Source: Haliotis cracherodii (Eukaryota). Taken from it: 64,000 nucleotides of DNA. The first letter of the stretch is position 1; every line of letters begins with the position of its first letter. Made by a program: the position numbers and the translations under genes. This document shows, one piece after another, positions 1 through 64,000 of this stretch. The DNA is taken from positions 25,358,001 through 25,422,000 of the forward strand of contig NW_027266275.1 of the NCBI RefSeq assembly GCF_022045235.1, in the 5' to 3' direction. The notes below the pieces were generated by a model. The model did not search any database. It was not told the origin of the DNA and worked only from the letters and a program-made list of their open reading frames with translations.

Positions 1-457
1 GTTCGTCAATATTTGAATTGTAAACATGACGCCTTATTATTATCTTATTGTTTGTTTTTGAAAGTTTTGAAAGTCAGTGTATGCTGATGTACAGGGATGT
101 AGTTTTCTTAAGTCAGAGCGTACTATGTTTCAAGTGCTTTACATGGGTATATTCAAGAATACATGGTAATAGCCTGTGGACGTTTTATTAGTGTGTCACA
201 ATACCTCATGATGTTCACTCATAAAATACATAACATTTATGACAATAAACAAAGGACATTTTGTATTTTCTTGTCTAATAACATGTTAATCTCATCTCTT
301 GAGATGGCTGCGCCACTCAGGGAAATCTCAGCTTTCCCTGATCACTCGATAAGTTAAACAAGTTACAAATTCCCTCTGTTCATTGTCACCTTTCTAAACA
401 TTTTGTATATTTCATATTCCTCCAAAAAGCAGGTCACATTCATTAGTAACTCTCAGG

Positions 458-626
458 TGGATGCGGTCGGGTAGCCTTGTGGTTAAAGCGTTCGCTCGTC
501 ACGCCGAAGACCCGGGTTCGATTCCCGACATAGGTACATTGTGTGAAGCCCATTTCTGGTGTCCCCCCGCCGTGATATTGTTGGAATATTGCTAAAAGCG
601 GCGTAAAACCATACTCACTCACTCAC
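458..626 (+). mobile_element. Short tRNA-derived SINE (family C)
   Basis: tRNA-like head (gtagccttgtggttaaagcg...gggttcgattccc, A/B boxes) and (actc)n tail. 14-bp TSD tagtaactctcagg at 444-457 and 627-640. Confidence 0.9.
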
Positions 627-2411
627 TAGTAACTCTCAGGACAATCCAAACTGTAGTGAATGAGTGAAGGTCGGTTCACGCAACACTATACAATACTCCA
701 TCTTCATCAGTGAACCAGTAAATAGTTCACTCTGGGCCAGGCATACGAGTTGATTGCAGGAACAACGATCCCCGTTGCCGATGAGGCAGAGAGAGCCTAT
801 AACCTTCAGAATTAGTCGACTCCTTAAAACTGGCTCACAGTTACTGCATGAGCACAGTCTAGAGACTCATAGCTCCAAGAACAAGACAGTTACATTGGTG
901 AACAGAACTTGGCAGGGTCTGACGAAGAGTAACCGCTGTGATTGCGTATACGTAGCTGTTAAGTAATTTACTGAACTGAACTAACTGACCTGAATTTACT
1001 TTTAAAGTCCTTCTATATACTAAAAGGTGATATAATATATTATTGAGATTTACTTTCACTTTGTATGAGTTCACACATTGCATGAACGTCATCGAAAGAT
1101 CCGATCAACGTTTATACAGTTTGGCCCTCTCGTTTGGCTATCGATCAGTCGACGACTTGTATCAATGCGCGAGTGAATATAGAAGAGAGACCATTTCAGG
1201 TAGCAAGGTGCACGTAAGACCAGCATTTGATGTAATTTTATATGCTTATTCGACAATCGATGTGAAAGTATGGCTTTTTCCTACATTCTATTATCTATGA
1301 CCCTTGCCGAAAAGATAAATCTAAGCTTAAACCGGCACCACGGCAACGAAAACAACGAAAATCGCGATATATTATACACAGCTTTGAACATAGTGTACAA
1401 ACATCTTAGTACAATGGGCAAGACTCGAGCATCAGGAAACCTGAGGGTAGACGATACCTTCAAATATGGTGATCACATCGTACGTCTGGGGACTATTTCT
1501 TTGCAACGCGATCATGAATTTCAGTACGAAGGTCGGTCGTGATCACGTGGTTACTTCATTATGTAATTGTAGGAATACAAAGAGTTATCCAGCCGATGCA
1601 GACACTGTCTGATGCATGCGTGAATCGATCGACAGCATTTCTACATCATTCACATGTTTCGTGCAGGAAAATATTGCTTGAACCCATTTTACCCGACAGT
1701 TAATGTCTGAGATAAGTTAAATCAAAGCTCTCCAATATCAACTGAGGTATTGCAGTGACATCAGTTCTCAGAATAGACTGTTAAACCCTAAGTATGGCAT
1801 GCCAATCAGTCGTGTGGTTATTAGTCACTGGCTTGTCATGACGTTATCGAGTTGACAAAGACACCCAGCACTCTACTGCTCTGTTATCTGCAGGTCGTCA
1901 TGATGTAACACACAAAACAAACGAATTGAATTGGTAACGGAGAACAAGAAATGTTACAATAAATGGATAGTATATTGCTACACACACGAGGATGCAAATA
2001 TATACGTTCGGGTCACTGATTACAAATGATTTTACAAATGATTACACATAGGTTCATACTGATACAAATTTAAGGCAACAAATCCATTTCAATAATCATA
2101 AGAAATTTCAATTGTACGATTCCGACTATGTCATAAACATGTGTTTTTGAATCAATATCAAATAGTGATGGTACATTTTTACCAGGTCATACCACGCAAA
2201 TGTTCGTGATGTTCAGAGTAACAACTAACTGGACTATTCATAGACTCAGTGATGAATAATTTTCAAAATCTAATGTTAAGATTCCTGCCTGGTGCCATAA
2301 ATGATATACTATGACGAGTTCTTTGAAAGTCATGATACCTTCATACAGTATTGTTTATATCCTGTAACGAATCAGTGTGTGTTGTGCGCTTTCCATTATG
2401 TTACGTTATTT

Positions 2412-4486
2412 ATGGATGTAGATATTGTCTCCAGTGGGACGAAGACAATGTGTTCGACGGACTTCTACAGGGATGGAGAATCTGGGAAGTGCCAGCCTTG
2501 TAACGAGTTGTGCCATCAAGCCGAAGTTAGAGGAACTGTCGAGATTTGCACCAGACTGTGTCCAGGTACAAACTGAAAACATTTATTGCATATGTCATAT
2601 TTCATTTATCATTGCGGGTTAGTAATAAATTCATCTGAAATATATTTATCATCATAAATAGACAAACAATAAAACCTTTATTGTTGTGTCACAATACGCA
2701 ATGCTTTCTCTGTATTTTTGTCTCATCATATGATCCTGTTCCGGAGATACAAACTAAATTATCAACTTACTGTTCATCTGTTCAGGGCCGCACTCAAGTA
2801 TTCCATAATTCAGATTGACAACCCACTCAAAACATTTACCTTGTACGGCTTCGTTCACTCAATATATTTGCTGACACAGTGAATTCCTGTTCTATCTGGT
2901 CATGGTAGAACGAGTGTGTGTGTGAGTTGGGTTTAACGCCGCTTTTAACATTATTCCAGTTATATCACGGCGTGTCAGCTTAATGTGGGAGGAAAGCCCG
3001 AAGTGATGCAGTTCTCAGACGTTTACCACTTCGGTGAAAACCCACGAGCAAGGGTATGGTGCTGACAAACCTAGAAACATAATAGGGGCACCCCGGGATT
3101 CGAACCCACAATCATAGGTTTCTGTCGTGTCCAGGGGACGCAACTCTGCACAGCGAATCGTGGCGCCTTAGACGACTGGGCCACCCGTGCCCCCTGGTAG
3201 AACGAGGATAGCCATAGCTGGGTTACCTGTAGATTTAACCGCGCTTTCGGTCCCAAATTCAATTTAACGATGTAAAATACACAGGTAACCTTGCTCTTCA
3301 TTGCTAACACTGTTTGTTTATCTCCTTATTAACAAAATCAACGGGTCTTCTTTATAATATTGTCAATTGTCTCTTCTATATGGGTGCGTGATGATAGAGG
3401 TAGAGGTCATCACACTGTTAGCGGAATACTTCCACTTGATATTGTTTATTCTATTCTTTTAATAAATTCACATGACATTATGTATTATATTACTAGTATA
3501 AAGCATGTGTGGAAAGTGTGCGTTAAAAAGGTCATTTTAAATGCCACGATCAGTGAAAAATAATTGACAGTTTGTGTATGATAGTGTCTTCAGATAACTC
3601 TGTTCCGGAGGCTTACATTGACACGGCAACAACCACCAGTGCAACCGAGACAGCAGTTATTGCACCGACCGATGGTGAGTGTTATAATGTGATAGAATCT
3701 TTCCTCAGTACAGGGTTGCTAATTCCAATGAGGAATCATCATAGATGTTGCTTTGAGTACCATCACTGATATACATGCATGTACATTCAACGAACCTTTT
3801 GAATCATTCTTTTGTGTCTCGCTGTTCTAGATGGGGACCTGATACCAGAGGGGGTGGTCATCACACTGGCAGTGGTCATCATCCTAGTGTCCCTGGCGGC
3901 CTTGGTCATCCTTCTGTCCTTTAAAAGAAGAGCTGAGTTGTGTTTGGGAACCGACCATGACTCAAAACGGTCTCGAAAAGACACGAACCGTACCTGTAGG
4001 CTTAATGTATCTTCAATCAGTGCAGCACTTTAGTCAACCCTCACTGACTTTGTGAAGCAACCTGACTCTGTTATCTTATTGTGTCGCATTAAGTGTTGTT
4101 AAGGTTATGTCTGTAGATTTATTCATGTATAGATAGGTAGGTATTGTGGTACGTACAAAAGTATTCAGTAGCCCTTGGGGCGACCATGGCATATTCGGGA
4201 AGGTAAGAGGGCGTGGATATGATATTGATAGAAACAGAATTTTCTTTTTCAAACATATGGTCACTTGGCACGTCTCATTTTTGTAGGTTGTCAATAAATA
4301 AGAAATGATAACATCTCTGTGCCATGTAACATACTTCATGACCCCACGGAGGAGATCATGGGTGTATTTAACTTCAGTTCTAAACCCTGTACACTATCAG
4401 GTGATACGACCCTGTTATCTACACGTTACATGGCTGAAACCATTCGCCGAAACACTGCAAGCTTAAGGCCCAACACTCAACCATAA
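2412..4486 (+). CDS. TNF-receptor-superfamily-like single-CRD membrane protein (BCMA/TACI/Grindelwald type); 5' start and last exon uncertain
   Basis: Phase-1 compatible exons: ~2422-2565 (CSTDFYRDGESGKCQPCNELCHQAEVRGTVEICTRLCP, six Cys), 3594-3674 (Thr-rich stalk), 3831-3989 (TM VVITLAVVIILVSLAALVILLSF then KRR). A candidate last exon from 4287 has an early TAA; unspliced read-through stops at 4033. Confidence 0.7.
2915..3195 (-). mobile_element. tRNA-derived SINE (family D) with expanded tRNA-like head
   Basis: Minus-strand head ggggcacgggtggcccagtcgtctaaggcg...gggttcgaatcccggggtgcccc and tail ...ggcgttaaacccaactcacac. Second copy at 35020-35242; remnants near 6125-6210 and 7735-7790. Confidence 0.8.
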
Positions 4487-5416
4487 TGCCCGTTCCAAAT
4501 ACACCACCATCGAAAAAACAATTTCATTGCGGTCTCCACAGAACATGAACTAAAACGTTGGCTAATATTGGCAACACTGAAGTCATAATCAAAGATTTAT
4601 AACTCTTGTACTACTTTTGTCATTCAGGAACACAGTATTTAGTTTTATTTGTTCTGAATTTACTCGATTATTGGTTAACATGGATGCACAAAGATACGTT
4701 TATTATTGAAAACATAAAACACAATTTATACATGATCATGATGGCAAGATTACAATACAAACGTCATCATAAGTTTTGTTTATGTTGTTTTTAATGAACT
4801 TACCATATTATGTTTTACGAATGTCGCAATATGTGTGTACAATTGTCTTTAGTAGTTTTCATTCTCATAGTGTAGGACCATTGAGGACCGCGTTGACATG
4901 TGTTCTGTTATCTATTATCGATGGTTCATGTTTATGAAGAGAATAGTTGCATTTCACGTTTCACGGGTCGATGTTTCACTTTTAGTTCATGTGTGTGACC
5001 TAAGGTTTCTCATTTGTTCGGATGTTTCATGTTCACGCAAGGCAATGCAATAACGGATCCCTAAACTACGTATACTAGACGGGTCATTCTAGATGTGTAG
5101 ATAACTCAACATGCTGTTGTATTAATTCTTGTCGTTATGTCACTCCCCAACAGACAACATATATGGTATCCATTGTTAACTATTTTATTTTAGGATATTG
5201 TTACCAAATTCCCAGCTAGAGACGATGGTCGAAATGAAAACAACTTTTTAAAAGTAATTTTCGTCGGTTGAAAAACGGGCAAATGTGTTTAAAATGACAA
5301 GTCAAGGGATTATATACATCGCGTCCTTTATTGTCATATTTTGCATTTATTTTCAGAACTGAAATTAGTTAACAGAAATATATAATAATTTTGTTTCACA
5401 TTTGTGAAATGTTCGT

Positions 5417-5752
5417 CTAGTGGTAGAGCGTCCGCCCGGAGAGCGGAAGGTCCGGGGTTCGATCCCCGACCGCGTCATACCAAAAGACGTTAAAAGATGG
5501 TACTTGTTGTTACCCTGGCGCTCGGCGTTAAGGAGCTAAAACAAGGACTGCTCGGTTCGGAGTCAGTATACTGTGTCTGAGTGGGGTATTCATGTTAAAC
5601 TGTGGCATGGTATCTCAGTGAGCTAGCACTATAAATCGGCATCAGTCCGGACTAGTTCAAGCACACACACACACACACATGTGCATGCACGTCGCTATAT
5701 AAGTGCAATAATCTTGGACGCGACGTTAAACCCCATTTCACCTCACCTCACC
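5417..5752 (+). mobile_element. tRNA-derived SINE (family A, Meta/RUDI-like central domain)
   Basis: Head ggtagagcgtccgcccggagagcggaaggtccggggttcgatcccc, core cgcgtcataccaaaagacgttaaaagatggtacttg, (ca)n tract and (cacct)n tail. At least 6 copies in the window. Confidence 0.9.
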
Positions 5753-6829
5753 ATAATACATGGATGGGTGATACAAGTGGATGAATACATTTGATTATTA
5801 AAACGATAATCCAGCAATACATTTGGTAATATTTTTTTTTAAAAATAACAACCAAATTAAAACCTTGCTTTGAGACTTACGCAATTCTGCTTAACCATCT
5901 TATTACGCCGACCTTTGAGCCAATTATCTGTCCGACTCCAAGAAGACTAAAAAAGTATGCACATGTGTAGGATGCAAGTTGGTGGAGTAGGTGGAATTGT
6001 ATTGCGCTTCGTTTAGGGTAGCAAATGCTATGCCAGTTAAAACCAAGATACATCCCTGGGATTAACGGCTCGTCGTTGGAAGATAACTCGAAGTGATGCA
6101 TGTCATAGAGGATTAACACTTAGGTGAAGCCCACTACCAAGGCGAATCTTGGATTCGAACCCACGACAAAGGTTACTGACACGTCTAGGGGACGAAACTG
6201 ACAGCGATTTAAGAAATCTGAAACAGGTGGATCCTTGCACAACAGGTTGGCTGAAAGGTTCTGAGCCTGACTACGAAGAATGCATGTACAAACACATTTA
6301 CATGTATTAAGTACACTTCTTTCCATGCTTACAGACTGAACCTAGTACACAACCAGGCAGCCTATGTTTGCAGAAGTATTCTCTGTTGGTGATAATGTTG
6401 AAATACTCTACCGCGCTTCCAACAGGCATTTCCTGACGAACGGGCCTCCAAGGAAGGCAAAGTATGTCTTATCAGTTATGGTATTTAGGCACTACAACAT
6501 CGTTGGGAGAAGAGCGTGGACCTCGGACTGGTTTATGATGAACTATAATATGACAACCAACTGTATCTATGAGGTCCATTTTGTACTCTGCCTAAACAGA
6601 AACGAAAATGTTGTAAATGTGAAAAGGTCATTTCTGTGTGGATTGGGGTTGATTTGTGTGGAAAGAATGAGGGACTGCAGAAATTTGGTGCAAAGATGGA
6701 CAAATCGCCAAAACACAACTCCGCGAGAGACTGGCGCAGAAATACAACATCATGACACGCACGTTCAAAATTACTTGTTGGGTTGCAAAACGCTGTGTTT
6801 AATTTGGTTTGTATCACGGTCTTTCATCA

Positions 6830-7440
6830 AGTAAACATCGGAAACATGCTACGACTTACGGAAGCCTAACTACAACAACGCCATAGGCTGACTGTAAACG
6901 GGAGAATCATCTTCAGCTGTGGACAGGGTTTTTTCACGTAGCACCAAGCACCATGACGAAACCATGGCCACACGTCCTTCCCATTATACAACAAGCGAAC
7001 GTCATTTTCCAACAAGACAACACCCGACCTCAAACGGCAAGACTGACAACTCCCTTTTTCAGGAGTCACAACATCCATGTCCTGGCATGGCACTCAAGGT
7101 TTCCAGAGTTAAACCCGATAGAACATTTATGGTTTGCACTTGATCAACGACAGCGAGCATGTCACTAACACCTACAGAACCTCGGACGAGGGGCACAAGC
7201 AATGCAGGCAGATCAGGTGAACATTCCTGTTTTGGACTCTAATGGTGGCCATACAAGAAATTTAGAACAGATGACCTTCGCGTTGACAATCTACTGTTTC
7301 ATGTTTGCAATATGGAACCTGGGTCAATTACAATGATGTGTGACAGTTTCGGACAAATGATTACTCTCTGGTGACTTTTTATTTGACATATGAAGGAAAA
7401 ATCTAAAATCACTTTTGTGTTTCTTTTTGTGTCAAGTGGA
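6830..7440 (+). mobile_element. Tc1-type DNA transposon relic (transposase C-terminus)
   Basis: ORF 6953-7168 reads FQQDNTRPQTAR...LAWHSRFPELNPIEHLW (DD34E spacing); ggtggccatacaaga (GGHTR) follows downstream; frameshifted. Confidence 0.8.
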
Positions 7441-7881
7441 GTTAGGCTCAGAACATTTTAGCCACCAATCGTACCTAGGATGTATTGGCGAATTTTCATG
7501 AGCGTGAGGGCGTGTCTGATACATGTGTGTCGTGGAGAAATGTTGATTGTTCGAACGTACATTTATTTAATATCATTGTGTTTTAACACATTGATACATG
7601 ACAGTTACCCGTAATTTCACTGGACCGCCATGACCCGCAGAATTAAATGTTCACGGATGGAGGTAATAAGCTCGGTCACAAGCAACAAGGAATGTGGAGC
7701 ACGATCGCCATGTTACTTATCACTCTGACCTACGAGTGCGTGAGTTTGGTTTAACCCGGCTTTGAACAGTATTTCAGATATATCACGGCGTGTATAGTTC
7801 TCGCTCTCTGAAAATTGGGTTTATTGACAAATTAGAATTAAGGAAGTGGGTTTTGTGATTCCCTATTGTGTCCATTGCGCT

Positions 7882-8450
7882 TGTCACGGAACTGTGCTCC
7901 AATGATCAGGGGTGTCATTTAACACAAATAAAGTAATGATGAAAACGTGGTAATAGGTTCACAGGTCCATTATTAACATCTAACTGTACCAACAGATTAC
8001 ATGAAAAGGGATCAAATAAACCCAACCTGCGATGGCAAAGATCACTGAATAATTACATCAGAGCAACTGATGATGTAAATATCAAAATAGAGCGCTGAAC
8101 ATACGCTATCCAACGGTGTTACTAAAGATTTACAACAACCTACGTACCATTATTGAGGAGGCAAAAATGACCATAAGTGCATGGGAAATATCTGAGTGAA
8201 CATATAAATTACCCTTATGTTTGAAAATCATAGTCACCAAAACAATTTCAGCACATGAAAAAGGCAGCGAACATAACAGAGATAACAAACATCAGGGCAA
8301 TATATTGTGTGTGTGAGCCATTTAATCACAAGAGAATGAAATAGTCGCATCACTAATTCTCGAACACCGAATGCAATGACACTGCACAACGACGACCGCC
8401 GGACTTTGCCGAGCGGTGTCGAGGACCCGGAGAGGTCACTAGATCCTACC
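7882..8450 (-). mobile_element. Solo-LTR-like repeat, internally deleted copy
   Basis: Begins tgtcacggaactgtgctccaatgatcaggggtgtca. Collinear with 12149-12322 plus 14935-15305, and with the reverse complement of 23529-24591. Confidence 0.75.
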
Positions 8451-9218
8451 CTACCTAGTCTTGACTAATGCCTGCCTAATCCAATAAAAGCTTGCTTTTC
8501 GATTCATTGACATGAGTGCAAGTATCAATTTCCGGGTACCACGCATTCCCACAATATCGTGATATAACCACAGAAAAGGGGTATTAAAATGCCATTGAAC
8601 TGAGGGTTATCAGTGTATTGAGTTTAAAATGTAGCTGAACGCATACCCTTTGAAACAGTTCTGAAACTTTGCCCAGTGTATGATCCAGGTCGCATTAAAT
8701 AAATACGTTTCATAAACATGAGTATATCAGATGTCAATGGATTATTTCAAACCAGATATACGGAGGTTATGTCATGTTATGCAATAAGGACGTGCCATTT
8801 TAATTCATATTTGTCCAGAGACTCTCCGCGATATTGCCATTCTTTGTCAAAGGAATTTACAAAATTCAACATGCTGTTTCCAAGAGTACATACTGAAGAA
8901 GAAATGTTTTCCTTTGATCAAATTCCTAGTTTTTATTTTGCAAAAAATACATGGTATGTCTAGAAGTATGATACAAAATTCAACTCATTTTAACTTCATT
9001 TAACTAATTCATAGCGTTATTAAAATATCTCGCCCGTGGGCGAGCAAAGTTTAAAAGTGTGTGTATCCAATATTCCACTGAAGAGAATGTATAAAGCATC
9101 ATTTATTCACAACTTACTTCTCACATATGACGTAGCTTTTGTTCGGGACCGTTTTGCCTTGTGTGGGCGTGGTCCCGTTTACTACGTCACAATAACCAAG
9201 ATAGTGGGGGAATTAACT

Positions 9219-9628
9219 TGGTAGAGCTGATTACTCGGCTGTCACCTTAAAACAGAGAGAAGGCTGCTGAGTCCCTTTAAGTCTTTATTCGTGGCAGAGT
9301 GAAGCATCTGCCACTGGACTCCGTATATATAGGGACTCAGGCCTTCTATAGAATGCGTTAGTTACCTAATATTGAAACTATGATCTAAATCTGCTACATG
9401 CATGGCGTATTAATTACAATTATTCGACAATTACGGAGCGCACCGACCGCGTAATTTCCTTTATATTCCACCTATCTGATACTTAAATGACGATGCGTCC
9501 GGCCATACACTGCATGTTACAGCCTGAGGCCTAACCCTAGCCTGACCACCTGGCTGAGTTAGATAATCCAGAGTCACTGGTTTGTGACGGTCAGTTACGT
9601 GCACGGCGACTGACTAACATTATCTACA
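9219..9628 (-). mobile_element. Possible unrelated solo LTR
   Basis: Minus strand starts TGTAGA and ends TCTACCA, with a TATATA box followed ~40 nt later by AATAAA. No TSD seen. Confidence 0.35.
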
Positions 9629-9711
9629 GAAATATATTTAGGTTTAGCTAGTTGAATGCCTCACTCGCGCCATGAACATGCTTTCAGGTATGGCGTATTA
9701 TTGGTGGTTGG

Positions 9712-9790
9712 AGTAGAAGTGGTAGTAGCAGTAGCAGTAGAAGTGGTAGTAGTAGTAGTAGTAGCAGTAGAAGTAGTAGTAGAAGTAGAA

Positions 9791-9836
<46 letters not shown>

Positions 9837-11343
9837 AAGAAGTAGTAGTAGTGGAAGTAGCAGTAGTAGTAGATGTAGTGAAGTAGAAGTGGAAGTAGTA
9901 GTAGTAGTAGTAGAAGTAGTAATAGTAGTAGTAGAAGTAGTAGTAGTAGTAGTAGTGGAAGTAGTAGTAGTAGAAGTAATAGTAGTAGTAGAAGTGGTAG
10001 TAGTAGTAGTAGCAGTAGAAGTAGTAGTAGAAGTAGTTGTAGTAGAAGTAGCAGTAGTAGTAGCAGTAGAAGTAGTAGTAGAAGTAGTTGTAGTTGAAGT
10101 AGCAGTAGTAGTAGTAGCAGTAGAAGTAGTAGTAGTAGTAGAAGTAGAAGTAGAAGTAGTAGTAGTAGTGGAAGTAGTAGTAGTAGTAGAAGTAGAAGTA
10201 GTAGTAGTAGTAGAAGTAGAAGTAGTAGTAGTGGAAGTAGTAGTAGTAGAAGTAATAGTAGTAGTAGAAGTGGTAGTAGTAGTAGCAGTAGAAGTAGTAG
10301 TAGAAGTAGTTGTAGTAGAAGTAGCAGTAGTAGTAGCAGTAGAAGTAGTAGTAGAAGTAGTTGAAGTAGCAGTAGTAGTAGTAGTAGCAGTAGAAGTANN
10401 NNNNNNNNNNNNNNNNNNNNNNNNNNNNNNNNNNNNNNNNNNNNNNNNNNNNNNNNNNNNNNNNNNNNNNNNNNNNNNNNNNNNNNNNNNNNNNNNNNNN
10501 NNNNNNNNNNNNNNNNNNNNNNNNNNNNNNNNNNNNNNNNNNNNNNNNNNNNNNNNNNNNNNNNNNNNNNNNNNNNNNNNNNNNNNNNNNNNNNNNNNNN
10601 NNNNNNNCGAAGTAGTAGTAGTAGGAGAAGTGGTAGTAGAAGTAGTCGTAGTAGTAGAAGTAGTAGTAGTAGTAGTGGAAGTAGTAGTAGTAGAAGTGGT
10701 AGTAGAAGTTGTAGTAGTAGTAGCAGTAGAAGTAGTAGTAGAAGTAGTTGTAGTAGAAGTAGCACTAGTAGTAGAAGTAGTAGAAGTAGTTGAAGTAGCA
10801 GTAGTAGTAGTAGTAGCAGTAGAAGTAGTAGTAGTAGTAGAAGTAGAAGTAGTAGTAGTAGTNNNNNNNNNNNNNNNNNNNNNNNNNNNNNNNNNNNNNN
10901 NNNNNNNNNNNNNNNNNNNNNNNNNNNNNNNNNNNNNNNNNNNNNNNNNNNNNNNNNNNNNNNNNNNNNNNNNNNNNNNNNNNNNNNNNNNNNNNNNNNN
11001 NNNNNNNNNNNNNNNNNNNNNNNNNNNNNNNNNNNNCGAAGTAGTAGTAGTAGTAGGAGAAGTGGTAGTAGAAGTAGTCGTAGTAGTAGAAGTAGTAGTA
11101 GTAGTAGTGGAAGTAGTAGTAGTAGAAGTGGTAGTAGAAGTTGTAGTAGTAGTAGCAGTAGAAGTAGTAGTAGAAGTAGTTGTAGTAGAAGTAGCACTAG
11201 TAGTAGAAGTAGTAGTAGTCGTAGTAGTGGAAGTAGTAGTAGTAGTAGCAGTAGAAGTAGTAGTAGTAGTAGAAGTAGTAGTAGTAGTAGTGGAAGTAGT
11301 AGTAGTAGTAGAAGTGGTAGTAGAAGTGGTAGTAGTAGTAGCA
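9712..11343. repeat. Long degenerate (GTA)n microsatellite with GAA/GCA/GTG variants, broken by assembly gaps
   Basis: Seen directly. N-gaps at 10399-10607, 10863-11036 and 11344-11545. Confidence 0.95.
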
Positions 11344-11912
11344 NNNNNNNNNNNNNNNNNNNNNNNNNNNNNNNNNNNNNNNNNNNNNNNNNNNNNNNNN
11401 NNNNNNNNNNNNNNNNNNNNNNNNNNNNNNNNNNNNNNNNNNNNNNNNNNNNNNNNNNNNNNNNNNNNNNNNNNNNNNNNNNNNNNNNNNNNNNNNNNNN
11501 NNNNNNNNNNNNNNNNNNNNNNNNNNNNNNNNNNNNNNNNNNNNNAATTGCGAGGGCCTGATTGCAAACCGCTTTGAACATATATAAGTTGTAATTTCTA
11601 TGTATACATGCTAGCTGGTGTACCGAAAGGTTTTCATAAATGGTGTTGCTAATATCCTCACCTTTCAACTGTGTGCTTTCAACCATTGCGAAAGACATAC
11701 CTTAGCAACAAGGCATTATGTATTTATTAAATAGACGCGGAAGGATTGCTGAACCTTATGTGATTGGGATTCTATATTTTGCGGGTCATGTTTGCTGTGC
11801 TGTGTTGTGTTGTGACTGTGAATGTCGCAATGAATCTGAATGTGGATTACGCCATATATCTGCACGTTAGATCGTAGACCAAGGCATTTCTTGGCACACG
11901 GGATTCTCAACC

Positions 11913-14900
11913 ATGGGTAAACTGAACCTTTTTGCAATAACTTTAAATAATCCCCAAGGAGTGTATTACCCGGGGCAGTTCCTTGAGGGTCATGTAACAG
12001 TGGACCTGAAAGAGGGAATGAAGATGAGAGGTAAGTACTGGATAAGACTTATCATACATCTAGACAGTTGTAAGAATATTATTAAACTATTAGACAGTAT
12101 GTGACCACATGAACATTTCAGTGTCAAATATGAAATTTTGATATAGTTGAGCTGTGCTCCAATGATCAGGGGTCTAAAAAAATAAGAATAAAGTACTAAT
12201 AAAAATGTGGTAATAGCTTTACAGGGTTATTAATAACAGCTCATTGTACCAATAGATGACATTAAAAAATTGATAAACACAATCTGCACTGACAGAGATC
12301 ACTGATTAATTAAATCAGCGCAGATATACAAGCGGCTTAATTAAGCAACTGTATTACCTGAATTGTTTGACAGGCATAACTTAGAAGTTGACGGATGACA
12401 AAGTAGACACAATCTATGGACAACAACACCCTTAATTACTGTAAAGGCGACGTTTCGCTATAGATCCTTATACCGTTGTCAAGCAAAAACCGTATATGCG
12501 TGTATTAGAGTATTAACTAACGTGTGGCAAATAGCAAACTAACTACTAAAAACTAGAAGAAAGTATCAGCTCATCAAAACAGTTTTGGACGACCTTGAAA
12601 AACATCAGCAAAAAGAAGGAAACTAAAAGTAACATCGAAATGCATGAGTGGTTTAATTACTTCAAAAATCTTTTCAGCGGTGATGATTCCACAAATAACC
12701 TCCAGTTGAACTCTTTTGATAATGATGAAACCAATTTTGCAACGGAAATATTAGATTCCCCAGTCTCAAAAGAAGAAAATAAATCTGTTATTCAAAATCG
12801 GAAAAACTTGAAAAGCCCGGGATTTGATAAACTTATAACAGAATTCTTTAAATACTGTATATTCAATACAATAATGGATACCTCTTACTTTCCAAAAGGT
12901 TGGACACTTGGAACTATCGTTCCAATTCACAAAAAAGGCTCAGTGACTGATGTTGAAAACTATAGGGGGATTACACTTACCAGTATATTCAGTAAGATAT
13001 TTCTTAGCATTATTAATAAACGCTTGGTATTGTGGTCGGAAGCACTTGATAAGATTGAGGAAGAGCAAGCAGGTTTTCGACAAGGTTACTCAACCACTGA
13101 TAATATGTTTATTCTCCAGGCTCTTATAGATAGGTATATTCAACGTAAACGTGGAAAAATGTATGCTATATTTGTAGATTTTTCGAAAGCATTCGATTCA
13201 GTCTGTAGAGATAAGTTATGGTATCTATTTAATTCACATGGTGTCAGTAATAAAATGGGTAAATTGTTATGTGGTATTTATAAGGAAGTTAAATCATGTG
13301 TTAAACAAAACGGCAAGTATTCAGATTCTTTTATATGTCATACTGATGTACGCCAAGGATGTGTATTAAGCCCTTTTTTGTTCTGTTTTTTTATTAATGA
13401 GCTTGCAGCCCAAATCAAAAGAAATTATGATGATGGTATACAATTACATCCTGAACTTATAAAAATATTTATGTTACTATTTGCAGATGATATAATCATG
13501 TTCTCGAGTACTGTGAAAGGTTTACAAACTTTGATAAATCAGCTAGAATTGTACTGTGATACGTGGAAACTTAATGCTAATCTAGATAAGACAAAAATTG
13601 TTGTATTTAGCAAAGGAAATACGCTGTCAAAAAACGAAAAGTGGTACTTTCGGGGACAATTACTCCAAACTGAAACCTCATATAAATATCTTGGTGTAAT
13701 ATTTTCAAGTAAATTATCATGGAACCGACATATATGTAATGCAGCAATCCAAGCTAAAAAGATGCTATTTGGCATTTTACAAACGTTTGAACATTTTAGC
13801 GAGTGTGCTTATAAATCTTTTTTCAAAATCTTTGACACAAAAATAGCTCCTATTCTTTCCTATGGTTCAGAAATATGGGGTTTTGCAGAGGCTAAAGAAA
13901 TTGAATCCGTACATTTATACGCATGCAAAAGATTTCTTGGTGTTAAACATAGTACGTCTAACGTAATGGTTTATGGTGAATGTGGTCGCATGCCCTTGTA
14001 TCACTACTTAAAAATCATAAGATACTGGTTAAAATTACTAAAAATGCCAGTAAGTAGATTGCCAAAAAAATGTTATAATATGATGCTATTGTATGAAAAG
14101 AATGGAGATCAAAATTGGGCATACAATGTTAAATGTCTACTGTATAAATGTGGGTATGGTTACATCTGGGAAAACCAATGTTTCTTAGAGAATCATGCCA
14201 TGTTCATATCGAAAATAAGGCAGACGCTTTTTGACATGTACTTTCAAACATGGAGATCTACTGTAGATGTTTCTAGCAAATGTGAATATTATAGATATTT
14301 TAAAATGCAAATATGCGCAGAAAAATATTTAACTGATGTAAATATAAGAAAATGCAGAATATCATTAACACAATTTAGATGCAGCTCACACAGGTTAATG
14401 GTTGAAGTTGGCAGGCACAACAAAATACCCAAATGTTCAATATTATGTAAACAATGTTCTTTAAATGTTGTCGAAGATGAATTTCATTTTCTACTTGTAT
14501 GTTGTAAATATGACAATTTAAGGAAAAAATATATTGAACAGAAATACTATGTACATCCAAATAAATACAAGTTTATCTCTTTAATTTTACATGTGAGCAA
14601 AACGGCTATACAAAATCTCTCTCTCTTTATATATCATGCCATGTTATTAAGAAATGAATCCTTGTAACATTCCTAACCGCTTCCACATTGTCATGTATTC
14701 TGTACTATGGGCCTGTGGCCTTACAGTTATATATGAATAAACTGATTGACAGGCATAACTTAGAAGTTGACGGATGACAAAGTAGACACAATCTATGGAC
14801 AACAACACCCTTAATTACTGTAAAGGCGACGTTTCGCTATAGATCCTTATACCGTTGTCAAGCAAAAACCGTATATGCGTGTATTAGAGTATTAACTAAC

Positions 14901-17900
14901 GTGTGGCAAATAGCAAACTAACTACTATATCTATACTGGAGTTGTAAGTATCAAAATAGATCGCTGGACATAAGCTATTCAACGGTATCAGGATTTACAA
15001 CAAGCTATGTACAATTATTAATGAGGCAAAAATGACCATAAATACACGAGAAATGTCTGTGTGTACTTATAAATTTCCCGAATGTTTGAAAATCATAGTG
15101 ACAAAAACATTTTAAATACAAGAATACGGTAGCGAACATACAAGAGATAACATACATCAAGTCAATCCATGGTCTGAGACTGCTAAGGGAATGAACTAGT
15201 CGGGCCACTAAGTCTCTAACACAGAAGGTACTAACGCTGTAGGATATCGACAGCCGGACCTTGCCGAGCGGTGCCGAAAATATAGCCGGTCACTAGACCG
15301 TGACATGAGGAAATTCGAGACACAGTGACTATGTGATTTAATAATCACAACGTATTTTATGCTCCACTTCATGTCAATTAAGATAGTTTTTAATGACAGG
15401 TCAACAGCCCGATTGACCACTCATAGATGCGTTCAATGTGATAGAGGGTTTCTCGTTAAATTTGTTACGATTTTATTTAGTTGAGGTGAGGTGAGGTGAA
15501 ATTGGATTTAACGTCGCGTCCAAGATTATTGCACTTATATAGCGACGTGCATGTACGTGTGTGTGTTTGTGTGGCTGCTTGTACTAGTCCGGACTGATGT
15601 TGATTTATAGTGCTAGCCCACTGAGATACCATGCCGCAGTTTAACATGAATAACCCACTAAGACACAGTATACTGACTCCGAGCCGACCAGTCCTTGTTT
15701 TAGCTCCTTAATGCCGAACGCCAGACAGGGTAACAACAAGTACCATCTTTTAACGTCTTTTGGTATGACGCGGCCGGGGATCGAACCCCGAACCTTCCGC
15801 TCTCCGGGCGGACGCTCTACCACAAGACCACGGAGGCGGTCTCATTTAGTAACTACAACAAATTGTATATCTTCAACCACTGACTATGATCAGACAAGGT
15901 TGTCTAACTGGTCTCCTTTATTTCTAGTTCAGGTGGATAAATCAGATGAAGGGAATCGGCTGTTTGATTTAAAGAGAATTGGCTATTACAAAAACTATAG
16001 TAGGCCTCTAAACATGCTACCAGCAGGATTTAAGCCCGTTACTACAGCGGAATGAAGTAACGGGGTCTTAGGACACGCGCAGTAAAGAACCCAGCAAGGC
16101 GCATGCACACAAGCACGTGGCCTCTATCGTTCCGGCAGCCAGCATTTTTTACACTCAACCAGTGTGCAATTCACTTCTCCGACCCCTAACCCCTGTACCA
16201 CCGAAACATGTTTAATTATTTAGTTAAAAGTAATTTCAGACTTTATTTATTTAGTGTTCAGTTTTCAACCACTGAAGGGAATTCACACTTGGGTTAACAG
16301 TATTATACATGTAGGTATTATTTCTCCCAAGCAGCCCCAATTATAGTATTACGCATAAGTGTACAATCCATGGCCACTGTCTGTACTGGTGGTAACATTC
16401 ACAGGGGGCAATGGCTGTCAATGCATCGGGCTCAGTCATCCTGAATGAGGGTACACAGTAGGAAGTAATAGATGTACCTGATTTGGTTACTTAACCAATG
16501 CCTGGTAGCAATCACTAAATCGGGCCCTTTGTGGCATGATCGATGGTCGATCATGCACAACACTTTGCAATGAGAATACCTGTTACCACCAACCATGGTT
16601 AATTGTGCATGGTAACATAGTCACGTGAGTATATCTGTTTTAGCTCATATATTAGGTCTTGTATACCTGCCTCGATATACAATGTATTATATGATTGGTA
16701 AATATGTCATTTCCTTACTGTATGTGAAGTATCCAATACATTCTTGACTGAATCTTACCAGCAGGTACACCATCACAGGTAGTAATAAACAAGGCGTACA
16801 CTCTTCGTGTACTGATCATGGGGACAATTTTCTTCTCACTGCTCAATTAGGGGAGATATGGATCAGAACCTAATCCAGCCTACATCGTCTTCAAAGATCA
16901 ATAAAAAGTTCGTTATGCGCATTAATAGTACTTTGACTGTGAATTTAACACAACACGATAGAAAAGATTGAGTAGAGATCTGTAAAAGAGTTTGTTATAA
17001 CCAACGTTCCCAAACACATATGTTTGCATATACAAAGAAATCCCGACAATGCATGAATATTTCTCACCAAAATATTTTTGCTGGTGGGAAATGATTTGAA
17101 GGTAATATAACGTCGTAATATATTTTCCACATCAATAGTACTTTGGCTTCTTTGATATGCATTTTGAAGTTGGATACTTGTTCTCAAGGTTGTTGAGTCG
17201 GTTGATGGTTGAGATTGCCATGTCTCCATGAAGACTTCTTACTTAGTAATTTGACTGTTGGTGTCACACCAACACGACAGAACAGATTAAGCAACTAAAT
17301 GTATGTTGTTCATAAATGCATCTTGGCAGGTCTTCATGAAACTCGAGAAGCTTGACTGGATTGTTGCATTCAATGTATCTGCTGTGGTTCTAGTCGAGTG
17401 CTATACTAATTGTGTTCATTTACATATCATGGTGTTAAGGATGTGGAATAAGGCCATTTTAAATGGACTTAATACTACCATCATTTAGTCTGCTTGGTTT
17501 ACGGATCCGCTGACCTTAAAAATCGAAATTTCAGCAACAAAAACAAATCATAATGACAAGGAGTTTCTAATACAGTCGACGGTGAAGGTCGCTTTGACAA
17601 TAAAAATGACATTGAAATGCCGCTGTCAGGTTTTAGATTTATAATATGTATGAAAGCAAAACCAGGCTGAGCTTTTATTTATTTTTATCACCTACTCATC
17701 CAAATCACTTCAAAATCTGTAAACCAAATACACAATTCTGTCCTCAAGGGTGTTTCTGGTGCACGGGCTTGTACACATTCAGCTGCCAACTAAAACAAGA
17801 GTTTTTTAAATCAAATGCGCCTATAACATAAGATGATAATATTTGGTCTTCTTCACAGGCATAAGACTACATTTCTTCGGTGGCGCCACTGTGAAATGGT

Positions 17901-20900
17901 CGGAGACGTATACCGTTTCCGGGACGACTTATACAAAGATCTACTCAGCTAATGAAACCTACTTCAACCATGAAGTGGTTTTATTTGGGAAAGGTATAAA
18001 AACCCACTTCAGCTACCATTAATATTCAAAAGCAGTGTGTTTCTTATAATGGAATCAAAACAATACCGAGTGGCGAAACCGTATGACGAATTATGTGTCA
18101 AGCTCCAGATCAAGATAGTGTATTGTATTCAAGGCCTACAGCCCATATACGCGCAACCATGTTGTATACGTACATATATATATTTGCACACTGGTTTGTT
18201 TAGAGGCGGCCGTCGCATGGCAGGAGTTCTGTTGTGTACTGTATCATGTTGACAATTAGTGTCTGAATTAGGTTCAGTAATCGGATATTTATTAGAGAGT
18301 TCCTCAGTGTTTAATTGTACTTACCAGAGGTCCAACAGTGAAAGGAGTCTAGTCCTGGAAGATCTGCATGTGTCCACATGTTTAAAGTTAACAATAGTTT
18401 GTATTTGGGGTTGTATGAAGTCATGAAACCTTTATGTATAACAACGTCTATAGTGTGATGAAGGTAACATGATTGTCATCATGACAATGCATGTGCATGT
18501 CGGTATACGTGAAAAATATATGTTGAGAGGAGCCATCAGTATGAATGGTACGAATTCTTTTTGACAATAAATCAGTGTTCATGTGTATAATTTTTCAAAA
18601 TGTCTTCGCCTGAAAACGAAGCCATATCTCACCGCTAAAAGATGTCACTTAGAAGTTCGAAACAGGCGTGGTTGTCCTCCTTGCTACCATGAACGTACAA
18701 CATAAGAACACTACATATTTATTGTTGGCATATTGCAGCGTCGGGACAAGGGGGAGACAACCCTACTCTATCCGCAGGAAGTTATACATATCCCTTCCGA
18801 TACCAGTTGCCAAAAGGACTCCCCTCCTCGTTTGAGGGTTCGGTGGGGAGGATAAGATACTGGCTCAATGGTACCATTGACAAACCATGGAAGTTCGACC
18901 ACACAACAAAAAGGGCTTTTACAGTTGTCAATCTACTCGACCTCAACACAGAACCTGGAGCTAAAGTAGGCGAAAGTTACTTCGTAAAAGTATTCCATTT
19001 AACCAAATTAATAATTATAAATTCACTTTATAAGGATCATTCAATATAAATTGTAATATCCTTGATTGTGATTGTAAAAATCAGAAATATTTATTGATAT
19101 GTTTGCAGGGTATTGCTGCAAATCAAAATGTGCTGAACGAAGTAGGCATGCAAGAAAACTTAATAATTTATGATTGCAGGAAGGCTTACAGGGAGCGAAT
19201 GAAAAGAACTTGTGTTGCTTATGCTGCAAATCTGGACCAATCAGCTGCAAGTTCGAAATTGACCGGCGTGGTTATGTTCCGGGGGAATCTATTCCTATCA
19301 AAGCTGAGATCATCAACCACAGCAACAGGAGGATGAAGAGATCGTACGCTGAATTGTACATGGTTAGTAAGAATTGTGTGTGAAAATGTTGTTTCATATT
19401 TTGACAACAGAGCTAGACGTGCTTACTTTCAATGTCATTGTATGGTCGAACTAGACAGTTGTTATTGCTGGGTGCTGTCTTATGCGACACACAATCATTA
19501 CTCGTGCTGCCAGTACAGTACCTGGTGTTCAGTGATACAGCCTTTGATACAACTTTCATCACGAGTTGGCCGATGTATCAAAAGATAATTGATTATTCTC
19601 TCTCATGTTTAATATTTATATTTAGTGTGGTAGTGTCAAACTATTACACGATGAAAACATTTAACGGATGGTCATTTGATTAAATTTAGGTGCCTTTGCC
19701 ATATTAATTTCAGAAATGTTTCCAGTATCCATTTTCAAGGTTGTCGTTTACACTGCTGAACATGTTAACTTAACAGAAACTGTATATCGCACTTTAGATT
19801 TTGTCAGATTTGTAGTAAATCTAGTTTTAAGTTGACACCTTGGGGAATTTTGTTGGTAACATTATGATTTGTTTGATGTAACATTCGTACATTCGGCTTT
19901 AAAAATATTAGAAAGCAGTGGTTGTGATTCTCCATGTGTATATTTTGCACATTGTAGATCTAGGTATTTCACTGACTGATAATATTCTCTTGAGGTTTTG
20001 ATGTTCCATGTTTTAGGTTGTCAATTATCACGCGACGACAAAGTCAATAACCAACAACAAGAAAATAGGGGAAATATCCCACGGGGAAATTCTTCCTGGA
20101 GACTCTGATACATGGAATGGAGACCTTCTACCCATACCACCACTGCCGCCATCTAAACTACAGGGATGCAGAATAATTGCAATGGAGTACTATGTGAAGG
20201 TAACTGTTCTTAGATTGACGTAAATTAGTTTTTTTACATAGATTATCCATATACATGAAACCTAACGCTTGTCTTTTTATGGGCAATAAACCATACTTTG
20301 GACACTGTCTCAGCTCTAGTAAATGTGCAATTGTGTTTTTAAATTTGTTGTTATCGCAATGCATTTTACTGGCCTTTATGGCCTAAAAATAATACCTTTA
20401 TGCCTGGGATCCTTGGACTATTGTGTCTTATGTTTCAGCTCTGTGTAAATCCTGCTGGACCCGCATTCCAGTTGGAAGTACCGCTCAGGCTGATCATCGG
20501 ATCAATTCCACTCCAGTCCACACTGCAGCAGTACGGGTTTGCTCCTCCGCTACAGGGTCCCAGCCAGTCCCAGCTTTACCAGGGAGGGGCACAGGCTTCT
20601 GCCCCACCTGGAATATCAATGCGTGAGTTCCGTTTGTCTTCTTGTTATCATGATACTTTCTGAAATCTCCAACCACTTCCATTGCACTCGCTCGTCACGA
20701 TTCCTCACATGGGTACAATATGTGAAGCCCATTTCTGGTATCCCCCGCCATGATATTGCTGGAATATTGCTAAAAGTAGCGTAAAACAATACTCACTCAC
20801 TCACTCATTTCCCATGCAAATCTACTAAACAATACGTTGTATGTTGTAAATGATTTACTATATGTGATAGTACTGCCATGAGAATAAATTGCGTTATTTG

Positions 20901-21061
20901 TCGTTTCAGCACCTCCATCTTTCTCAGAAAGTGCGTTTGGCACAGTGAACATAAAGGATGATGACGACACCGAGCATACCAAAGGAGACATGAACTATGC
21001 TCCAATGTACGCTTATTACAACTGGGGACAAACAGCCCAGCCTTCAGATCCTCCACAGTAG
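11913..21061 (+). CDS. ARRDC: Alpha-arrestin / arrestin domain-containing protein, copy 1 (393 aa, 7 exons)
   Basis: join(11913..12030,17859..17993,18739..18965,19180..19362,20017..20199,20439..20622,20910..21061) = 1182 nt, all GT-AG and phase consistent. Arrestin_N motifs GVYYPGQFLEGHVTV and YPFRYQLPKGLPSSFEGSVGRIRY; Arrestin_C motifs GYVPGESIPIKAEIINHS and LPIPPLPPS...CRII. Confidence 0.95.
12367..12548. repeat. 182-bp direct repeat, left copy
   Basis: ttgacaggcataac...aactaactacta, identical by eye to 14746-14927. Confidence 0.95.
12447..12484 (-). ncRNA. Minimal type I hammerhead ribozyme-like motif (U3-A8 variant, Penelope-type)
   Basis: Minus strand gc-UUGACAA-c-GGUAUA-aggauc-UAUAGC-GAAAC-GUC-gc. 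One G.G mismatch in stem II and a very short stem I. Confidence 0.6.
12549..14745 (+). mobile_element. 5'-truncated non-LTR retrotransposon (probably RTE-X-like) with uninterrupted RT ORF 12595-14667
   Basis: RT motifs KSPGFD, NYRGITL, EEQAGFR, FVDFSKAFDSV, VRQGCVLSPFLF, LFADD, YKYLG; C-terminal CxxC...EDEFHFLLVC; aataaa then ctga tail. No endonuclease domain present. Confidence 0.93.
14746..14927. repeat. 182-bp direct repeat, right copy
   Basis: Identical by eye to 12367-12548, offset 2379. Confidence 0.95.
14826..14863 (-). ncRNA. Second copy of the minimal hammerhead-like motif
   Basis: Same sequence as 12447-12484. Confidence 0.6.
15482..15842 (-). mobile_element. SINE family A, full length
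   Basis: Reverse complement of 5417-5752; flanked by atttagt on both sides. Confidence 0.9.
20685..20808 (+). mobile_element. SINE family C, internally deleted, in ARRDC intron 6
   Basis: Matches 458-626 (gtgaagcccatttctgg...gctaaaagtagcgtaaaacaatactcactcac). Absent from the paralogous intron. Confidence 0.85.
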
Positions 21062-23520
21062 ATACATCTTCATCAGCAGCTGTAACAATATGCAACAGCT
21101 CAGCCGTCACCTTCGCACCAGAAACATTTTCATAAATAGCAGCTGTAACAACATGCAACAACTCAGCCTTCACCTCCTCAGTGGATACATCTTCATCGCT
21201 AAGAGCTGTAACAACATGCAACAACTCCGCCTTCAGCTCTTTCATAATAGATACATCTTCTTCCCTAGGAGCTGTAACAACATGCAAAAACTCAGCCTTC
21301 AGATCCTTCACAGTATATAAATCTTCATCCCTAGGAGCTGTAACAACATGCAACAACTCAGCCTTCAGATCTTTCACAGTAGATACATCTTCATCCCTTG
21401 GAGCTGTAACAACATGCAACAACTCAGCCTTCAGATCCTTCACAGTATATACATCTTCATCCCTAGGAGCTGTAACAACATGCAACAACTCAGCCTTCAG
21501 ATCCTTCACAGTAGATACATCTTCATCCCTAGGATCTGTAACAACATGCAACAACTCAGCCTTCAGATCCTTCACAGTATATACATCTTCATCCCTAGGA
21601 GCTGTAACAACATGCAACAACTCAGCCTTCAGATCCTTCACAGTATATACATCTTCATCAATAGGAGCTGTAACAACATGCAACAACTCAGCCTTCAGAT
21701 CCTTCACAGTAGATACATCTTCATCAATAGGAGCTGTAACAACATGCAACAACTCAGCCTTCAGATCCTTCACAGTATATACATCTTCATCCCTAGGAGC
21801 TGTAACAACATGCAACAACTCAGCCTTCAGATCCTTCACAGTAGATACATCTTCATCCCTAGGAGCTGTAACAACATGCAACAACTCAGCCTTCAGATCC
21901 TTCACAGTATATAAATCTTCATCCCTAGGAGCTGTAACAACATGCAACAACTCAGCCTTCAGATCCTTCACAGTATATACATCTTCATCCCTAGGAGCTG
22001 TAACAACATGCAACAACTCAGCCTTCAGATCCTTCACAGTATATACATCTTCATCAATAGGAGCTGTAACAACATGCAACAACTCAGCCTTCAGATCCTT
22101 CACAGTAGATACATCTTCATCCCTAGGAGCTGTAACAACATGCAACAACTCAGCCTTCAGATCCTTCACAGTAGATACATCTTCATCCCTTGGAGCTGTA
22201 ACAACATGCAACAACTCAGCCTTCAGATCCTTCACAGTATATACATCTTCATCCCTAGGAGCTGTAACAACATGCAACAACTCAGCCTTCAGATCCTTCA
22301 CAGTAGATACATCTTCATCCCTAGGATCTGTAACAACATGCAACAACTCAGCCTTCAGATCCTTCACAGTATATACATCTTCATCAATAGGAGCTGTAAC
22401 AACATGCAACAACTCAGCCTTCAGATCCTTCACAGTATATACATCTTCATCAATAGGAGCTGTAACAACATGCAACAACTCAGCCTTCAGATCCTTCACA
22501 GTAGATACATCTTCATCAATAGGAGCTGTAACAACATGCAACAACTCAGCCTTCAGATCCTTCACAGTATATACATCTTCATCCCTAGGAGCTGTAACAA
22601 CATGCAACAACTCAGCCTTCAGATCCTTCACAGTAGATACATCTTCATCCCTAGGAGCTGTAACAACATGCAACAACTCAGCCTTCAGATCCTTCACAGT
22701 ATATAAATCTTCATCCCTAGGAGCTGTAACAACATGCAACAACTCAGCCTTCAGATCCTTCACAGTATATACATCTTCATCCCTAGGAGCTGTAACAACA
22801 TGCAACAACTCAGCCTTCAGATCCTTCACAGTATATACATCTTCATCAATAGGAGCTGTAACAACATGCAACAACTCAGCCTTCAGATCCTTCACAGTAG
22901 ATACATCTTCATCCCTAGGAGCTGTAACAACATGCAACAACTCAGCCTTCAGATCCTTCACAGTAGATACATCTTCATCCCTAGGAGCTGTAACAACATG
23001 CAACAACTCAGCCTTCAGATCCTTCACAGTAGATACATCTTCATCCCTAGGAGCTGTAACAACATGCAACAACTCAGCCTTCAGATCCTTCACAGTATAT
23101 ACATCTTCATCCCTAGGAGCTGTAACAACATGCAACAACTCAGCCTTCAGATCCTTCACAGTAGATACATCTTCATCCCTAGGAGCTGTAACAACATGCA
23201 ACAACTCAGCCTTCAGATCCTTCATAGTACATACATCTTCATCCCTAGGAGCTGTAACAACATGCAACAACTCAGGCTTCGGCTCCTTCACAGTAGATAC
23301 ATCTTCATCCCTAGGAGCTGTAACAACATGCAACAACTCAGCCTTCAGATCCTTCACAGTATATACATCTTCATCCCTAGGAGCTGTAACAACATGCAAC
23401 AACTCAGCCTTCAGATCCTTCACAGTAGATACATCTTCATCCCTAGGAGCTGTAACAACATGCAACAACTCAGCCTTCAGATCCTTCACAGTAGATACAT
23501 CTTCATCTCTAGGAGCTGTT
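21038..23520. repeat. 66-bp minisatellite (~38 units) starting in the last codons of ARRDC copy 1
   Basis: Unit cagccttcagatccttcacagtagatacatcttcatccctaggagctgtaacaacatgcaacaact. About 4 diverged units are followed by ~34 near-identical ones. Confidence 0.97.
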
Positions 23521-23528
23521 GTTACCCA

Positions 23529-24591
23529 TGTCACGGTCTAGTGCCTCTTTGTTCCCCGCTACCATATTCTTGTATCTAAAATGCTTTTTGTATTTGTGAT
23601 TTGCAAACATTAGGGGAATTTGTATCTACATTCAGAACTTTGTCATGTATTTATGGTCATGTTTGCCTCATCAGTAATTGTACATAACTTGTTGTAAATC
23701 GTTAATGATGCCGTTGGATAGCTGATGTTCAGCGCTTTATTTTGATCCTTATTTCTTCAGCGTTCATATAGTAGTTAGTTTGCTATTCGTGTTTCCCCGT
23801 GTTAAGAAACACACGTTAGCTGGGCGCCCCAGTTAGTTGTATTCCCCGGCGGTCCCGGAGAGGTTCCTCCCTCTGACGTCCGCGCGCGCTGTGTATCTAA
23901 AGTCTTTCTAGATCTTGTGTCCCTACCATTCAGGCTCCGTTAAATCCTTCATGATTGTCTCGCTACTGGAGTGGTCACGGTCGAGAGGTGGGTTCGGGGC
24001 TATGTCGATCTTGATTCTGACTTAGTCTGGTTGTACTGAACTAATCTTAGTTACTAGGGTTTGTAATACAATGTCTTGATAGTAATCCGTGGATAACCAA
24101 GTTTCCCGTGATTTCTAAGCTTTGAGTTACAAGTGTTTCTGAAACTAAGTGTTTCTGAGTTTTTGTAGCAATCCTCAGATGACCTACCTTCCCGCGATTG
24201 ACGAGGCACTTAGTAACTAGGGTTTCCAAAAGTCTATAATTAGTAATTCGTTGATGACCATCCTTCCTGTGGTTAACTAACTATTTGGAAACTCTAGTAT
24301 TTCCTTGTTCAGTCAAAGTGACAGAATCTTTAGTCGATTAAAACTAGTTGATATTCAGACGTATTCGTCTATTTTGTAGTCTAAGTGACTCATTTTAGGG
24401 ATAAGCTCTCAGTGTTTATTTCCCGTTATTTTGCTCAGCCGAGGTTACTCACTCTAAAGAGTGTTGAGTTAATTGACTCGGGTGTTATTAGCAGTTATTT
24501 TAATAAACCTGTGAACCTATTACCACGTTTTCTTTATCACTTTATTCTTATTTTATGACACCCCTGATCATTGGAGCACAGCTCTGTGACA
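23529..24591 (+). mobile_element. Solo-LTR-like element (~1.06 kb), longest copy of the family
   Basis: TGTCACGG...CTGTGACA inverted TG/CA termini and aataaa at ~24502. Homologous to 7882-8450 and 12149-15305. No matching TSD. Confidence 0.75.
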
Positions 24592-27138
24592 GGGCTAAAA
24601 TCAGGGCACACTTTATTATTTTTAGAGCAGTTGTTTTAAACATATTTCACAAAGCAATTCTAAACCTCAAAACAAATATCAAATGACGGACCCTTTGCGA
24701 AATAAAGTGCCAACGAACAGTATCTCCCACATCTGAAAACCCCTCATGTGATTGGAATGTCTCTAGGACATTGAGATGTAAATTGCGTTCAGTTAAAATT
24801 AACCCTCCCGCCTGTTTTAGAGCTGAGTAAACGGACAATCACATATTTGGTGACAAACTTTGTGTTAATAAGTACGATTTTAATTTGCGGTGGGGACGAC
24901 CCTAGATAACATAGCGGTTTTTTCTATAGTTATTATCTACGCAAGAGAGTAAAGTGAAACACTATCTTAGTAGACAAAAATAGTTAGTGTGGGGTGAAGC
25001 TTTATTGACAGAATCCTTCTTTAATGCGCCTACCTACCCTCTTTATCAACCTTCAGCGGAATGTCTATGACATTTATACATTATGTACATATATGATCAG
25101 TTGGATAGAAAACATCTTTTGTTTTATAATGTTCTACATGTATATTAATATATGTTTTTGGTATTTTTTACCATCATTTACAAGAGCATGTGTAGATTCA
25201 AAACGTCCAATCCAGAAAATATTCTGAAGATTCTGCTGAAACAGATTATAGTGGTCAAAAGAATGATTCTGTCAATAGCATGCGTGCGTGCGTGCGTGCG
25301 TGCCCACGTTAGAACATGCCCACACACGACTGTTTGAGGTGCGTAGTGTTAACATATTAACATATATTACACCAACATTTACGAAAATATTACAAACGTT
25401 TTTAAAAAGTTACTTCGCTGAAAACAGTCGCCGAAACACTGCAAACAACAGCTCTCAACAAAGATACCCATATCAAATACCATGGTTCACCACCATCGAA
25501 AAATCATACCAAGCAGTTTAGATTCTCTGAATTCCTGCCAAGAAAATCCATTACTTGTTCAAGGATTTGACAGGGTAATGCATATGTCACTAGCATAGTA
25601 ACGAAATAAACGCACGACTGCAGGATCATTACCGTCTGAACAGAACGTGAACGAAAACAGTCACTAATGTTGGCACCAATGACGTCATAACCAAAGGTCT
25701 ATAACTCTTGTACTCTTGTACTACAGGGAACGCACTATTTAGGTTTATTATGTTCTGAATTTCCTCGATTATGGGTTAACATCGATGGACAAAGTTGAGT
25801 TTATGAAACACAACAAAACCATAATTTCGTTAATAATTATGTTTAATGAATCTTGCAATGTGTGTACAATTAATAGTGTTCATTCCCGTATTGTAGAACC
25901 ATTTTGGACCGCGTTGGGATGTGTTCCGTTATTTATTATGGTTCACGTCAGCTTCATGTGCAGTGTCCGAAATAAACGCCAGCCCGTAGGCCCGTGGCAG
26001 GTAGATCTTGTGTCGGGCCCGTAGTTTCAAATCTGTATGGGTCCTTATGGCCTGCAGTACATTTACGTGTCTATTTATTTGTCATTATAAGCAGCGGTCT
26101 TTAACATGTGGGCCTGAAGAGTTTCATCGGGGCCTGCAGCTTTTTACTACTGTGGGTCCTGGTGGTAGCTTGGCAATTTTGTATATTTCAAACTGGTGTC
26201 ACCTAAATATTTTTATTTTACGTTTCAGATGTCGATGATTGTGTCTGACTTAATGTTTCTAATTTGCTCGGATATTTCACGTATACGCAAGGCAGTACAT
26301 CAGGGAATATGTGGGTCCTGATGGTAGCTTAATTTGTTCGGATGTTTCGCGTACATGTATACGCAAGCCAATACGCCAGGGAACCCCTTAAGTGCCAGAC
26401 GTTTTATTCTAGCTTTGCAGATCAAGTAACGTTACGCTTTATTAATAAGTTTTGTCGGATTGTCATTCCCGAATAGGCAATATATGGCAAACTATCACAT
26501 TTCAGGATTGTGTTACCAAAATGTGACGGTGGTTGAAATGAAAACACCGGTGAACAATAGAAAAATGTGTTTGAAATGAAAAGTCAAGGGAGAATATCAT
26601 TTGCGTCCTTTATTGTCCTATTTTGAATTTATTTTCAGAATTGATACCAGTAAACAGAATGAACAGAAATAATTATGAACAATTATTTTATTCCACATTT
26701 GTGAAATGGATTGTGGAACTAAAACCTGAGCAAAAACCTTTTGTCAAGTTTCTATCAGATCAAGTCACACAATCCCTACACTATTTTGCGTTTATGTGTA
26801 TAAAAGATCAGAAGTTTATGTCTGCAAACCTTAGTATTGTGCTGCTGATGCACTCATCTAAACAGAAGAGATTCCACATCCAACCAGATGGAAAGGGTGA
26901 AAGAGTCTGGAGCTTGAGAGCCGAAGGTCGGTGGTTCGAACAACGGCCGCTTCATACCAAACTACTTTACTGTACTCATTGTTACCCTTCCTAGCGCTCG
27001 GCATTAAGGGGATAAAACAGAGGTTGGTAGGCTCGGAGTCAGTATACACTGTGTCCGAGTGATGGGACATCCAAGAGTCATGTTTAACTGCGGCATGGTA
27101 TCTCCCACAAGCATGGCACACAAGTGTGCAAGAATATA

Positions 27139-28188
27139 CGAGGGGCGTTCAATAAGTTTTGCAACTTGGGAATTTGTGTTTACACAAACAATGTCAACTT
27201 GTGGCAGGTGTGACACTAGTCATAACATCAGGTTTACACGTGTGATAACAAGTTCCAGACACAACAATGAGTTAGAAGTGATGGCTTCATTCACCTAAAG
27301 GTGGTCATAATCATTGATACTCTCAAACATTTACAACGCGCTGTAATAAAGTTCCTCACCAAGGAGGGATGCAAATCAAACGAAATCCATGATCGCATGT
27401 GTAAAGTGTGGGGTAAGGATGCTCCTGACTATTCCACAGTGTGCCGTTGGTCTCTACTGTTTAAAAGGGGTAGGGAGTCCATAGACGATGACACAAGGTC
27501 AGACAGGCCTTCAGATGCCACCCAACCGGAAACCATTGCTACTATAGAAAGAAGAATTTTGTCTGACCGACGAATGATAGTATCTGAACTTTCTAGGTAA
27601 TTCCAAATATCCGTTGGAACTGTTGAAACCCTTATTCATGAGCATCTTGGTATGTCCAAAGTATCTGCAAGATGGGTACCTAGAAAGGAATCAGAGAACT
27701 GAACGTTGTCGAGACCTCCTGGATCTCTATACTGCTGAAGAAGCCGGATTTCTTTCTCGTCTAGTGACAGGTGATAAAACATGGATACACCACTGAGACC
27801 CAGAAACTAAATTGGAATCCATGCAATGGAAGCATCCCAATTCTCCGCCTTCGAGGAAGTTTCGCACTCAACCATCGGCTGGCAAGGTAATGGCCACCAT
27901 ATTTTGGGATGCAAGAGGCATATTACTGATTGATTACATGCCACCAAACACTACAATCAATGGACAGTATTATTCCAGTGATTAATATCATGAGCATCGA
28001 TCCACGCAATTGGGATCAATGACATGTATCAACCAAGTCAGCGAGCCTGACCAACCGATCCCGTTAGTCACCTTTTACGACAAGCATAGTCACCTTTTAC
28101 AGCAAGCATGAGTTGCTGAAGACCTATTCTACCCCGGAATCTTCACGGGTCTTATATTGAAGTTGCAAAACTTATTGAACGCCCCTCG
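27139..28188 (+). mobile_element. Mariner element 1 (defective, 3' part of transposase missing)
   Basis: Matching TIRs cgaggggcgttcaataagttttgcaactt with TA on both sides. Transposase fragments QRAVIKFL...TVCRW..FKRGRESIDDDTRSDRP, WVPR, LVTGDKTWIHH, GKVMATIFWD, with stops and frameshifts. Confidence 0.92.
27975..28152 (-). mobile_element. SINE-like family B fragment inside mariner 1
   Basis: Reverse complement of the 5' part of 49053-49325. Confidence 0.85.
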
Positions 28189-28683
28189 TAAATGCAAAAA
28201 TCTTAAACGCGACGTTAAGCCCCATTTCACGTCGACCCAACCAGGGTCATTGCTAGTACAGACTTGTCACGCCTCGTGATGGCAAATCATGTTACTGTGA
28301 AGGTCCGGGCTAGAATTCGTCTGCAGCAACCCTTGCTTGTTAGAGGCTTATCGTCAGGCTCGCTGACTTGGTTGACGCATGTCATCGTATCCCAATTGCG
28401 AAGGTCGATGTTCAAGTTGCCAAGGAAGCGCTGCCAAGTCCAACCCACCCAGAACTTTTCGGAGAATGTGAAGACTTCCCAACACTGCAAGCTTTTGCAT
28501 TACCCAGATTGTCAGAAGGGTTGTATTCCTGGCAGCAAACCCGGTGGGTATTCTACCAATGCTCTCCCAACTCTAAGTCAACAGATTGGGCAGTACCAAA
28601 CCTTAGGCAGCGAAAACAATGGGGATTCAGTCAACTTGGTACTCGGGATGCCAGCGTGACATTTCGAAAGCGAGGTTTGCATA

Positions 28684-29951
28684 CGAGGGCTGGCTGAAAA
28701 GTTCTAAGCCTAAGTGGGATATCTCAATCGGATTGAAACAAACTTTTGCCACCAACAAGTACAATCATTTAATGAATCATAGACATAAGAACTGCAACTG
28801 TAGTGTTATTATTGTCTTTGTACCAGACCATCTTGTGAACCTACCCATTGAAATCACCAGAAATGGACAAAACTGGCTATAGGGCAGTCATCAAGTACCT
28901 GCAACTGAAAGGGCTTACTCCAACAAAGATACATGCTGTCATTATCACCAACGAGTTTCTGCAAGATGGGTGCCAAAGCTCTTGACAGCTGATCAGAAAC
29001 GTGTCAGATCCCTGACGTCCCGTGCCGTTTTGAAGCAGACCCCGATGATTTTTTGGCCCGATTTGTTACCATGGATGAGTGGATTCATCACTTTCAACCA
29101 GAAACCAAAATTCAGTCTAAACAATGGAAACATCCGGAATGACCAGCCCCCCGTGTCTTTTGTTTATGGGCATTCCTTCAACAAGAGTAATTATAATAGG
29201 ATGCAAGTTGTTGAATACATTTGATGTTTAAAACGATACTCTAACATTATTTTTCATAATAGACTTTTTTAAGAAATAACAACAAAATTAAAACTTTGTT
29301 TCATTCTGTTTTGGACAATAATTACATCACATTGCTCCGCCTTTTTGAGCCAATTGTCTGTCCGACTCGCAAAAGTCGCCATGTATGGTATGTAAGAAGT
29401 GGGATTTTATTACGCTTCCTGTGGCTCGGTTGGGGTTGCAAATGCTTGTACACTCCCTGGGTACTCTCCCAATGTCAGTCAACAGATCGGGAGGTAGCAA
29501 ACCTATGGCACCGAGAACAATGGGGAGTCAGACAACTTGGTACTTGCGACGCATTATTATCACTATTGTATACAGATTGAAATATAAATGGAGCAAAGGG
29601 GATTTGGGTGGTCCTTGTACAGTCAACCATGATCCATGATTGTGGCTTCGAACTCATTGACCATCCCCCTTATTCTCCCGATTTGGCCCCGTCAGACTTC
29701 CACCTGTTTCCCAAAATGAAAAAGCAACTAGCCGGTCGCCATTTTCCTAGTAATGATGACGTCATTTCCGCTGTGAATGACTTTTTTAGGGTGGCTGCAG
29801 AAAATTTCTTCTTGACTGGCACCCAGGCCTTGCAGCATCGCTGGCAAAAGTGTGTAAACCTGGAAGATGACTAGGTGGAGAAATAAATGAAAACCATCGA
29901 CTTGGTACGGGTCTTTCACAGTTAGGCTTAGAACTTTTCAGCCAGCCCTCG
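28684..29951 (+). mobile_element. Mariner element 2 (defective, with foreign internal segment)
   Basis: TIRs cgagggctggctgaaaagttctaagcctaa with TA flanks. WVPKLLT, and C-terminal HPPYSPDLAPSDFHLFPKMK...RWQKCV at 29620-29874. Confidence 0.92.
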
Positions 29952-30680
29952 TATTTCCCATGTTTTTTTCTGAACCTTGTCAAAGGGCACAGAAAATACA
30001 ATGATATATTTATATATGATTTCACTGGATTTGTCATAAAAAGGACATGATCAAGTTTTTTGGGGCTGAGGCTGTCTACGGGCCTATTCTAAAGAATTTT
30101 GTATTTATCATTTTCCATGACGCCCTCTACATATTCTGGGTCGTACCATGGATCGACCTCTGTGTCAAAACCACAAGTATGCCGAAGACGGTAATAGAAG
30201 GATGGAGCCACTCCATCACGTCACTTAAGATACCGTGTTTGTGCCAAAGCTGGGCATCTACTGACGATGTGTTGGACAGTCTCATTATGTTCTTGCATAA
30301 TCTACATTTCATATTTACATCTTCATGCAAGATCACACATTGACGGTTTCATCCAAGCAAAGGACTCTGCGGGCTGCTGTTCTTCTCAGTACACTCGACA
30401 TAAACTTAATGCACTAAAACTTTTCGGAAAATGAGTATTTTTTCCCAACACTGCATCCTTCTGCATTACCCAAATTGTCGGACCATTAAATACAGATTAA
30501 AATAAAAAATGCAATGAGGTGTTGTTTGATTGTTGGCGCGAGTGATTGATGTGAACATCAAAATAAATAACTGATCACGTTTTGTTTGAAGGTATTTATT
30601 GTATCCCTTCCTTAATGTATTCACAAATTAGGGACTAAATTATATGTTGTGAAAGAATACAATAATGACCACATCAACCA

Positions 30681-33600
30681 TTACAATTTAAATGGCGTAA
30701 TTGTTCCATTTTTGAATATGAAAAGTTTCTGTTTTAGTCGCGACATCATGGCGCCTCTGATACTAAAGTTGCTGCCTGAAACAACAAGGACCTTGCAGAG
30801 ACCTAGGATAGCCTGATCCAGAAGGGCCATTTCAAAACCCAGACAAGCATTAGACCATTTTCCTTGTCGGTCAATGTGAAGCACTAAACCATCAGTGTCA
30901 ACTTCACGTTCACCGAACCATTTCCTGGCACTCTTACGCACACCCAGAGAGTCGCTGGCTATGAAGACACGACTTTGGTTGTCATGCTTAGACACAAATC
31001 TCCATAAGGAATCTACAGACGATAATGAATTTATTTGGGAACCGTCGTTGGGAATGGTAGGATTCTTCCTCAGTCGTACGTGAGCACAGATTAAAGTCCT
31101 GTTCTTTGGAATTCTGTTCATAAACATGTCAACATGTTCTTCAAAATGAATAGATAGTTTCATCAGAAGGTGCCAAATTGTTTGAAAGATTTTATAATGT
31201 TTCATGTCTTTAAACTCCTTTGGAACAAAGCGACCATATCTTGGACTGTTTTTAATTCTGTTGATGATATCTTGGTTTGTTTTCAAGAAGATAACATCAC
31301 TTGGGTGATCAATATCAAAGTCACTTTCAACGTCGACAATGCCTTTGCGGTTATCCATCCAATCCACCATTTCCCAATTCAAACCACGAATGTCGTTTAC
31401 CTTCACATACCAGTTTACTTTATTTGGCACATAGAACATCTTGATATCACATGGGTAGGACATATTGATGCCAAACTGTCGACCTGTTACTTTAGCAAGC
31501 AGATAGGCCGCTACCATACCCCGTTGTCTGTCGCCCCAGCCTCCACAAGACCGCACTTTGTCACACAGGTAGATCAGATACCGTCTGCGTGGCTTTAGGT
31601 TGGATTTGAATGCATCACGTTTGGAGTCTGTAATATGTTTTGTGTAATTTGTATCACCAGGTGAAACTTTCACACTACCTTCATTAACTGTTGAGTGGTT
31701 TTTCGCACCCTGTTGTAATGCGAGAGAAGTCGATCTTGTACCAACTTTATACTTAACTGTGTTTTCCATCATAGAGCTGATGTTTGAGACATGTATTCTC
31801 GAACGGCTGGAAGAGATACAATTGTCCGCAGTTGGTAAACATCTTGCAGCAAACCATGGATAAGTTTTGAGAGACAAATATAGAATTTGGTACGACATAA
31901 AGAAATAATATAAACTTGAAATGTTAAAGCCTCAAGTTTCACTCATCGTATGGAAACGATTTACATCGTACCTGCATGTGTAATCGTCATTATTTTGAAA
32001 CAACAACTAAAAAAAGAAGTTTAGTTTGCAGGGATAGGTGATAATGTCGAATACACTATAAAGAGCTATGATATATATTCTTGAAGATATAAAACTATGG
32101 TATATGTACCTGAGGTAAGAGTGTATCACATGTGGTCGTAATGTTTCTGTGTTCAGTATGTAGACGAAGACTGCGACACAGCCAATAAGAACCAAGGGGG
32201 GCATTGCCAGTTTTATGTTTCGCTGTGTAAACCTGAAACAGATAAATTCACAAATGCATTATTCCGAACTGTTCAGAGCCTTTCATGTAAGGACCGTCCA
32301 AGGGACATTGATAATGTGAAATCATTTTGTTGGACTTGAGATGCTGGTTTGCTACAGTGTTGGAAAATACTTGGACAAACTTATACCATACAATGCAGCT
32401 TTCTCAGCTCCAGTAGGTATATAACAGTGTTACCTCTATTGTGTTGAGACCTACATTTGCCACGCTAATGACACAGTATTGGTTTGTAAGGAGGGTAGTA
32501 TAATAAAATCAAGCAAACTTTNNNNNNNNNNNNNNNNNNNNNNNNNNNNNNNNNNNNNNNNNNNNNNNNNNNNNNNNNNNNNNNNNNNNNNNNNNNNNNN
32601 NNNNNNNNNNNNNNNNNNNNNNNNNNNNNNNNNNNNNNNNNNNNNNNNNNNNNNNNNNNNNNNNNNNNNNNNNNNNNNNNNNNNNNNNNNNNNNNNNNNN
32701 NNNNNNNNNNNNNNNNNNNNNNNNNNNNNNNNNNNNNNNNNGTCACTTGTCACTTGATCGCAAATGTTTGTTTTCAATGTGGTTGTAACACACGACCAAA
32801 CTGTTAAAACTGGTACTGGTCATGTCAATGTTGCAGTTTCATTGTTGCAGAATCTTTACGAGAATCAGTACAAAATGCAAATACTTTCAACATATAGCAC
32901 ACATGATATACCCTGCTTACTACATGTACCTACATGATATTGTTACATTTCACTTCTTCCTCATCTAATGTCAAGATGTACACATGCATTGAACACCTTG
33001 ATCAAGACAATTACAGTATTTAATTTAATATGTAATTATTAGTTTCACTTTAAATTCAAGTTCAAATAACTTTTTTGACCTGACCATGTACATGTTTATC
33101 TTGAGGATACAAAATGGACCTTAAATTGTCTATGGCGAGATTAGGCACAAATCCAACAGTTGACTTCTCTTCGTTTTGGTTGTTTGTTTGTTGTTTAACG
33201 CCGCACTCAGCAATATTCCACCTACATGACAGCGGTCTGCAAATTTTCGAGTCTGGACCGGACAATCCAGTGATTGACATAATGAGCATCGATCCATGCT
33301 ATTGGAATACGATGACATGCAACAACCAAGTAAGTGAGCCTGACCACCCGATCCCGTTAGTCGCCTGTTACGACCAATATATATTATTTCTATAAGATCA
33401 GTTTTAACATTGAAGGTGAAATTGGGTTTAACGTCGCGTCCAAGATTATTGCACTTATATAGCGACGTGCATGCACGTGTGTGTGTGGCTGCTTGTACTA
33501 GTCCGGACTGATGTCGATTTATGGTGCTAGCTCACTGAGATACCATGCCGCAGTTTAACATGAATACCCCACTAAGACACAGTATACTGACTCCGAACCG

Positions 33601-34161
33601 ACCAGTCCTTGTTTTAGCCCCTAAATGCCGAGCGCCAGACAGGGTAACAACAAGTACCATCTTTTTAACGTCTTTTGGTATGACGCGGCCGGGGATCGAA
33701 CCCCGGACCTTCTGATCTCCGGGCGGACGCTCTAGCACTAGACCACAGAGGCGATCGTTTTAACATTGAAACATATGATGTATCTGAATTGCTATTGCTA
33801 TTGCAGTGTATTATTACTTCCTGCTACACATTACATTCAGTATATTTGAGACAAAAATGGAAACATTTTAGATTTGTTATTGCAGTAAACCAGGAAGGAC
33901 ATTACTTGGAATGGTCCAATGTATCGTTGTTTTGTACACAGGGATCATTATGACCTCAACCTAAATGGAACAAAATCAAACAATAAAAAATAATGCACTG
34001 AGTGCAATTGTGATCGTTGGTTTACTTCGAGATCATCGTTATGTTACCATACAAGATAAAAAAAGAAAGTTATTAGGTTCGAAGTAGAACATCTTTTCAT
34101 TACTCCGATGTTGGTTTGACGACATTGTCCTCTTAGCATAGTGTTTCTCTTACCCCAGCAT
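30681..34161 (-). CDS. Type II membrane glycosyltransferase, alpha-1,2/1,6/O-fucosyltransferase superfamily-like (418 aa, 3 coding exons)
   Basis: complement(join(30681..31806,32110..32232,34154..34161)) = 1257 nt with phase-2 junctions. MLGFTQRNIKLA, then TM MPPLVLIGCVAVFVYIL, stem, and catalytic region with CGGWGDRQRG, CAHVRLR, VFIASDS, HID and DQAILGLCKVLVVSGSNFS. The 8-nt first coding exon is the least certain part. Confidence 0.8.
33178..33375 (-). mobile_element. SINE-like family B, 5'-truncated
   Basis: Reverse complement of 49130-49325. Confidence 0.85.
33415..33756 (-). mobile_element. SINE family A, full length
   Basis: Reverse complement of 5417-5752; 14-bp TSD gttttaacattgaa. 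Confidence 0.92.
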
Positions 34162-35019
34162 GTCTCACGCTTGCCGGGATCTATGAGGACAAAGGCGCTC
34201 CTGGTCGTTGGGCCGGGCCTTGTCCAGGCCGGAGTAATGCTGAAAGAAGATCGCAGTGGGGCGCAGTGGAGCGCAGATCAGATGTCGGTCAAATCACAAG
34301 AGTCACAAACTTCTTCAAAGACATTTGCGAAACTTGTACTCGTAAAACCCACCGTGTTCTCTCCACAACTTCTACCCGCAAAAACTCGGAGCTGGTCGAG
34401 TCTACTTCTGCATAGGGGTTTTCAAGTGATTAAACCAGATCTGTTTTTGCATAGTTACATTTTTCTTGTTTACACAACAATAGACAAGGTTTCAAGTAGG
34501 ATTTTTTAGCGTTAAAACTTTCGGTAATGTGTAAAATGTGAGACCTGATTGTAAATCTCTGACCTCACCGTCACCTATCTTCCCTCGGTCTTTTAAATAA
34601 CCCGGACCAAAACAAGTCATGCTCATAAATCAGGGTAAGGTGAGCAACAAGGAGTTATCTCAAGTGTTGAACTGAATTGCGTCTCGTGACATGCAAACAA
34701 TTCGACCTCTTGTTGTTAACCTTAAGGTGTAGACGACAATGATAGACAACATTGCAGGTATAGAGACGATGACACTTAAATGTACAATCATGTGTGCTTT
34801 AAAAGTAATACAAAGGTCAAGGATATATCGACAACATGCGTGGCTTCACGTTACCTGTCTGCGTCGCTACACGAGTGATAAATTTAAACGCGACGTCAAG
34901 CTCCATTTCACCTAGCTTATGTCCCCTCATGTCTCATGTATATACGCAGTGCAGTGTCAACCTTGCTGTCTGTGGTCGCATTACTCTTTTTGTCACGTAG
35001 TTGGTTTAGTGAGCTCGAG

Positions 35020-35242
35020 TGAATGAGTGAGTGAGTTGGGTTTTACGCCGCTTTTAACAGTATTCCAGTTATGTCACGGCGTGTCAGCTTAATGTGGGAG
35101 GAAAGCCCGAAGTAATGCAGGTCTCAGAGGTTTACCACTTCGGGATTCGAACCCATAATCATAGGTTTCTGGCGTGCCCAAGGGACGCAACTCTGCACAG
35201 CGAATCGCGGCGCCTCCGACGACTGGGCCACCCATGCCCCCT
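35020..35242 (-). mobile_element. SINE family D, internally deleted
   Basis: Matches 2915-3195. Confidence 0.8.
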
Positions 35243-37119
35243 TGTTGGTTTAGTGAATGACTTGCATTGTATGATGTTTACGTTATTTACTTATAGAAAA
35301 CAAACATGCGTTTAAGGCGTGTCCGTGTAATATTATGTAAAGAACAAAAGAACACAGATCGGGCAAGATAGACACAAAAGACATCATAATAATTTATATA
35401 AAAATAATATGATGATAGAAATGACTGGAACACATCGAAAAATAGAAACAATATTTTTATTTTCAGTAGGTTAATGGCACACATCATATTACACAGACTT
35501 TCCTAGACGAGAGCATGTTTTTTGCTGGAAAACGGTGGTAGACTGAAGAGCTTTTAAAAACCTAGATGGAAAAGGAAGAAACAACCTGCATACGAGTCGA
35601 GTTTCCTGAACAGTTTTAGATTACAGTAGGGAGAGCCACAGGAACCTTCCTGGTACTCCTGCATGACCTCTAGATTTATGTATTGGCGCGATTTCAAGTA
35701 TTGAGCCTGACAACGATTGTGCTGTTATTCGAGTACTGTGGAAGTAACTTTCAGAAATAATCTCATCGATCCAGCCAGACGCTCGTCTGTCAATAATATG
35801 ATTACCACATGGACCAATCAAAATGCTGAATATATTTCGGTGATAGAGGTCGGCCGACATTATCATGCCACTAAATACAGTTATAAGAGGGAAGCATTAC
35901 CAAACCTTGTCAATAATTACTAGATTATGATGTCAGACACTTTGCTAAATTCCAACCGTTTTTGGCAACCGTTGACTACTTGATATGTCGAATATGTCAC
36001 CAAGACTTTAATAACGTCCACTGTTGTATCATTATTCACACCTTCCTGAATTAATGGCTGACACCTTCTCCAGCCTCACTGACTACCTTTGTGATCTAAT
36101 GAATAGAGTGTCTGCCAAGGCGCTCAGTACCAAAGAAACTTTAAAAGATGATACTTGTCGGCCGGTGACAAGTCGGCCGGTGAAACCTCTGATTGACCAA
36201 TCACAATCAAGTATCTTCCATATAAGCGGTAGAGTAGAAAATATATCTGATTTAAGAATGACAATGCTTACACGGACAATACATGTTTGTATGATCTAAT
36301 ACCAACGTGTATTTCATCAACAAAATATAACTGAACCTTTTAATGTTTAAAACGTGAACAACATATTTCAGAATACAATCATCGCACTGACCAGTAATGG
36401 CCCATGCCTAACAACCAGTCGATAACAGTAGACAATACATCATATACCAAATGTTACATGGATAAACCTATCTAAACGGGTTTTACTTGGCTTTCAGTAC
36501 ATGTCGAAACACCAGCATTTGCATTGCTTACTTCTGCAGTGACCCTTGCTTGTGACAAGGGCAGTCACGAATTTGAGAGCTAGAGTTCCTTCCCTTTGAC
36601 TGTGTGGGCAGCAGATATAATCTAGCAGACACCTCTGTCGCTGGAAGGAAAACTGTTTTAAGTGGACTTAATATGATGATTAGGTGAAAATATATGAACA
36701 TTGCGGGATCTTTTCAAAAATCTTTTTCAAATTTTGTTCGTTACAGGATTATAGATTTAGGAATCAGATACATGTAATACAGATACAATGGTGGCAAAAG
36801 GTGTAACAACATACATATTATGTGCCGAATGTAATATTGTTATTTATTACACATGTAATATGATTGTGTTAAGCGTGATATGCACTGGGCTAGTTCTTTC
36901 TCACCAGACGTTGTGAAATGGTTTGAAAAGTGAACTACAGACAGTCCGGTAGTTATCAGTTTTTCAACTTCGCAGAAATATTTATCCACGTGATATAGTT
37001 GTAAGTGAAACAAGGGCTAATTCTATTCTTTAGTTAACAAGTCGTCAATTGAGCCTGTAGACGTTGTTTAGCCCCCTTTCTTTGGTAGTAATTAAATGTC
37101 GTGCTAGCAACGGTTGATA

Positions 37120-37156
<37 letters not shown>

Positions 37157-38090
37157 GGGCATCGTTGGAAGGTGTTTAGAATGATTTTCGCTCAAGTGAA
37201 AAACATTAACCGTCGTGGATATGCTTGAATTGTTCATCTTGAAGATCGTTTATGTGGGTGGGACCGGTGGGGTAGGATACGTTTAACTTTTCTCGAACAC
37301 CTGGTACCATCTATATTTGATAGTGATTCATAAACACATGCTTATGATGTAGTCGGAATCGTACAATTAACCCTGCTTTTGGCAAAGAAATCTTAAGAAA
37401 ATATAGAAAGGGTTATTCGTAATATAATCGTAATTACTATATCCCATGTGGCCTGCTCTTGGCAGTGCCTCAGCCAGCTGTATACCCTTGTTAGACACTG
37501 ATGTAAAGTATCTTAAACTATTATTTTTATTTTGATAACAATTATTCTGGTAATTTTCCAAATCGCCGATGGACAAGTGCGACCCCATGTGATTTTTAAG
37601 CACTGAAAGTATATATATACGTAAATTACAATAAGAGATACCATTTTCATCAGTTGTTTTCGAGAACCCTGCCCAGAATGTGAAACATGTATATATATAC
37701 ATATATATATTGTTTGTATGTGCACGTGTGTGATTTTGTGTGTTTGTTAGTGTGTGGGTGTGTGCGTGCGTGCGTGCGTGCGTGCGTGCGCTCGCGCGCA
37801 TGAATGTTGTTTAATTAGGTAACTAACAAATTATCACAAGAGCATGTATCTGTTTTATAAGAGTGAAGAACGCGGTCCTTCATAAAATATATATATATAT
37901 ATATATAATATACTACTTTACACAGATAAGTGATGATCAATCACCACATTCTTAAAATACTATGACGTGTGCTCTTTTTGTTCCTGTGCACAAATATCTT
38001 AAAGATGGTATAAATTAGGCCGTTTTGTCAGGCAAGAGGAAACAATACTCAATATTGCTGTGTTGAATTTGAATCATAACATTTTTAAAT

Positions 38091-41000
38091 TTTCCCCTAT
38101 CTCACACTATGCATTTCTTTCAATATTCTTCGATCCTGATGTGGAAACGTCCTAGAACAAAGGTTTCCAACTTCAAAAACAACAATCTCCCGAACACATC
38201 CCACACATCACAAAAGCACCACTGTGAGCATGGGTCATGCACCACTGCAATCCCCGTGCAGCACGACCCCCTGCGATCTGATCACCTGACACATCCAGCA
38301 CCTTCATTCTCAGATCTATCGCCTGAAATGTCAAGACGTCACTTGACTTGACCAGAGAATAGTTTTTTTGGGTTTTTTTTTACAAGTTAAATCTACTAAT
38401 AAAACGATATGTAGCCACCACGTTCCCTTTGCTCCGACTGCCATAGTCTGTTTTCCCCCTCTCGATCACCACCTCAGTTGTTGTGATTGCCCAAACGATA
38501 GACTGATCGTAAGTTCATAGGCATCTAAGAATTCTGAGCATGGCCCTTCCTCCGTGAAGAAAACCCAAGCGACAAGTATTATCTCATGTGACTGTGCCTT
38601 CATCGTCTTGCAAGAAAGGATATAAATCTACAAAATCGGCAACAGTTACCTCGTGGTAAGATTCTTCCGTGGAGAAATATTTGCTGTCCAACTCGTTTTT
38701 GAATGCCGACATTCCCGCCTCGTGAACGGACCACGCCCCCATGCACATGACGGCTCATACAGTCGTCTCGCGTTCAACTGACCACCGGACTGTACTGTCG
38801 TCCTCAGGAGCTTTCCCTCCTTATTTCGAAGATGGGAGTCCCTTGACCATACGTTGGGAAGTCTAAACAGCCAGCAGAGGGGTGTCCCCCCCCCCCCCCC
38901 CCCCCCCCCCACACACACACACCCCAACCCGTGCGGGATTCGGCTCATCGTCGCTCCCTGCGCTCTTAGGATACAGTTACAGCTCTCCTTCGATAACCCC
39001 ATGTGAACAGGACTGGATCATTGTCATCGTAGCATAGAAACCAGCGTTCTCCGTTCTTCCAGGATTATGATGTGGACATTTCGCCCGATCCTACCTCAGT
39101 GGAGAGGTACCTACCTACAGATCAAGGCCTGACGGATCGACACTCTTCTACTCATCAACGTTTTGATACCTCAACAGATCGACACATCGATATATCGACA
39201 CGTCGTCCGTGTGTGAAATTGACCGTGAAATCAACCGTTATTACGACTTCACCTGCCCGACACAGGGATCGTCATCATTCACAAGATTGTAATTCTTCCA
39301 TGGAACAACGTTTTTTCCGGGATAAATCAGGCCTCTCATCGTGAATCGGATCGTCACTGCTCTCGAGATAGACGACATTAAAGAGAACGTGGGAGGGATG
39401 ACAGTCGTCGTAGGTCCCGGACTCATCTACGTTCTACCTCTTGTACTTATGATTATCAGGACCATAATGCTGGAAACAGTCATATCACATCGGATCGTTG
39501 TCATTCTCCAGTTCATCCTCGGTCTCCTAGTGATCGACGTCGCCAGCGATCTAGATACCGTTCTCCTTCACCTCGACGACCTCAACGCTCCCATACTATG
39601 GATCACATGGCTTCGCAGGATCGTCTTTTTCTCTTTACGTCGTGGGATCATCTCACAGATTCTGCCTCGTTCACCACCTCAAACTTTCGGACTCTTGTAC
39701 ACGCGGTGTCTTAGTCGCTAGATCATTATGGCTTCCCGTCGGCCGAGACTCCTACCTTACCTACGCCTTCTGCTACTGCATGCGATGATCCACAGTCGTC
39801 AGCCTCCTCTCAAGGTGATTATGATATCGTGTATCAGGTGGACATGCTATTCTGGACTGCTGATCAACTGGGACTCCCCTGCGGTACCTCTAAGGAGGAT
39901 CGACCAACTGAATTTGTCCCTCCTTTAACACTCTTACCTTACCACCTAAACATATTTTCACAGATATGGGCAAGAATCCTGATCTGGCTTTTGCTACTTT
40001 CCGCTGCCATAGGGACAGGTTACAAACTCCTCGCTTTAACTACTCAGACATTGGAACGCATGGTATGTCTCTGCGGCCCCAGAATTAGATGGCGACATCC
40101 ACAATATCACTCCCAATCATTCTACATTTTCTGCTATTGTGGAGGATAAAGAATTGGCTCATGTTGACCAGACTATCTGTCGCACGCTTTCCCTCCTATC
40201 AGCTGCACTCTCTACTACAGAAGCTGTTGCCATGTCAGTTGCTCGCGCCCGTTCGTCGGAAGAAGCTTATATATTCGTGGGGCCAATTTTCTGGACGTAA
40301 TGGACCTCCTGTCGCATTGTATGGGTTGCCTTACTACAGTATTTCGCTGTGGTATACTCCAATTTTGCCCTTGGGAGGACCCTTTTAAGACACGATTGTA
40401 GCAAGTCCCTTGGTCTTCCCCCTTCCTGTTCAAAAATACGATTCACACTGTCATGCAGGACGTCACAAAGGACACCCAGCTGCAAGTTTCCATTGACCTT
40501 CTCAAACTCAATAAACAGCAGCTTGAAGATAAGCAGCGCAGTACATCCCAGCCCAGAAGGATGTGCACGAGGCCTACAGCAATTGACGAGGTCCCTTTCA
40601 TGACAAGAGCTTTCATGGACGTGGCAACCATAGGACCAGACCCACCCCTTCTTTCACTACTGGGTCTGCCTCGAGTGAGTCAACCAGGCCGGTTGACTCT
40701 TCCCTCAAGTGACTTTGTACCAGATCAACACGACTGGATCCCCAGCCGTCCCCCTGTTCCACACTCCTGTAGGCGGAAGACTTTCATTTTTTACAGCCAA
40801 CTGGACTCTGCTGGGTGACCCCTTTGTAAAAAGGATTTTGACAGAAGGGTACAGATTCCCGTTAACAGCTCTGCCTCCCATCAATCTTCATCCCAGGCAA
40901 AAGGTCTACGCTGCCCGCCAACTGTCGACCATCACAGAGGTCATAGGTACGTTGATCACAAAGCATGCAATAGAATGTCTTGGTCGCGCCCCTTCTGTCC

Positions 41001-44000
41001 CAGGATTTTACTCCCCGATCTTCAGTCTTGCGAAGAAGAACAGCGACAAGTTGCTGTTGATCTTCATCATGAACGACACCAACTCACAATACCTGGACCC
41101 TCCGCCACACGACCCCGTAGCTATTCACCCGTCTTACGAAACTGGTGACAGTTCCTGCATTGCCCAGGCATTGTTTTCGAGACCTTCATAGATGACTGTA
41201 TCCATGCCTATGCCAGTTCAGCAACAGTGGTGACACATCTAGATTTTACAAGGAAGCTACTTCATCACCCTGGCTGGTTGATCAATCAAAGTCGGAGACG
41301 ATCCCAACATCTCAGCATCTCAAATTTATCGGAGCCCTTTTAGACACTCAGGTGGGAAAGATGTTTGTTCCCCAGACAGGTGGGCAAAGATACAGAGACA
41401 TGTACCATTGGCTCTCAGACAGAAATTCCATCTCTGACAGTGGCAAGAACTTCTCGGACTTCTGACGTCGGCACAAGCCCTCACCTTGCGAGGTCAATTA
41501 CACCTACGCCCACTACAGCGCTTCCGCAAGCCCCTCCTCCAGAAGGACGATTATGAGATCCAGATTCGCCTCCCGCTGAACCTCCACGATCACCTTCATT
41601 GGTGGCTTTAAGAGTTGAATGATATCGGCGAAGTCTCCTTGCTGCTGTTACACGGTATACCACCTATTCGTCGACGCCTCCACAGTCGGTAGGGGCACTC
41701 ATCTTCACAACCTACAGACTGCAGGGTGATGGTCAGAAACTTACCCATCCAGAATCTCGAATTCAAAGTGGTCATTCTCGCAAATACTCATTGGGCAGAT
41801 CTTCTACGATCGTCAGCAGTCATGATCCAATCAGACAATGCGGCTGTCGTATGGTGCATCAACAAGATGGGGTTGACCAAGTCTGCCTCCCTCCTCAGAA
41901 TGACGCTCCAGTTCTATACCCTCGTCGACTCCCTTCACATCCAAGTTCAGTCCAGGCACATTCCAGGTATCCAGAATGTGATAGCAGATGCATTATCCCG
42001 CCCAAAGCAACCATGCCCAACAGAATGGCGTCTCCACCCTCAAGTCTTCCGCTGGATCTAATGCCTCTTTCAAACACCAGACCTTGACCTATTTGCAACC
42101 CGCTTCAACAACCAGTTGGCAAGATTCATATCTCCCATACCAGATCCACTGGCATAGGATCATGATGCCCTAGCCGTATCGTGGGAAGGTCTCCACACTT
42201 ACACGTATCGTTCGACTGGCCTCCTTCCTCAGATGCTGCAAAAAGTAAAGAACACCAAATGTCTTCTACTTCTATTGGTGGCGCGCTTATGTCTGGTGAG
42301 AAGTTGGTTCACCGTCCTCATCGCCGTCGCCTATCCAGGTTACCATCCTCTTCCTAAGTGACCAGACCTCCTCTTACAACCGCACTCAGACATACTACAC
42401 CCGTCTCCATACATTCTCCGTCTTTGCGTTTGGTGCATCTCCAGAGATCTCTTGTAGCCAAGGGTTATTCTCAAAAGGTGGCAAGAACTCTTATAGAGGC
42501 GCATCGCAGATCTACTAAAGCTTTGTACGACCACAAGTGGAAGGCGTTATTACTCAGCTAGTGATGTTTCATCTCCTACTACTGCGTCTCCTCAGATAAT
42601 AGCTGAATACCTCCAACATCTCCTCTCTACTAGGAAGTTGAAGGGTTCTACTTTATCAACCAACTATTAATTGCTATTAATTCAGTCGTAGCCTCGACCA
42701 CTGGTTCCCGGGTTTCCACTGTCGCTGAGCTTCAGGCGTTAATTTGCTCTTAACACCATGTCGACCAATCATCCCATTTTAGACCTCTCAACATCATTCT
42801 GTGTCACTTGTCTTAGGACGAGTATGAAACACTTCCAGAGAAGACTTTCAAGCTCATTACATTCAAGACAGTCTTCCTCCTCGCACTGGCTACAGTGGCT
42901 CGTATTAGTGAGATTCATGCCTCAGATGTTGGTAGAGTCAATTTTGAACGTCATCAGCATGGTAAAGTCTTCCTGGGATTGCGCTGGGACTTTATTGCTA
43001 AGAATCAGCTCCCAGGACAACCAGATCGTCTATTTACCCTTCCATACCTCTCATCTCATTTTGCCCAGTTCGAGCTTTAAAGATCTACTTAAAGGCATCC
43101 CAGGCCTCCCGTCGCTTTGGGAAGCGTCTTTTCATCCCGGATGCAACTTCAGAGGTATCTCGAACCACCATCTTCTTTTGGCTGCATTCTATCATCCTCA
43201 AGGCCTACACCTTTGTGGGACTACCACCCCCGGTTGCCTCCGATCCTCATGAGACAAGGGCAGTGGCTTCCATCTTGGCGTTGCACAGTAATTACACACT
43301 CTCGGCCATCATGGAGGGATGTTTCTGGCGCTCTGATATGATCCTTGCCTCCCACTACATCGGGATGTCTTCATCACTTGGACCACTTGTCTTTGCACAA
43401 CAGCTCACAACAGCCTCACAGCGCAGATGAGGATGCCCAGCGTGCTACAAGTACCGCGTCTAGTATCCTGTATATCATGCAATAAAGTCTTCACATGATT
43501 ACAATTTTGATTATGTTTAATCAGGTTCCAAGACAGGCTCACAGAGGGAGGGTATATATACTTGTCTGTTGGGACTTTACGTCTACATCAACAGAAGCGA
43601 CCATCCGGTGTGGCCATTTGTTTAAATGGTGTCCCAATCTTCCACCTGTTCACCTCTGTCTTGCACATGTGATTTCTCAGTAGTTGTTTGAAGACCTGGG
43701 TGATAAATGGGTATCGTCGATCGTTTCCTCTTCTCGTTCTTACCTTATCCAATCTCTATGTGAGTTTGATAGGTTGACGAAGCCCAAAAAGAGGTGCCAA
43801 GCTGCTCCGCCACACATACTTGGGAGTGTATGTGTGAGGTCTGTCTTGTAGAACCTACTGGCCTGGGACGGGGTGTTTGAAACAAAACACCTCCTCCTAT
43901 CCCGGGTGAGGTTTAAGTCGTGACCGAGTCGGTGTCGACTGGCTCATGGTTACGCGGTCGTTCTTGGAACGGCGTCCTGTGTGAAACCATGGAACACATG

Positions 44001-44583
44001 ATTCCCTGATGTCATGACGTATATCTCTTGGTAGCACAAAGAGGGATTTTTGAAGCAACTCTTACACGAGTTTGTCACTAATCCTTGTACAATCCTTTGA
44101 ATTTTCCTGATTTCCTGATTAGTTCCAGCTTCATCTTGTACGTTTCACGGTTGACATCCCTACAGGCTAGGGTATCAGCGCCCCACCATCCAACCATGGG
44201 ATAAATGCATAGTCTGAGATAGGATAAGTATAAAAAATTGTACATTTTCTAATAAATTGTATATTTATATATTTATCCTATCTCACACGCTAAATGCCCA
44301 CCCAACCATCCCGGCATCACAGTTACACCAGCCTGTACGCTCTTGATTGAAAATGAGGGTGCTGGATATGTCTGGTGATCAGATCGCAGGGGTCGTGCTG
44401 CACGGGATTGCAGTGGTGCATGGCCCGTGATCACAGTGGTGATTTTGTGCTGTGTGGGATGTGTTGAAGCTTGAAACTTTGTTCTAGGACGTTTCCACAT
44501 CAGGATCGAAGAATAAGAAGAAATGTATAGTGTGAGATATGATAAGTATATAAATATACAATTTATTAGAAAATTTACAAATT
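38091..44583 (+). mobile_element. DIRS1-type tyrosine-recombinase retrotransposon, full outline but decayed
   Basis: Inverted terminal repeats 38091-38330 and 44345-44583; internal complementary region ~44200-44290. RT (GFYSPIF) from ~40750; RNase H (IQSDNAAVVWCINKMG, HIPGIQNVIADALSR); methyltransferase-like (DLFATRFN); YR (ARISEIHA, HETRAVAS) to ~43400. Many stops and frameshifts. Confidence 0.9.
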
Positions 44584-45586
44584 TGCTCGAATTATAAATA
44601 TGAGTAATATATGATAGATAATAGATATCATTCTCAACTCCCTGGGGAGTATACAACTCAAGCTGCCCAGAGGCGCTAGAAGGTTTTTACATCCAAACCA
44701 CATATCGGGTCACTTGCCCCGAGTGACACCACACGTGTTTACACACGTGTTTCGGGTGTATGTACGTATTCGTGTTTGCACCATCTGGTCATCTACCATC
44801 GGACGAGTGGGTTCTTTTGAGTGCACAGGGTGAATGTACTGTACACTAGGGGTAGTGACAACAGTGTAAAGACTTGTAAACATTGTTGATCCTAAGGCTG
44901 AATAACGACCCGGTCACTAGTGAATATGAGATAGTCATGCCACAAAAGGGTCGCGTGTGTGGTATGCATGCTAGGAACAACCACATGGGTTATAAATAAA
45001 AACACGTAAACCTTTGCCACCAACAACATATATGATTGGGAGATTTCTGTTTCTTTCGCGATTTTTGAAAGAGAATATAACTGAATCATTTTCATCTAAT
45101 CAGTATATCAAGTTCACTTGAAACAATGTTCCTTCCATCGATAAATAACCTAAAGGTACCCCACGGATTATATCTGGTTAATATAGAGAACTCTCGCTCT
45201 CAAAATATTGACTGCCCTCGTCAAGAAAGGGTCACTTTCAAATGCAAAAATAAGCAAATGTTTGTATTTCGACATGTACTGAAAGACACGTAAAAGTCAT
45301 TTGGATAGGTTTATCCATACAACATTTTGTTTATATAGACTGTAATGCCATGATCTATTATCAATTGTTTGTTAGCTATAAGTCATTTTAGCAAGTGTGA
45401 CGTTTGGAACGTGTATTTTGAAACATGTTGTTCCCGTCTTAAACGTGAATATATCCACTTATTTTTACATGAGGAAATACACGTCGCAACATGCATTGGA
45501 TCACGTTCACAGATGGCTTAATACAGGGATTGCGTACTTCGATGCTCATGATGTTCATCACTGGATTGTCTGGTCCAGATACAGGG

Positions 45587-46248
45587 AAGGGCTGAAGGCT
45601 GAGCTGTTGCATGTTGTTACAGCTGCTATTGATGAAGATGTATCCACTGTGGAGGAGCTGATAGCTGAGCTGTTGTTGCATGTTGTTTCAGCTGCTATTG
45701 ATGAAGACGTTTCTGCTGTGAAGGTGACGGCTGAGCTGTTGCATATTGTTACAGCTGCTATTGATGAAGAATTGTCCACTGTTGAGGAGCTGAAGGTTGA
45801 ACTGTTACATGTTGTTACAGCTGCTACTGATGAAGAATTGTCCACTGTGGAGGAGCTGAAGGCTGAACTGTTGCATATTGTTACAGCTGCTATTGATGAA
45901 GAATTGTCCACTGTGGAGGAGCTGGTGGCTAAGCTGTTGCATGTTGTTACAGCTGCTATTGATGAAGATGTTTCTGCTGTGATGGTGATGGCTGAGCTGT
46001 TGTATGTTGTTACAGCTGCTATTGGTGAGGATGTTTCTGCTGTGATGGTGACGGCTGAGCTGTTGCATGTTGTTACAGCTGCTATTGGTGAAGAATTGTC
46101 CACTGTAGAGGAGCTGATGGCTAAGCTGTTGCAATGTTGTTTTACAGCTGTCGATGACGATGTATCTGCCGTGAAGGTGATGCTGAGCTATTGCATGTTG
46201 TTACAGCTGCCGATGAAGATATATCTACTGTGGAGGAGCTGAAGGCTG
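45587..46248. repeat. Diverged 63/66/69-bp minisatellite (~10 units) at the 3' end of ARRDC copy 2
   Basis: Homologous, inverted, to the first diverged units at 21038-21290. Confidence 0.93.
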
Positions 46249-49200
46249 GGCTGTTTGTCCCCAGTTGTAGTAAGCGTATACTGGAGCATAGTTCATGTCT
46301 CCTTTGGTATACTCGGTGTCATCATCATCCTTTATGTTCACTGTGCCAAACGCACTCTCTGAGAAAGATGGAGGTGCTGAAACGACAAATGACGCAATTA
46401 CTTTTCAGGTGGCAAAATCAAACGGACTAAGGAAGAACACGCTGTAGCAAACATTAAGGCATGAATCTCTAGTTAATATATACAAAGTAGAGGAGGGTTC
46501 AGTTGGGGGTTTTTTAAATATGGCGAGGTTGCAAACTACACATAAATGTACATGACAAAACACTTGATAGAGAGACTGAATGGCTTGGTGTTCCCGTAGC
46601 CTTCGTTTCTTACAATTAGCCGATATGTTTTTATTAAGGGCATCCAAAGTACACTGGGGATACAGTGAAAAGGAACTGAAAATGTCTACGGGGAAATATA
46701 TATTTCTGTTTTTAAACAATGTAGCGAATTTCTTGTATTGAGTTCTGCTCACACAGTTAAAAGGTATAATATATAATAGTATATAACAGCATTCGTCTTT
46801 GACACACATAAAACGTTTTGTTTAGTGTATTTGCATAGGAAGTGGTTGTAGATTTGAGGAAGTATTATGATGACAAGAAGACAAACGGAACTCACGCATT
46901 GATGTTACAGGTGGGGCAGAAGCATGTGCCCCTCCCTGGTAAAGCTGGGACTGGCTGGGACCCTGCAGCGGAGGAGCAAACCCGTACTGCTGCATTGTTG
47001 TCCTCAGTGGGATTGATCCGATGATCAGCCTGAGCGGTACTTCCAACTGGAATGCGGGCCCAGCGGGACTAACACAGAACTGAAACAGAACAAACAATAG
47101 TCCATAGATCCTAGACATAAAGGTTATATGATAAGGCCATAAAGGACAGTGAAATGTATTGCGCAAACAACAAATTTGCAAGCACTATTGCACGTATACT
47201 AGCTACATGGATCTAAAACAGTGTCCTAAAATGGTTTATTGCCATAACAAGCAAGTAAAACTGTAGGACAAGTTATACGCTCATGTATATGGATAACAAA
47301 CAAAAAATTGACATCAATGCAAGAACAGTTACCTTCACATAGTACTCAATTACAATTATTCTGCATCCGTGAAGTTTAGATGGCGGCACTGGTGGTATGG
47401 GTAGAAGGTCTCCATTCCAGGTATCTGAGTCTCCAGGAAGAATTTCTCCGTGGGATATTTCCCCTATTTTCTGGAAGACTGTTCGTGTCTTTGTTGTTGC
47501 TCGATAAAAACCAACCTAAAACACAAAACTCAGTTTCAAAACCTTAAGAGAATAACATCAATCAATGAAATACCTAGATCTTCAACGAGCAAAATATACA
47601 CATCGACGTCATGGTTGAACGTAAACACGTCTAATTCTGTTCACACAATTCTTACTAACCATGTACAATTCAGCGTATGATCTCGCCATCCTCCTGTTGC
47701 TGTGGTTGATGATCTCAGCTTTGATAGGAATAGATTCCCCCGGAACATAACCACATCGGTCAATTTGAAACGTGCAGCTGATGGGTCCAGATTTGCAGCA
47801 TAAGCAACACAAGTTTTTTTCATTTTGTCCCCGTGAACCTTCCTGCAAACATAAATCATCAAGTGATGCATTAAATTTTCTCTTTCGTTGAGCACATTTC
47901 CAAACGCTATGCTGCAATATCCTGCTGACACATGAACAAATAATCATGATTTTTATAACCACAATCAAGGATCATTATGAAATAGTAGAAGCGACGAATT
48001 AAATTTAATAATTTCACGAAGAAACTTTCGCCTACCGCAGCTCCAGGTTCTGTGTTGAGGTCGAGTAGATTGACAACTGTAAAAGCCCTTTTTGTTGTGT
48101 GGTCGAACTTCCATGGTTTGTCAATGGTACCATTAAGCCAGTATCTTATCCTCCCCACCGAACCCTCAAACGAGGAGGGTAGTTCGTTTGGCAGCTGGTA
48201 TCGAAAGGGGTATGTATAACTTCCACTGGATAGAGTAGGGTTGTCTCCCCCTTGTCCCGACGCTGCAATATACCAACAATAAATATTTAGTGATCCTTTG
48301 TTGTACGTACATGGTAGCAAGGAGGACAACAATGCCTGTTTCTAACTTGTAAGAGTAATCTGATAGCGATAAATATCATATTTGTCAATATAACTGTATT
48401 TCTCAGTCGAGATATGGAGGTCATTTCCAGGCTAAGGCTTTTTTATATTGTTTTTGGCTATAGATATACACTGATTTATTGTCGAAAAAATACGCATCAC
48501 CGATACGTTGACTACTCTCCTCTCAACATCTATTTGTTACATCTTTCGACATGCATTTACATGATGACATACATGACCAAGGCGGATACAGCTTTTTTTA
48601 AAAAGGGGGGGGGGGGGCACAATTAAGATCTATTTATTGTCTTTGGTGGTAATTTATACAGAAATAAAGATTTTTTCGAAATAAAAAGGGGGGGGGGGGT
48701 ATCTTTATCCGCCCATGCATGTAACCTTTATACCAATAAAGGTGTTGTTGTGAATAAAGCCCAAGTACAAATTATTGTTAACTCCTCCCAGAACTCAGTT
48801 CTTATCACTGTTGGGCCATTGTTAAGTACAAATGAACAGAGATTCTCATATCCAATTGCTGAACTTTATTCAAACAATACCTTCACATCAACCCGACACA
48901 ATTTCATATTCAACTTGTGTGTGAATCTTGTGATGCTTTGAGGAGAACAATCATCCCTGTCACTTATCTGTACACTGTTTTGTGAGACTGCGTTAATGGC
49001 CATGTAAAAATTTTATTGCTGCTGTTAAGAAAAACACTGTTGACTCCAAATTGACCCGTGAAGATTCCGGGGTAGAATAGGTCTTCAGCAACCCATGCTT
49101 GCTGTAAAAGTCGACTATGCTTGTCGGAAAAGGCGACTAACGGGATCGGGTGGTCAGGCTCGCTGACTTGGTTGATACATGTCATCGATCCTAATTGCGT

Positions 49201-50043
49201 GGATCGATGCTCATGATGTCAATCACTGAATTGTTTGGTCCAGACTCGATTATTTACAGACCGCCGTCATATAGCTGGAATATTGCTGAGTGCGGCGTTA
49301 AACAACAAACCAACCAACCAACCAAATTGACAAATATGTGTCAACAAGTGTAGTTAATTATGCATGTATATAATTTCGGAGGCCTTGAACACACACAAAA
49401 TATCCTGACCTGAACCTTGACACGCAATTTAGTCATCCGATCTCACCACTCGGCAATGTTTTCACCATGCACATGCATGTCCTTATGTATTTGAGACCGC
49501 CTCCGTGGTCTTGTGGTAGAGCGTCCGCCCGGAGAGCGGAAGGTCCGGGGTTTAAAGATGGTACTTGTTGTTACCCTGTCTGGCACTCGGCATTAAGGGG
49601 CTAAAACAAGGACTGGTCGGCTCGGAGTCAGTATACTGTGTCTGAGTGGGGTATTCATGTTAAACTGCGGCATGGTATCTCAGTGAGCTAGCACTATAAA
49701 TCGGCATCAGTCCGGAGTAGTACAAGCAGCCACACACACACGTACATGCACGTCGCTATATAAGTGCAATAATCTTGGACGCGACGTTAAACCCAATTTC
49801 ACCTCACTTCACCTTATGTATTTGACATACGTTTGCCAGTGTCTGATTCCATGATAGGAAACACACTGTATACAATAAGTGACGTGGCATTTATACCTTT
49901 CCCAAATAACACCAGTTCATGGTTGAAGTACGTCTCGTGAGCTGAGTAGTACCTCGTGACAGTCCGCCTGTGCTTCCCCGATCCCGTGCTATGCCTTTCC
50001 GACCATCTCACAATAGCGCCACCGTAGAATTGAAGCCTAATGC
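46225..50043 (-). CDS. ARRDC: Alpha-arrestin / arrestin domain-containing protein, copy 2 (exons 2-7; exon 1 not visible)
   Basis: complement exons 49897..50043, 48036..48262, 47660..47842, 47333..47515, 46896..47079, 46225..46376. Same lengths and phases as copy 1 except +12 nt in exon 2; no internal stops. Confidence 0.92.
48580..48715. mobile_element. Small MITE-like relic
   Basis: ggcggata...tatccgcc inverted ends enclosing poly-G tracts; absent from the paralogous intron. Confidence 0.45.
49053..49325 (+). mobile_element. SINE-like family B, full length (non-tRNA structured head, (caac)n tail)
   Basis: gacccgtgaagattccggggtagaataggtcttcag...gctggaatattgctgagtgcggcgttaaacaacaaaccaacc; flanked by ccaaattgac on both sides. 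Other copies at 27975, 28295, 33178 and ~45500. Confidence 0.85.
49495..49811 (+). mobile_element. SINE family A with small internal deletion
   Basis: 14-bp TSD ccttatgtatttga at 49481-49494 and 49812-49825. Confidence 0.92.
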
Positions 50044-50098
50044 CTGAAAAGAAGGACAAATTTTCTTATCGTGTATCAATAGGTCCCCGTGAACCTTA

Positions 50099-50414
50099 CC
50101 GTATTCGACGTAATAAGCGCCCAGTTTGCTCTCAAAAATAGAAATAGGAGGCTCTTATTAGAATATTAGAGTTGAAAGATCGTAAATTTCGTGGTTTATG
50201 CTGACAGCCTGAAACGTTTATAATATACGACAGATAAATTTTTCCACAATTTAATTCTCCACAATTAAGGGCCCATATAACACACGAGTGGGTATTATAC
50301 ACGAATAAATAAGTCTTGTATACATTGATCAATCGGAAGGCGTGCTAATTGGGATTGTTCACTTGCCAATACATTTGCAATTATCGCCGTGGGCGCTTAT
50401 TACGTCGAATACGG
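50099..50414. mobile_element. Tc1/mariner-superfamily (pogo-like) MITE
   Basis: Perfect 24-bp TIRs ccgtattcgacgtaataagcgccc with TA on both sides. Confidence 0.88.
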
Positions 50415-51233
50415 TATTTGATTTACATGTTTTAGTTGACCTCTACACTCAACAGTTGAACCTGTAGGAGCACGTTGAAATGCACTATTCAGTAGGCCGC
50501 CTTAACACAACCATATGTAAATAATAATTCGACTGGAACCGTATTAAGTAATACAAAGTCCAACCAGACCGATTGAAGTCCTCACGAGATATATTTGAAA
50601 ACTTAAACAATTGAATTCTTATCTCACGATCTTTTCTGTCGTGTTGGTGTCACATTAACAGTCAAACTACTTTTGCGGTGTGAAACATTACGATTTACCT
50701 GTAAACTATTTCCCTCTAGTAACAGCGTTATGGTGAGAGATATTCATGCATTGTATATGCAAACATGAGCACGTGAACGGTGGGTCGAACGCACTCTTTT
50801 ATAGACTCTTTGAAGACTATGTAAGCACGATTAGGTTCTGACTCATATCTCCCCCTTATTGTGTAGTGAGCAGAAAATTGTCCTTGCTCACGTCAGGCTG
50901 CATGCTTCATGAGCATGACGTATTGTTGATCATATCTGAATTCAGAACGTGAACGGGTAACTTTCATTGTATTGTGATGTTTACCTACACTTTAAAATAC
51001 CCCTTCGACTATTGGTAGTTGTTGGTCTTTAAAAAGCCATCGTAACCACGACAACGAAACGTTGCATACAATTTTTATACAATCTCTTTTTCCTCACACG
51101 ATACACCTGATGAGGAAAATGTATATATGGTCTGATGATTTGTACATCCTGTATAAAATCAAAGTAAAAAGAATGAACGCATGCGATAGTGTTTGAATCG
51201 TTGATCCATTTATATATGACAACCTTCCCATTG

Positions 51234-51383
51234 AACATATGCTATATTTGGGATAACACTTTCTTAGTAAAGTACATATTCTCGTACTTTTTGGAGGTTC
51301 AGTCCCGTCCGGGATTCGAACCCCAAAAGAGTACGAGAATCTATACTTTACTAAGAAAGTGTTATCCCAAATATAGCATCTGT
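51234..51383. repeat. Near-perfect ~150-bp palindrome
   Basis: Arm atgctatatttgggataacactttcttagtaaagta...ctcgtactttttgg and its reverse complement around a short loop. Confidence 0.9.
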
Positions 51384-52200
51384 TACATTTGACCACTTTC
51401 TAAATGGCATTGTGTATTCTTCCCATTGAACTCTGATCAAGTATTTCCCTTAAGATAATCACGAAAACTGATAAATCTGGGGATTTAGTTTCCCAAAGTA
51501 TATGATTACACAAAACAATTCACTTGACAGGCAAGGTATATCCGCAAACGGGCTATGGCATGTAATTGATGAGTGCATCTTCAGTACGATGTTGAGACAC
51601 TGGGAGAAGTATGACGTATACAGTATTAGATTGATTTGAGGCAATTGCAAGTTGTTTAATCCCTTGGGCTTTCAGCTGAATTCGCCCCTCCCCTACACAC
51701 GTGAAACGCAATCACACACACACAGACACACACACACACACGCGCGCGCACGCGCGCAAATGCACACTCCAATTCACTTTTATGCTGCCTTCTATAGGAT
51801 CTAGCATTTGATATTCTGTGACATTGGGGCTTCTTGAAAAAGATAACTTGTTCCAGAAAACATTAAAAAATGAACCATGTGTTTAGGTTTAACCCTCACC
51901 CCTCATGTCCCTGCAAGTTCTGACAATAATGTGAAAACAAATAAATTAGGTGGGTGGGTAGGTGTGTGTATGTGTGTGTGTGTTGGGGGGGGGGGGGGGG
52001 GGGGGACACTGCGCGTCTTAAAGCAGTGTCCAAGATAACCTCCCAAAACCCCTACATCCCATTTCCCCTACAGCTTAAGACAACAAAGTTCACGGTACAT
52101 GGCACTGCTAATCCCTAGTCTGTTACCTATTTCATACAATGGAACAACCCAAGAAACACGAATAGATTGAGATAAATATGGAATTAAGATTACGATATCA

Positions 52201-52345
52201 TTCAAAATTCATAATACATTATAATAAAATGTTCATTTTTCAAAATTCATAATACATTATGATAAAATGTTCATTTTTCAAAATTCATAATGCATTATTA
52301 CAAAATGTTTATTTTTCAAAATTCATAATACATTATAATAAATTT
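52201..52345. repeat. 38-bp AT-rich tandem repeat, ~3.7 copies
   Basis: caaaattcataatacattataataaaatgttcattttt recurs at 52203, 52241, 52279 and 52317. Confidence 0.9.
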
Positions 52346-52494
52346 CATCTCAAATGTTCAATTCACTCTTTATCCCAGCCTGTCAGTCTCTCGACGTTCT
52401 TAGTGTGAAGATAACCATCAAATAGGACTTGGGGCTTTCCTCTCTGTGACATAACAAACTCAACCTTGCGAAGAACAGCCATGTTGATGTCATG

Positions 52495-53420
52495 TTACTT
52501 ACTTACTTACTTACTTACTTAGGAGATTTAACGTGCGCTTTCCGACTGATGCGTATTTCTCACACGGTCATGTTACTACTTACTTACTTGGGAGATTTAA
52601 CGTGCGCTTTCCGACTGATGCGTATTTCGCAAACGGGCCCGGCCAGGCCATTTAATGTGTTTCCGAAAGGGGCGAAAGTGGTGTGTGCAACCCAAGAGGG
52701 ATAGTTTAGCTTCTTTATCGGCGTTTTCATTACCGTATATTCATACGTGGACGGGTATCCACAAGAAGGTTATTTGTTTGCCTGCTTTTGTTAGGTCGTA
52801 TTTGATTTATTAATTTAGGTCGGTTTGGAGTATTTTTGTTTTGGAGGGCTTGCAGTCCACTTTGGGAGTCGGTAAGTATTAGGATTTTTTTGTGTTTTTT
52901 TTTATTCTTGATTGTGGAGGGCTGAGGCCATGCCCATTAGTTCTGCCGTGAATATTGATTGGTTGTTTGGGAGTCGGAAGGATTGTGTGGTTTTAGTTGG
53001 TTGTGTGGTATGGACTCCGAAACCTGTGTGTTTGAAGGTCGGATCTGAAGATCCGTCCGTGTAAATGTGGCCAATTTTCGTGTATGTATGCTAGTGTGGT
53101 GGTTTTAGTTATGTTTGGGTCGGTTTGTTTATTTATTTGGCTAGCTAGTGTTGTGTCTATTTTGGGTATTTTAAGTTTAGGGGTGAAGATATTTGATTGT
53201 TTGCAGTTTTGTTTAAGATTTTTAATTTGGTGTTCATTGAGGTAGTTTGTTATTCTTTGGGATATTGGGGTAAGTAAGGGGTGTTTACGAGCGAGAGCTT
53301 GGTTTTTGGGGCTGATATTTTGGTTTATTACGTTTTGGATGAGAGGGTTTGATTGGGACGCGGCCCAGAAATTTAAGCTTAGCTGTTCCCTGCGTAGACT
53401 TAGTGGCAACACAAGCCACC
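52495..53420 (-). mobile_element. 3' fragment of an RNase H-bearing LINE (I/Nimb group) with duplicated 3' end
   Basis: Minus strand YTDGS...SIFTAELMG...ILILTDSQSGLQAL. The (taag)n tail and the preceding ~45 nt occur twice (52495-52570 and 52574-52636). Confidence 0.8.
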
Positions 53421-54584
53421 ACACAAGTATTTATAAAACGACCGGGGCAGGAAGTATTCTGGGGGGAGATTTTATTTCGTAGGGTATATTTCGTGATGTG
53501 ATGTGATGTGTAGTTAACACTCTATTCACTGGTTGTCAGGGGGAGTCACCCTTTGTGTCAGCCTGGCTGGGCAGACATGCATGATGGGCCACTGTCACAC
53601 AGCTACACAGCTGGAGAAACCGTCAGTTAACCCGCATTTGTGAAACATAAAATATCTTGAATGTCAGTGCATTCACTGCATTGAATTTACTTTAAGAATA
53701 GTCAGATTAGTTTACCGATATAAGTTGATTAATATATATTTTCTAGTAGGGATTGGTGTTAGAAGAAAGCTATGACACGTCAAATGTTGCCGCTAGGGGA
53801 GCCATAGGTTGGAAATCATGTTTTGAAAGCAATGTTTAGAAGTGTGTCGATTATTGGAAATTATAAGACTGGTCCGTACTATCCACGCTTGATCAGGCGA
53901 AAGAGGGCCCTCTAGTTTGCTAGAAACTTAAACGTTGTCGATTTGATCGATGTCTAGTCGATGGCACGCGGTCAGTTCACTCTTCTCACACACAAAAAAC
54001 CCCAACTATTTAATTGGGTGCAACTGCCTGTTTGTCAGAGTTGTGGACTGATGTAAATAATCCTAATGCTTGTGATTGATATTAAATATGAAATGTGTAT
54101 GTTGAGTGGTGGTGAGGATGTGTGTGTGTGTTGAGTGGTGGTGAGGATGTGTGTGNNNNNNNNNNNNNNNNNNNNNNNNNNNNNNNNNNNNNNNNNNNNN
54201 NNNNNNNNNNNNNNNNNNNNNNNNNNNNNNNNNNNNNNNNNNNNNNNNNNNNNNNNNNNNNNNNNNNNNNNNNNNNNNNNNNNNNNNNNNNNNNNNNNNN
54301 NNNNNNNNNNNNNNNNNNNNNNNNNNNNNNNNNNNNNNNNNNNNTTTTGTTGACATCCAGTCGGATGTTCTATTCGTTGTATATAGTCAACGGACCATGT
54401 CGCTTCTGAGTATAGTCATTACAAAACGAGTATGAACCCGTGTGGCTACCCACCAACTTCAGGGAGTTGAGTTGTAAATGGATACGAGGACTGCTGCTTT
54501 CTCAGGACAACAGGAGGTAAATCTTAAATCGATTTTGTAGCATTAAGTGAGACACTTATCATGGATGCAGTGGTATCTCCTGAA

Positions 54585-54770
54585 ATACCTGTTGTTACCC
54601 TGTCTGGCGCTTGGCATAAAGTGGCTAAAACAAGGACTGGTCGGCTCGGAGTTAGTATAATGTTTCCGAGAAGGGCATTCATTTTAAACTTCGGCATGGT
54701 ATCTCAGTGGGCTAACACTAAAACTTGGCAGCAGTCCGGACTAGTACAAGCATACAGCTGCATGCACCTT
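54585..54770 (+). mobile_element. SINE family A fragment
   Basis: Matches the body of 5417-5752. Confidence 0.85.
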
Positions 54771-55299
54771 GTAGATTCAAATTGTTTTATTCATTGCAAA
54801 CTGAAAGGCCATAGGCCCATAGTTCAAGGTATTTACAAGGCATGGGTGTTTCTTCTAACTAACAATGTATGTACAATGCAATTTTTGGTAATAAAGTAAT
54901 ATTTGACGTTGACATGAGTATGCAAAACAAATTAATATTTGGGAAAGTTATAAACTTCTTTGGAATGTACTTGTTTCTTAATTGACGACAGAGTTTAAAC
55001 ACAAGCATAAAATGATACTCATTTTCTACCACATTAAGGTTACAAGATGTACAGATATTGTTAGACTTTTTAAATATTCCTTTATAGATCTTTAAATCAT
55101 AATATCCTGCTCTGAACTGCGCTAGCGATACTCGAATTGTTTTTATTGTAACATATATTAGATATTCTTCTGGTATAAATTGTTGTTTTAAGAGAGAATA
55201 GGTATATAAACATTTGCTATTTCTTAGTTTTTTCTATCCACATTTGCCGAAAACAATCTTTAGCTCTTTGGAGTAACAAGGACATAAACATCTTGACAT

Positions 55300-55545
55300 T
55301 TCCCAAACCCTGATCCATCCATGCGTATCCAAGGCCTAAACTGAAAAGGGTGACCTTGTAGATTATAACAACCTACCTATCAGGATAGTCAAGATTTTCC
55401 CACAGTGACATCCAGGGATCCTTTGGACTTGTACCTGGACGCCTACATGTTTGAGTTTCTTTTTCTTTGAAAGTGAGAAACTCCAACCCGTTTGAATCTC
55501 CCCAACACATGGATCGATGTTCGTCCCCACCCCTAAGGCCAAAAT
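55300..55545 (-). pseudogene. Crypton / DUF3504-type tyrosine recombinase relic
   Basis: Minus strand translates FGLRGGDEHRSMCWGDSNGLEFLTFKEKETQT...LWENLDYPDR*VVIIYK...WMDQGLG. Confidence 0.6.
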
Positions 55546-55863
55546 GAACTATGTTGTGGTTGGTTTGTTGTTTAGCTCCTCACACAACAATATTCCAGCT
55601 ATTAAACAAAAAACAACAATAACGAAACAAAAAGCCGGATACTACTTAATTTGTGGATAGCATAAAAATAAATCAAAGTTTCGTTTGAGCTGGCATGAAT
55701 ATAATAAAATAATTAGCAAGTCTATGCTCATAATTCTCTCTATTGGTCCCACATGAAATGTTCTTCATGAATACTGTAATTCATTAAGTTAACGCAATAT
55801 ATAGTCACCACATTTATTCGAGTATAGAACAGAACCCTGGCCTAAAATGCGTGATGTAATTTA

Positions 55864-56022
55864 TGAGTAAGTGAGTATGGTTTTGCGCCTTTTTTAGCAA
55901 TATTCCAGCAATATCACGGCGGGAGACACCAGAAATGCGTTTCACACATTGTACCCATCTCGGGAATCGAACCCGGGTCTTCGGCGTGACGAGCGAACGC
56001 TTTAACCACTAAGCTATTCGAC
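55864..56022 (-). mobile_element. SINE family C
   Basis: Reverse complement of 458-626; TSD tgtaatttatgag. Confidence 0.9.
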
Positions 56023-56611
56023 CTGTAATTTATGAGAGTAGCCTTGCAAACAACACCATATACACACAATTCCATAATGTAGTATTGGTTGATAGACGTT
56101 CAACCAAGTAACATCATTTTCTAACTTCAACTATTCATCTAGTTTAGAAAAATGTATGTTACATAGTTAATATGTTCATGGGCTTCTTCACTGAATGTTT
56201 AGTGTGCAGGACTACTTCAGTTACGGAAAAGTAACAACATTTCTTATGTTTTCATGTTAAACATGAGCAGTATGGAGATTATGGAGATTCATGATTTTTT
56301 AACATTGGCATTGTTAACATAATTCTTAATTCTTAAAGATATTAAGTTTCTTTGTTTGTTGTTTAATGCCCCACTCAGCAAATTTAAGTTCAGTTGTATT
56401 ATTAAATTTATATTATTTTGCAATTGTTACAGAGACTTGACAAAGTGATAATAAAATGTATAGTCGCTATGTTTAAAAAGTAAGCATATACTAGAATTAT
56501 CTTCCAGACATAGTGCACACCAAAGGATAATCATATGTCATAACTCTATTGTACGTGGACGTCATCGATATTTGTGTATGTTATAGCTGCATGATTGCAC
56601 TGCAAAAAAAA

Positions 56612-56750
56612 TCCATATATACAAGCTTGTATATCCTTTGGAAAGATGATATATATACAAGATTGGAATGATGATATATACAAAAATATACAAGTTTGTA
56701 TATACGACATATACAAAAATATACAAATTTGTATATATGGTGTATCCAAA
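56612..56750. repeat. ~30-bp degenerate tandem repeat
   Basis: atatacaaaaatatacaagtttgtatat-type units. Confidence 0.7.
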
Positions 56751-59700
56751 TTTGTTTTCTTTGTATATATTGGTAAAGGGAGATAATTATTATGTATTTG
56801 TGTATAATTATTATATATGTGCAAATTGAAGTGTTTTAAGTTGAGCACTGTGTTTCTTTGTAGATGTTGGTAAAGGAGGATAATTGCTGTGTATTGCTCT
56901 ATAATTGTTTTGTATGTGCAAAATAGTATCAGCAAGTTACAAAAAACTGATATAGTGGCGGGTAACATTACTAGAATGTTTAATTAGCACTCCACACTGT
57001 TAGCGGGAGTACATACTGTCCTTGCAATGATATTGACGGGTGGGCGGTTGAGGCGCCTGGTACTTTTCCTGGCGCGGTGCTTGGTATGTGAGTAAATGCA
57101 CAGAGAGGATTAGCTGTCGGGGGCGATTCCACTGGCGGTAACTTCTGTATTGAAAGTGTTGCAGCTTCGATTCGTTTTACGAGGAGGCCGCGTTGTGTGT
57201 TTTAACATGCTCTCGTGCACAATACCAACAGAGTGGATTGCACAGAGGATGAAAACTATTTTATCACTACTTAAAAGTGTTGAATTTGGTTTGTTCTGAG
57301 CTGTCGGTTTCATTGTAGATATACATTGTGATAATGTGAAATCTCGGCGAAAAGCGGAAAATCGCGTTTTGTAAGACGGTAGTCCCTGCAAAAATTATCT
57401 ACAAAATATTATCAAAAATATTTTTTTAAAATACTACAAAAATATTGTGTTGCCGGATTGTCCTGTTTTCGTTCAGAGCGTTCAGCATCAAACATGCCTT
57501 TATTATTATTCATAACACAATCGTCGGATCTTACGTTTCCAGACATCATACGTTTTCTATCATGGATACTTGCACTGTAACGGGGAATGTGGCGTCACAC
57601 ATAAAAACTGTTAATACTCCGATGATGACTATGTTTATGATGAAGTTGTCTTTTATAAGTGAATGAGATGTTGAGCTGGCTTGGTCTAATTGGTATTCAC
57701 TCCCTGGAACAAAAATATTGTTTACTAACATTGTATTATGAGCAACCGGATGCGTAAATAACGTGTGTAATATATTCCCGTATCATATTTTATGATACTT
57801 GTTCTTTTAATATTGTTATCAATGAGAGAACGAAGATTACCTTGAAAAAACACAACAGCATGCATATGTTCTAGCAAAAGGAAACTTGATATATATTCAT
57901 ATGGTGCGAACCATATGTACATCAATAATAATAATAATAATAATACATCATGATGGCAGTTTCAATGTAAAGATTAAGTATTTCTAAAGATATGGAAAAT
58001 AAATCTTGATAACTGCTTTAATCTTTGATCTTTGGGAAAATAATAATGGAATTGGTTGAGTGACTAACGTATTCTACATTAAAAGTGACAGGAACGTGAT
58101 TTACATAATTAAAATATAGAATAATATACAAATTATAAGAGAGGGTTTGTGATTTATTTTGGGATGAAGTCAGTATTTAACTTGCGCTTTCCGACATTAT
58201 GCATATTTCGCACATGGTAAAGAAAAAAAATGCAATTCATTTATTTATAAGAAGTACGAATGCATCAATCCTACATCACAGGACCATGTACATACATTGT
58301 AATTTGTTGAATGTTATTTCGTGAATACACAAATTGCATAACACATTCCCTGAGGACAAACCCAAATTGCCCGTCCCTTTGTGACAGGTGTTAATTAGAG
58401 AATGTATTGCCACCACATGTCCCGGCACTTTTATGACATGTAATGAACCTAGTCAATCCCTGGGTCAGTAATAACAACATGGGTCTAATAAAATCAAAGT
58501 AACATAAATGTAACGTAATTCGAATTAAAAAAATGACTGAAAAAATGTAAAATGACGGTAATATAATTTTTCTTGTTTTCTTGTATTTATGGACGACTTC
58601 ACACAAGCTGAAAAATTAAACATATGTTTATATAGCTATATTTACATACATGGCATTAACATGTAATAATAATATTGATCATGTTTGCTAATTTGTACAT
58701 TTCGTTGTTATTAGTATCCTGAGTATGTTGTAATAATGCATGTGTTCTGATCTTATTTGAGGTAGATTACATGAACTAGAAGAGTGACTTTCTTTCATCA
58801 GCGTGAAAGGATTACCCACACATATACCCTTTAACCTTTGTCATATAGATATCATATCTAACTGGTACTAAAAGTTCACTATCAATCTCCTCTGATAACA
58901 AACTTACATTTAATATCCCCAAGCTACAATACCCAGCATGCTCATGGAGTAATTATGAGAAACCCGAATGATATCCTGTCTACGTGGTCACACCCGGTGA
59001 GTGTTAAGACATTCAGACAGTATGGCAGTCTGTATTCATTTCTTATATCCCAAAAGTCCCCACCAAGCTTCCTTTTATTAACATTGGGATGAGGGGAGAT
59101 ATACATATCATATTGTATTAAATAATACATCAATACATCAAAACAGAACAAACAAGATAGGTCAACAGTGCGGTTGATGGAAAGGGGCTTCCTAAGAAAA
59201 GCTATTTAACTGTTTAATACTTAATACGTGTCTCAAAGTATGTATTAATTCTTACTACTAGTTATTATATATGTGCAAATCCACCCGAACGTCGGATGTA
59301 CATGGCCGAGTTCAAAATAGCTAAATTAGGCACTGTTCAAATTGTTTCCAATAAACCACTGATTAGAAACTCACTTAACCTTTAGAATAGAATCGTTTCT
59401 TAATATATTGTAGTTGGGGCATGTGAAAAAATTAATGCAGTGTACCATTGTGACAGCCACAAGAGCATGCATGATGTGTTATCTGAGATGTGTTTTTTTA
59501 AGCCGATGGAAGTTTAAAGTGACAAAATCTGGTATCATGGCTTAACTGAATATAACATTCTCCAAGTTTAATAATCCTCTTTTTCCGGTGACTATTCCAA
59601 TTATTAATGGTATCAGGTAGGAATGACTTGGTATAGCATTCTGATGTACAACGTATAGCCTGTGAATTGGTTAGATTTCTTTATATGTAATCACTAACAG

Positions 59701-62700
59701 CAAAGATGTTTTCCATCTTGTAAAAAGGTGTAATGGCTACGTTGGTCTCACTATACATTTTCTCGTGGCTTGTACCTCTTATCGCCCCACAAATAGTCCG
59801 TAATCAGTGAGTGGGCAAGGTAAAAATTAACATCTCATCGGCATTATTTCAGCGTCCGTAATGAATTTATGTGTAGACATTCTAGGATTAATTCTTGTTC
59901 TTTGGTACATATATCCAAAACATGGGAGCAAAATATTGGCAATATATATATGCTTGTTCATGACTTATGTAAAAGGGTTTATTTATCTGAGTGAGTGAGT
60001 ATGGTTCACGGCGGTGGACACCAGAAAGGTATTTAAGACAATTAATCATAGGGCTTACCTCTTTAACTCGCCAATATCAGAATCTGACTGAAATATTAAT
60101 ACCAAAGTCCTTTCATTTTAAGATTAGGTTTTGCACTTGGGCACACTTTGACGTGATATTGAACAGTTTTCTTTTTCCCTGGATTAAGTTTTACTTGCAT
60201 TCATTCATTTGGTAATTTTCTCCAAATCGGCATTAATATTTTACGCAGTAGTATTTGGAACTGTCCATTTTGGGAATTGGGTGGACCCCACCGCAAGCAC
60301 AGTAAACAGACATTCCAAGGTGAATAATATGTACTATAGTTTGTTGGCTCGACATGCAAGACTCCATAATTTTAGCTATAAAGTCATAGTAATATTAAAT
60401 TATTTTTTTTATAAATAATTCATTGATGTATTTGACATGAGACTTAGCGACACTCATGTTTTTTTATAATAATGTACAATTTCAAATTTTCAATACATTA
60501 AATCTGTTGCATTAAACAAATTCTTTGATTTGATGTTGTCATATTGTGACTCAATTTGTGTCTAGTCTTCCAAATGTTCTATTGCGAATACATATAGTGT
60601 CAGCGCTCATGATCGCCATATCTATGAATGAATGAAAATATCATCATTCATAAACTTACCTGAGCTCAATATGTGTTCTGAAGACAAATCGCTGTAAAGC
60701 ATCTTGCACGGCTTCGTTCACGTTCACCCTCAAATGTACGAATGGAAAATCTGCGACTGTGCGTGTTCAATGTTCGAATGCATTTTTGCGACAGGCGGTC
60801 GTTTATTTATTAAGATTCCACAAATTCATAAATCACATTGAGTTGCTCGCCTCTTCTCCAGAAGCTCACACTCTCAATTGATGTAGCTGCCTTGGTTAAT
60901 TGGAGTCAGGATAAAACTAATTACAAACTCTGTTCTAATTATGCTAATCGAGGAAGTGCTTTATACTGGATGACAAACTTAGTAATCCTTTCACACTAAT
61001 CTTTGTTTACAATGAACGCATGTCAAATGACTAAATAAACATCCTTTTTTTATTTTCTTAAGTAGAATGGGCGGTGAACACAACTGTTTGTAGAATGATA
61101 GTTTCAGAAAGGAATACAAATACAAATATACAGAAAGGGGTTTAAAATGGAAAGGGTTTAAAATGGTTTCTTTCTTTGCATCCACGCATTGTGCATTGTT
61201 CAAAAACTCCTGAATCCTCATCGACTCCTGAATACTACGATTTTGACGTTGTCATCTTGATCATCAAAACCATCAAAGGCCGCAAAATACAGTAAGCAAC
61301 TTTTCTCCAACTTTTCAATTAAGATGTAGACAAGTAGAACACGTTTAGTAACGATTTAAAAAATTGTGCGAGTTTCTTAGTGTCAATAATTAGTGGAACA
61401 GACTTAAAACAGACATACGAATGGACACGTTATTGAACGTTATATATTTTAGTAACGATGATTAGTTGGAGTGACTAGTATATATTTGCAAAAAATAGAT
61501 TTATAAAAGTTCAGCTTATTAAGTACAATACACCCATCAAATAGAGCTGCATGTGTCAGGGACCCAATCTAGATAGCGCCAACATCTTGAACCGCTGCGC
61601 CGGAAGTAGGTAAAATCAGAAATGATTCGCGTGATACATATATGATGTACATATATGTGAACAGCCTCTCGTTAATAATGCCCTTTAATTGTAGTCATCT
61701 TACTATTTGATCGTTTATGCCACACAAAGCACTAAGTTCCGTTATAAAAATACGGAAAAATGAACAGATTAATCTCATGGACATATATTCAAAAATGGTA
61801 GCATAACGAATGAAGTAATTTTTTTAATTTCCATTCCCATGATACTGTTTAGATGAAACACCGTTAGCAACTTGAATGGGAATAAAGAGTGGTAGCTGTC
61901 ACTAGCCAAAGGATACTAGACTATACAAGAACAGTTTTAGCATCTCACACCGTCCCGACAGGCGCCAACCTCTCAAATATTGCACAACATATATTGATGG
62001 CGTATTATGATATTAATATTACATTGTTTCTTGAATACTGTGCAAAGAATATTTTGTGCGATGACAGGATTCAAAACAAGTATCATTATCTTCTTTGCGA
62101 GGAATTCAGAAGTTGGAGTATTGAGAGAGGATAAGATCACTGGATGAACAACATCACTTGCTTGATAATGGTGTTACAACATACACCTAAGCGTCGCTCC
62201 TTACTGTAATAAAGACGTTGTTCATCAATATACCTTATCTCTATTCAGTTTTCATTATCGCTAAAATTAGACAAAACTGTAAAAATGGTTTAACATTCAA
62301 TGTTATCAATATTAATTAACACAAGTATTGTGGTAGCACAGCTAGTCCCTGTAAATTTTTCATTTAAAAATATAAATAAAAAATCACAGCGCACAGGGAA
62401 ATTGAGCGAGGCTCAATTCGAACGGTATTCCCATGTTATGTTCTGTTTTTCTGAAAATGTACATGAAGCGGATTGTTCAAGAAATTTATATGAAGACCAC
62501 ATGATATTGTAAATATATCTAGATTTTTAGACAGGATAATGCATAGATAATATTCCAACAGTCATAACATGATATCAATAAAATCGACCTGATGTCAAGC
62601 ACATGTTATTTAACAAGATTGCAGTAGTCGTGAATTATAGGTGGATATGTTTGAATTTCCCCTTAGGACTGTGGTGAATGAATTATGGCTCAATTCGGAA

Positions 62701-62769
62701 TAGCTAGTTCAAGAAATGGATGGGATAAATGATAAACATGTAAGGTTCACTGCCAGACATCCCATTAGT

Positions 62770-63740
62770 CTTTAGACTTAAGAATGGAAAGGCTACAGGT
62801 GTGGATGATATTCCTGCCGAAGTGTTAAAAAAATGTAAGTTCAGTTTATTTGTTGTACAGAATTATTAACTATTGCTTTGTAAATGGAACTGTACCAGCT
62901 ATGTGGAACAGCGATATATCCATCCTATTCCTAAGAGCGGTATGAAGGATTTTAGAAACCCTTTGATATCAACTTCAACACCGTTTATAGCTGAGGAATA
63001 TTGGAGTTCGAGGAAAGATATTGAATGCTATCCAGTCGATTGTATGTCGATGTCAATTGTACTGCACATGTAGGAGAATTTCTTACAGTACGTTTTACTG
63101 TTTAACATGGTGTAAAGCAAGGCTGTAAATGATCCCCAGCTATATTTTCTGTGTATGTTAACGACCTTGCTATTAACAATCTCAATTGTGGCGTACTTGT
63201 TGATGAGACTATGCTCTCCATTTTAATGTATGCTGCCGATATTGCATTAACTGCCCCCAATGAATGTTCATTACAATCCATGCTTAATGTACTGCATGAA
63301 TGGTCAACACGTTTGCAACTGTCAGTGAATATGAATAAGACAAACATAATTCATTTTAGAAATCACAACCGAGATCATCGGTTTCATTCCTCTACGCTGG
63401 GCAATCACTGGTCTATGTAGAATCATATCGTTATCTGGGACTACGGGTTGACGAGCATCGAGATATGTGAAACTGTGAAAGAGTTGTACAATTCTGCCAA
63501 CCATGCTTTGTCTTTGTTTTATTCTGTTGGGTGTATGTCTTATGATGTTTTTATGAAACTGTATGAAAGTCTTGTGGAGCCGGTAATGTTCTATGGCTCT
63601 GGTATATGAGGATAAAACGTTAATCTAATCCAAAATAGAGCCTGTAAATTATTTCTTGGTTTTAGTAACGGTACCACTAATGGAGACATGGGTCTCTCCT
63701 CCCCGTTTGTTACATTACATGCTAATGTTTTTAGACTACC
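62770..63740 (+). mobile_element. Highly decayed LINE RT fragment
   Basis: GKATGVDDIPAEVLK, IHPIPK, GVKQGC, YVNDL, ILMYAADIAL, VNMNKTNII, with many stops and deletions. Confidence 0.8.
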
Positions 63741-63806
63741 CCAAGATTAATAACAGTACTTGTAACGCTTTGATGAAGAAAATGGTTACTATGTTAAAGT
63801 TCATGG

Positions 63807-63864
63807 GGCACTCGTGAAGAGCAGCCTCCTCGTGGTGAGTGCTGGGTAACGCTAATAGCTCTTC
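63807..63864 (+). ncRNA. HDV-like self-cleaving ribozyme, minimal P4
   Basis: P1 GGCACUC/GAGUGCU, P2 GAAGAGC/GCUCUUC, P3 GCC/GGU, L3 UCCUCGU, GG for P1.1, J4/2 GCUAA with the catalytic-position C at 63852. Confidence 0.88.
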
Positions 63865-64000
63865 CCCCGTGTGGAACCGGGGTAGAATATTTCCACAGCA
63901 CCCCATTGCTGGTCGTAAAAGGCGACCAAATTGGGCAGCCCGTTTGCCGTGGGTTGCGTCCCTGTGTCGGCGGAGGACGGGAGTCTGGTAGTTGAGGGCA
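63807..64000 (+). mobile_element. Probable 5' end of a non-LTR retroelement running off the window
   Basis: GC-rich segment that begins at the ribozyme G1 and continues with a structured leader related to SINE-like family B. Confidence 0.6.

What the first reader, a model, noticed from the sequence alone, without database searches (positions are those of the whole stretch)
12367..14927. Intact RT ORF bracketed by identical 182-bp direct repeats, giving a hammerhead-RT-hammerhead layout
Seen: a 690-codon uninterrupted RT frame lies exactly between two identical 182-bp repeats, each with an antisense hammerhead-like motif. Known: LINE TSDs are usually under ~20 bp, though longer ones occur. The simplest reading is a recent insertion with a giant TSD; this is supported by the repeat's 3' end matching the host LTR copy near 23767-23820. 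The outcome still mimics a retrozyme or Penelope unit. An antisense transcript would carry two minimal hammerheads 2379 nt apart, able in principle to dimerise and excise a unit-length RNA, and recombination between the repeats could delete the LINE cleanly.
Basis: partly seen in the sequence, partly recalled or inferred. Interest (0 to 1): 0.75.

Follow-up and report, generated by a model that had tools for sequence, protein, structure and literature searches.

The report
Truncated LINE with 183-bp target duplication
A young, 5'-truncated LINE retrotransposon copy landed inside older repeats in a gene intron and duplicated an unusually long 183 bp of its target, which happens to carry a Penelope-type minimal hammerhead relic, so the ribozyme-RT-ribozyme layout looks like an accident of insertion.

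Summary
Two identical 183-nt direct repeats (12367-12549, 14746-14928) bracket 2196 nt of LINE sequence whose ORF2 frame is open from the 5' junction to its stop.

The repeats are target DNA, not part of the element:
- 15 other copies of this LINE family have unrelated flanks, with flank repeats of at most 23 nt.
- The full 183 nt occurs only twice in the genome, both times here.
- Both duplication edges cut through older host repeats.

The LINE copy is not autonomous. It lacks ORF1 and the APE endonuclease that longer copies carry. It also has two in-frame deletions.

The "hammerhead" is real as a motif. It sits in a 128-nt relic of a family with at least 1678 candidate copies and a Penelope-like insertion architecture. 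It fits the published PLE minimal-hammerhead design, including the published U3-A8 core variant. Against function:
- Rfam models do not detect it.
- Helix I has only 2 bp.
- The window copy has a helix II mismatch.
- It lies antisense to both the RT and the host gene.

Verdict: an ordinary TPRT insertion with an outlier TSD. Public contigs could not test the two junctions or an empty allele. Other first readers of this scan noted Penelope-like hammerhead relics elsewhere in this genome.

The parts
11913..12029 (+). Context: first coding exon of an arrestin-domain gene, followed by a GT donor. The insertion lies in the downstream intron, in the sense orientation.
   Evidence: Translation read. 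Pfam Arrestin_N E 8.3e-05, 23.1 bits, just under the 24.9-bit cutoff.
12149..12322 (.). Left part of an older dispersed host repeat. Paralogous copies lie at 7889-8065 and 24584-24487 in the window.
   Evidence: Self-blast and alignment.
12359..12486 (-). 128-nt relic of a high-copy family with a Penelope-like insertion architecture. Its first 8 nt (12359-12366) lie outside the duplication.
   Evidence: 1678 candidates, about 90% identity. The family boundary is sharp at 12359 and 12486 in 28 copies. Foldback structure plus 9-13-nt TSDs by my reading.
12367..12549 (.). Left copy of the 183-nt target-site duplication. It comprises 120 nt of the Penelope-like relic plus 63 nt of other host sequence. 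The first 4 nt (TTGA) and the last A are ambiguous with the LINE's ends.
12447..12484 (-). Minimal-hammerhead-like motif, left copy: UUGACAA, an extra C, a 6-position helix II (5 of 6 paired here), then GAAA-CG-UC.
   Evidence: Design features compared with PMC4209133. No Rfam hit.
12550..14745 (+). 5'-truncated copy (2196 nt) of a young APE-type LINE family. The 3' end is ...AATAAACTGA.
   Evidence: 98-100% identity to 40 scored of 337 candidate copies. Longer copies continue upstream of 12550. The 3' end is shared by 15 of 15 same-oriented copies.
12595..14667 (+). ORF2 fragment covering RT and the C-terminal region, 690 codons as listed. The frame is open from 12544. There is no endonuclease domain. 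It has 10-codon and 2-codon in-frame deletions relative to L082.
14746..14928 (.). Right copy of the 183-nt target-site duplication.
14826..14863 (-). Minimal-hammerhead-like motif, right copy, identical to the left copy.
   Evidence: Identity of the two repeats and the motif layout.
14909..15277 (.). Right part of the older host repeat. It begins 20 nt inside the duplication and continues past it.
   Evidence: 2126 candidates. 34 of 38 scored non-self matches start at query 162-166, with 164 (= 14909) the commonest. Window paralogues are shown.

Best explanation
A transcript of a young APE-type LINE family was inserted by target-primed reverse transcription into an intron of an arrestin-domain gene, at a spot already occupied by nested older repeats. 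The bottom strand was nicked at about 12366|12367, where the target reads TTGA, the same unit as the element's (TTGA)n 3' tail. Reverse transcription started there. It ended, or was resolved, about 2.2 kb up the RNA, giving a 5'-truncated copy joined through 1 nt of microhomology. The top strand was opened 183 nt downstream of the first nick rather than the usual roughly 7-23 nt. Fill-in therefore duplicated 183 nt of target on both sides. Because the target held a relic of a Penelope-like element with its minimal hammerhead motif, the motif is now present twice, 2379 nt apart and antisense to the RT. What is shown: the repeats, the LINE identity and truncation, the short TSDs of sister copies, and the host origin of the 183 nt. 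What is inferred: the order and position of the nicks, and how the distant second break arose (element endonuclease, or a pre-existing nick or replication intermediate). The copy cannot move by itself and the layout has no demonstrated function.
For: (1) Identical 183-nt repeats abut the LINE's 5' and 3' ends exactly. (2) The LINE family has RVT_1. A longer copy has Exo_endo_phos (35.8 bits, cutoff 24.5) plus RVT_1 in an 1135-aa ORF2, and an upstream coiled-coil ORF. 5' truncation points vary among 29 copies and 4 longer loci. All 15 same-oriented copies share the 3' end ...AATAAACTGA. It is followed by TTGA in 11 of 15 and by two or more TTGA units in 5 of 15. (3) The same flank-repeat finder returns 187 nt for the window copy and 7-23 nt for 15 of 15 other truncated copies, and their flanks are all different. 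(4) In the whole genome only two places hold the full 183 nt, both in this window. Every other listed match covers at most the first 130 nt, at 81-97% identity. (5) The left edge of the duplication lies 8 nt inside the 128-nt family unit. The right edge lies 20 nt inside a second host repeat family that continues into the right flank. (6) Zero differences between the repeats and about 99% identity of the LINE to its sisters indicate a recent event. (7) Passages of PMC2912911 report, citing Gilbert et al., that 5'-truncated L1 insertions in cultured cells were often coupled with 'extremely long TSDs'.
Against: No read-level proof. In the contigs of four public runs, no listed piece bridges 12549|12550 or 14745|14746, and 12461 further pieces were not shown. 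So neither the two junctions nor a single-copy (empty) allele was seen independently of the assembly. Only 15 sister copies were examined out of at least 337 candidates, so the true TSD length distribution of the family is poorly sampled. In 5 to 7 of those 15 the best flank repeat is so short or so displaced that it may be chance. The pre-insertion sequence was not recovered from any paralogue or from the related species.
Confidence: 0.9

Rival explanations
1. The 183-nt repeats are terminal repeats carried by a composite mobile unit (a Penelope-like or retrozyme-like element: repeat-RT-repeat) that transposes as a whole.
For: The layout resembles a PLE, with an RT flanked by direct repeats that carry minimal hammerhead motifs about 2.4 kb apart. 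PMC4209133 describes min-HHR pairs about 3 kb apart flanking a PLE RT.
Against: The full 183 nt is found nowhere else in the genome. 15 of 15 other copies of the same RT element have unrelated flanks. The RT belongs to an APE-type LINE, and no GIY-YIG family was listed at E<=0.01. The motif is on the opposite strand to the ORF. The repeat's edges cut through two independent host repeat families.
Confidence: 0.02
2. Assembly artefact: the genome has one copy of the 183 nt, and the second copy was created when the assembler placed a LINE copy.
For: No independent contig listed bridges either LINE/repeat junction. The region is rich in high-copy repeats.
Against: Both junctions have the anatomy expected of TPRT. 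The 3' junction has TTGA tail homology, and the 5' junction has 1-nt microhomology at a truncation point inside ORF2. The nearest N run ends at 11545, about 820 nt away. The unique flanks adjoining each repeat copy are present with 0-1 differences in contigs from two or three independent studies: the left flank in X1, X5 and X8, the right flank in X1 and X5.
Confidence: 0.03
3. The pair of minimal hammerheads is functional. An antisense transcript folds the two motifs into a dimeric ribozyme and releases a 2379-nt RNA that may circularise.
For: The motif matches the published PLE min-HHR design. [quoted passage not shown] Two copies in one transcript is the arrangement proposed for dimeric cleavage.
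Against: No Rfam hammerhead match at E<=10, either here or in 20 family loci. There are only 2 contiguous helix I pairs. The window copies carry a G.G mismatch at the second pair of helix II that most family members lack. PLE min-HHRs with canonical cores cleaved only weakly in vitro. The motif strand is antisense to the host gene and the LINE, so dedicated antisense transcription would be needed. None of the listed runs that hold the stretch is on record as RNA.
Confidence: 0.02
4. Same insertion, but the long duplication did not come from a second cut by the element's endonuclease. The cDNA was captured at a pre-existing top-strand break or a replication or repair intermediate 183 nt away.
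For: Sister copies make 7-23-nt repeats, so 183 nt is outside the element's normal stagger. The copy is 5'-truncated with microhomology, the class linked to aberrant target alterations in L1 (PMC2912911 passages).
Against: Nothing in the sequence distinguishes the source of the second break. The sample of sister copies is small.
Confidence: 0.3

Closest known systems
5'-truncated LINE-1 insertions with 'extremely long TSDs' seen in cultured-cell retrotransposition assays (Gilbert et al., as cited in PMC2912911)
   Same: An APE-type non-LTR element, 5' truncation, microhomology at the 5' junction, and a target duplication far longer than the family norm.
   Different: A different LINE family, with a (TTGA)n tail rather than poly(A), in an invertebrate-like genome. 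It is a germline-fixed or segregating copy rather than a cell-culture event. The clade of this LINE was not determined here.
Penelope-like elements with min-HHR-bearing pseudo-LTRs (Cervera & de la Pena 2014, PMC4209133; Craig et al. 2021, PMC8557442)
   Same: An RT flanked by direct repeats that each contain a minimal hammerhead motif a few kb apart. The motif itself, and the 128-nt relic that carries it, look PLE-derived.
   Different: The RT is an APE LINE RT with no GIY-YIG match. The repeats are host target DNA unique to this locus. The motif is antisense to the ORF. The unit is not repeated elsewhere.
Retrozymes (plant LTR retrozymes, PMC4918200; metazoan non-LTR retrozymes, PMC7229834; both seen as search listings or abstracts only)
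   Same: Hammerhead motifs in direct repeats that could in principle delimit a unit-length RNA.
   Different: By my own knowledge, retrozymes are non-coding and non-autonomous. Their hammerheads are element-borne, and abundant circular RNAs have been demonstrated for them. Here the interior is a LINE fragment, and no RNA evidence exists.

Membership tests
APE-type non-LTR retrotransposon (LINE) inserted by TPRT | Reverse transcriptase domain of the non-LTR type | tested here: met
   RVT_1 E 3e-34 in the window ORF and 8.9e-35 in the L081 ORF2.
APE-type non-LTR retrotransposon (LINE) inserted by TPRT | N-terminal apurinic-like endonuclease in ORF2 of longer copies | tested here: met
   Exo_endo_phos E 9.4e-09, 35.8 bits against a cutoff of 24.5, in the L081 ORF2. 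The domain is absent from the window copy because of 5' truncation.
APE-type non-LTR retrotransposon (LINE) inserted by TPRT | No terminal repeats of its own, a common 3' end with a simple-repeat tail, and variable 5' truncation | tested here: met
   15 of 15 same-oriented copies end in ...AATAAACTGA, and 11 of 15 are then followed by TTGA. Truncation points differ among 29 copies and 4 longer loci.
APE-type non-LTR retrotransposon (LINE) inserted by TPRT | Flanking target-site duplications that differ from copy to copy | tested here: met
   Best flank repeats are 7-23 nt in 15 other copies, all with different sequences, against 183-187 nt here.
Penelope-like element unit (pLTR-RT-pLTR) | PLE/TERT-like RT with a GIY-YIG endonuclease | tested here: not met
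   Only RVT_1 and Exo_endo_phos families are listed at E<=0.01.
Penelope-like element unit (pLTR-RT-pLTR) | The flanking repeats belong to the element and recur with it | tested here: not met
   The full 183 nt occurs only at this locus. Sister copies have unrelated flanks.
Penelope-like element unit (pLTR-RT-pLTR) | Hammerhead on the same strand as the ORF (read from PMC8557442 and PMC4209133 passages; partly inference) | tested here: not met
   The motif is on the minus strand and the ORF on the plus strand.
PLE minimal hammerhead (min-HHR), for the motif alone | Catalytic core CUGANGA...GAAA or its published U3-A8 covariant | tested here: met
   UUGACAA...GAAA. The core is present in 25 of 28 sequences, and GAAA in 24 of 28. 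The U3-A8 variant is described in PMC4209133. A canonical-core version of the same 31-mer has 0 genome matches, against 966 for the U3-A8 form. So there is no within-family covariation.
PLE minimal hammerhead (min-HHR), for the motif alone | [quoted passage not shown] | tested here: met
   Extra C, then GGUAUA/UAUACC (6 of 6 pairs in 16 of 28 sequences, 5 of 6 in the window copy), then an ACGU palindrome. Criteria taken.
PLE minimal hammerhead (min-HHR), for the motif alone | Helix I (4-5 bp in Schistosoma families, 2 bp in the D. virilis variant) | tested here: inconclusive
   21 of 28 sequences have exactly 2 contiguous pairs, and the maximum is 3.
PLE minimal hammerhead (min-HHR), for the motif alone | Recognised by curated hammerhead covariance models | tested here: not met
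   No hammerhead family at E<=10 in 11800-15600 or in 20 family loci.
PLE minimal hammerhead (min-HHR), for the motif alone | Lies in the pLTR of an element that encodes a PLE RT; self-cleaves | not tested
Cleavage needs a bench assay.
Retrozyme | Non-coding unit bounded by element-borne hammerheads that yields circular RNA | tested here: not met
   The interior is a LINE ORF2 fragment. The repeats are host DNA.

The most novel reading that the evidence does not exclude
By duplicating a Penelope-type minimal hammerhead relic on both sides of a LINE fragment, the giant TSD has accidentally built a retrozyme-like unit. If the intron is transcribed antisense, the two U3-A8 motifs could pair through their ACGU palindromes, cleave, and release a 2379-nt antisense-LINE RNA that could circularise. 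That would be a route by which new ribozyme-bounded RNAs arise from ordinary insertions.
Probability: 0.015. Interest if true: 0.6.

Novelty: new member of a known kind. Interest (0 to 1): 0.2.

Why it matters
It matters mainly as a clean natural example. The family is young and abundant, with at least 337 candidate copies at 98-100% identity. One insertion has a TSD about ten times the family norm, with both junctions legible. A genome with hundreds of near-identical copies would allow a proper TSD-length distribution for a non-mammalian LINE. That bears on how second-strand cleavage is positioned. The locus also shows how a target duplication can copy a ribozyme relic and mimic a Penelope or retrozyme layout. 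This is a caution for motif-based annotation of hammerhead-flanked RT units. It changes nothing about known mechanisms.

Tried and rejected
1. Rfam scans for hammerhead models found none. I scanned the window at 11800-15600 and 20 family loci, both at E<=10. The only hits were chance snoRNA and miRNA-like matches caused by the foldback arms.

2. Reads. Contigs of X1, X5, X8 (organism A, three studies) and X10 (organism B) were laid on 11900-15400.
- The flanks are there, but no listed piece bridges either LINE/repeat junction.
- An empty allele has no 31-mer of its own, so contigs cannot show it.
- The listed joints (for example 12389 to 14815 in X5, side 22) come from paralogues of the 128-nt family, and I did not use them.
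- The question of an artefact or a polymorphism stays open.

3. A type III reading of the foldback tip as a hammerhead. I worked this through by hand and rejected it, because two extra nucleotides follow the would-be cleavage site.

4. A canonical-core (C3/G8) sister of the family motif. It has 0 genome matches, against 966 for the U3/A8 form. So there is no covariation evidence for or against function.

5. Walking from the 128-nt family to a long autonomous Penelope-like parent. Some copies extend to about 235-240 nt and most start at one boundary. No further loci could be cut out, so the parent was not found.

6. LINE clade. I ran no further search on it. The clade is undetermined.

7. Rows dropped before counts.
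- Of the 29 non-self LINE loci, 13 have a truncation point inside the locus. I used 12 of these. I dropped L058, whose junction is 57 nt from the locus end.
- L042 has no truncation point inside its locus; its two alignment pieces skip part of the LINE, and it was not examined for flank repeats. The remaining 15 loci reach the locus edge without a 5' junction.
- L082, L083 and L084 were added. L081 has no 5' junction identified.
- In one search, only the 15 non-self loci stored in the LINE's orientation were read for the 3' end.
- In one search, L008 gave no match and is left out (27 loci plus the window = 28).

8. Supplementary files of the papers were not opened. The hammerhead descriptors and family figures of PMC4209133 are in figures and supplements that I could not see. 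My comparison therefore rests on the text passages.

Full report
OBSERVATION

The window holds two identical direct repeats, at 12367-12549 and 14746-14928, with a start-to-start spacing of 2379 nt.
- The repeat finder reports 188 nt at 99%.
- The pairwise alignment shows an unbroken identical block of 183 nt.
- A 101-nt piece of the repeat occurs exactly twice in the window, against none in 100 shuffles.

Between the repeats lies an ORF at 12595-14667 on the + strand. It is 690 aa as listed and carries a Pfam RVT_1 domain at E 3e-34. Reading the sequence, the frame is already open from 12544, so it is open from the first base of the inserted element.

THE INSERT IS A 5'-TRUNCATED COPY OF A YOUNG LINE FAMILY

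The last 396 nt before the right repeat match 40 scored places (of 337 candidates) in the same genome at 98-100% identity.

The 3' end:
- All 15 non-self loci stored in the same orientation end in ...AATAAACTGA.
- Of these, 11 of 15 continue with TTGA, and 5 of 15 continue with two or more TTGA units.
- The family therefore has a fixed 3' end with a (TTGA)n tail.

The 5' extents differ from copy to copy. Four longer loci share 3273, 2500 and 1966 nt with each other. Three of them run on upstream of the point where the window copy stops, at 12549/12550.

One longer locus (L081) has an ORF2 of 1135 aa with Exo_endo_phos (E 9.4e-09, 35.8 bits, cutoff 24.5) followed by RVT_1. An upstream 392-aa ORF has only weak coiled-coil-type matches. 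This is the anatomy of an APE-type non-LTR retrotransposon.

The window copy keeps only the RT and C-terminal part of ORF2:
- It is 96% identical to L082 over 702 aligned positions.
- It has a 10-residue and a 2-residue in-frame gap. The first corresponds to a 30-nt deletion near 12857, seen against 3 of 3 longer copies.
- "Intact RT ORF" is therefore true only in the sense of "no stop or frameshift".
- The copy has no endonuclease, no ORF1 and no native start.

THE 183 NT ARE TARGET DNA, NOT PART OF THE ELEMENT

Four lines of evidence agree.

(i) One flank-repeat finder was run on the window copy and on 15 other truncated copies. It returns 187 nt for the window (one mismatch allowed, including tail bases) and 7-23 nt for all 15 others, and each of those has a different sequence (first pass; junctions of L082-L084). 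In 5 to 7 of the 15, the best repeat is short or displaced enough to be chance.

(ii) A whole-genome search with the 183 nt finds the full length only twice, both in this window. Every other listed match covers at most the first 130 nt, at 81-97% identity (40 of 1678 candidates scored).

(iii) Those partial matches define a 128-nt dispersed unit with sharp limits at 12359 and 12486 in 28 copies. The duplication starts 8 nt inside that unit.

(iv) The last 20 nt of the duplication belong to a second host repeat family with 2126 candidates. Of 38 scored non-self matches, 34 start at query 162-166, and the commonest start (164) equals window 14909. That family runs on into the right flank to 15277. 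Its paralogues in the window are at 7889-8422 and 23557-24584, the latter reversed. The match is confirmed, but I did not test whether the repeat is an LTR.

An element-borne terminal repeat would recur with the element and would not cut through two unrelated older repeats. A target-site duplication does exactly that.

MECHANISM

Shown:
- At the 3' junction, the left (original) copy of the target reads TTGA at its first four bases, the same as the element's tail unit. The 3' junction is therefore ambiguous by 4 nt.
- At the 5' junction, one A is shared between the end of the duplication and the LINE.

Inferred:
- The bottom strand was nicked at about 12366|12367, and the TTGA tail annealed to the target there.
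- Reverse transcription proceeded for about 2.2 kb.
- The 5' end was joined by microhomology.
- The top strand was opened 183 nt downstream, so that fill-in duplicated 178-183 nt.

The sequence cannot tell whether the distant second break was made by the element's endonuclease or was a pre-existing nick or replication intermediate.

Published context:
- Passages of PMC2912911 state that, in the HeLa assays of Gilbert et al., 5'-truncated L1 insertions were often coupled with extremely long TSDs, target deletions or very short TSDs.

The event is recent. There are no differences between the two repeats, and the LINE is about 99% identical to its sisters over 12860-14745.

THE HAMMERHEAD-LIKE MOTIF

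No Rfam family of hammerheads matches 11800-15600 on either strand at E<=10. None matches in 20 loci of the 128-nt family either.

Read by hand on the minus strand, however, the family's majority form runs as follows:
- UUGACAA
- one extra C
- GGUAUA, a 6-nt loop, then UAUACC
- GAAA, CG, UC

Text passages of Cervera & de la Pena 2014 (PMC4209133) describe Penelope-like-element minimal hammerheads with these same traits:
- a larger than usual helix II (6-8 bp)
- a conserved G10.1-C11.1 pair
- palindromic positions in place of a stable helix III, which implies action as dimers
- a short helix I (4-5 bp, and 2 bp in the D. virilis variant)
- a natural core covariant, U3-A8 instead of C3-G8, with about 1,300 hits in Schistosoma mansoni

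They also report that most motifs occur singly or as nearby pairs on opposite strands, and are probably related to truncated PLEs.

Counts over 27 family loci plus the window (L008 gave no match):

| Feature | Sequences with it (of 28) |
|---|---|
| Core UUGACAA | 25 |
| Helix II fully paired | 16 |
| GAAA | 24 |
| CG | 24 |
| UC | 26 |
| Exactly 2 contiguous helix I pairs (maximum 3) | 21 |

The changes among copies are one-sided, as expected from neutral decay. The exact U3-A8 31-mer occurs 966 times in the genome, and the same string with a canonical core occurs 0 times. There is therefore no covariation evidence within the family.

The window's two copies carry a substitution at 12458. Only 1 of 28 family copies shares the window's base there. 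It turns the second helix II pair into G.G, leaving 5 of 6 pairs.

THE 128-NT FAMILY LOOKS PENELOPE-DERIVED

In the 28 loci (my reading), a full direct arm is often followed by an inverted copy. The inverted copy is truncated at the hairpin tip and lacks the last ~31 nt. The whole structure is flanked by 9-13-nt duplications, for example in L007, L009, L010, L015 and L028. L024 has three tandem 38-nt motif units.

Passages of Craig et al. 2021 (PMC8557442) describe PLE insertions in the same terms: strong 5' truncation, partial tandems, an inverted 5'-truncated copy adjacent at the 5' end, and a 30-40-bp tail present at only one end.

Some copies extend to about 235-240 nt, and most start at one boundary. 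The family may therefore be a short non-autonomous derivative. I did not find an autonomous parent, so the PLE origin is an inference. I put it at about 0.65.

Earlier notes of this scan record the same U3-A8 motif on this window (s1-847046). They also record Penelope-like multi-hammerhead relics elsewhere in this genome (s1-834481, s1-829865). These are unchecked AI notes and I count them only as leads.

WHY THE LAYOUT IS AN ACCIDENT

- In PLEs the hammerheads lie in element-borne pseudo-LTRs near the 3' end of the transcript.
- Here the repeats are host DNA and the RT is a LINE RT. The motif lies on the strand opposite both to the ORF and to the host gene.
- The host gene's first coding exon is at 11913-12029 on the + strand (Arrestin_N E 8.3e-05, just under the cutoff). 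It is followed by a GT donor.
- A transcript that carries both motifs would need antisense transcription of the intron.
- PLE min-HHRs with canonical cores cleaved only weakly even as dimers in vitro.
- I therefore give the functional reading about 1-2%.

READS

Public contigs of three studies of the same species (X1, X5, X8) and one of a close relative (X10) were laid on 11900-15400.
- The left flank into the repeat (about 11942-12396) is present with 0-1 differences in X1, X5 and X8. In X10 it has 12 differences and 5 gaps.
- The right flank from the repeat outward (14839-15026) is present with 0 differences in X1 and X5. In X10 (14778-15025) it has 6 differences.
- No listed piece bridges 12549|12550 or 14745|14746, and 12461 pieces were not shown.
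- An empty allele has no 31-mer of its own.
- The assembly-artefact rival and the question of polymorphism therefore remain untested by reads. I rate the artefact as unlikely because of the junction anatomy.
- None of the listed runs that hold the stretch is on record as RNA.

COMPARISON AND VERDICT

This works like, and is, an ordinary target-primed LINE insertion. The unusual feature is the TSD length: 183 nt against 7-23 nt in 15 sisters. It is not a Penelope-like element or a retrozyme, because the defining features were tested and not met (see the membership table). The motif inside the repeat is a plausible member of the published PLE min-HHR U3-A8 class by design, but it is unproven as a ribozyme. 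Novelty: a new member of a known kind. Interest is low to modest.

Noticed in passing
window 12359-12486; loci L003-L030; G000 genome-wide: A high-copy family (1678 candidates for the 128-nt unit; 966 exact copies of its 31-nt motif) has a Penelope-like insertion architecture: a direct arm, an inverted arm truncated at the tip, a ~31-nt tail at one end, and 9-13-nt TSDs. It carries a U3-A8 minimal-hammerhead-like motif. No canonical-core sister exists (0 matches).
   Followed up: partly
L024 about 1417-1492; G000:C1:13406519-13406627: Short tandem arrays of the 38-39-nt hammerhead-like unit (three units in a row), next to an inverted copy.
   Followed up: no
window 9684-11700: A long Thr/Ser-rich (or Leu-rich, depending on frame) minisatellite with 9-, 12- and 15-nt periodicity (22 overlapping copies at 11008-11379). 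It is interrupted by three N runs (10399-10607, 10863-11036, 11344-11545), just upstream of the arrestin-like exon.
   Followed up: no
window 7889-8422, 12149-12322 + 14909-15277, 23557-24584 (reverse): Three copies of an older dispersed repeat (2126 candidates genome-wide). The copy at 23557-24584 carries about 700 nt of internal sequence that the copy at 7889-8422 lacks, and its end matches the last ~22 nt of the 183-nt duplication.
   Followed up: partly
window 12857 and 13998: The window's LINE copy lacks 30 nt and 6 nt (both in frame) that longer copies have. Contigs show the undeleted forms: the 30 nt in all four runs (loose ends at 12856), and the 6 nt (TATATA put in behind 13998) in X5, X8 and X10.
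   Followed up: partly
window 11913-12029 and 14730-14745: The LINE lies in the sense orientation in the intron after an Arrestin_N-like first exon, and it brings an AATAAA just before its 3' end. Whether this affects the host transcript was not examined.
   Followed up: no
runs X10-X14 (organism B): A second, closely related species holds about 0.54 of the sampled words. It has near-identical LINE contigs and the orthologous flanks at about 97% identity, so the LINE family appears to be young and shared by, or active in, both species.
   Followed up: no
L081 233-1969: Upstream of a longer LINE copy lies a 578-aa ORF with a DUF1759 match (E 4.1e-09). It is probably part of another retroelement.
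   Followed up: no

What the first reader, a model, noticed from the sequence alone, without database searches (positions are those of the whole stretch)
63807..63864. Compact 58-nt HDV-like ribozyme with an almost absent P4
Seen: every element of the nested double pseudoknot is present in order. G1.U wobble closes a 7-bp P1 (63807-13/63837-43). P2 is 63816-22/63858-64 and P3 is GCC/GGU. L3 UCCUCGU is one base from HDV's UCCUCGC. GG at 63844-45 supplies P1.1, and J4/2 reads GCUAA. P4 is reduced to G-UAA-C. Known: HDV-like ribozymes process the 5' ends of R2, RTE and other non-LTR retrotransposons. Inference: this marks the 5' end of a retroelement and is a natural near-minimal ribozyme.
Basis: partly seen in the sequence, partly recalled or inferred. 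Interest (0 to 1): 0.85.

Follow-up and report, generated by a model that had tools for sequence, protein, structure and literature searches.

The report
Minimal HDV-like ribozyme capping abalone LINE
The first 58 bases of a very abundant black-abalone jumping gene fold into the smallest known form of the hepatitis-delta-type self-cutting RNA, which should trim the element's transcript to its exact first base; that job is well known for other jumping genes and an abalone ribozyme of this shape was already mentioned in the literature, so this is a well-supported but not a new kind of thing.

Summary
P1, P2, P3, P1.1, L3, J4/2 and a 5-nt stand-in for P4 all sit at 63807-63864.

G63807, the predicted cleavage site, is the first base of a 6.2-kb non-LTR retrotransposon (APE endonuclease, RT, RNase H). 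An 11-nt target-site duplication abuts it directly. The genome is Haliotis cracherodii. It holds 744 exact copies of the ribozyme core, against 0 for a reversed-pattern control.

Abalone copies keep the pairings (97% of cells paired), but they vary too little to show covariation. Support came from elsewhere. The same core with a free P1 occurs in more than 120 metagenome contigs. There P1 and P2 covary strongly, and 27 hits abut tRNA 3' ends, which marks them as the published, in-vitro-active phage theta ribozymes.

The head is about 98% identical across LINE lineages whose bodies are about 67% identical.

Cleavage itself is untested. The kind is known: HDV-like ribozymes process R2, RTE and L1Tc. 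A 2013 paper cites a 2011 review for an abalone HDV-like ribozyme with 5 nt instead of P4.

This scan met the same ribozyme twice before on other DNA of this genome.

Verdict: real, new member of a known kind, moderate interest.

The parts
63796..63806 (+). 5' copy of the target-site duplication, AAAGTTCATGG, directly abutting the ribozyme's first base
   Evidence: The 3' copy, AAAGTACATGG, lies at L031:6316-6326, right after the (ACTC)n tail. An automated search gives 11/12 matches if the preceding T is included.
63807..63864 (+). 58-nt minimal HDV-like ribozyme: the whole double pseudoknot. Predicted cleavage is 5' of G63807.
   Evidence: Hand check. Full-length alignment to RF02682 and RF00094. 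73 copies are 98% identical with 97% of cells paired. The core is identical to the metagenomic/phage minimal class.
63807..63813 (+). P1 5' strand, GGCACUC. G63807 is the first nucleotide of the cleaved RNA.
   Evidence: Pairs 7/7 with 63837-63843, including G.U at the cleavage site. 98.6% of cells are paired across copies.
63816..63822 (+). P2 5' strand, GAAGAGC
   Evidence: Pairs 7/7 with 63858-63864. 93.8% of cells are paired across copies.
63824..63826 (+). P3 5' strand, GCC. Most copies read ACC, which makes A-U in place of the G.U in this copy.
   Evidence: pair 18-30 is A-U in 28 distinct rows and G.U in 2.
63827..63833 (+). L3, UCCUCGU. C63828 and C63829 are the P1.1 partners. U63827 and G63832 correspond to the HDV U20.G25 pair.
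   Evidence: Alignment to the Rfam HDV consensus. Only position 24 (63830) varies commonly, U/C/A.
63834..63836 (+). P3 3' strand, GGU
63837..63843 (+). P1 3' strand, GAGUGCU
   Evidence: All genome copies listed carry this strand or a one-base decay of it.
63844..63845 (+). GG of P1.1
   Evidence: pairs 22-39 and 23-38 are C-G in 30 and 26 of 30 distinct rows.
63846..63850 (+). GUAAC, the 5-nt replacement of P4. About a third of abalone copies read GUAGC.
   Evidence: The same GUAAC occurs in all 95 distinct metagenomic ribozymes and 1,046 times, as part of GGGTAACGCTAA, in the theta-ribozyme supplement.
63851..63855 (+). J4/2, GCUAA, with the candidate catalytic cytosine C63852 and the two A's that in HDV make A-minor contacts
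   Evidence: Aligned to GCUAA of RF02682 and RF00094. The theta paper's segmentation places the catalytic C at the same place.
63858..63864 (+). P2 3' strand, GCUCUUC
63865..63897 (+). Hairpin-type pseudoknot directly behind P2: CCCCG/CGGGG stem, with loop UGUGGAA pairing to UUUCCACA. It is part of the conserved ~300-nt head.
   Evidence: pair 70/85 is A-U in 56 copies and C-G in 6, with 4 unpaired. This is the separate first-reader note s1-847035.
63807..64000 (+). Start of the LINE 5' UTR. The element runs on beyond the window to G000:C12:25428014 (L031:108-6315).

Best explanation
This is a P4-less ('minimal') HDV-like self-cleaving ribozyme that forms the first 58 nt of an abundant black-abalone non-LTR retrotransposon (CCHC ORF1; ORF2 with APE endonuclease, RT and RNase H; (ACTC)n tail). 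Proposed mechanism, with shown and inferred steps marked. The element has no conserved upstream sequence (shown). It is therefore transcribed either by read-through from whatever lies upstream or from a promoter inside its own conserved ~300-nt head (inferred). The nascent RNA folds into the nested double pseudoknot, and C63852 in J4/2 catalyses scission 5' of G63807 (inferred from identity of fold and core with ribozymes that cleave in vitro). This leaves an RNA whose first base is G63807. Reverse transcription to the end of that RNA gives full-length insertions that begin exactly at G63807 next to the target-site duplication (shown for this copy; the shared boundary is shown for 73 copies). 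The same head also caps diverged LINE lineages and internally deleted derivatives (shown). It therefore behaves as a shared 5'-end module, like the Pr77/L1TcRz hallmark of trypanosomatid L1Tc/ingi elements. The window copy has an intact ribozyme, but its ORF2 has an in-frame stop and its ORF1 a frame change, so this copy is not autonomous.
For: All helices and core bases are at the stated coordinates. RF02682 and RF00094 align over their full length, with only P4 missing. The element boundary is at G63807 in 73 copies with unrelated flanks, and in contigs of runs from at least three coded organisms (loose ends at L031:107/108). A TSD abuts G63807. Pfam finds APE, RT and RNase H downstream. The core has 744 exact copies against 0 for the control. 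97% of pair cells are intact across 30 distinct copies. Shared variants keep pairing: pair 18-30 is A-U or G.U, and pair 23-38 is C-G or U.G. Between 19 body clusters the ribozyme is 98.2% identical while the bodies are 66.8% identical. Independent class evidence: the same core with a free P1 gives more than 120 metagenome contigs; 78 of 95 distinct ones have a perfect 7-bp P1 against 2.15 in a partner-swap control, and P2 runs average 6.65 pairs against 1.76. 27 hits start at a tRNA 3' end. The published theta-ribozyme data hold the same core string 1,046 times, and all four theta ribozymes tested in that paper self-cleaved in vitro and were inactivated by C-to-U. Homologous heads from another organism keep P1 through changed bases: in L122, pair 6-32 is C-G in place of U-A.
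Against: No cleavage assay exists and no raw RNA reads were available; all listed runs were contigs. Within abalone there is not one compensatory change, so covariation there is uninformative. Rfam scores are below gathering, and by themselves are near chance at genome scale (E 0.24-1). The nested-only MFE is not better than shuffles (z = 0.3), which is expected for a pseudoknot but gives no support. G is enriched at -1 and -2 (30 and 24 of 73 copies, background 16%). Extra 5' G's are what reverse transcription of a cap would add, which would favour a transcription start at G63807, although in this copy the G's lie inside the TSD. The loci used for the head-versus-body comparison were picked by head similarity, which biases the 98% figure upward. 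The unbiased re-sampling could not be done.
Confidence: 0.86

Rival explanations
1. The exact 5' end is set by transcription initiation at G63807 from an internal promoter in the conserved head. The HDV-like fold is then secondary or unused. A dual promoter-plus-ribozyme role, as shown for L1Tc Pr77, is compatible with the best explanation; the rival meant here is promoter only.
For: The first ~300 nt are conserved as a block (89-98%) with a sharp drop after it. G is enriched just upstream of the element, as expected if cap-derived G's are copied. Matetovici et al. proposed a promoter role for a ~70-bp LINE-derived head in Haliotis and other molluscs. L1Tc's first 77 nt are both promoter and ribozyme.
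Against: A promoter does not explain 20 base pairs in HDV geometry, or a core identical at about 22 positions to phage ribozymes that cleave in vitro. In the window copy the upstream GG belong to the TSD and were not added. 43 of 73 copies have no G at -1.
Confidence: 0.07
2. The fold is a structural 5' RNA element, for example a binding site for ORF1p or RT, or an element for translation or RNA stability. It has the HDV-like shape but no longer cleaves.
For: Activity is untested. P4, which stabilises HDV ribozymes, is missing. In this copy P3 has a G.U pair. HDV-like ribozymes of retrotransposons have also been linked to translation initiation (title of Ruminski et al. 2011, cited).
Against: The catalytic C, the G.U at the cleavage site, the P1.1 GG/CC and the J4/2 A's are all kept in 69-73 of 73 copies. 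P4-less ribozymes with this same core cleave in vitro. P4 is dispensable for HDV activity. The insertion boundary falls on the predicted scissile bond to the base.
Confidence: 0.05
3. Chance resemblance: a repeat end that happens to satisfy an HDV descriptor.
For: Rfam bit scores are below gathering, and about 1 to 4 hits of that score are expected by chance in 1.18 Gb.
Against: From the chance rate is about 2e-9 per base for one family (my own arithmetic from the reported E-value), so a chance hit landing on the first base of the element is very unlikely. The core pattern has 744 copies here and more than 120 in metagenomes, with covarying P1 and P2.
Confidence: 0.01

Closest known systems
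HDV-like ribozyme of the abalone Haliotis discus (Webb & Luptak 2011, RNA Biol 8:719, as cited by Eickbush et al. 2013, PMC3774820)
   Same: Same genus, HDV-like fold, and 'only 5 nucleotides instead of a P4 stem', which is what GUAAC at 63846-50 is. Very probably the same family.
   Different: I could not read the review, so sequence identity, the LINE context and the copy number in that report are unverified. The species here is H. cracherodii.
Minimal HDV-like ribozymes (drz-Mtgn, Riccitelli et al. 2014) and theta ribozymes of gut Caudoviricetes phages (Kienbeck et al. 2024, PMC10879173)
   Same: No P4. The core is identical at all about 22 specified positions: ACC-U-CC-NCGU-GGU ... GG-GUAACG-CUAA. 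P1 and P2 are each 7 bp. Lengths are 52-61 nt. The abalone linker spacing is shared by 23 of 92. The core string occurs 1,046 times in their data. Tested members cleave in vitro.
   Different: Theta ribozymes sit at the 3' end of phage tRNAs and are proposed to trim tRNA 3' trailers. This one has no tRNA next to it, lies in an animal genome, and starts a LINE. That paper reports nearly 99% of minimal ribozymes in phages.
L1TcRz / Pr77 hallmark of Trypanosoma cruzi L1Tc, NARTc and ingi-clade elements (PMC3185411, PMC4035085, PMC3383444)
   Same: An HDV-like ribozyme forms the very first nucleotides of an APE-RT-RNase H LINE. It is shared as a conserved 5' hallmark by otherwise diverged LINEs and non-autonomous relatives.
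   Different: L1TcRz is 77 nt and has no sequence relation to this one. Its promoter activity is demonstrated, whereas here a promoter role is only a hypothesis. The hosts are protists, not a mollusc.
R2 retrotransposon ribozymes, especially the silkmoth ones without P4 (PMC3774820)
   Same: 5' processing of a non-LTR element RNA out of a co-transcript. P4 is variable or absent. Cleavage is at or near the 5' junction.
   Different: R2 inserts site-specifically in 28S rDNA, has a restriction-like endonuclease and no APE domain, often uses 28S sequence for P1, and the silkmoth forms have J1/2 loops of hundreds of nt. This element is dispersed and the ribozyme is compact.
'LP' (LINE-promoter) head of LP-SINEs and of Nimb-17_LMi, I-3_DR and RTE-9_CPB LINEs (Matetovici et al. 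2016, PMC4758252)
   Same: A ~70-bp 5' module is shared by LINEs and short non-autonomous elements, is reported in Haliotis, is limited to the extreme 5' end, and is exchanged between lineages. Here the ribozyme head also caps diverged LINEs, deletion derivatives and, in another organism's runs, a short family.
   Different: The authors proposed a promoter and did not call it a ribozyme. Their sequences are in figures that I could not read, so identity with this ribozyme is a lead and has not been tested.
Genomic HDV ribozyme (Rfam RF00094)
   Same: Nested double pseudoknot; 7-bp P1 with G.U at the cleavage site; 3-bp P3; L3 UCCUCG; P1.1; catalytic C followed by N-A-A in J4/2.
   Different: HDV has a long P4 (about 30 model positions), so this RNA scores 20.5 bits against a gathering score of 50. 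HDV processes rolling-circle multimers, not a retrotransposon transcript.

Membership tests
HDV-like (delta) self-cleaving ribozymes | P1 of 6-7 bp starting at the cleavage-site nucleotide, usually G paired to U | tested here: met
   63807-13 with 63837-43, 7 bp, G.U at 63807/63843. 98.6% of cells are paired in 30 distinct copies.
HDV-like (delta) self-cleaving ribozymes | P2 crossing P1, P3 of 3 bp with a 7-8-nt L3, and a 2-bp P1.1 between L3 and the bases after P1 (nested double pseudoknot) | tested here: met
   P2 63816-22/63858-64, P3 63824-26/63834-36, P1.1 C63828-C63829 with G63844-G63845. Paired cells: 93.8%, 100% and 96.7%.
HDV-like (delta) self-cleaving ribozymes | Catalytic cytosine in J4/2 followed by conserved purines | tested here: met
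   C63852 in GCUAA aligns to GCUAA of RF02682 and RF00094. C is present in 71 of 73 copies. Its catalytic role is not testable here.
HDV-like (delta) self-cleaving ribozymes | Score at or above the Rfam gathering threshold | tested here: not met
   RF02682 26.2-31.6 bits against 44; RF00094 20.5 bits against 50. The deficit is the missing P4, which those models require.
HDV-like (delta) self-cleaving ribozymes | Base pairs supported by compensatory changes | tested here: inconclusive
   Within abalone there are 0 compensatory changes and observed values equal the shuffles. In the metagenomic class with the same core, P1 and P2 covary strongly. One compensatory pair (6-32) is seen in the L122 homologue.
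HDV-like (delta) self-cleaving ribozymes | Mg2+-dependent self-scission abolished by mutating the catalytic C | not testable with these tools
   Needs in vitro transcription of about 63780-63870 and a C63852U control.
Minimal HDV-like ribozymes (P4-less drz) | P4 domain absent, replaced by a few nucleotides | tested here: met
   GUAAC at 63846-50. Rfam alignments collapse 15 and 30 P4 positions to 1 nt.
Minimal HDV-like ribozymes (P4-less drz) | Core sequence and segment lengths of the published motif | tested here: met
   The published segmentation P1(7)|J(2)|P2(7)|ACC|T|CC|NCGT|GGT|P1'(7)|GG|GTAACG|CTAA|P2'(7) matches, apart from 1 extra nt before P3 and 2 before P2'. That spacing is found in 23 of 92 class members.
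Theta ribozymes sensu stricto | Cleavage site at the 3' end of a (phage) tRNA gene | tested here: not met
   ARAGORN finds no tRNA in the window and the upstream flanks of 73 copies are unrelated. In contrast, 27 of 120 metagenome hits abut a tRNA. It should therefore not be filed as a theta ribozyme.
5'-processing ribozymes of non-LTR retrotransposons (R2, RTE, L1Tc type) | Ribozyme at the extreme 5' end of an element that encodes endonuclease and reverse transcriptase | tested here: met
   The element boundary and TSD are at G63807. APE, RT and RNase H are found downstream.
5'-processing ribozymes of non-LTR retrotransposons (R2, RTE, L1Tc type) | Release of the element RNA from a longer co-transcript in vivo | not testable with these tools
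   Only contigs of runs were available, which cannot show RNA ends.
Nimb / I-group LINE (as earlier scan notes call the host element) | RT phylogeny placing it in that clade | not tested
   Only the architecture was checked: APE + RT + RNase H, a CCHC ORF1 and a short-tandem-repeat tail. No reference RT set was at hand.

The most novel reading that the evidence does not exclude
Matetovici et al. 2016 found a ~70-bp 'LP' head shared by Nimb and RTE LINEs and by 'LINE-promoter' SINEs in molluscs, insects, zebrafish and a turtle, and read it as a promoter. The most novel reading is that this head is the minimal HDV-like ribozyme described here. One theta-type ribozyme core would then be a pan-metazoan 5'-end module passed between LINE and SINE lineages by template switching. 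It would also match the tRNA-trimming ribozymes of gut phages at every specified core position. That would raise the question of whether the match reflects common descent or horizontal transfer, or convergence on a minimal optimum.
Probability: 0.4. Interest if true: 0.65.

Novelty: new member of a known kind. Interest (0 to 1): 0.4.

Why it matters
This is a natural ribozyme of only 58 nt with a clear job and hundreds of intact copies, which makes it a convenient model for how little RNA the delta fold needs.

It also supplies a eukaryotic context, with a function, for the 'minimal' HDV-like ribozymes. The 2024 theta-ribozyme paper found those almost only in phages and left their stand-alone function open.

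It offers a concrete, testable explanation for the conserved LINE-derived heads of molluscan LINEs and LP-SINEs: 5'-end definition by self-cleavage, possibly alongside promoter activity as in L1Tc.

None of this changes the known picture of HDV-like ribozymes in retrotransposons. It extends that picture to an APE-RT-RNase H LINE of a gastropod.

Tried and rejected
1. Rfam at gathering threshold gave no HDV hit. The whole-window permissive scan also gave none at E <= 0.5. The models need P4, so I did not take this as evidence against.

2. Rfam HDV models on the whole genome, used to look for other HDV-like families, found only this one family. RF00094 found nothing.

3. Covariation within 73 abalone copies showed none, because there is too little variation.

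4. An unbiased re-sampling of heads through a body-only query listed places but could not cut out any loci.

5. RNA evidence: every listed run is kept as contigs and none is on record as RNA. No transcript ends could be read.

6. Nested-only folding gave z = 0.3, which is uninformative for a pseudoknot.

7. Webb & Luptak 2011, Ruminski et al. 2011 and Jimenez et al. 2015 are not held in the library. The supplements of Matetovici 2016 are not held either. The two literature identities (the H. discus ribozyme and the LP head) therefore stay unverified.

8. A search for short TSD-flanked, ribozyme-headed elements in the fetched loci found only the window's own 6.2-kb element.

9. The short family seen in organism B's run is absent from this genome.

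10. Retroelement genes behind the stand-alone metagenomic ribozymes: none found. DNA pol III beta and unknown ORFs lie there instead.

11. The LINE clade (Nimb/I) was not resolved because I had no reference RT set.

Full report
**What is in the sequence**

- P1 is GGCACUC (63807-13) with GAGUGCU (63837-43): 7 bp, closed by G63807.U63843.
- P2 is GAAGAGC (63816-22) with GCUCUUC (63858-64): 7 Watson-Crick pairs.
- P3 is GCC (63824-26) with GGU (63834-36).
- L3 is UCCUCGU. Its C63828-C63829 can pair with G63844-G63845 to form P1.1.
- GUAAC (63846-50) stands where P4 should be.
- J4/2 is GCUAA (63851-55), with the candidate catalytic C at 63852.

Two Rfam HDV models align over their whole length at these coordinates, with the P4 block collapsed to one base. 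RF02682 scores 26.2 bits (E 0.0047 on 301 nt) and RF00094 scores 20.5 bits. Both are below gathering score. At window scale or genome scale (E 0.24-1 for the best copies) the score alone would not stand out.

**Where it sits**

The window is G000:C12:25358001-25422000 of a 1.18-Gb assembly. Three things identify the genome as the black abalone, Haliotis cracherodii, assembly xgHalCrac1.
- The largest contig is 89,134,964 bp, exactly the largest scaffold given for that assembly, and the total size also matches.
- The genome carries egg-lysin exons above the Pfam cut-off.

Reading on past the window end (L031) shows a 6.2-kb non-LTR retrotransposon that begins at G63807. Its parts are as follows.
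- About 1 kb of 5' UTR.
- An ORF1 with a CCHC knuckle.
- An ORF2 in one frame (L031:2065-5757) with APE endonuclease, reverse transcriptase and RNase H.
- An (ACTC)n tail ending at L031:6315, which is where other copies also stop matching.

This copy is broken. ORF2 has an in-frame stop at L031:3763-3765, and ORF1 changes frame near its start.

The 11 bases before G63807, AAAGTTCATGG, recur as AAAGTACATGG directly after the tail. The target-site duplication therefore touches the predicted scissile bond.

**Copies**

A BLAST of 63780-64000 against the genome gave 2,162 candidates. The scored copies are 96-100% identical and mostly start matching at or within a few bases of G63807. In 73 distinct copies the upstream flanks are unrelated and the shared sequence begins at G63807. 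A P1-free pattern for the core has 744 exact matches (383 forward, 361 reverse), against 0 for the reversed pattern. All listed matches carry the same P1 3' strand or a one-base decay of it.

Contigs from sequencing runs of at least three coded organisms break away from the reference at L031:107/108, with flank consensus agreement of only 0.37-0.78. The boundary is therefore the same elsewhere.

**Do the copies keep the fold?**

On the 30 distinct 58-mers, 97% of the 600 pair cells are standard pairs. The structure clearly beats every slid register (35-50% paired). There is not one compensatory change, and all measures equal their shuffles. The copies therefore do not refute the fold, and they do not prove it either.

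The variants shared by many copies are benign.
- Position 18 is A or G, which makes A-U or G.U in P3. The window copy has the rarer G.
- Position 43 is A or G, inside the 5-nt P4 replacement.
- Position 24 is U, C or A, in L3.
- C23 changes to U, which turns C-G into U.G in P1.1.

**Independent support for the fold and for activity**

I scanned the metagenome collection with CCTCCNCGTGG-N8-GGGTARCGCTAA. This pattern fixes the core and the missing P4 and leaves P1 free. My estimate of chance matches is well below one.

Among the 95 distinct sequences (example sequences):
- There are 81 different P1 3' strands.
- 78 have a perfect 7-bp partner 16-20 nt upstream of the core, against 2.15 in a control that swaps partners between sequences.
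- P2 runs average 6.65 consecutive pairs, against 1.76 in the control.
- Pair 1-37 is G.U (44), G-C (30) or A-U (4).
- Pair 18-30 is A-U (63), G-C (22), G.U (4) or C-G (2).

27 of the 120 hits begin within -1 to +3 nt of a tRNA 3' end (Met, Pro, Leu and CUA-suppressor tRNAs). That is the signature of the published theta ribozymes. Supplementary file 3 of that paper holds the string GGGTAACGCTAA 1,046 times, with a segmentation that matches the abalone RNA element for element. The paper reports in vitro self-scission, and inactivation by C-to-U, for the four it tested.

The abalone RNA differs only by one extra base before P3 and two before the P2 3' strand. That spacing is shared by 23 of 92 class members. 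Its 58 nt lies inside the class range of 52-61 nt.

By architecture and core it is a minimal HDV-like ribozyme. It is not a theta ribozyme in the strict sense, because there is no tRNA beside it.

**Homologues in another organism**

Two metagenome-labelled contigs carry true relatives.
- L122 holds a LINE fragment whose APE domain is 68-72% identical in protein to the abalone element. Next to it is a head with P1 GGCACCC/GGGUGCU, so pair 6-32 has changed from U-A to C-G.
- L110 holds two heads with the abalone P2 and downstream pseudoknot, but a different, still complementary P1 (GGAGUU with GGAUUCU, 6 bp).

The sample is small, but this is the kind of change a functional helix predicts.

**The head as a shared module**

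In the fetched loci the nearly invariant head is joined to bodies that are only 69-78% identical to the reference. It is also joined to internally deleted derivatives, for example head 1-395 joined to 5114-6208 in L007, 1-91 to 3945 in L040 and 1-274 to 2141 in L050.

Across 25 copies in 19 body clusters, between-cluster identity is as follows.

| Element positions | Identity |
|---|---|
| 1-58 (ribozyme) | 98.2% |
| 59-200 | 93.6% |
| 251-300 | 95.5% |
| 301-1400 (body) | 66.8% |

There is a caveat. The existence of many diverged bodies with the same head does not depend on that bias.

With bodies this far apart, a complete lack of compensatory change points to recent sharing of the head rather than to purifying selection alone. 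Template switching or recombination could produce that sharing. This is my inference.

In one other organism's run the head is about 70 times deeper than the body and continues into a different sequence at element position ~93-99. That short family is absent from this genome.

**What is already known**

HDV-like ribozymes process the 5' ends of R2, RTE, L1Tc and other LINEs. P4 is dispensable for HDV activity and is absent in silkmoth R2 ribozymes.

Eickbush et al. [quoted passage not shown] I could not read that review, but the description fits this RNA exactly.

Matetovici et al. 2016 described a ~70-bp LINE-derived head shared by Haliotis, Littorina and oyster 'LP-SINEs' and by Nimb and RTE LINEs of locust, zebrafish and turtle. 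They proposed it is a promoter.

This scan has met the same ribozyme twice before on other pieces of this genome. The follow-ups there said the small form was unreported for retrotransposons, or known almost only from phages. The abalone citation qualifies that claim.

**Mechanism and rivals**

Best reading (0.86): the element RNA is made as part of a longer transcript or from a promoter in its own head. The ribozyme then cuts 5' of G63807, and reverse transcription of that RNA yields insertions that begin at G63807.
- Shown: the fold, the core identity, the boundary, the TSD, and the conservation.
- Inferred: the cleavage itself, and the source of transcription.

The main rival (0.07 as an exclusive explanation) is a transcription start at G63807 from an internal promoter. 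G is enriched at -1 (30 of 73 copies) and -2 (24 of 73) against a 16% background, which could reflect cap-derived G's. In the window copy, however, those G's lie inside the TSD, and a promoter does not explain the fold. A dual role, as in L1Tc Pr77, remains open.

A non-cleaving structural role gets 0.05 and chance gets 0.01. Both are poorly supported.

**Verdict**

The finding is real and correctly interpreted. It is a new member of a known kind, and probably the same family already noted in H. discus. The added value here is threefold:
- the tested identity of its core with the phage minimal/theta class;
- its behaviour as a shared head of many LINE lineages;
- the lead that the published 'LP head' is this ribozyme.

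Interest: 0.4.

Noticed in passing
window 63865-63897: A hairpin-type pseudoknot lies directly behind P2: a CCCCG/CGGGG stem whose loop UGUGGAA pairs with UUUCCACA. One pair covaries: element positions 70/85 are A-U in 56 copies and C-G in 6, with 4 unpaired. It may stack on P2 and shield the ribozyme fold from downstream sequence. It is the subject of the separate note s1-847035.
   Followed up: partly
G000:C2:20.83-21.69 Mb (also C1:38.55-38.64 Mb, C1:41.1-42.3 Mb, C6:4.2-4.9 Mb, C23:35.5-35.9 Mb, C25:82-107 kb): About 75 of the first 100 listed core matches lie within 0.9 Mb of contig C2, roughly one ribozyme head per 12 kb. This is a dense cluster of these elements: an accumulation zone, segmental duplication or piRNA-cluster-like region.
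   Followed up: no
L010 and L055 (G000:C6:4.369 Mb; G000:C2:23.94 Mb): Heads occur in tandem. 5' segments of 200-960 nt are followed directly by a new G1 (for example L055: 1-674, then 1-199, then 1-669). Simple 5'-truncated LINE insertion would not give this pattern.
   Followed up: no
5' flanks of 73 copies (positions -1 to -3): G is enriched at -1 (41%) and -2 (33%) against a 16% background, with TG and TGG as the commonest endings. This could be a target preference of second-strand cleavage, added bases, or cap-derived G's.
   Followed up: partly
L031:200-206 in run X3 (organism B): A very abundant short family shares the first ~93-99 nt (ribozyme plus pseudoknot) and then continues as CTCCCAACCCTGCGACTTCA. 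Head depth is about 70 times the LINE body. The continuation is absent from this genome.
   Followed up: partly
L122 and L110 (PEAW01033362.1, PEAW01051765.1): Contigs filed as metagenome carry an abalone-type LINE (APE domain 68-72% identical in protein) and ribozyme heads. This is eukaryotic, probably molluscan, DNA inside a metagenome project.
   Followed up: partly
L135:1641-2770, L096, L113, L165: A group of stand-alone metagenomic minimal ribozymes (P1 GGGCUGC) sits 1-12 nt in front of a DNA polymerase III beta-clamp gene. This is a recurring ribozyme-gene arrangement whose purpose is unknown.
   Followed up: partly
window 51246-51372: A near-perfect palindrome matches the mir-9457 model on both strands (about 51 bits, gathering score 90). 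It is probably a foldback or MITE-like repeat.
   Followed up: no
window 55960-56016 (-) and 5411-5470 (+): Partial tRNA-like matches (33.4 and 27.8 bits, model positions 8-63 and 6-65) that ARAGORN does not call. They are likely tRNA-derived SINE heads.
   Followed up: no
L031:6316-6800 (just beyond the element): A different repeat family starts immediately after the element's TSD (query 717-1201, 93-98% identical copies on many contigs). The LINE therefore inserted into, or next to, another repeat. A further APE-like ORF fragment lies at L031:7088-7408.
   Followed up: no
G000:C7:25.19-25.25 Mb and 25.66 Mb: Egg-lysin family exons (PF01303) occur in at least two neighbouring gene copies, presumably the abalone lysin/sp18 locus.
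   Followed up: no
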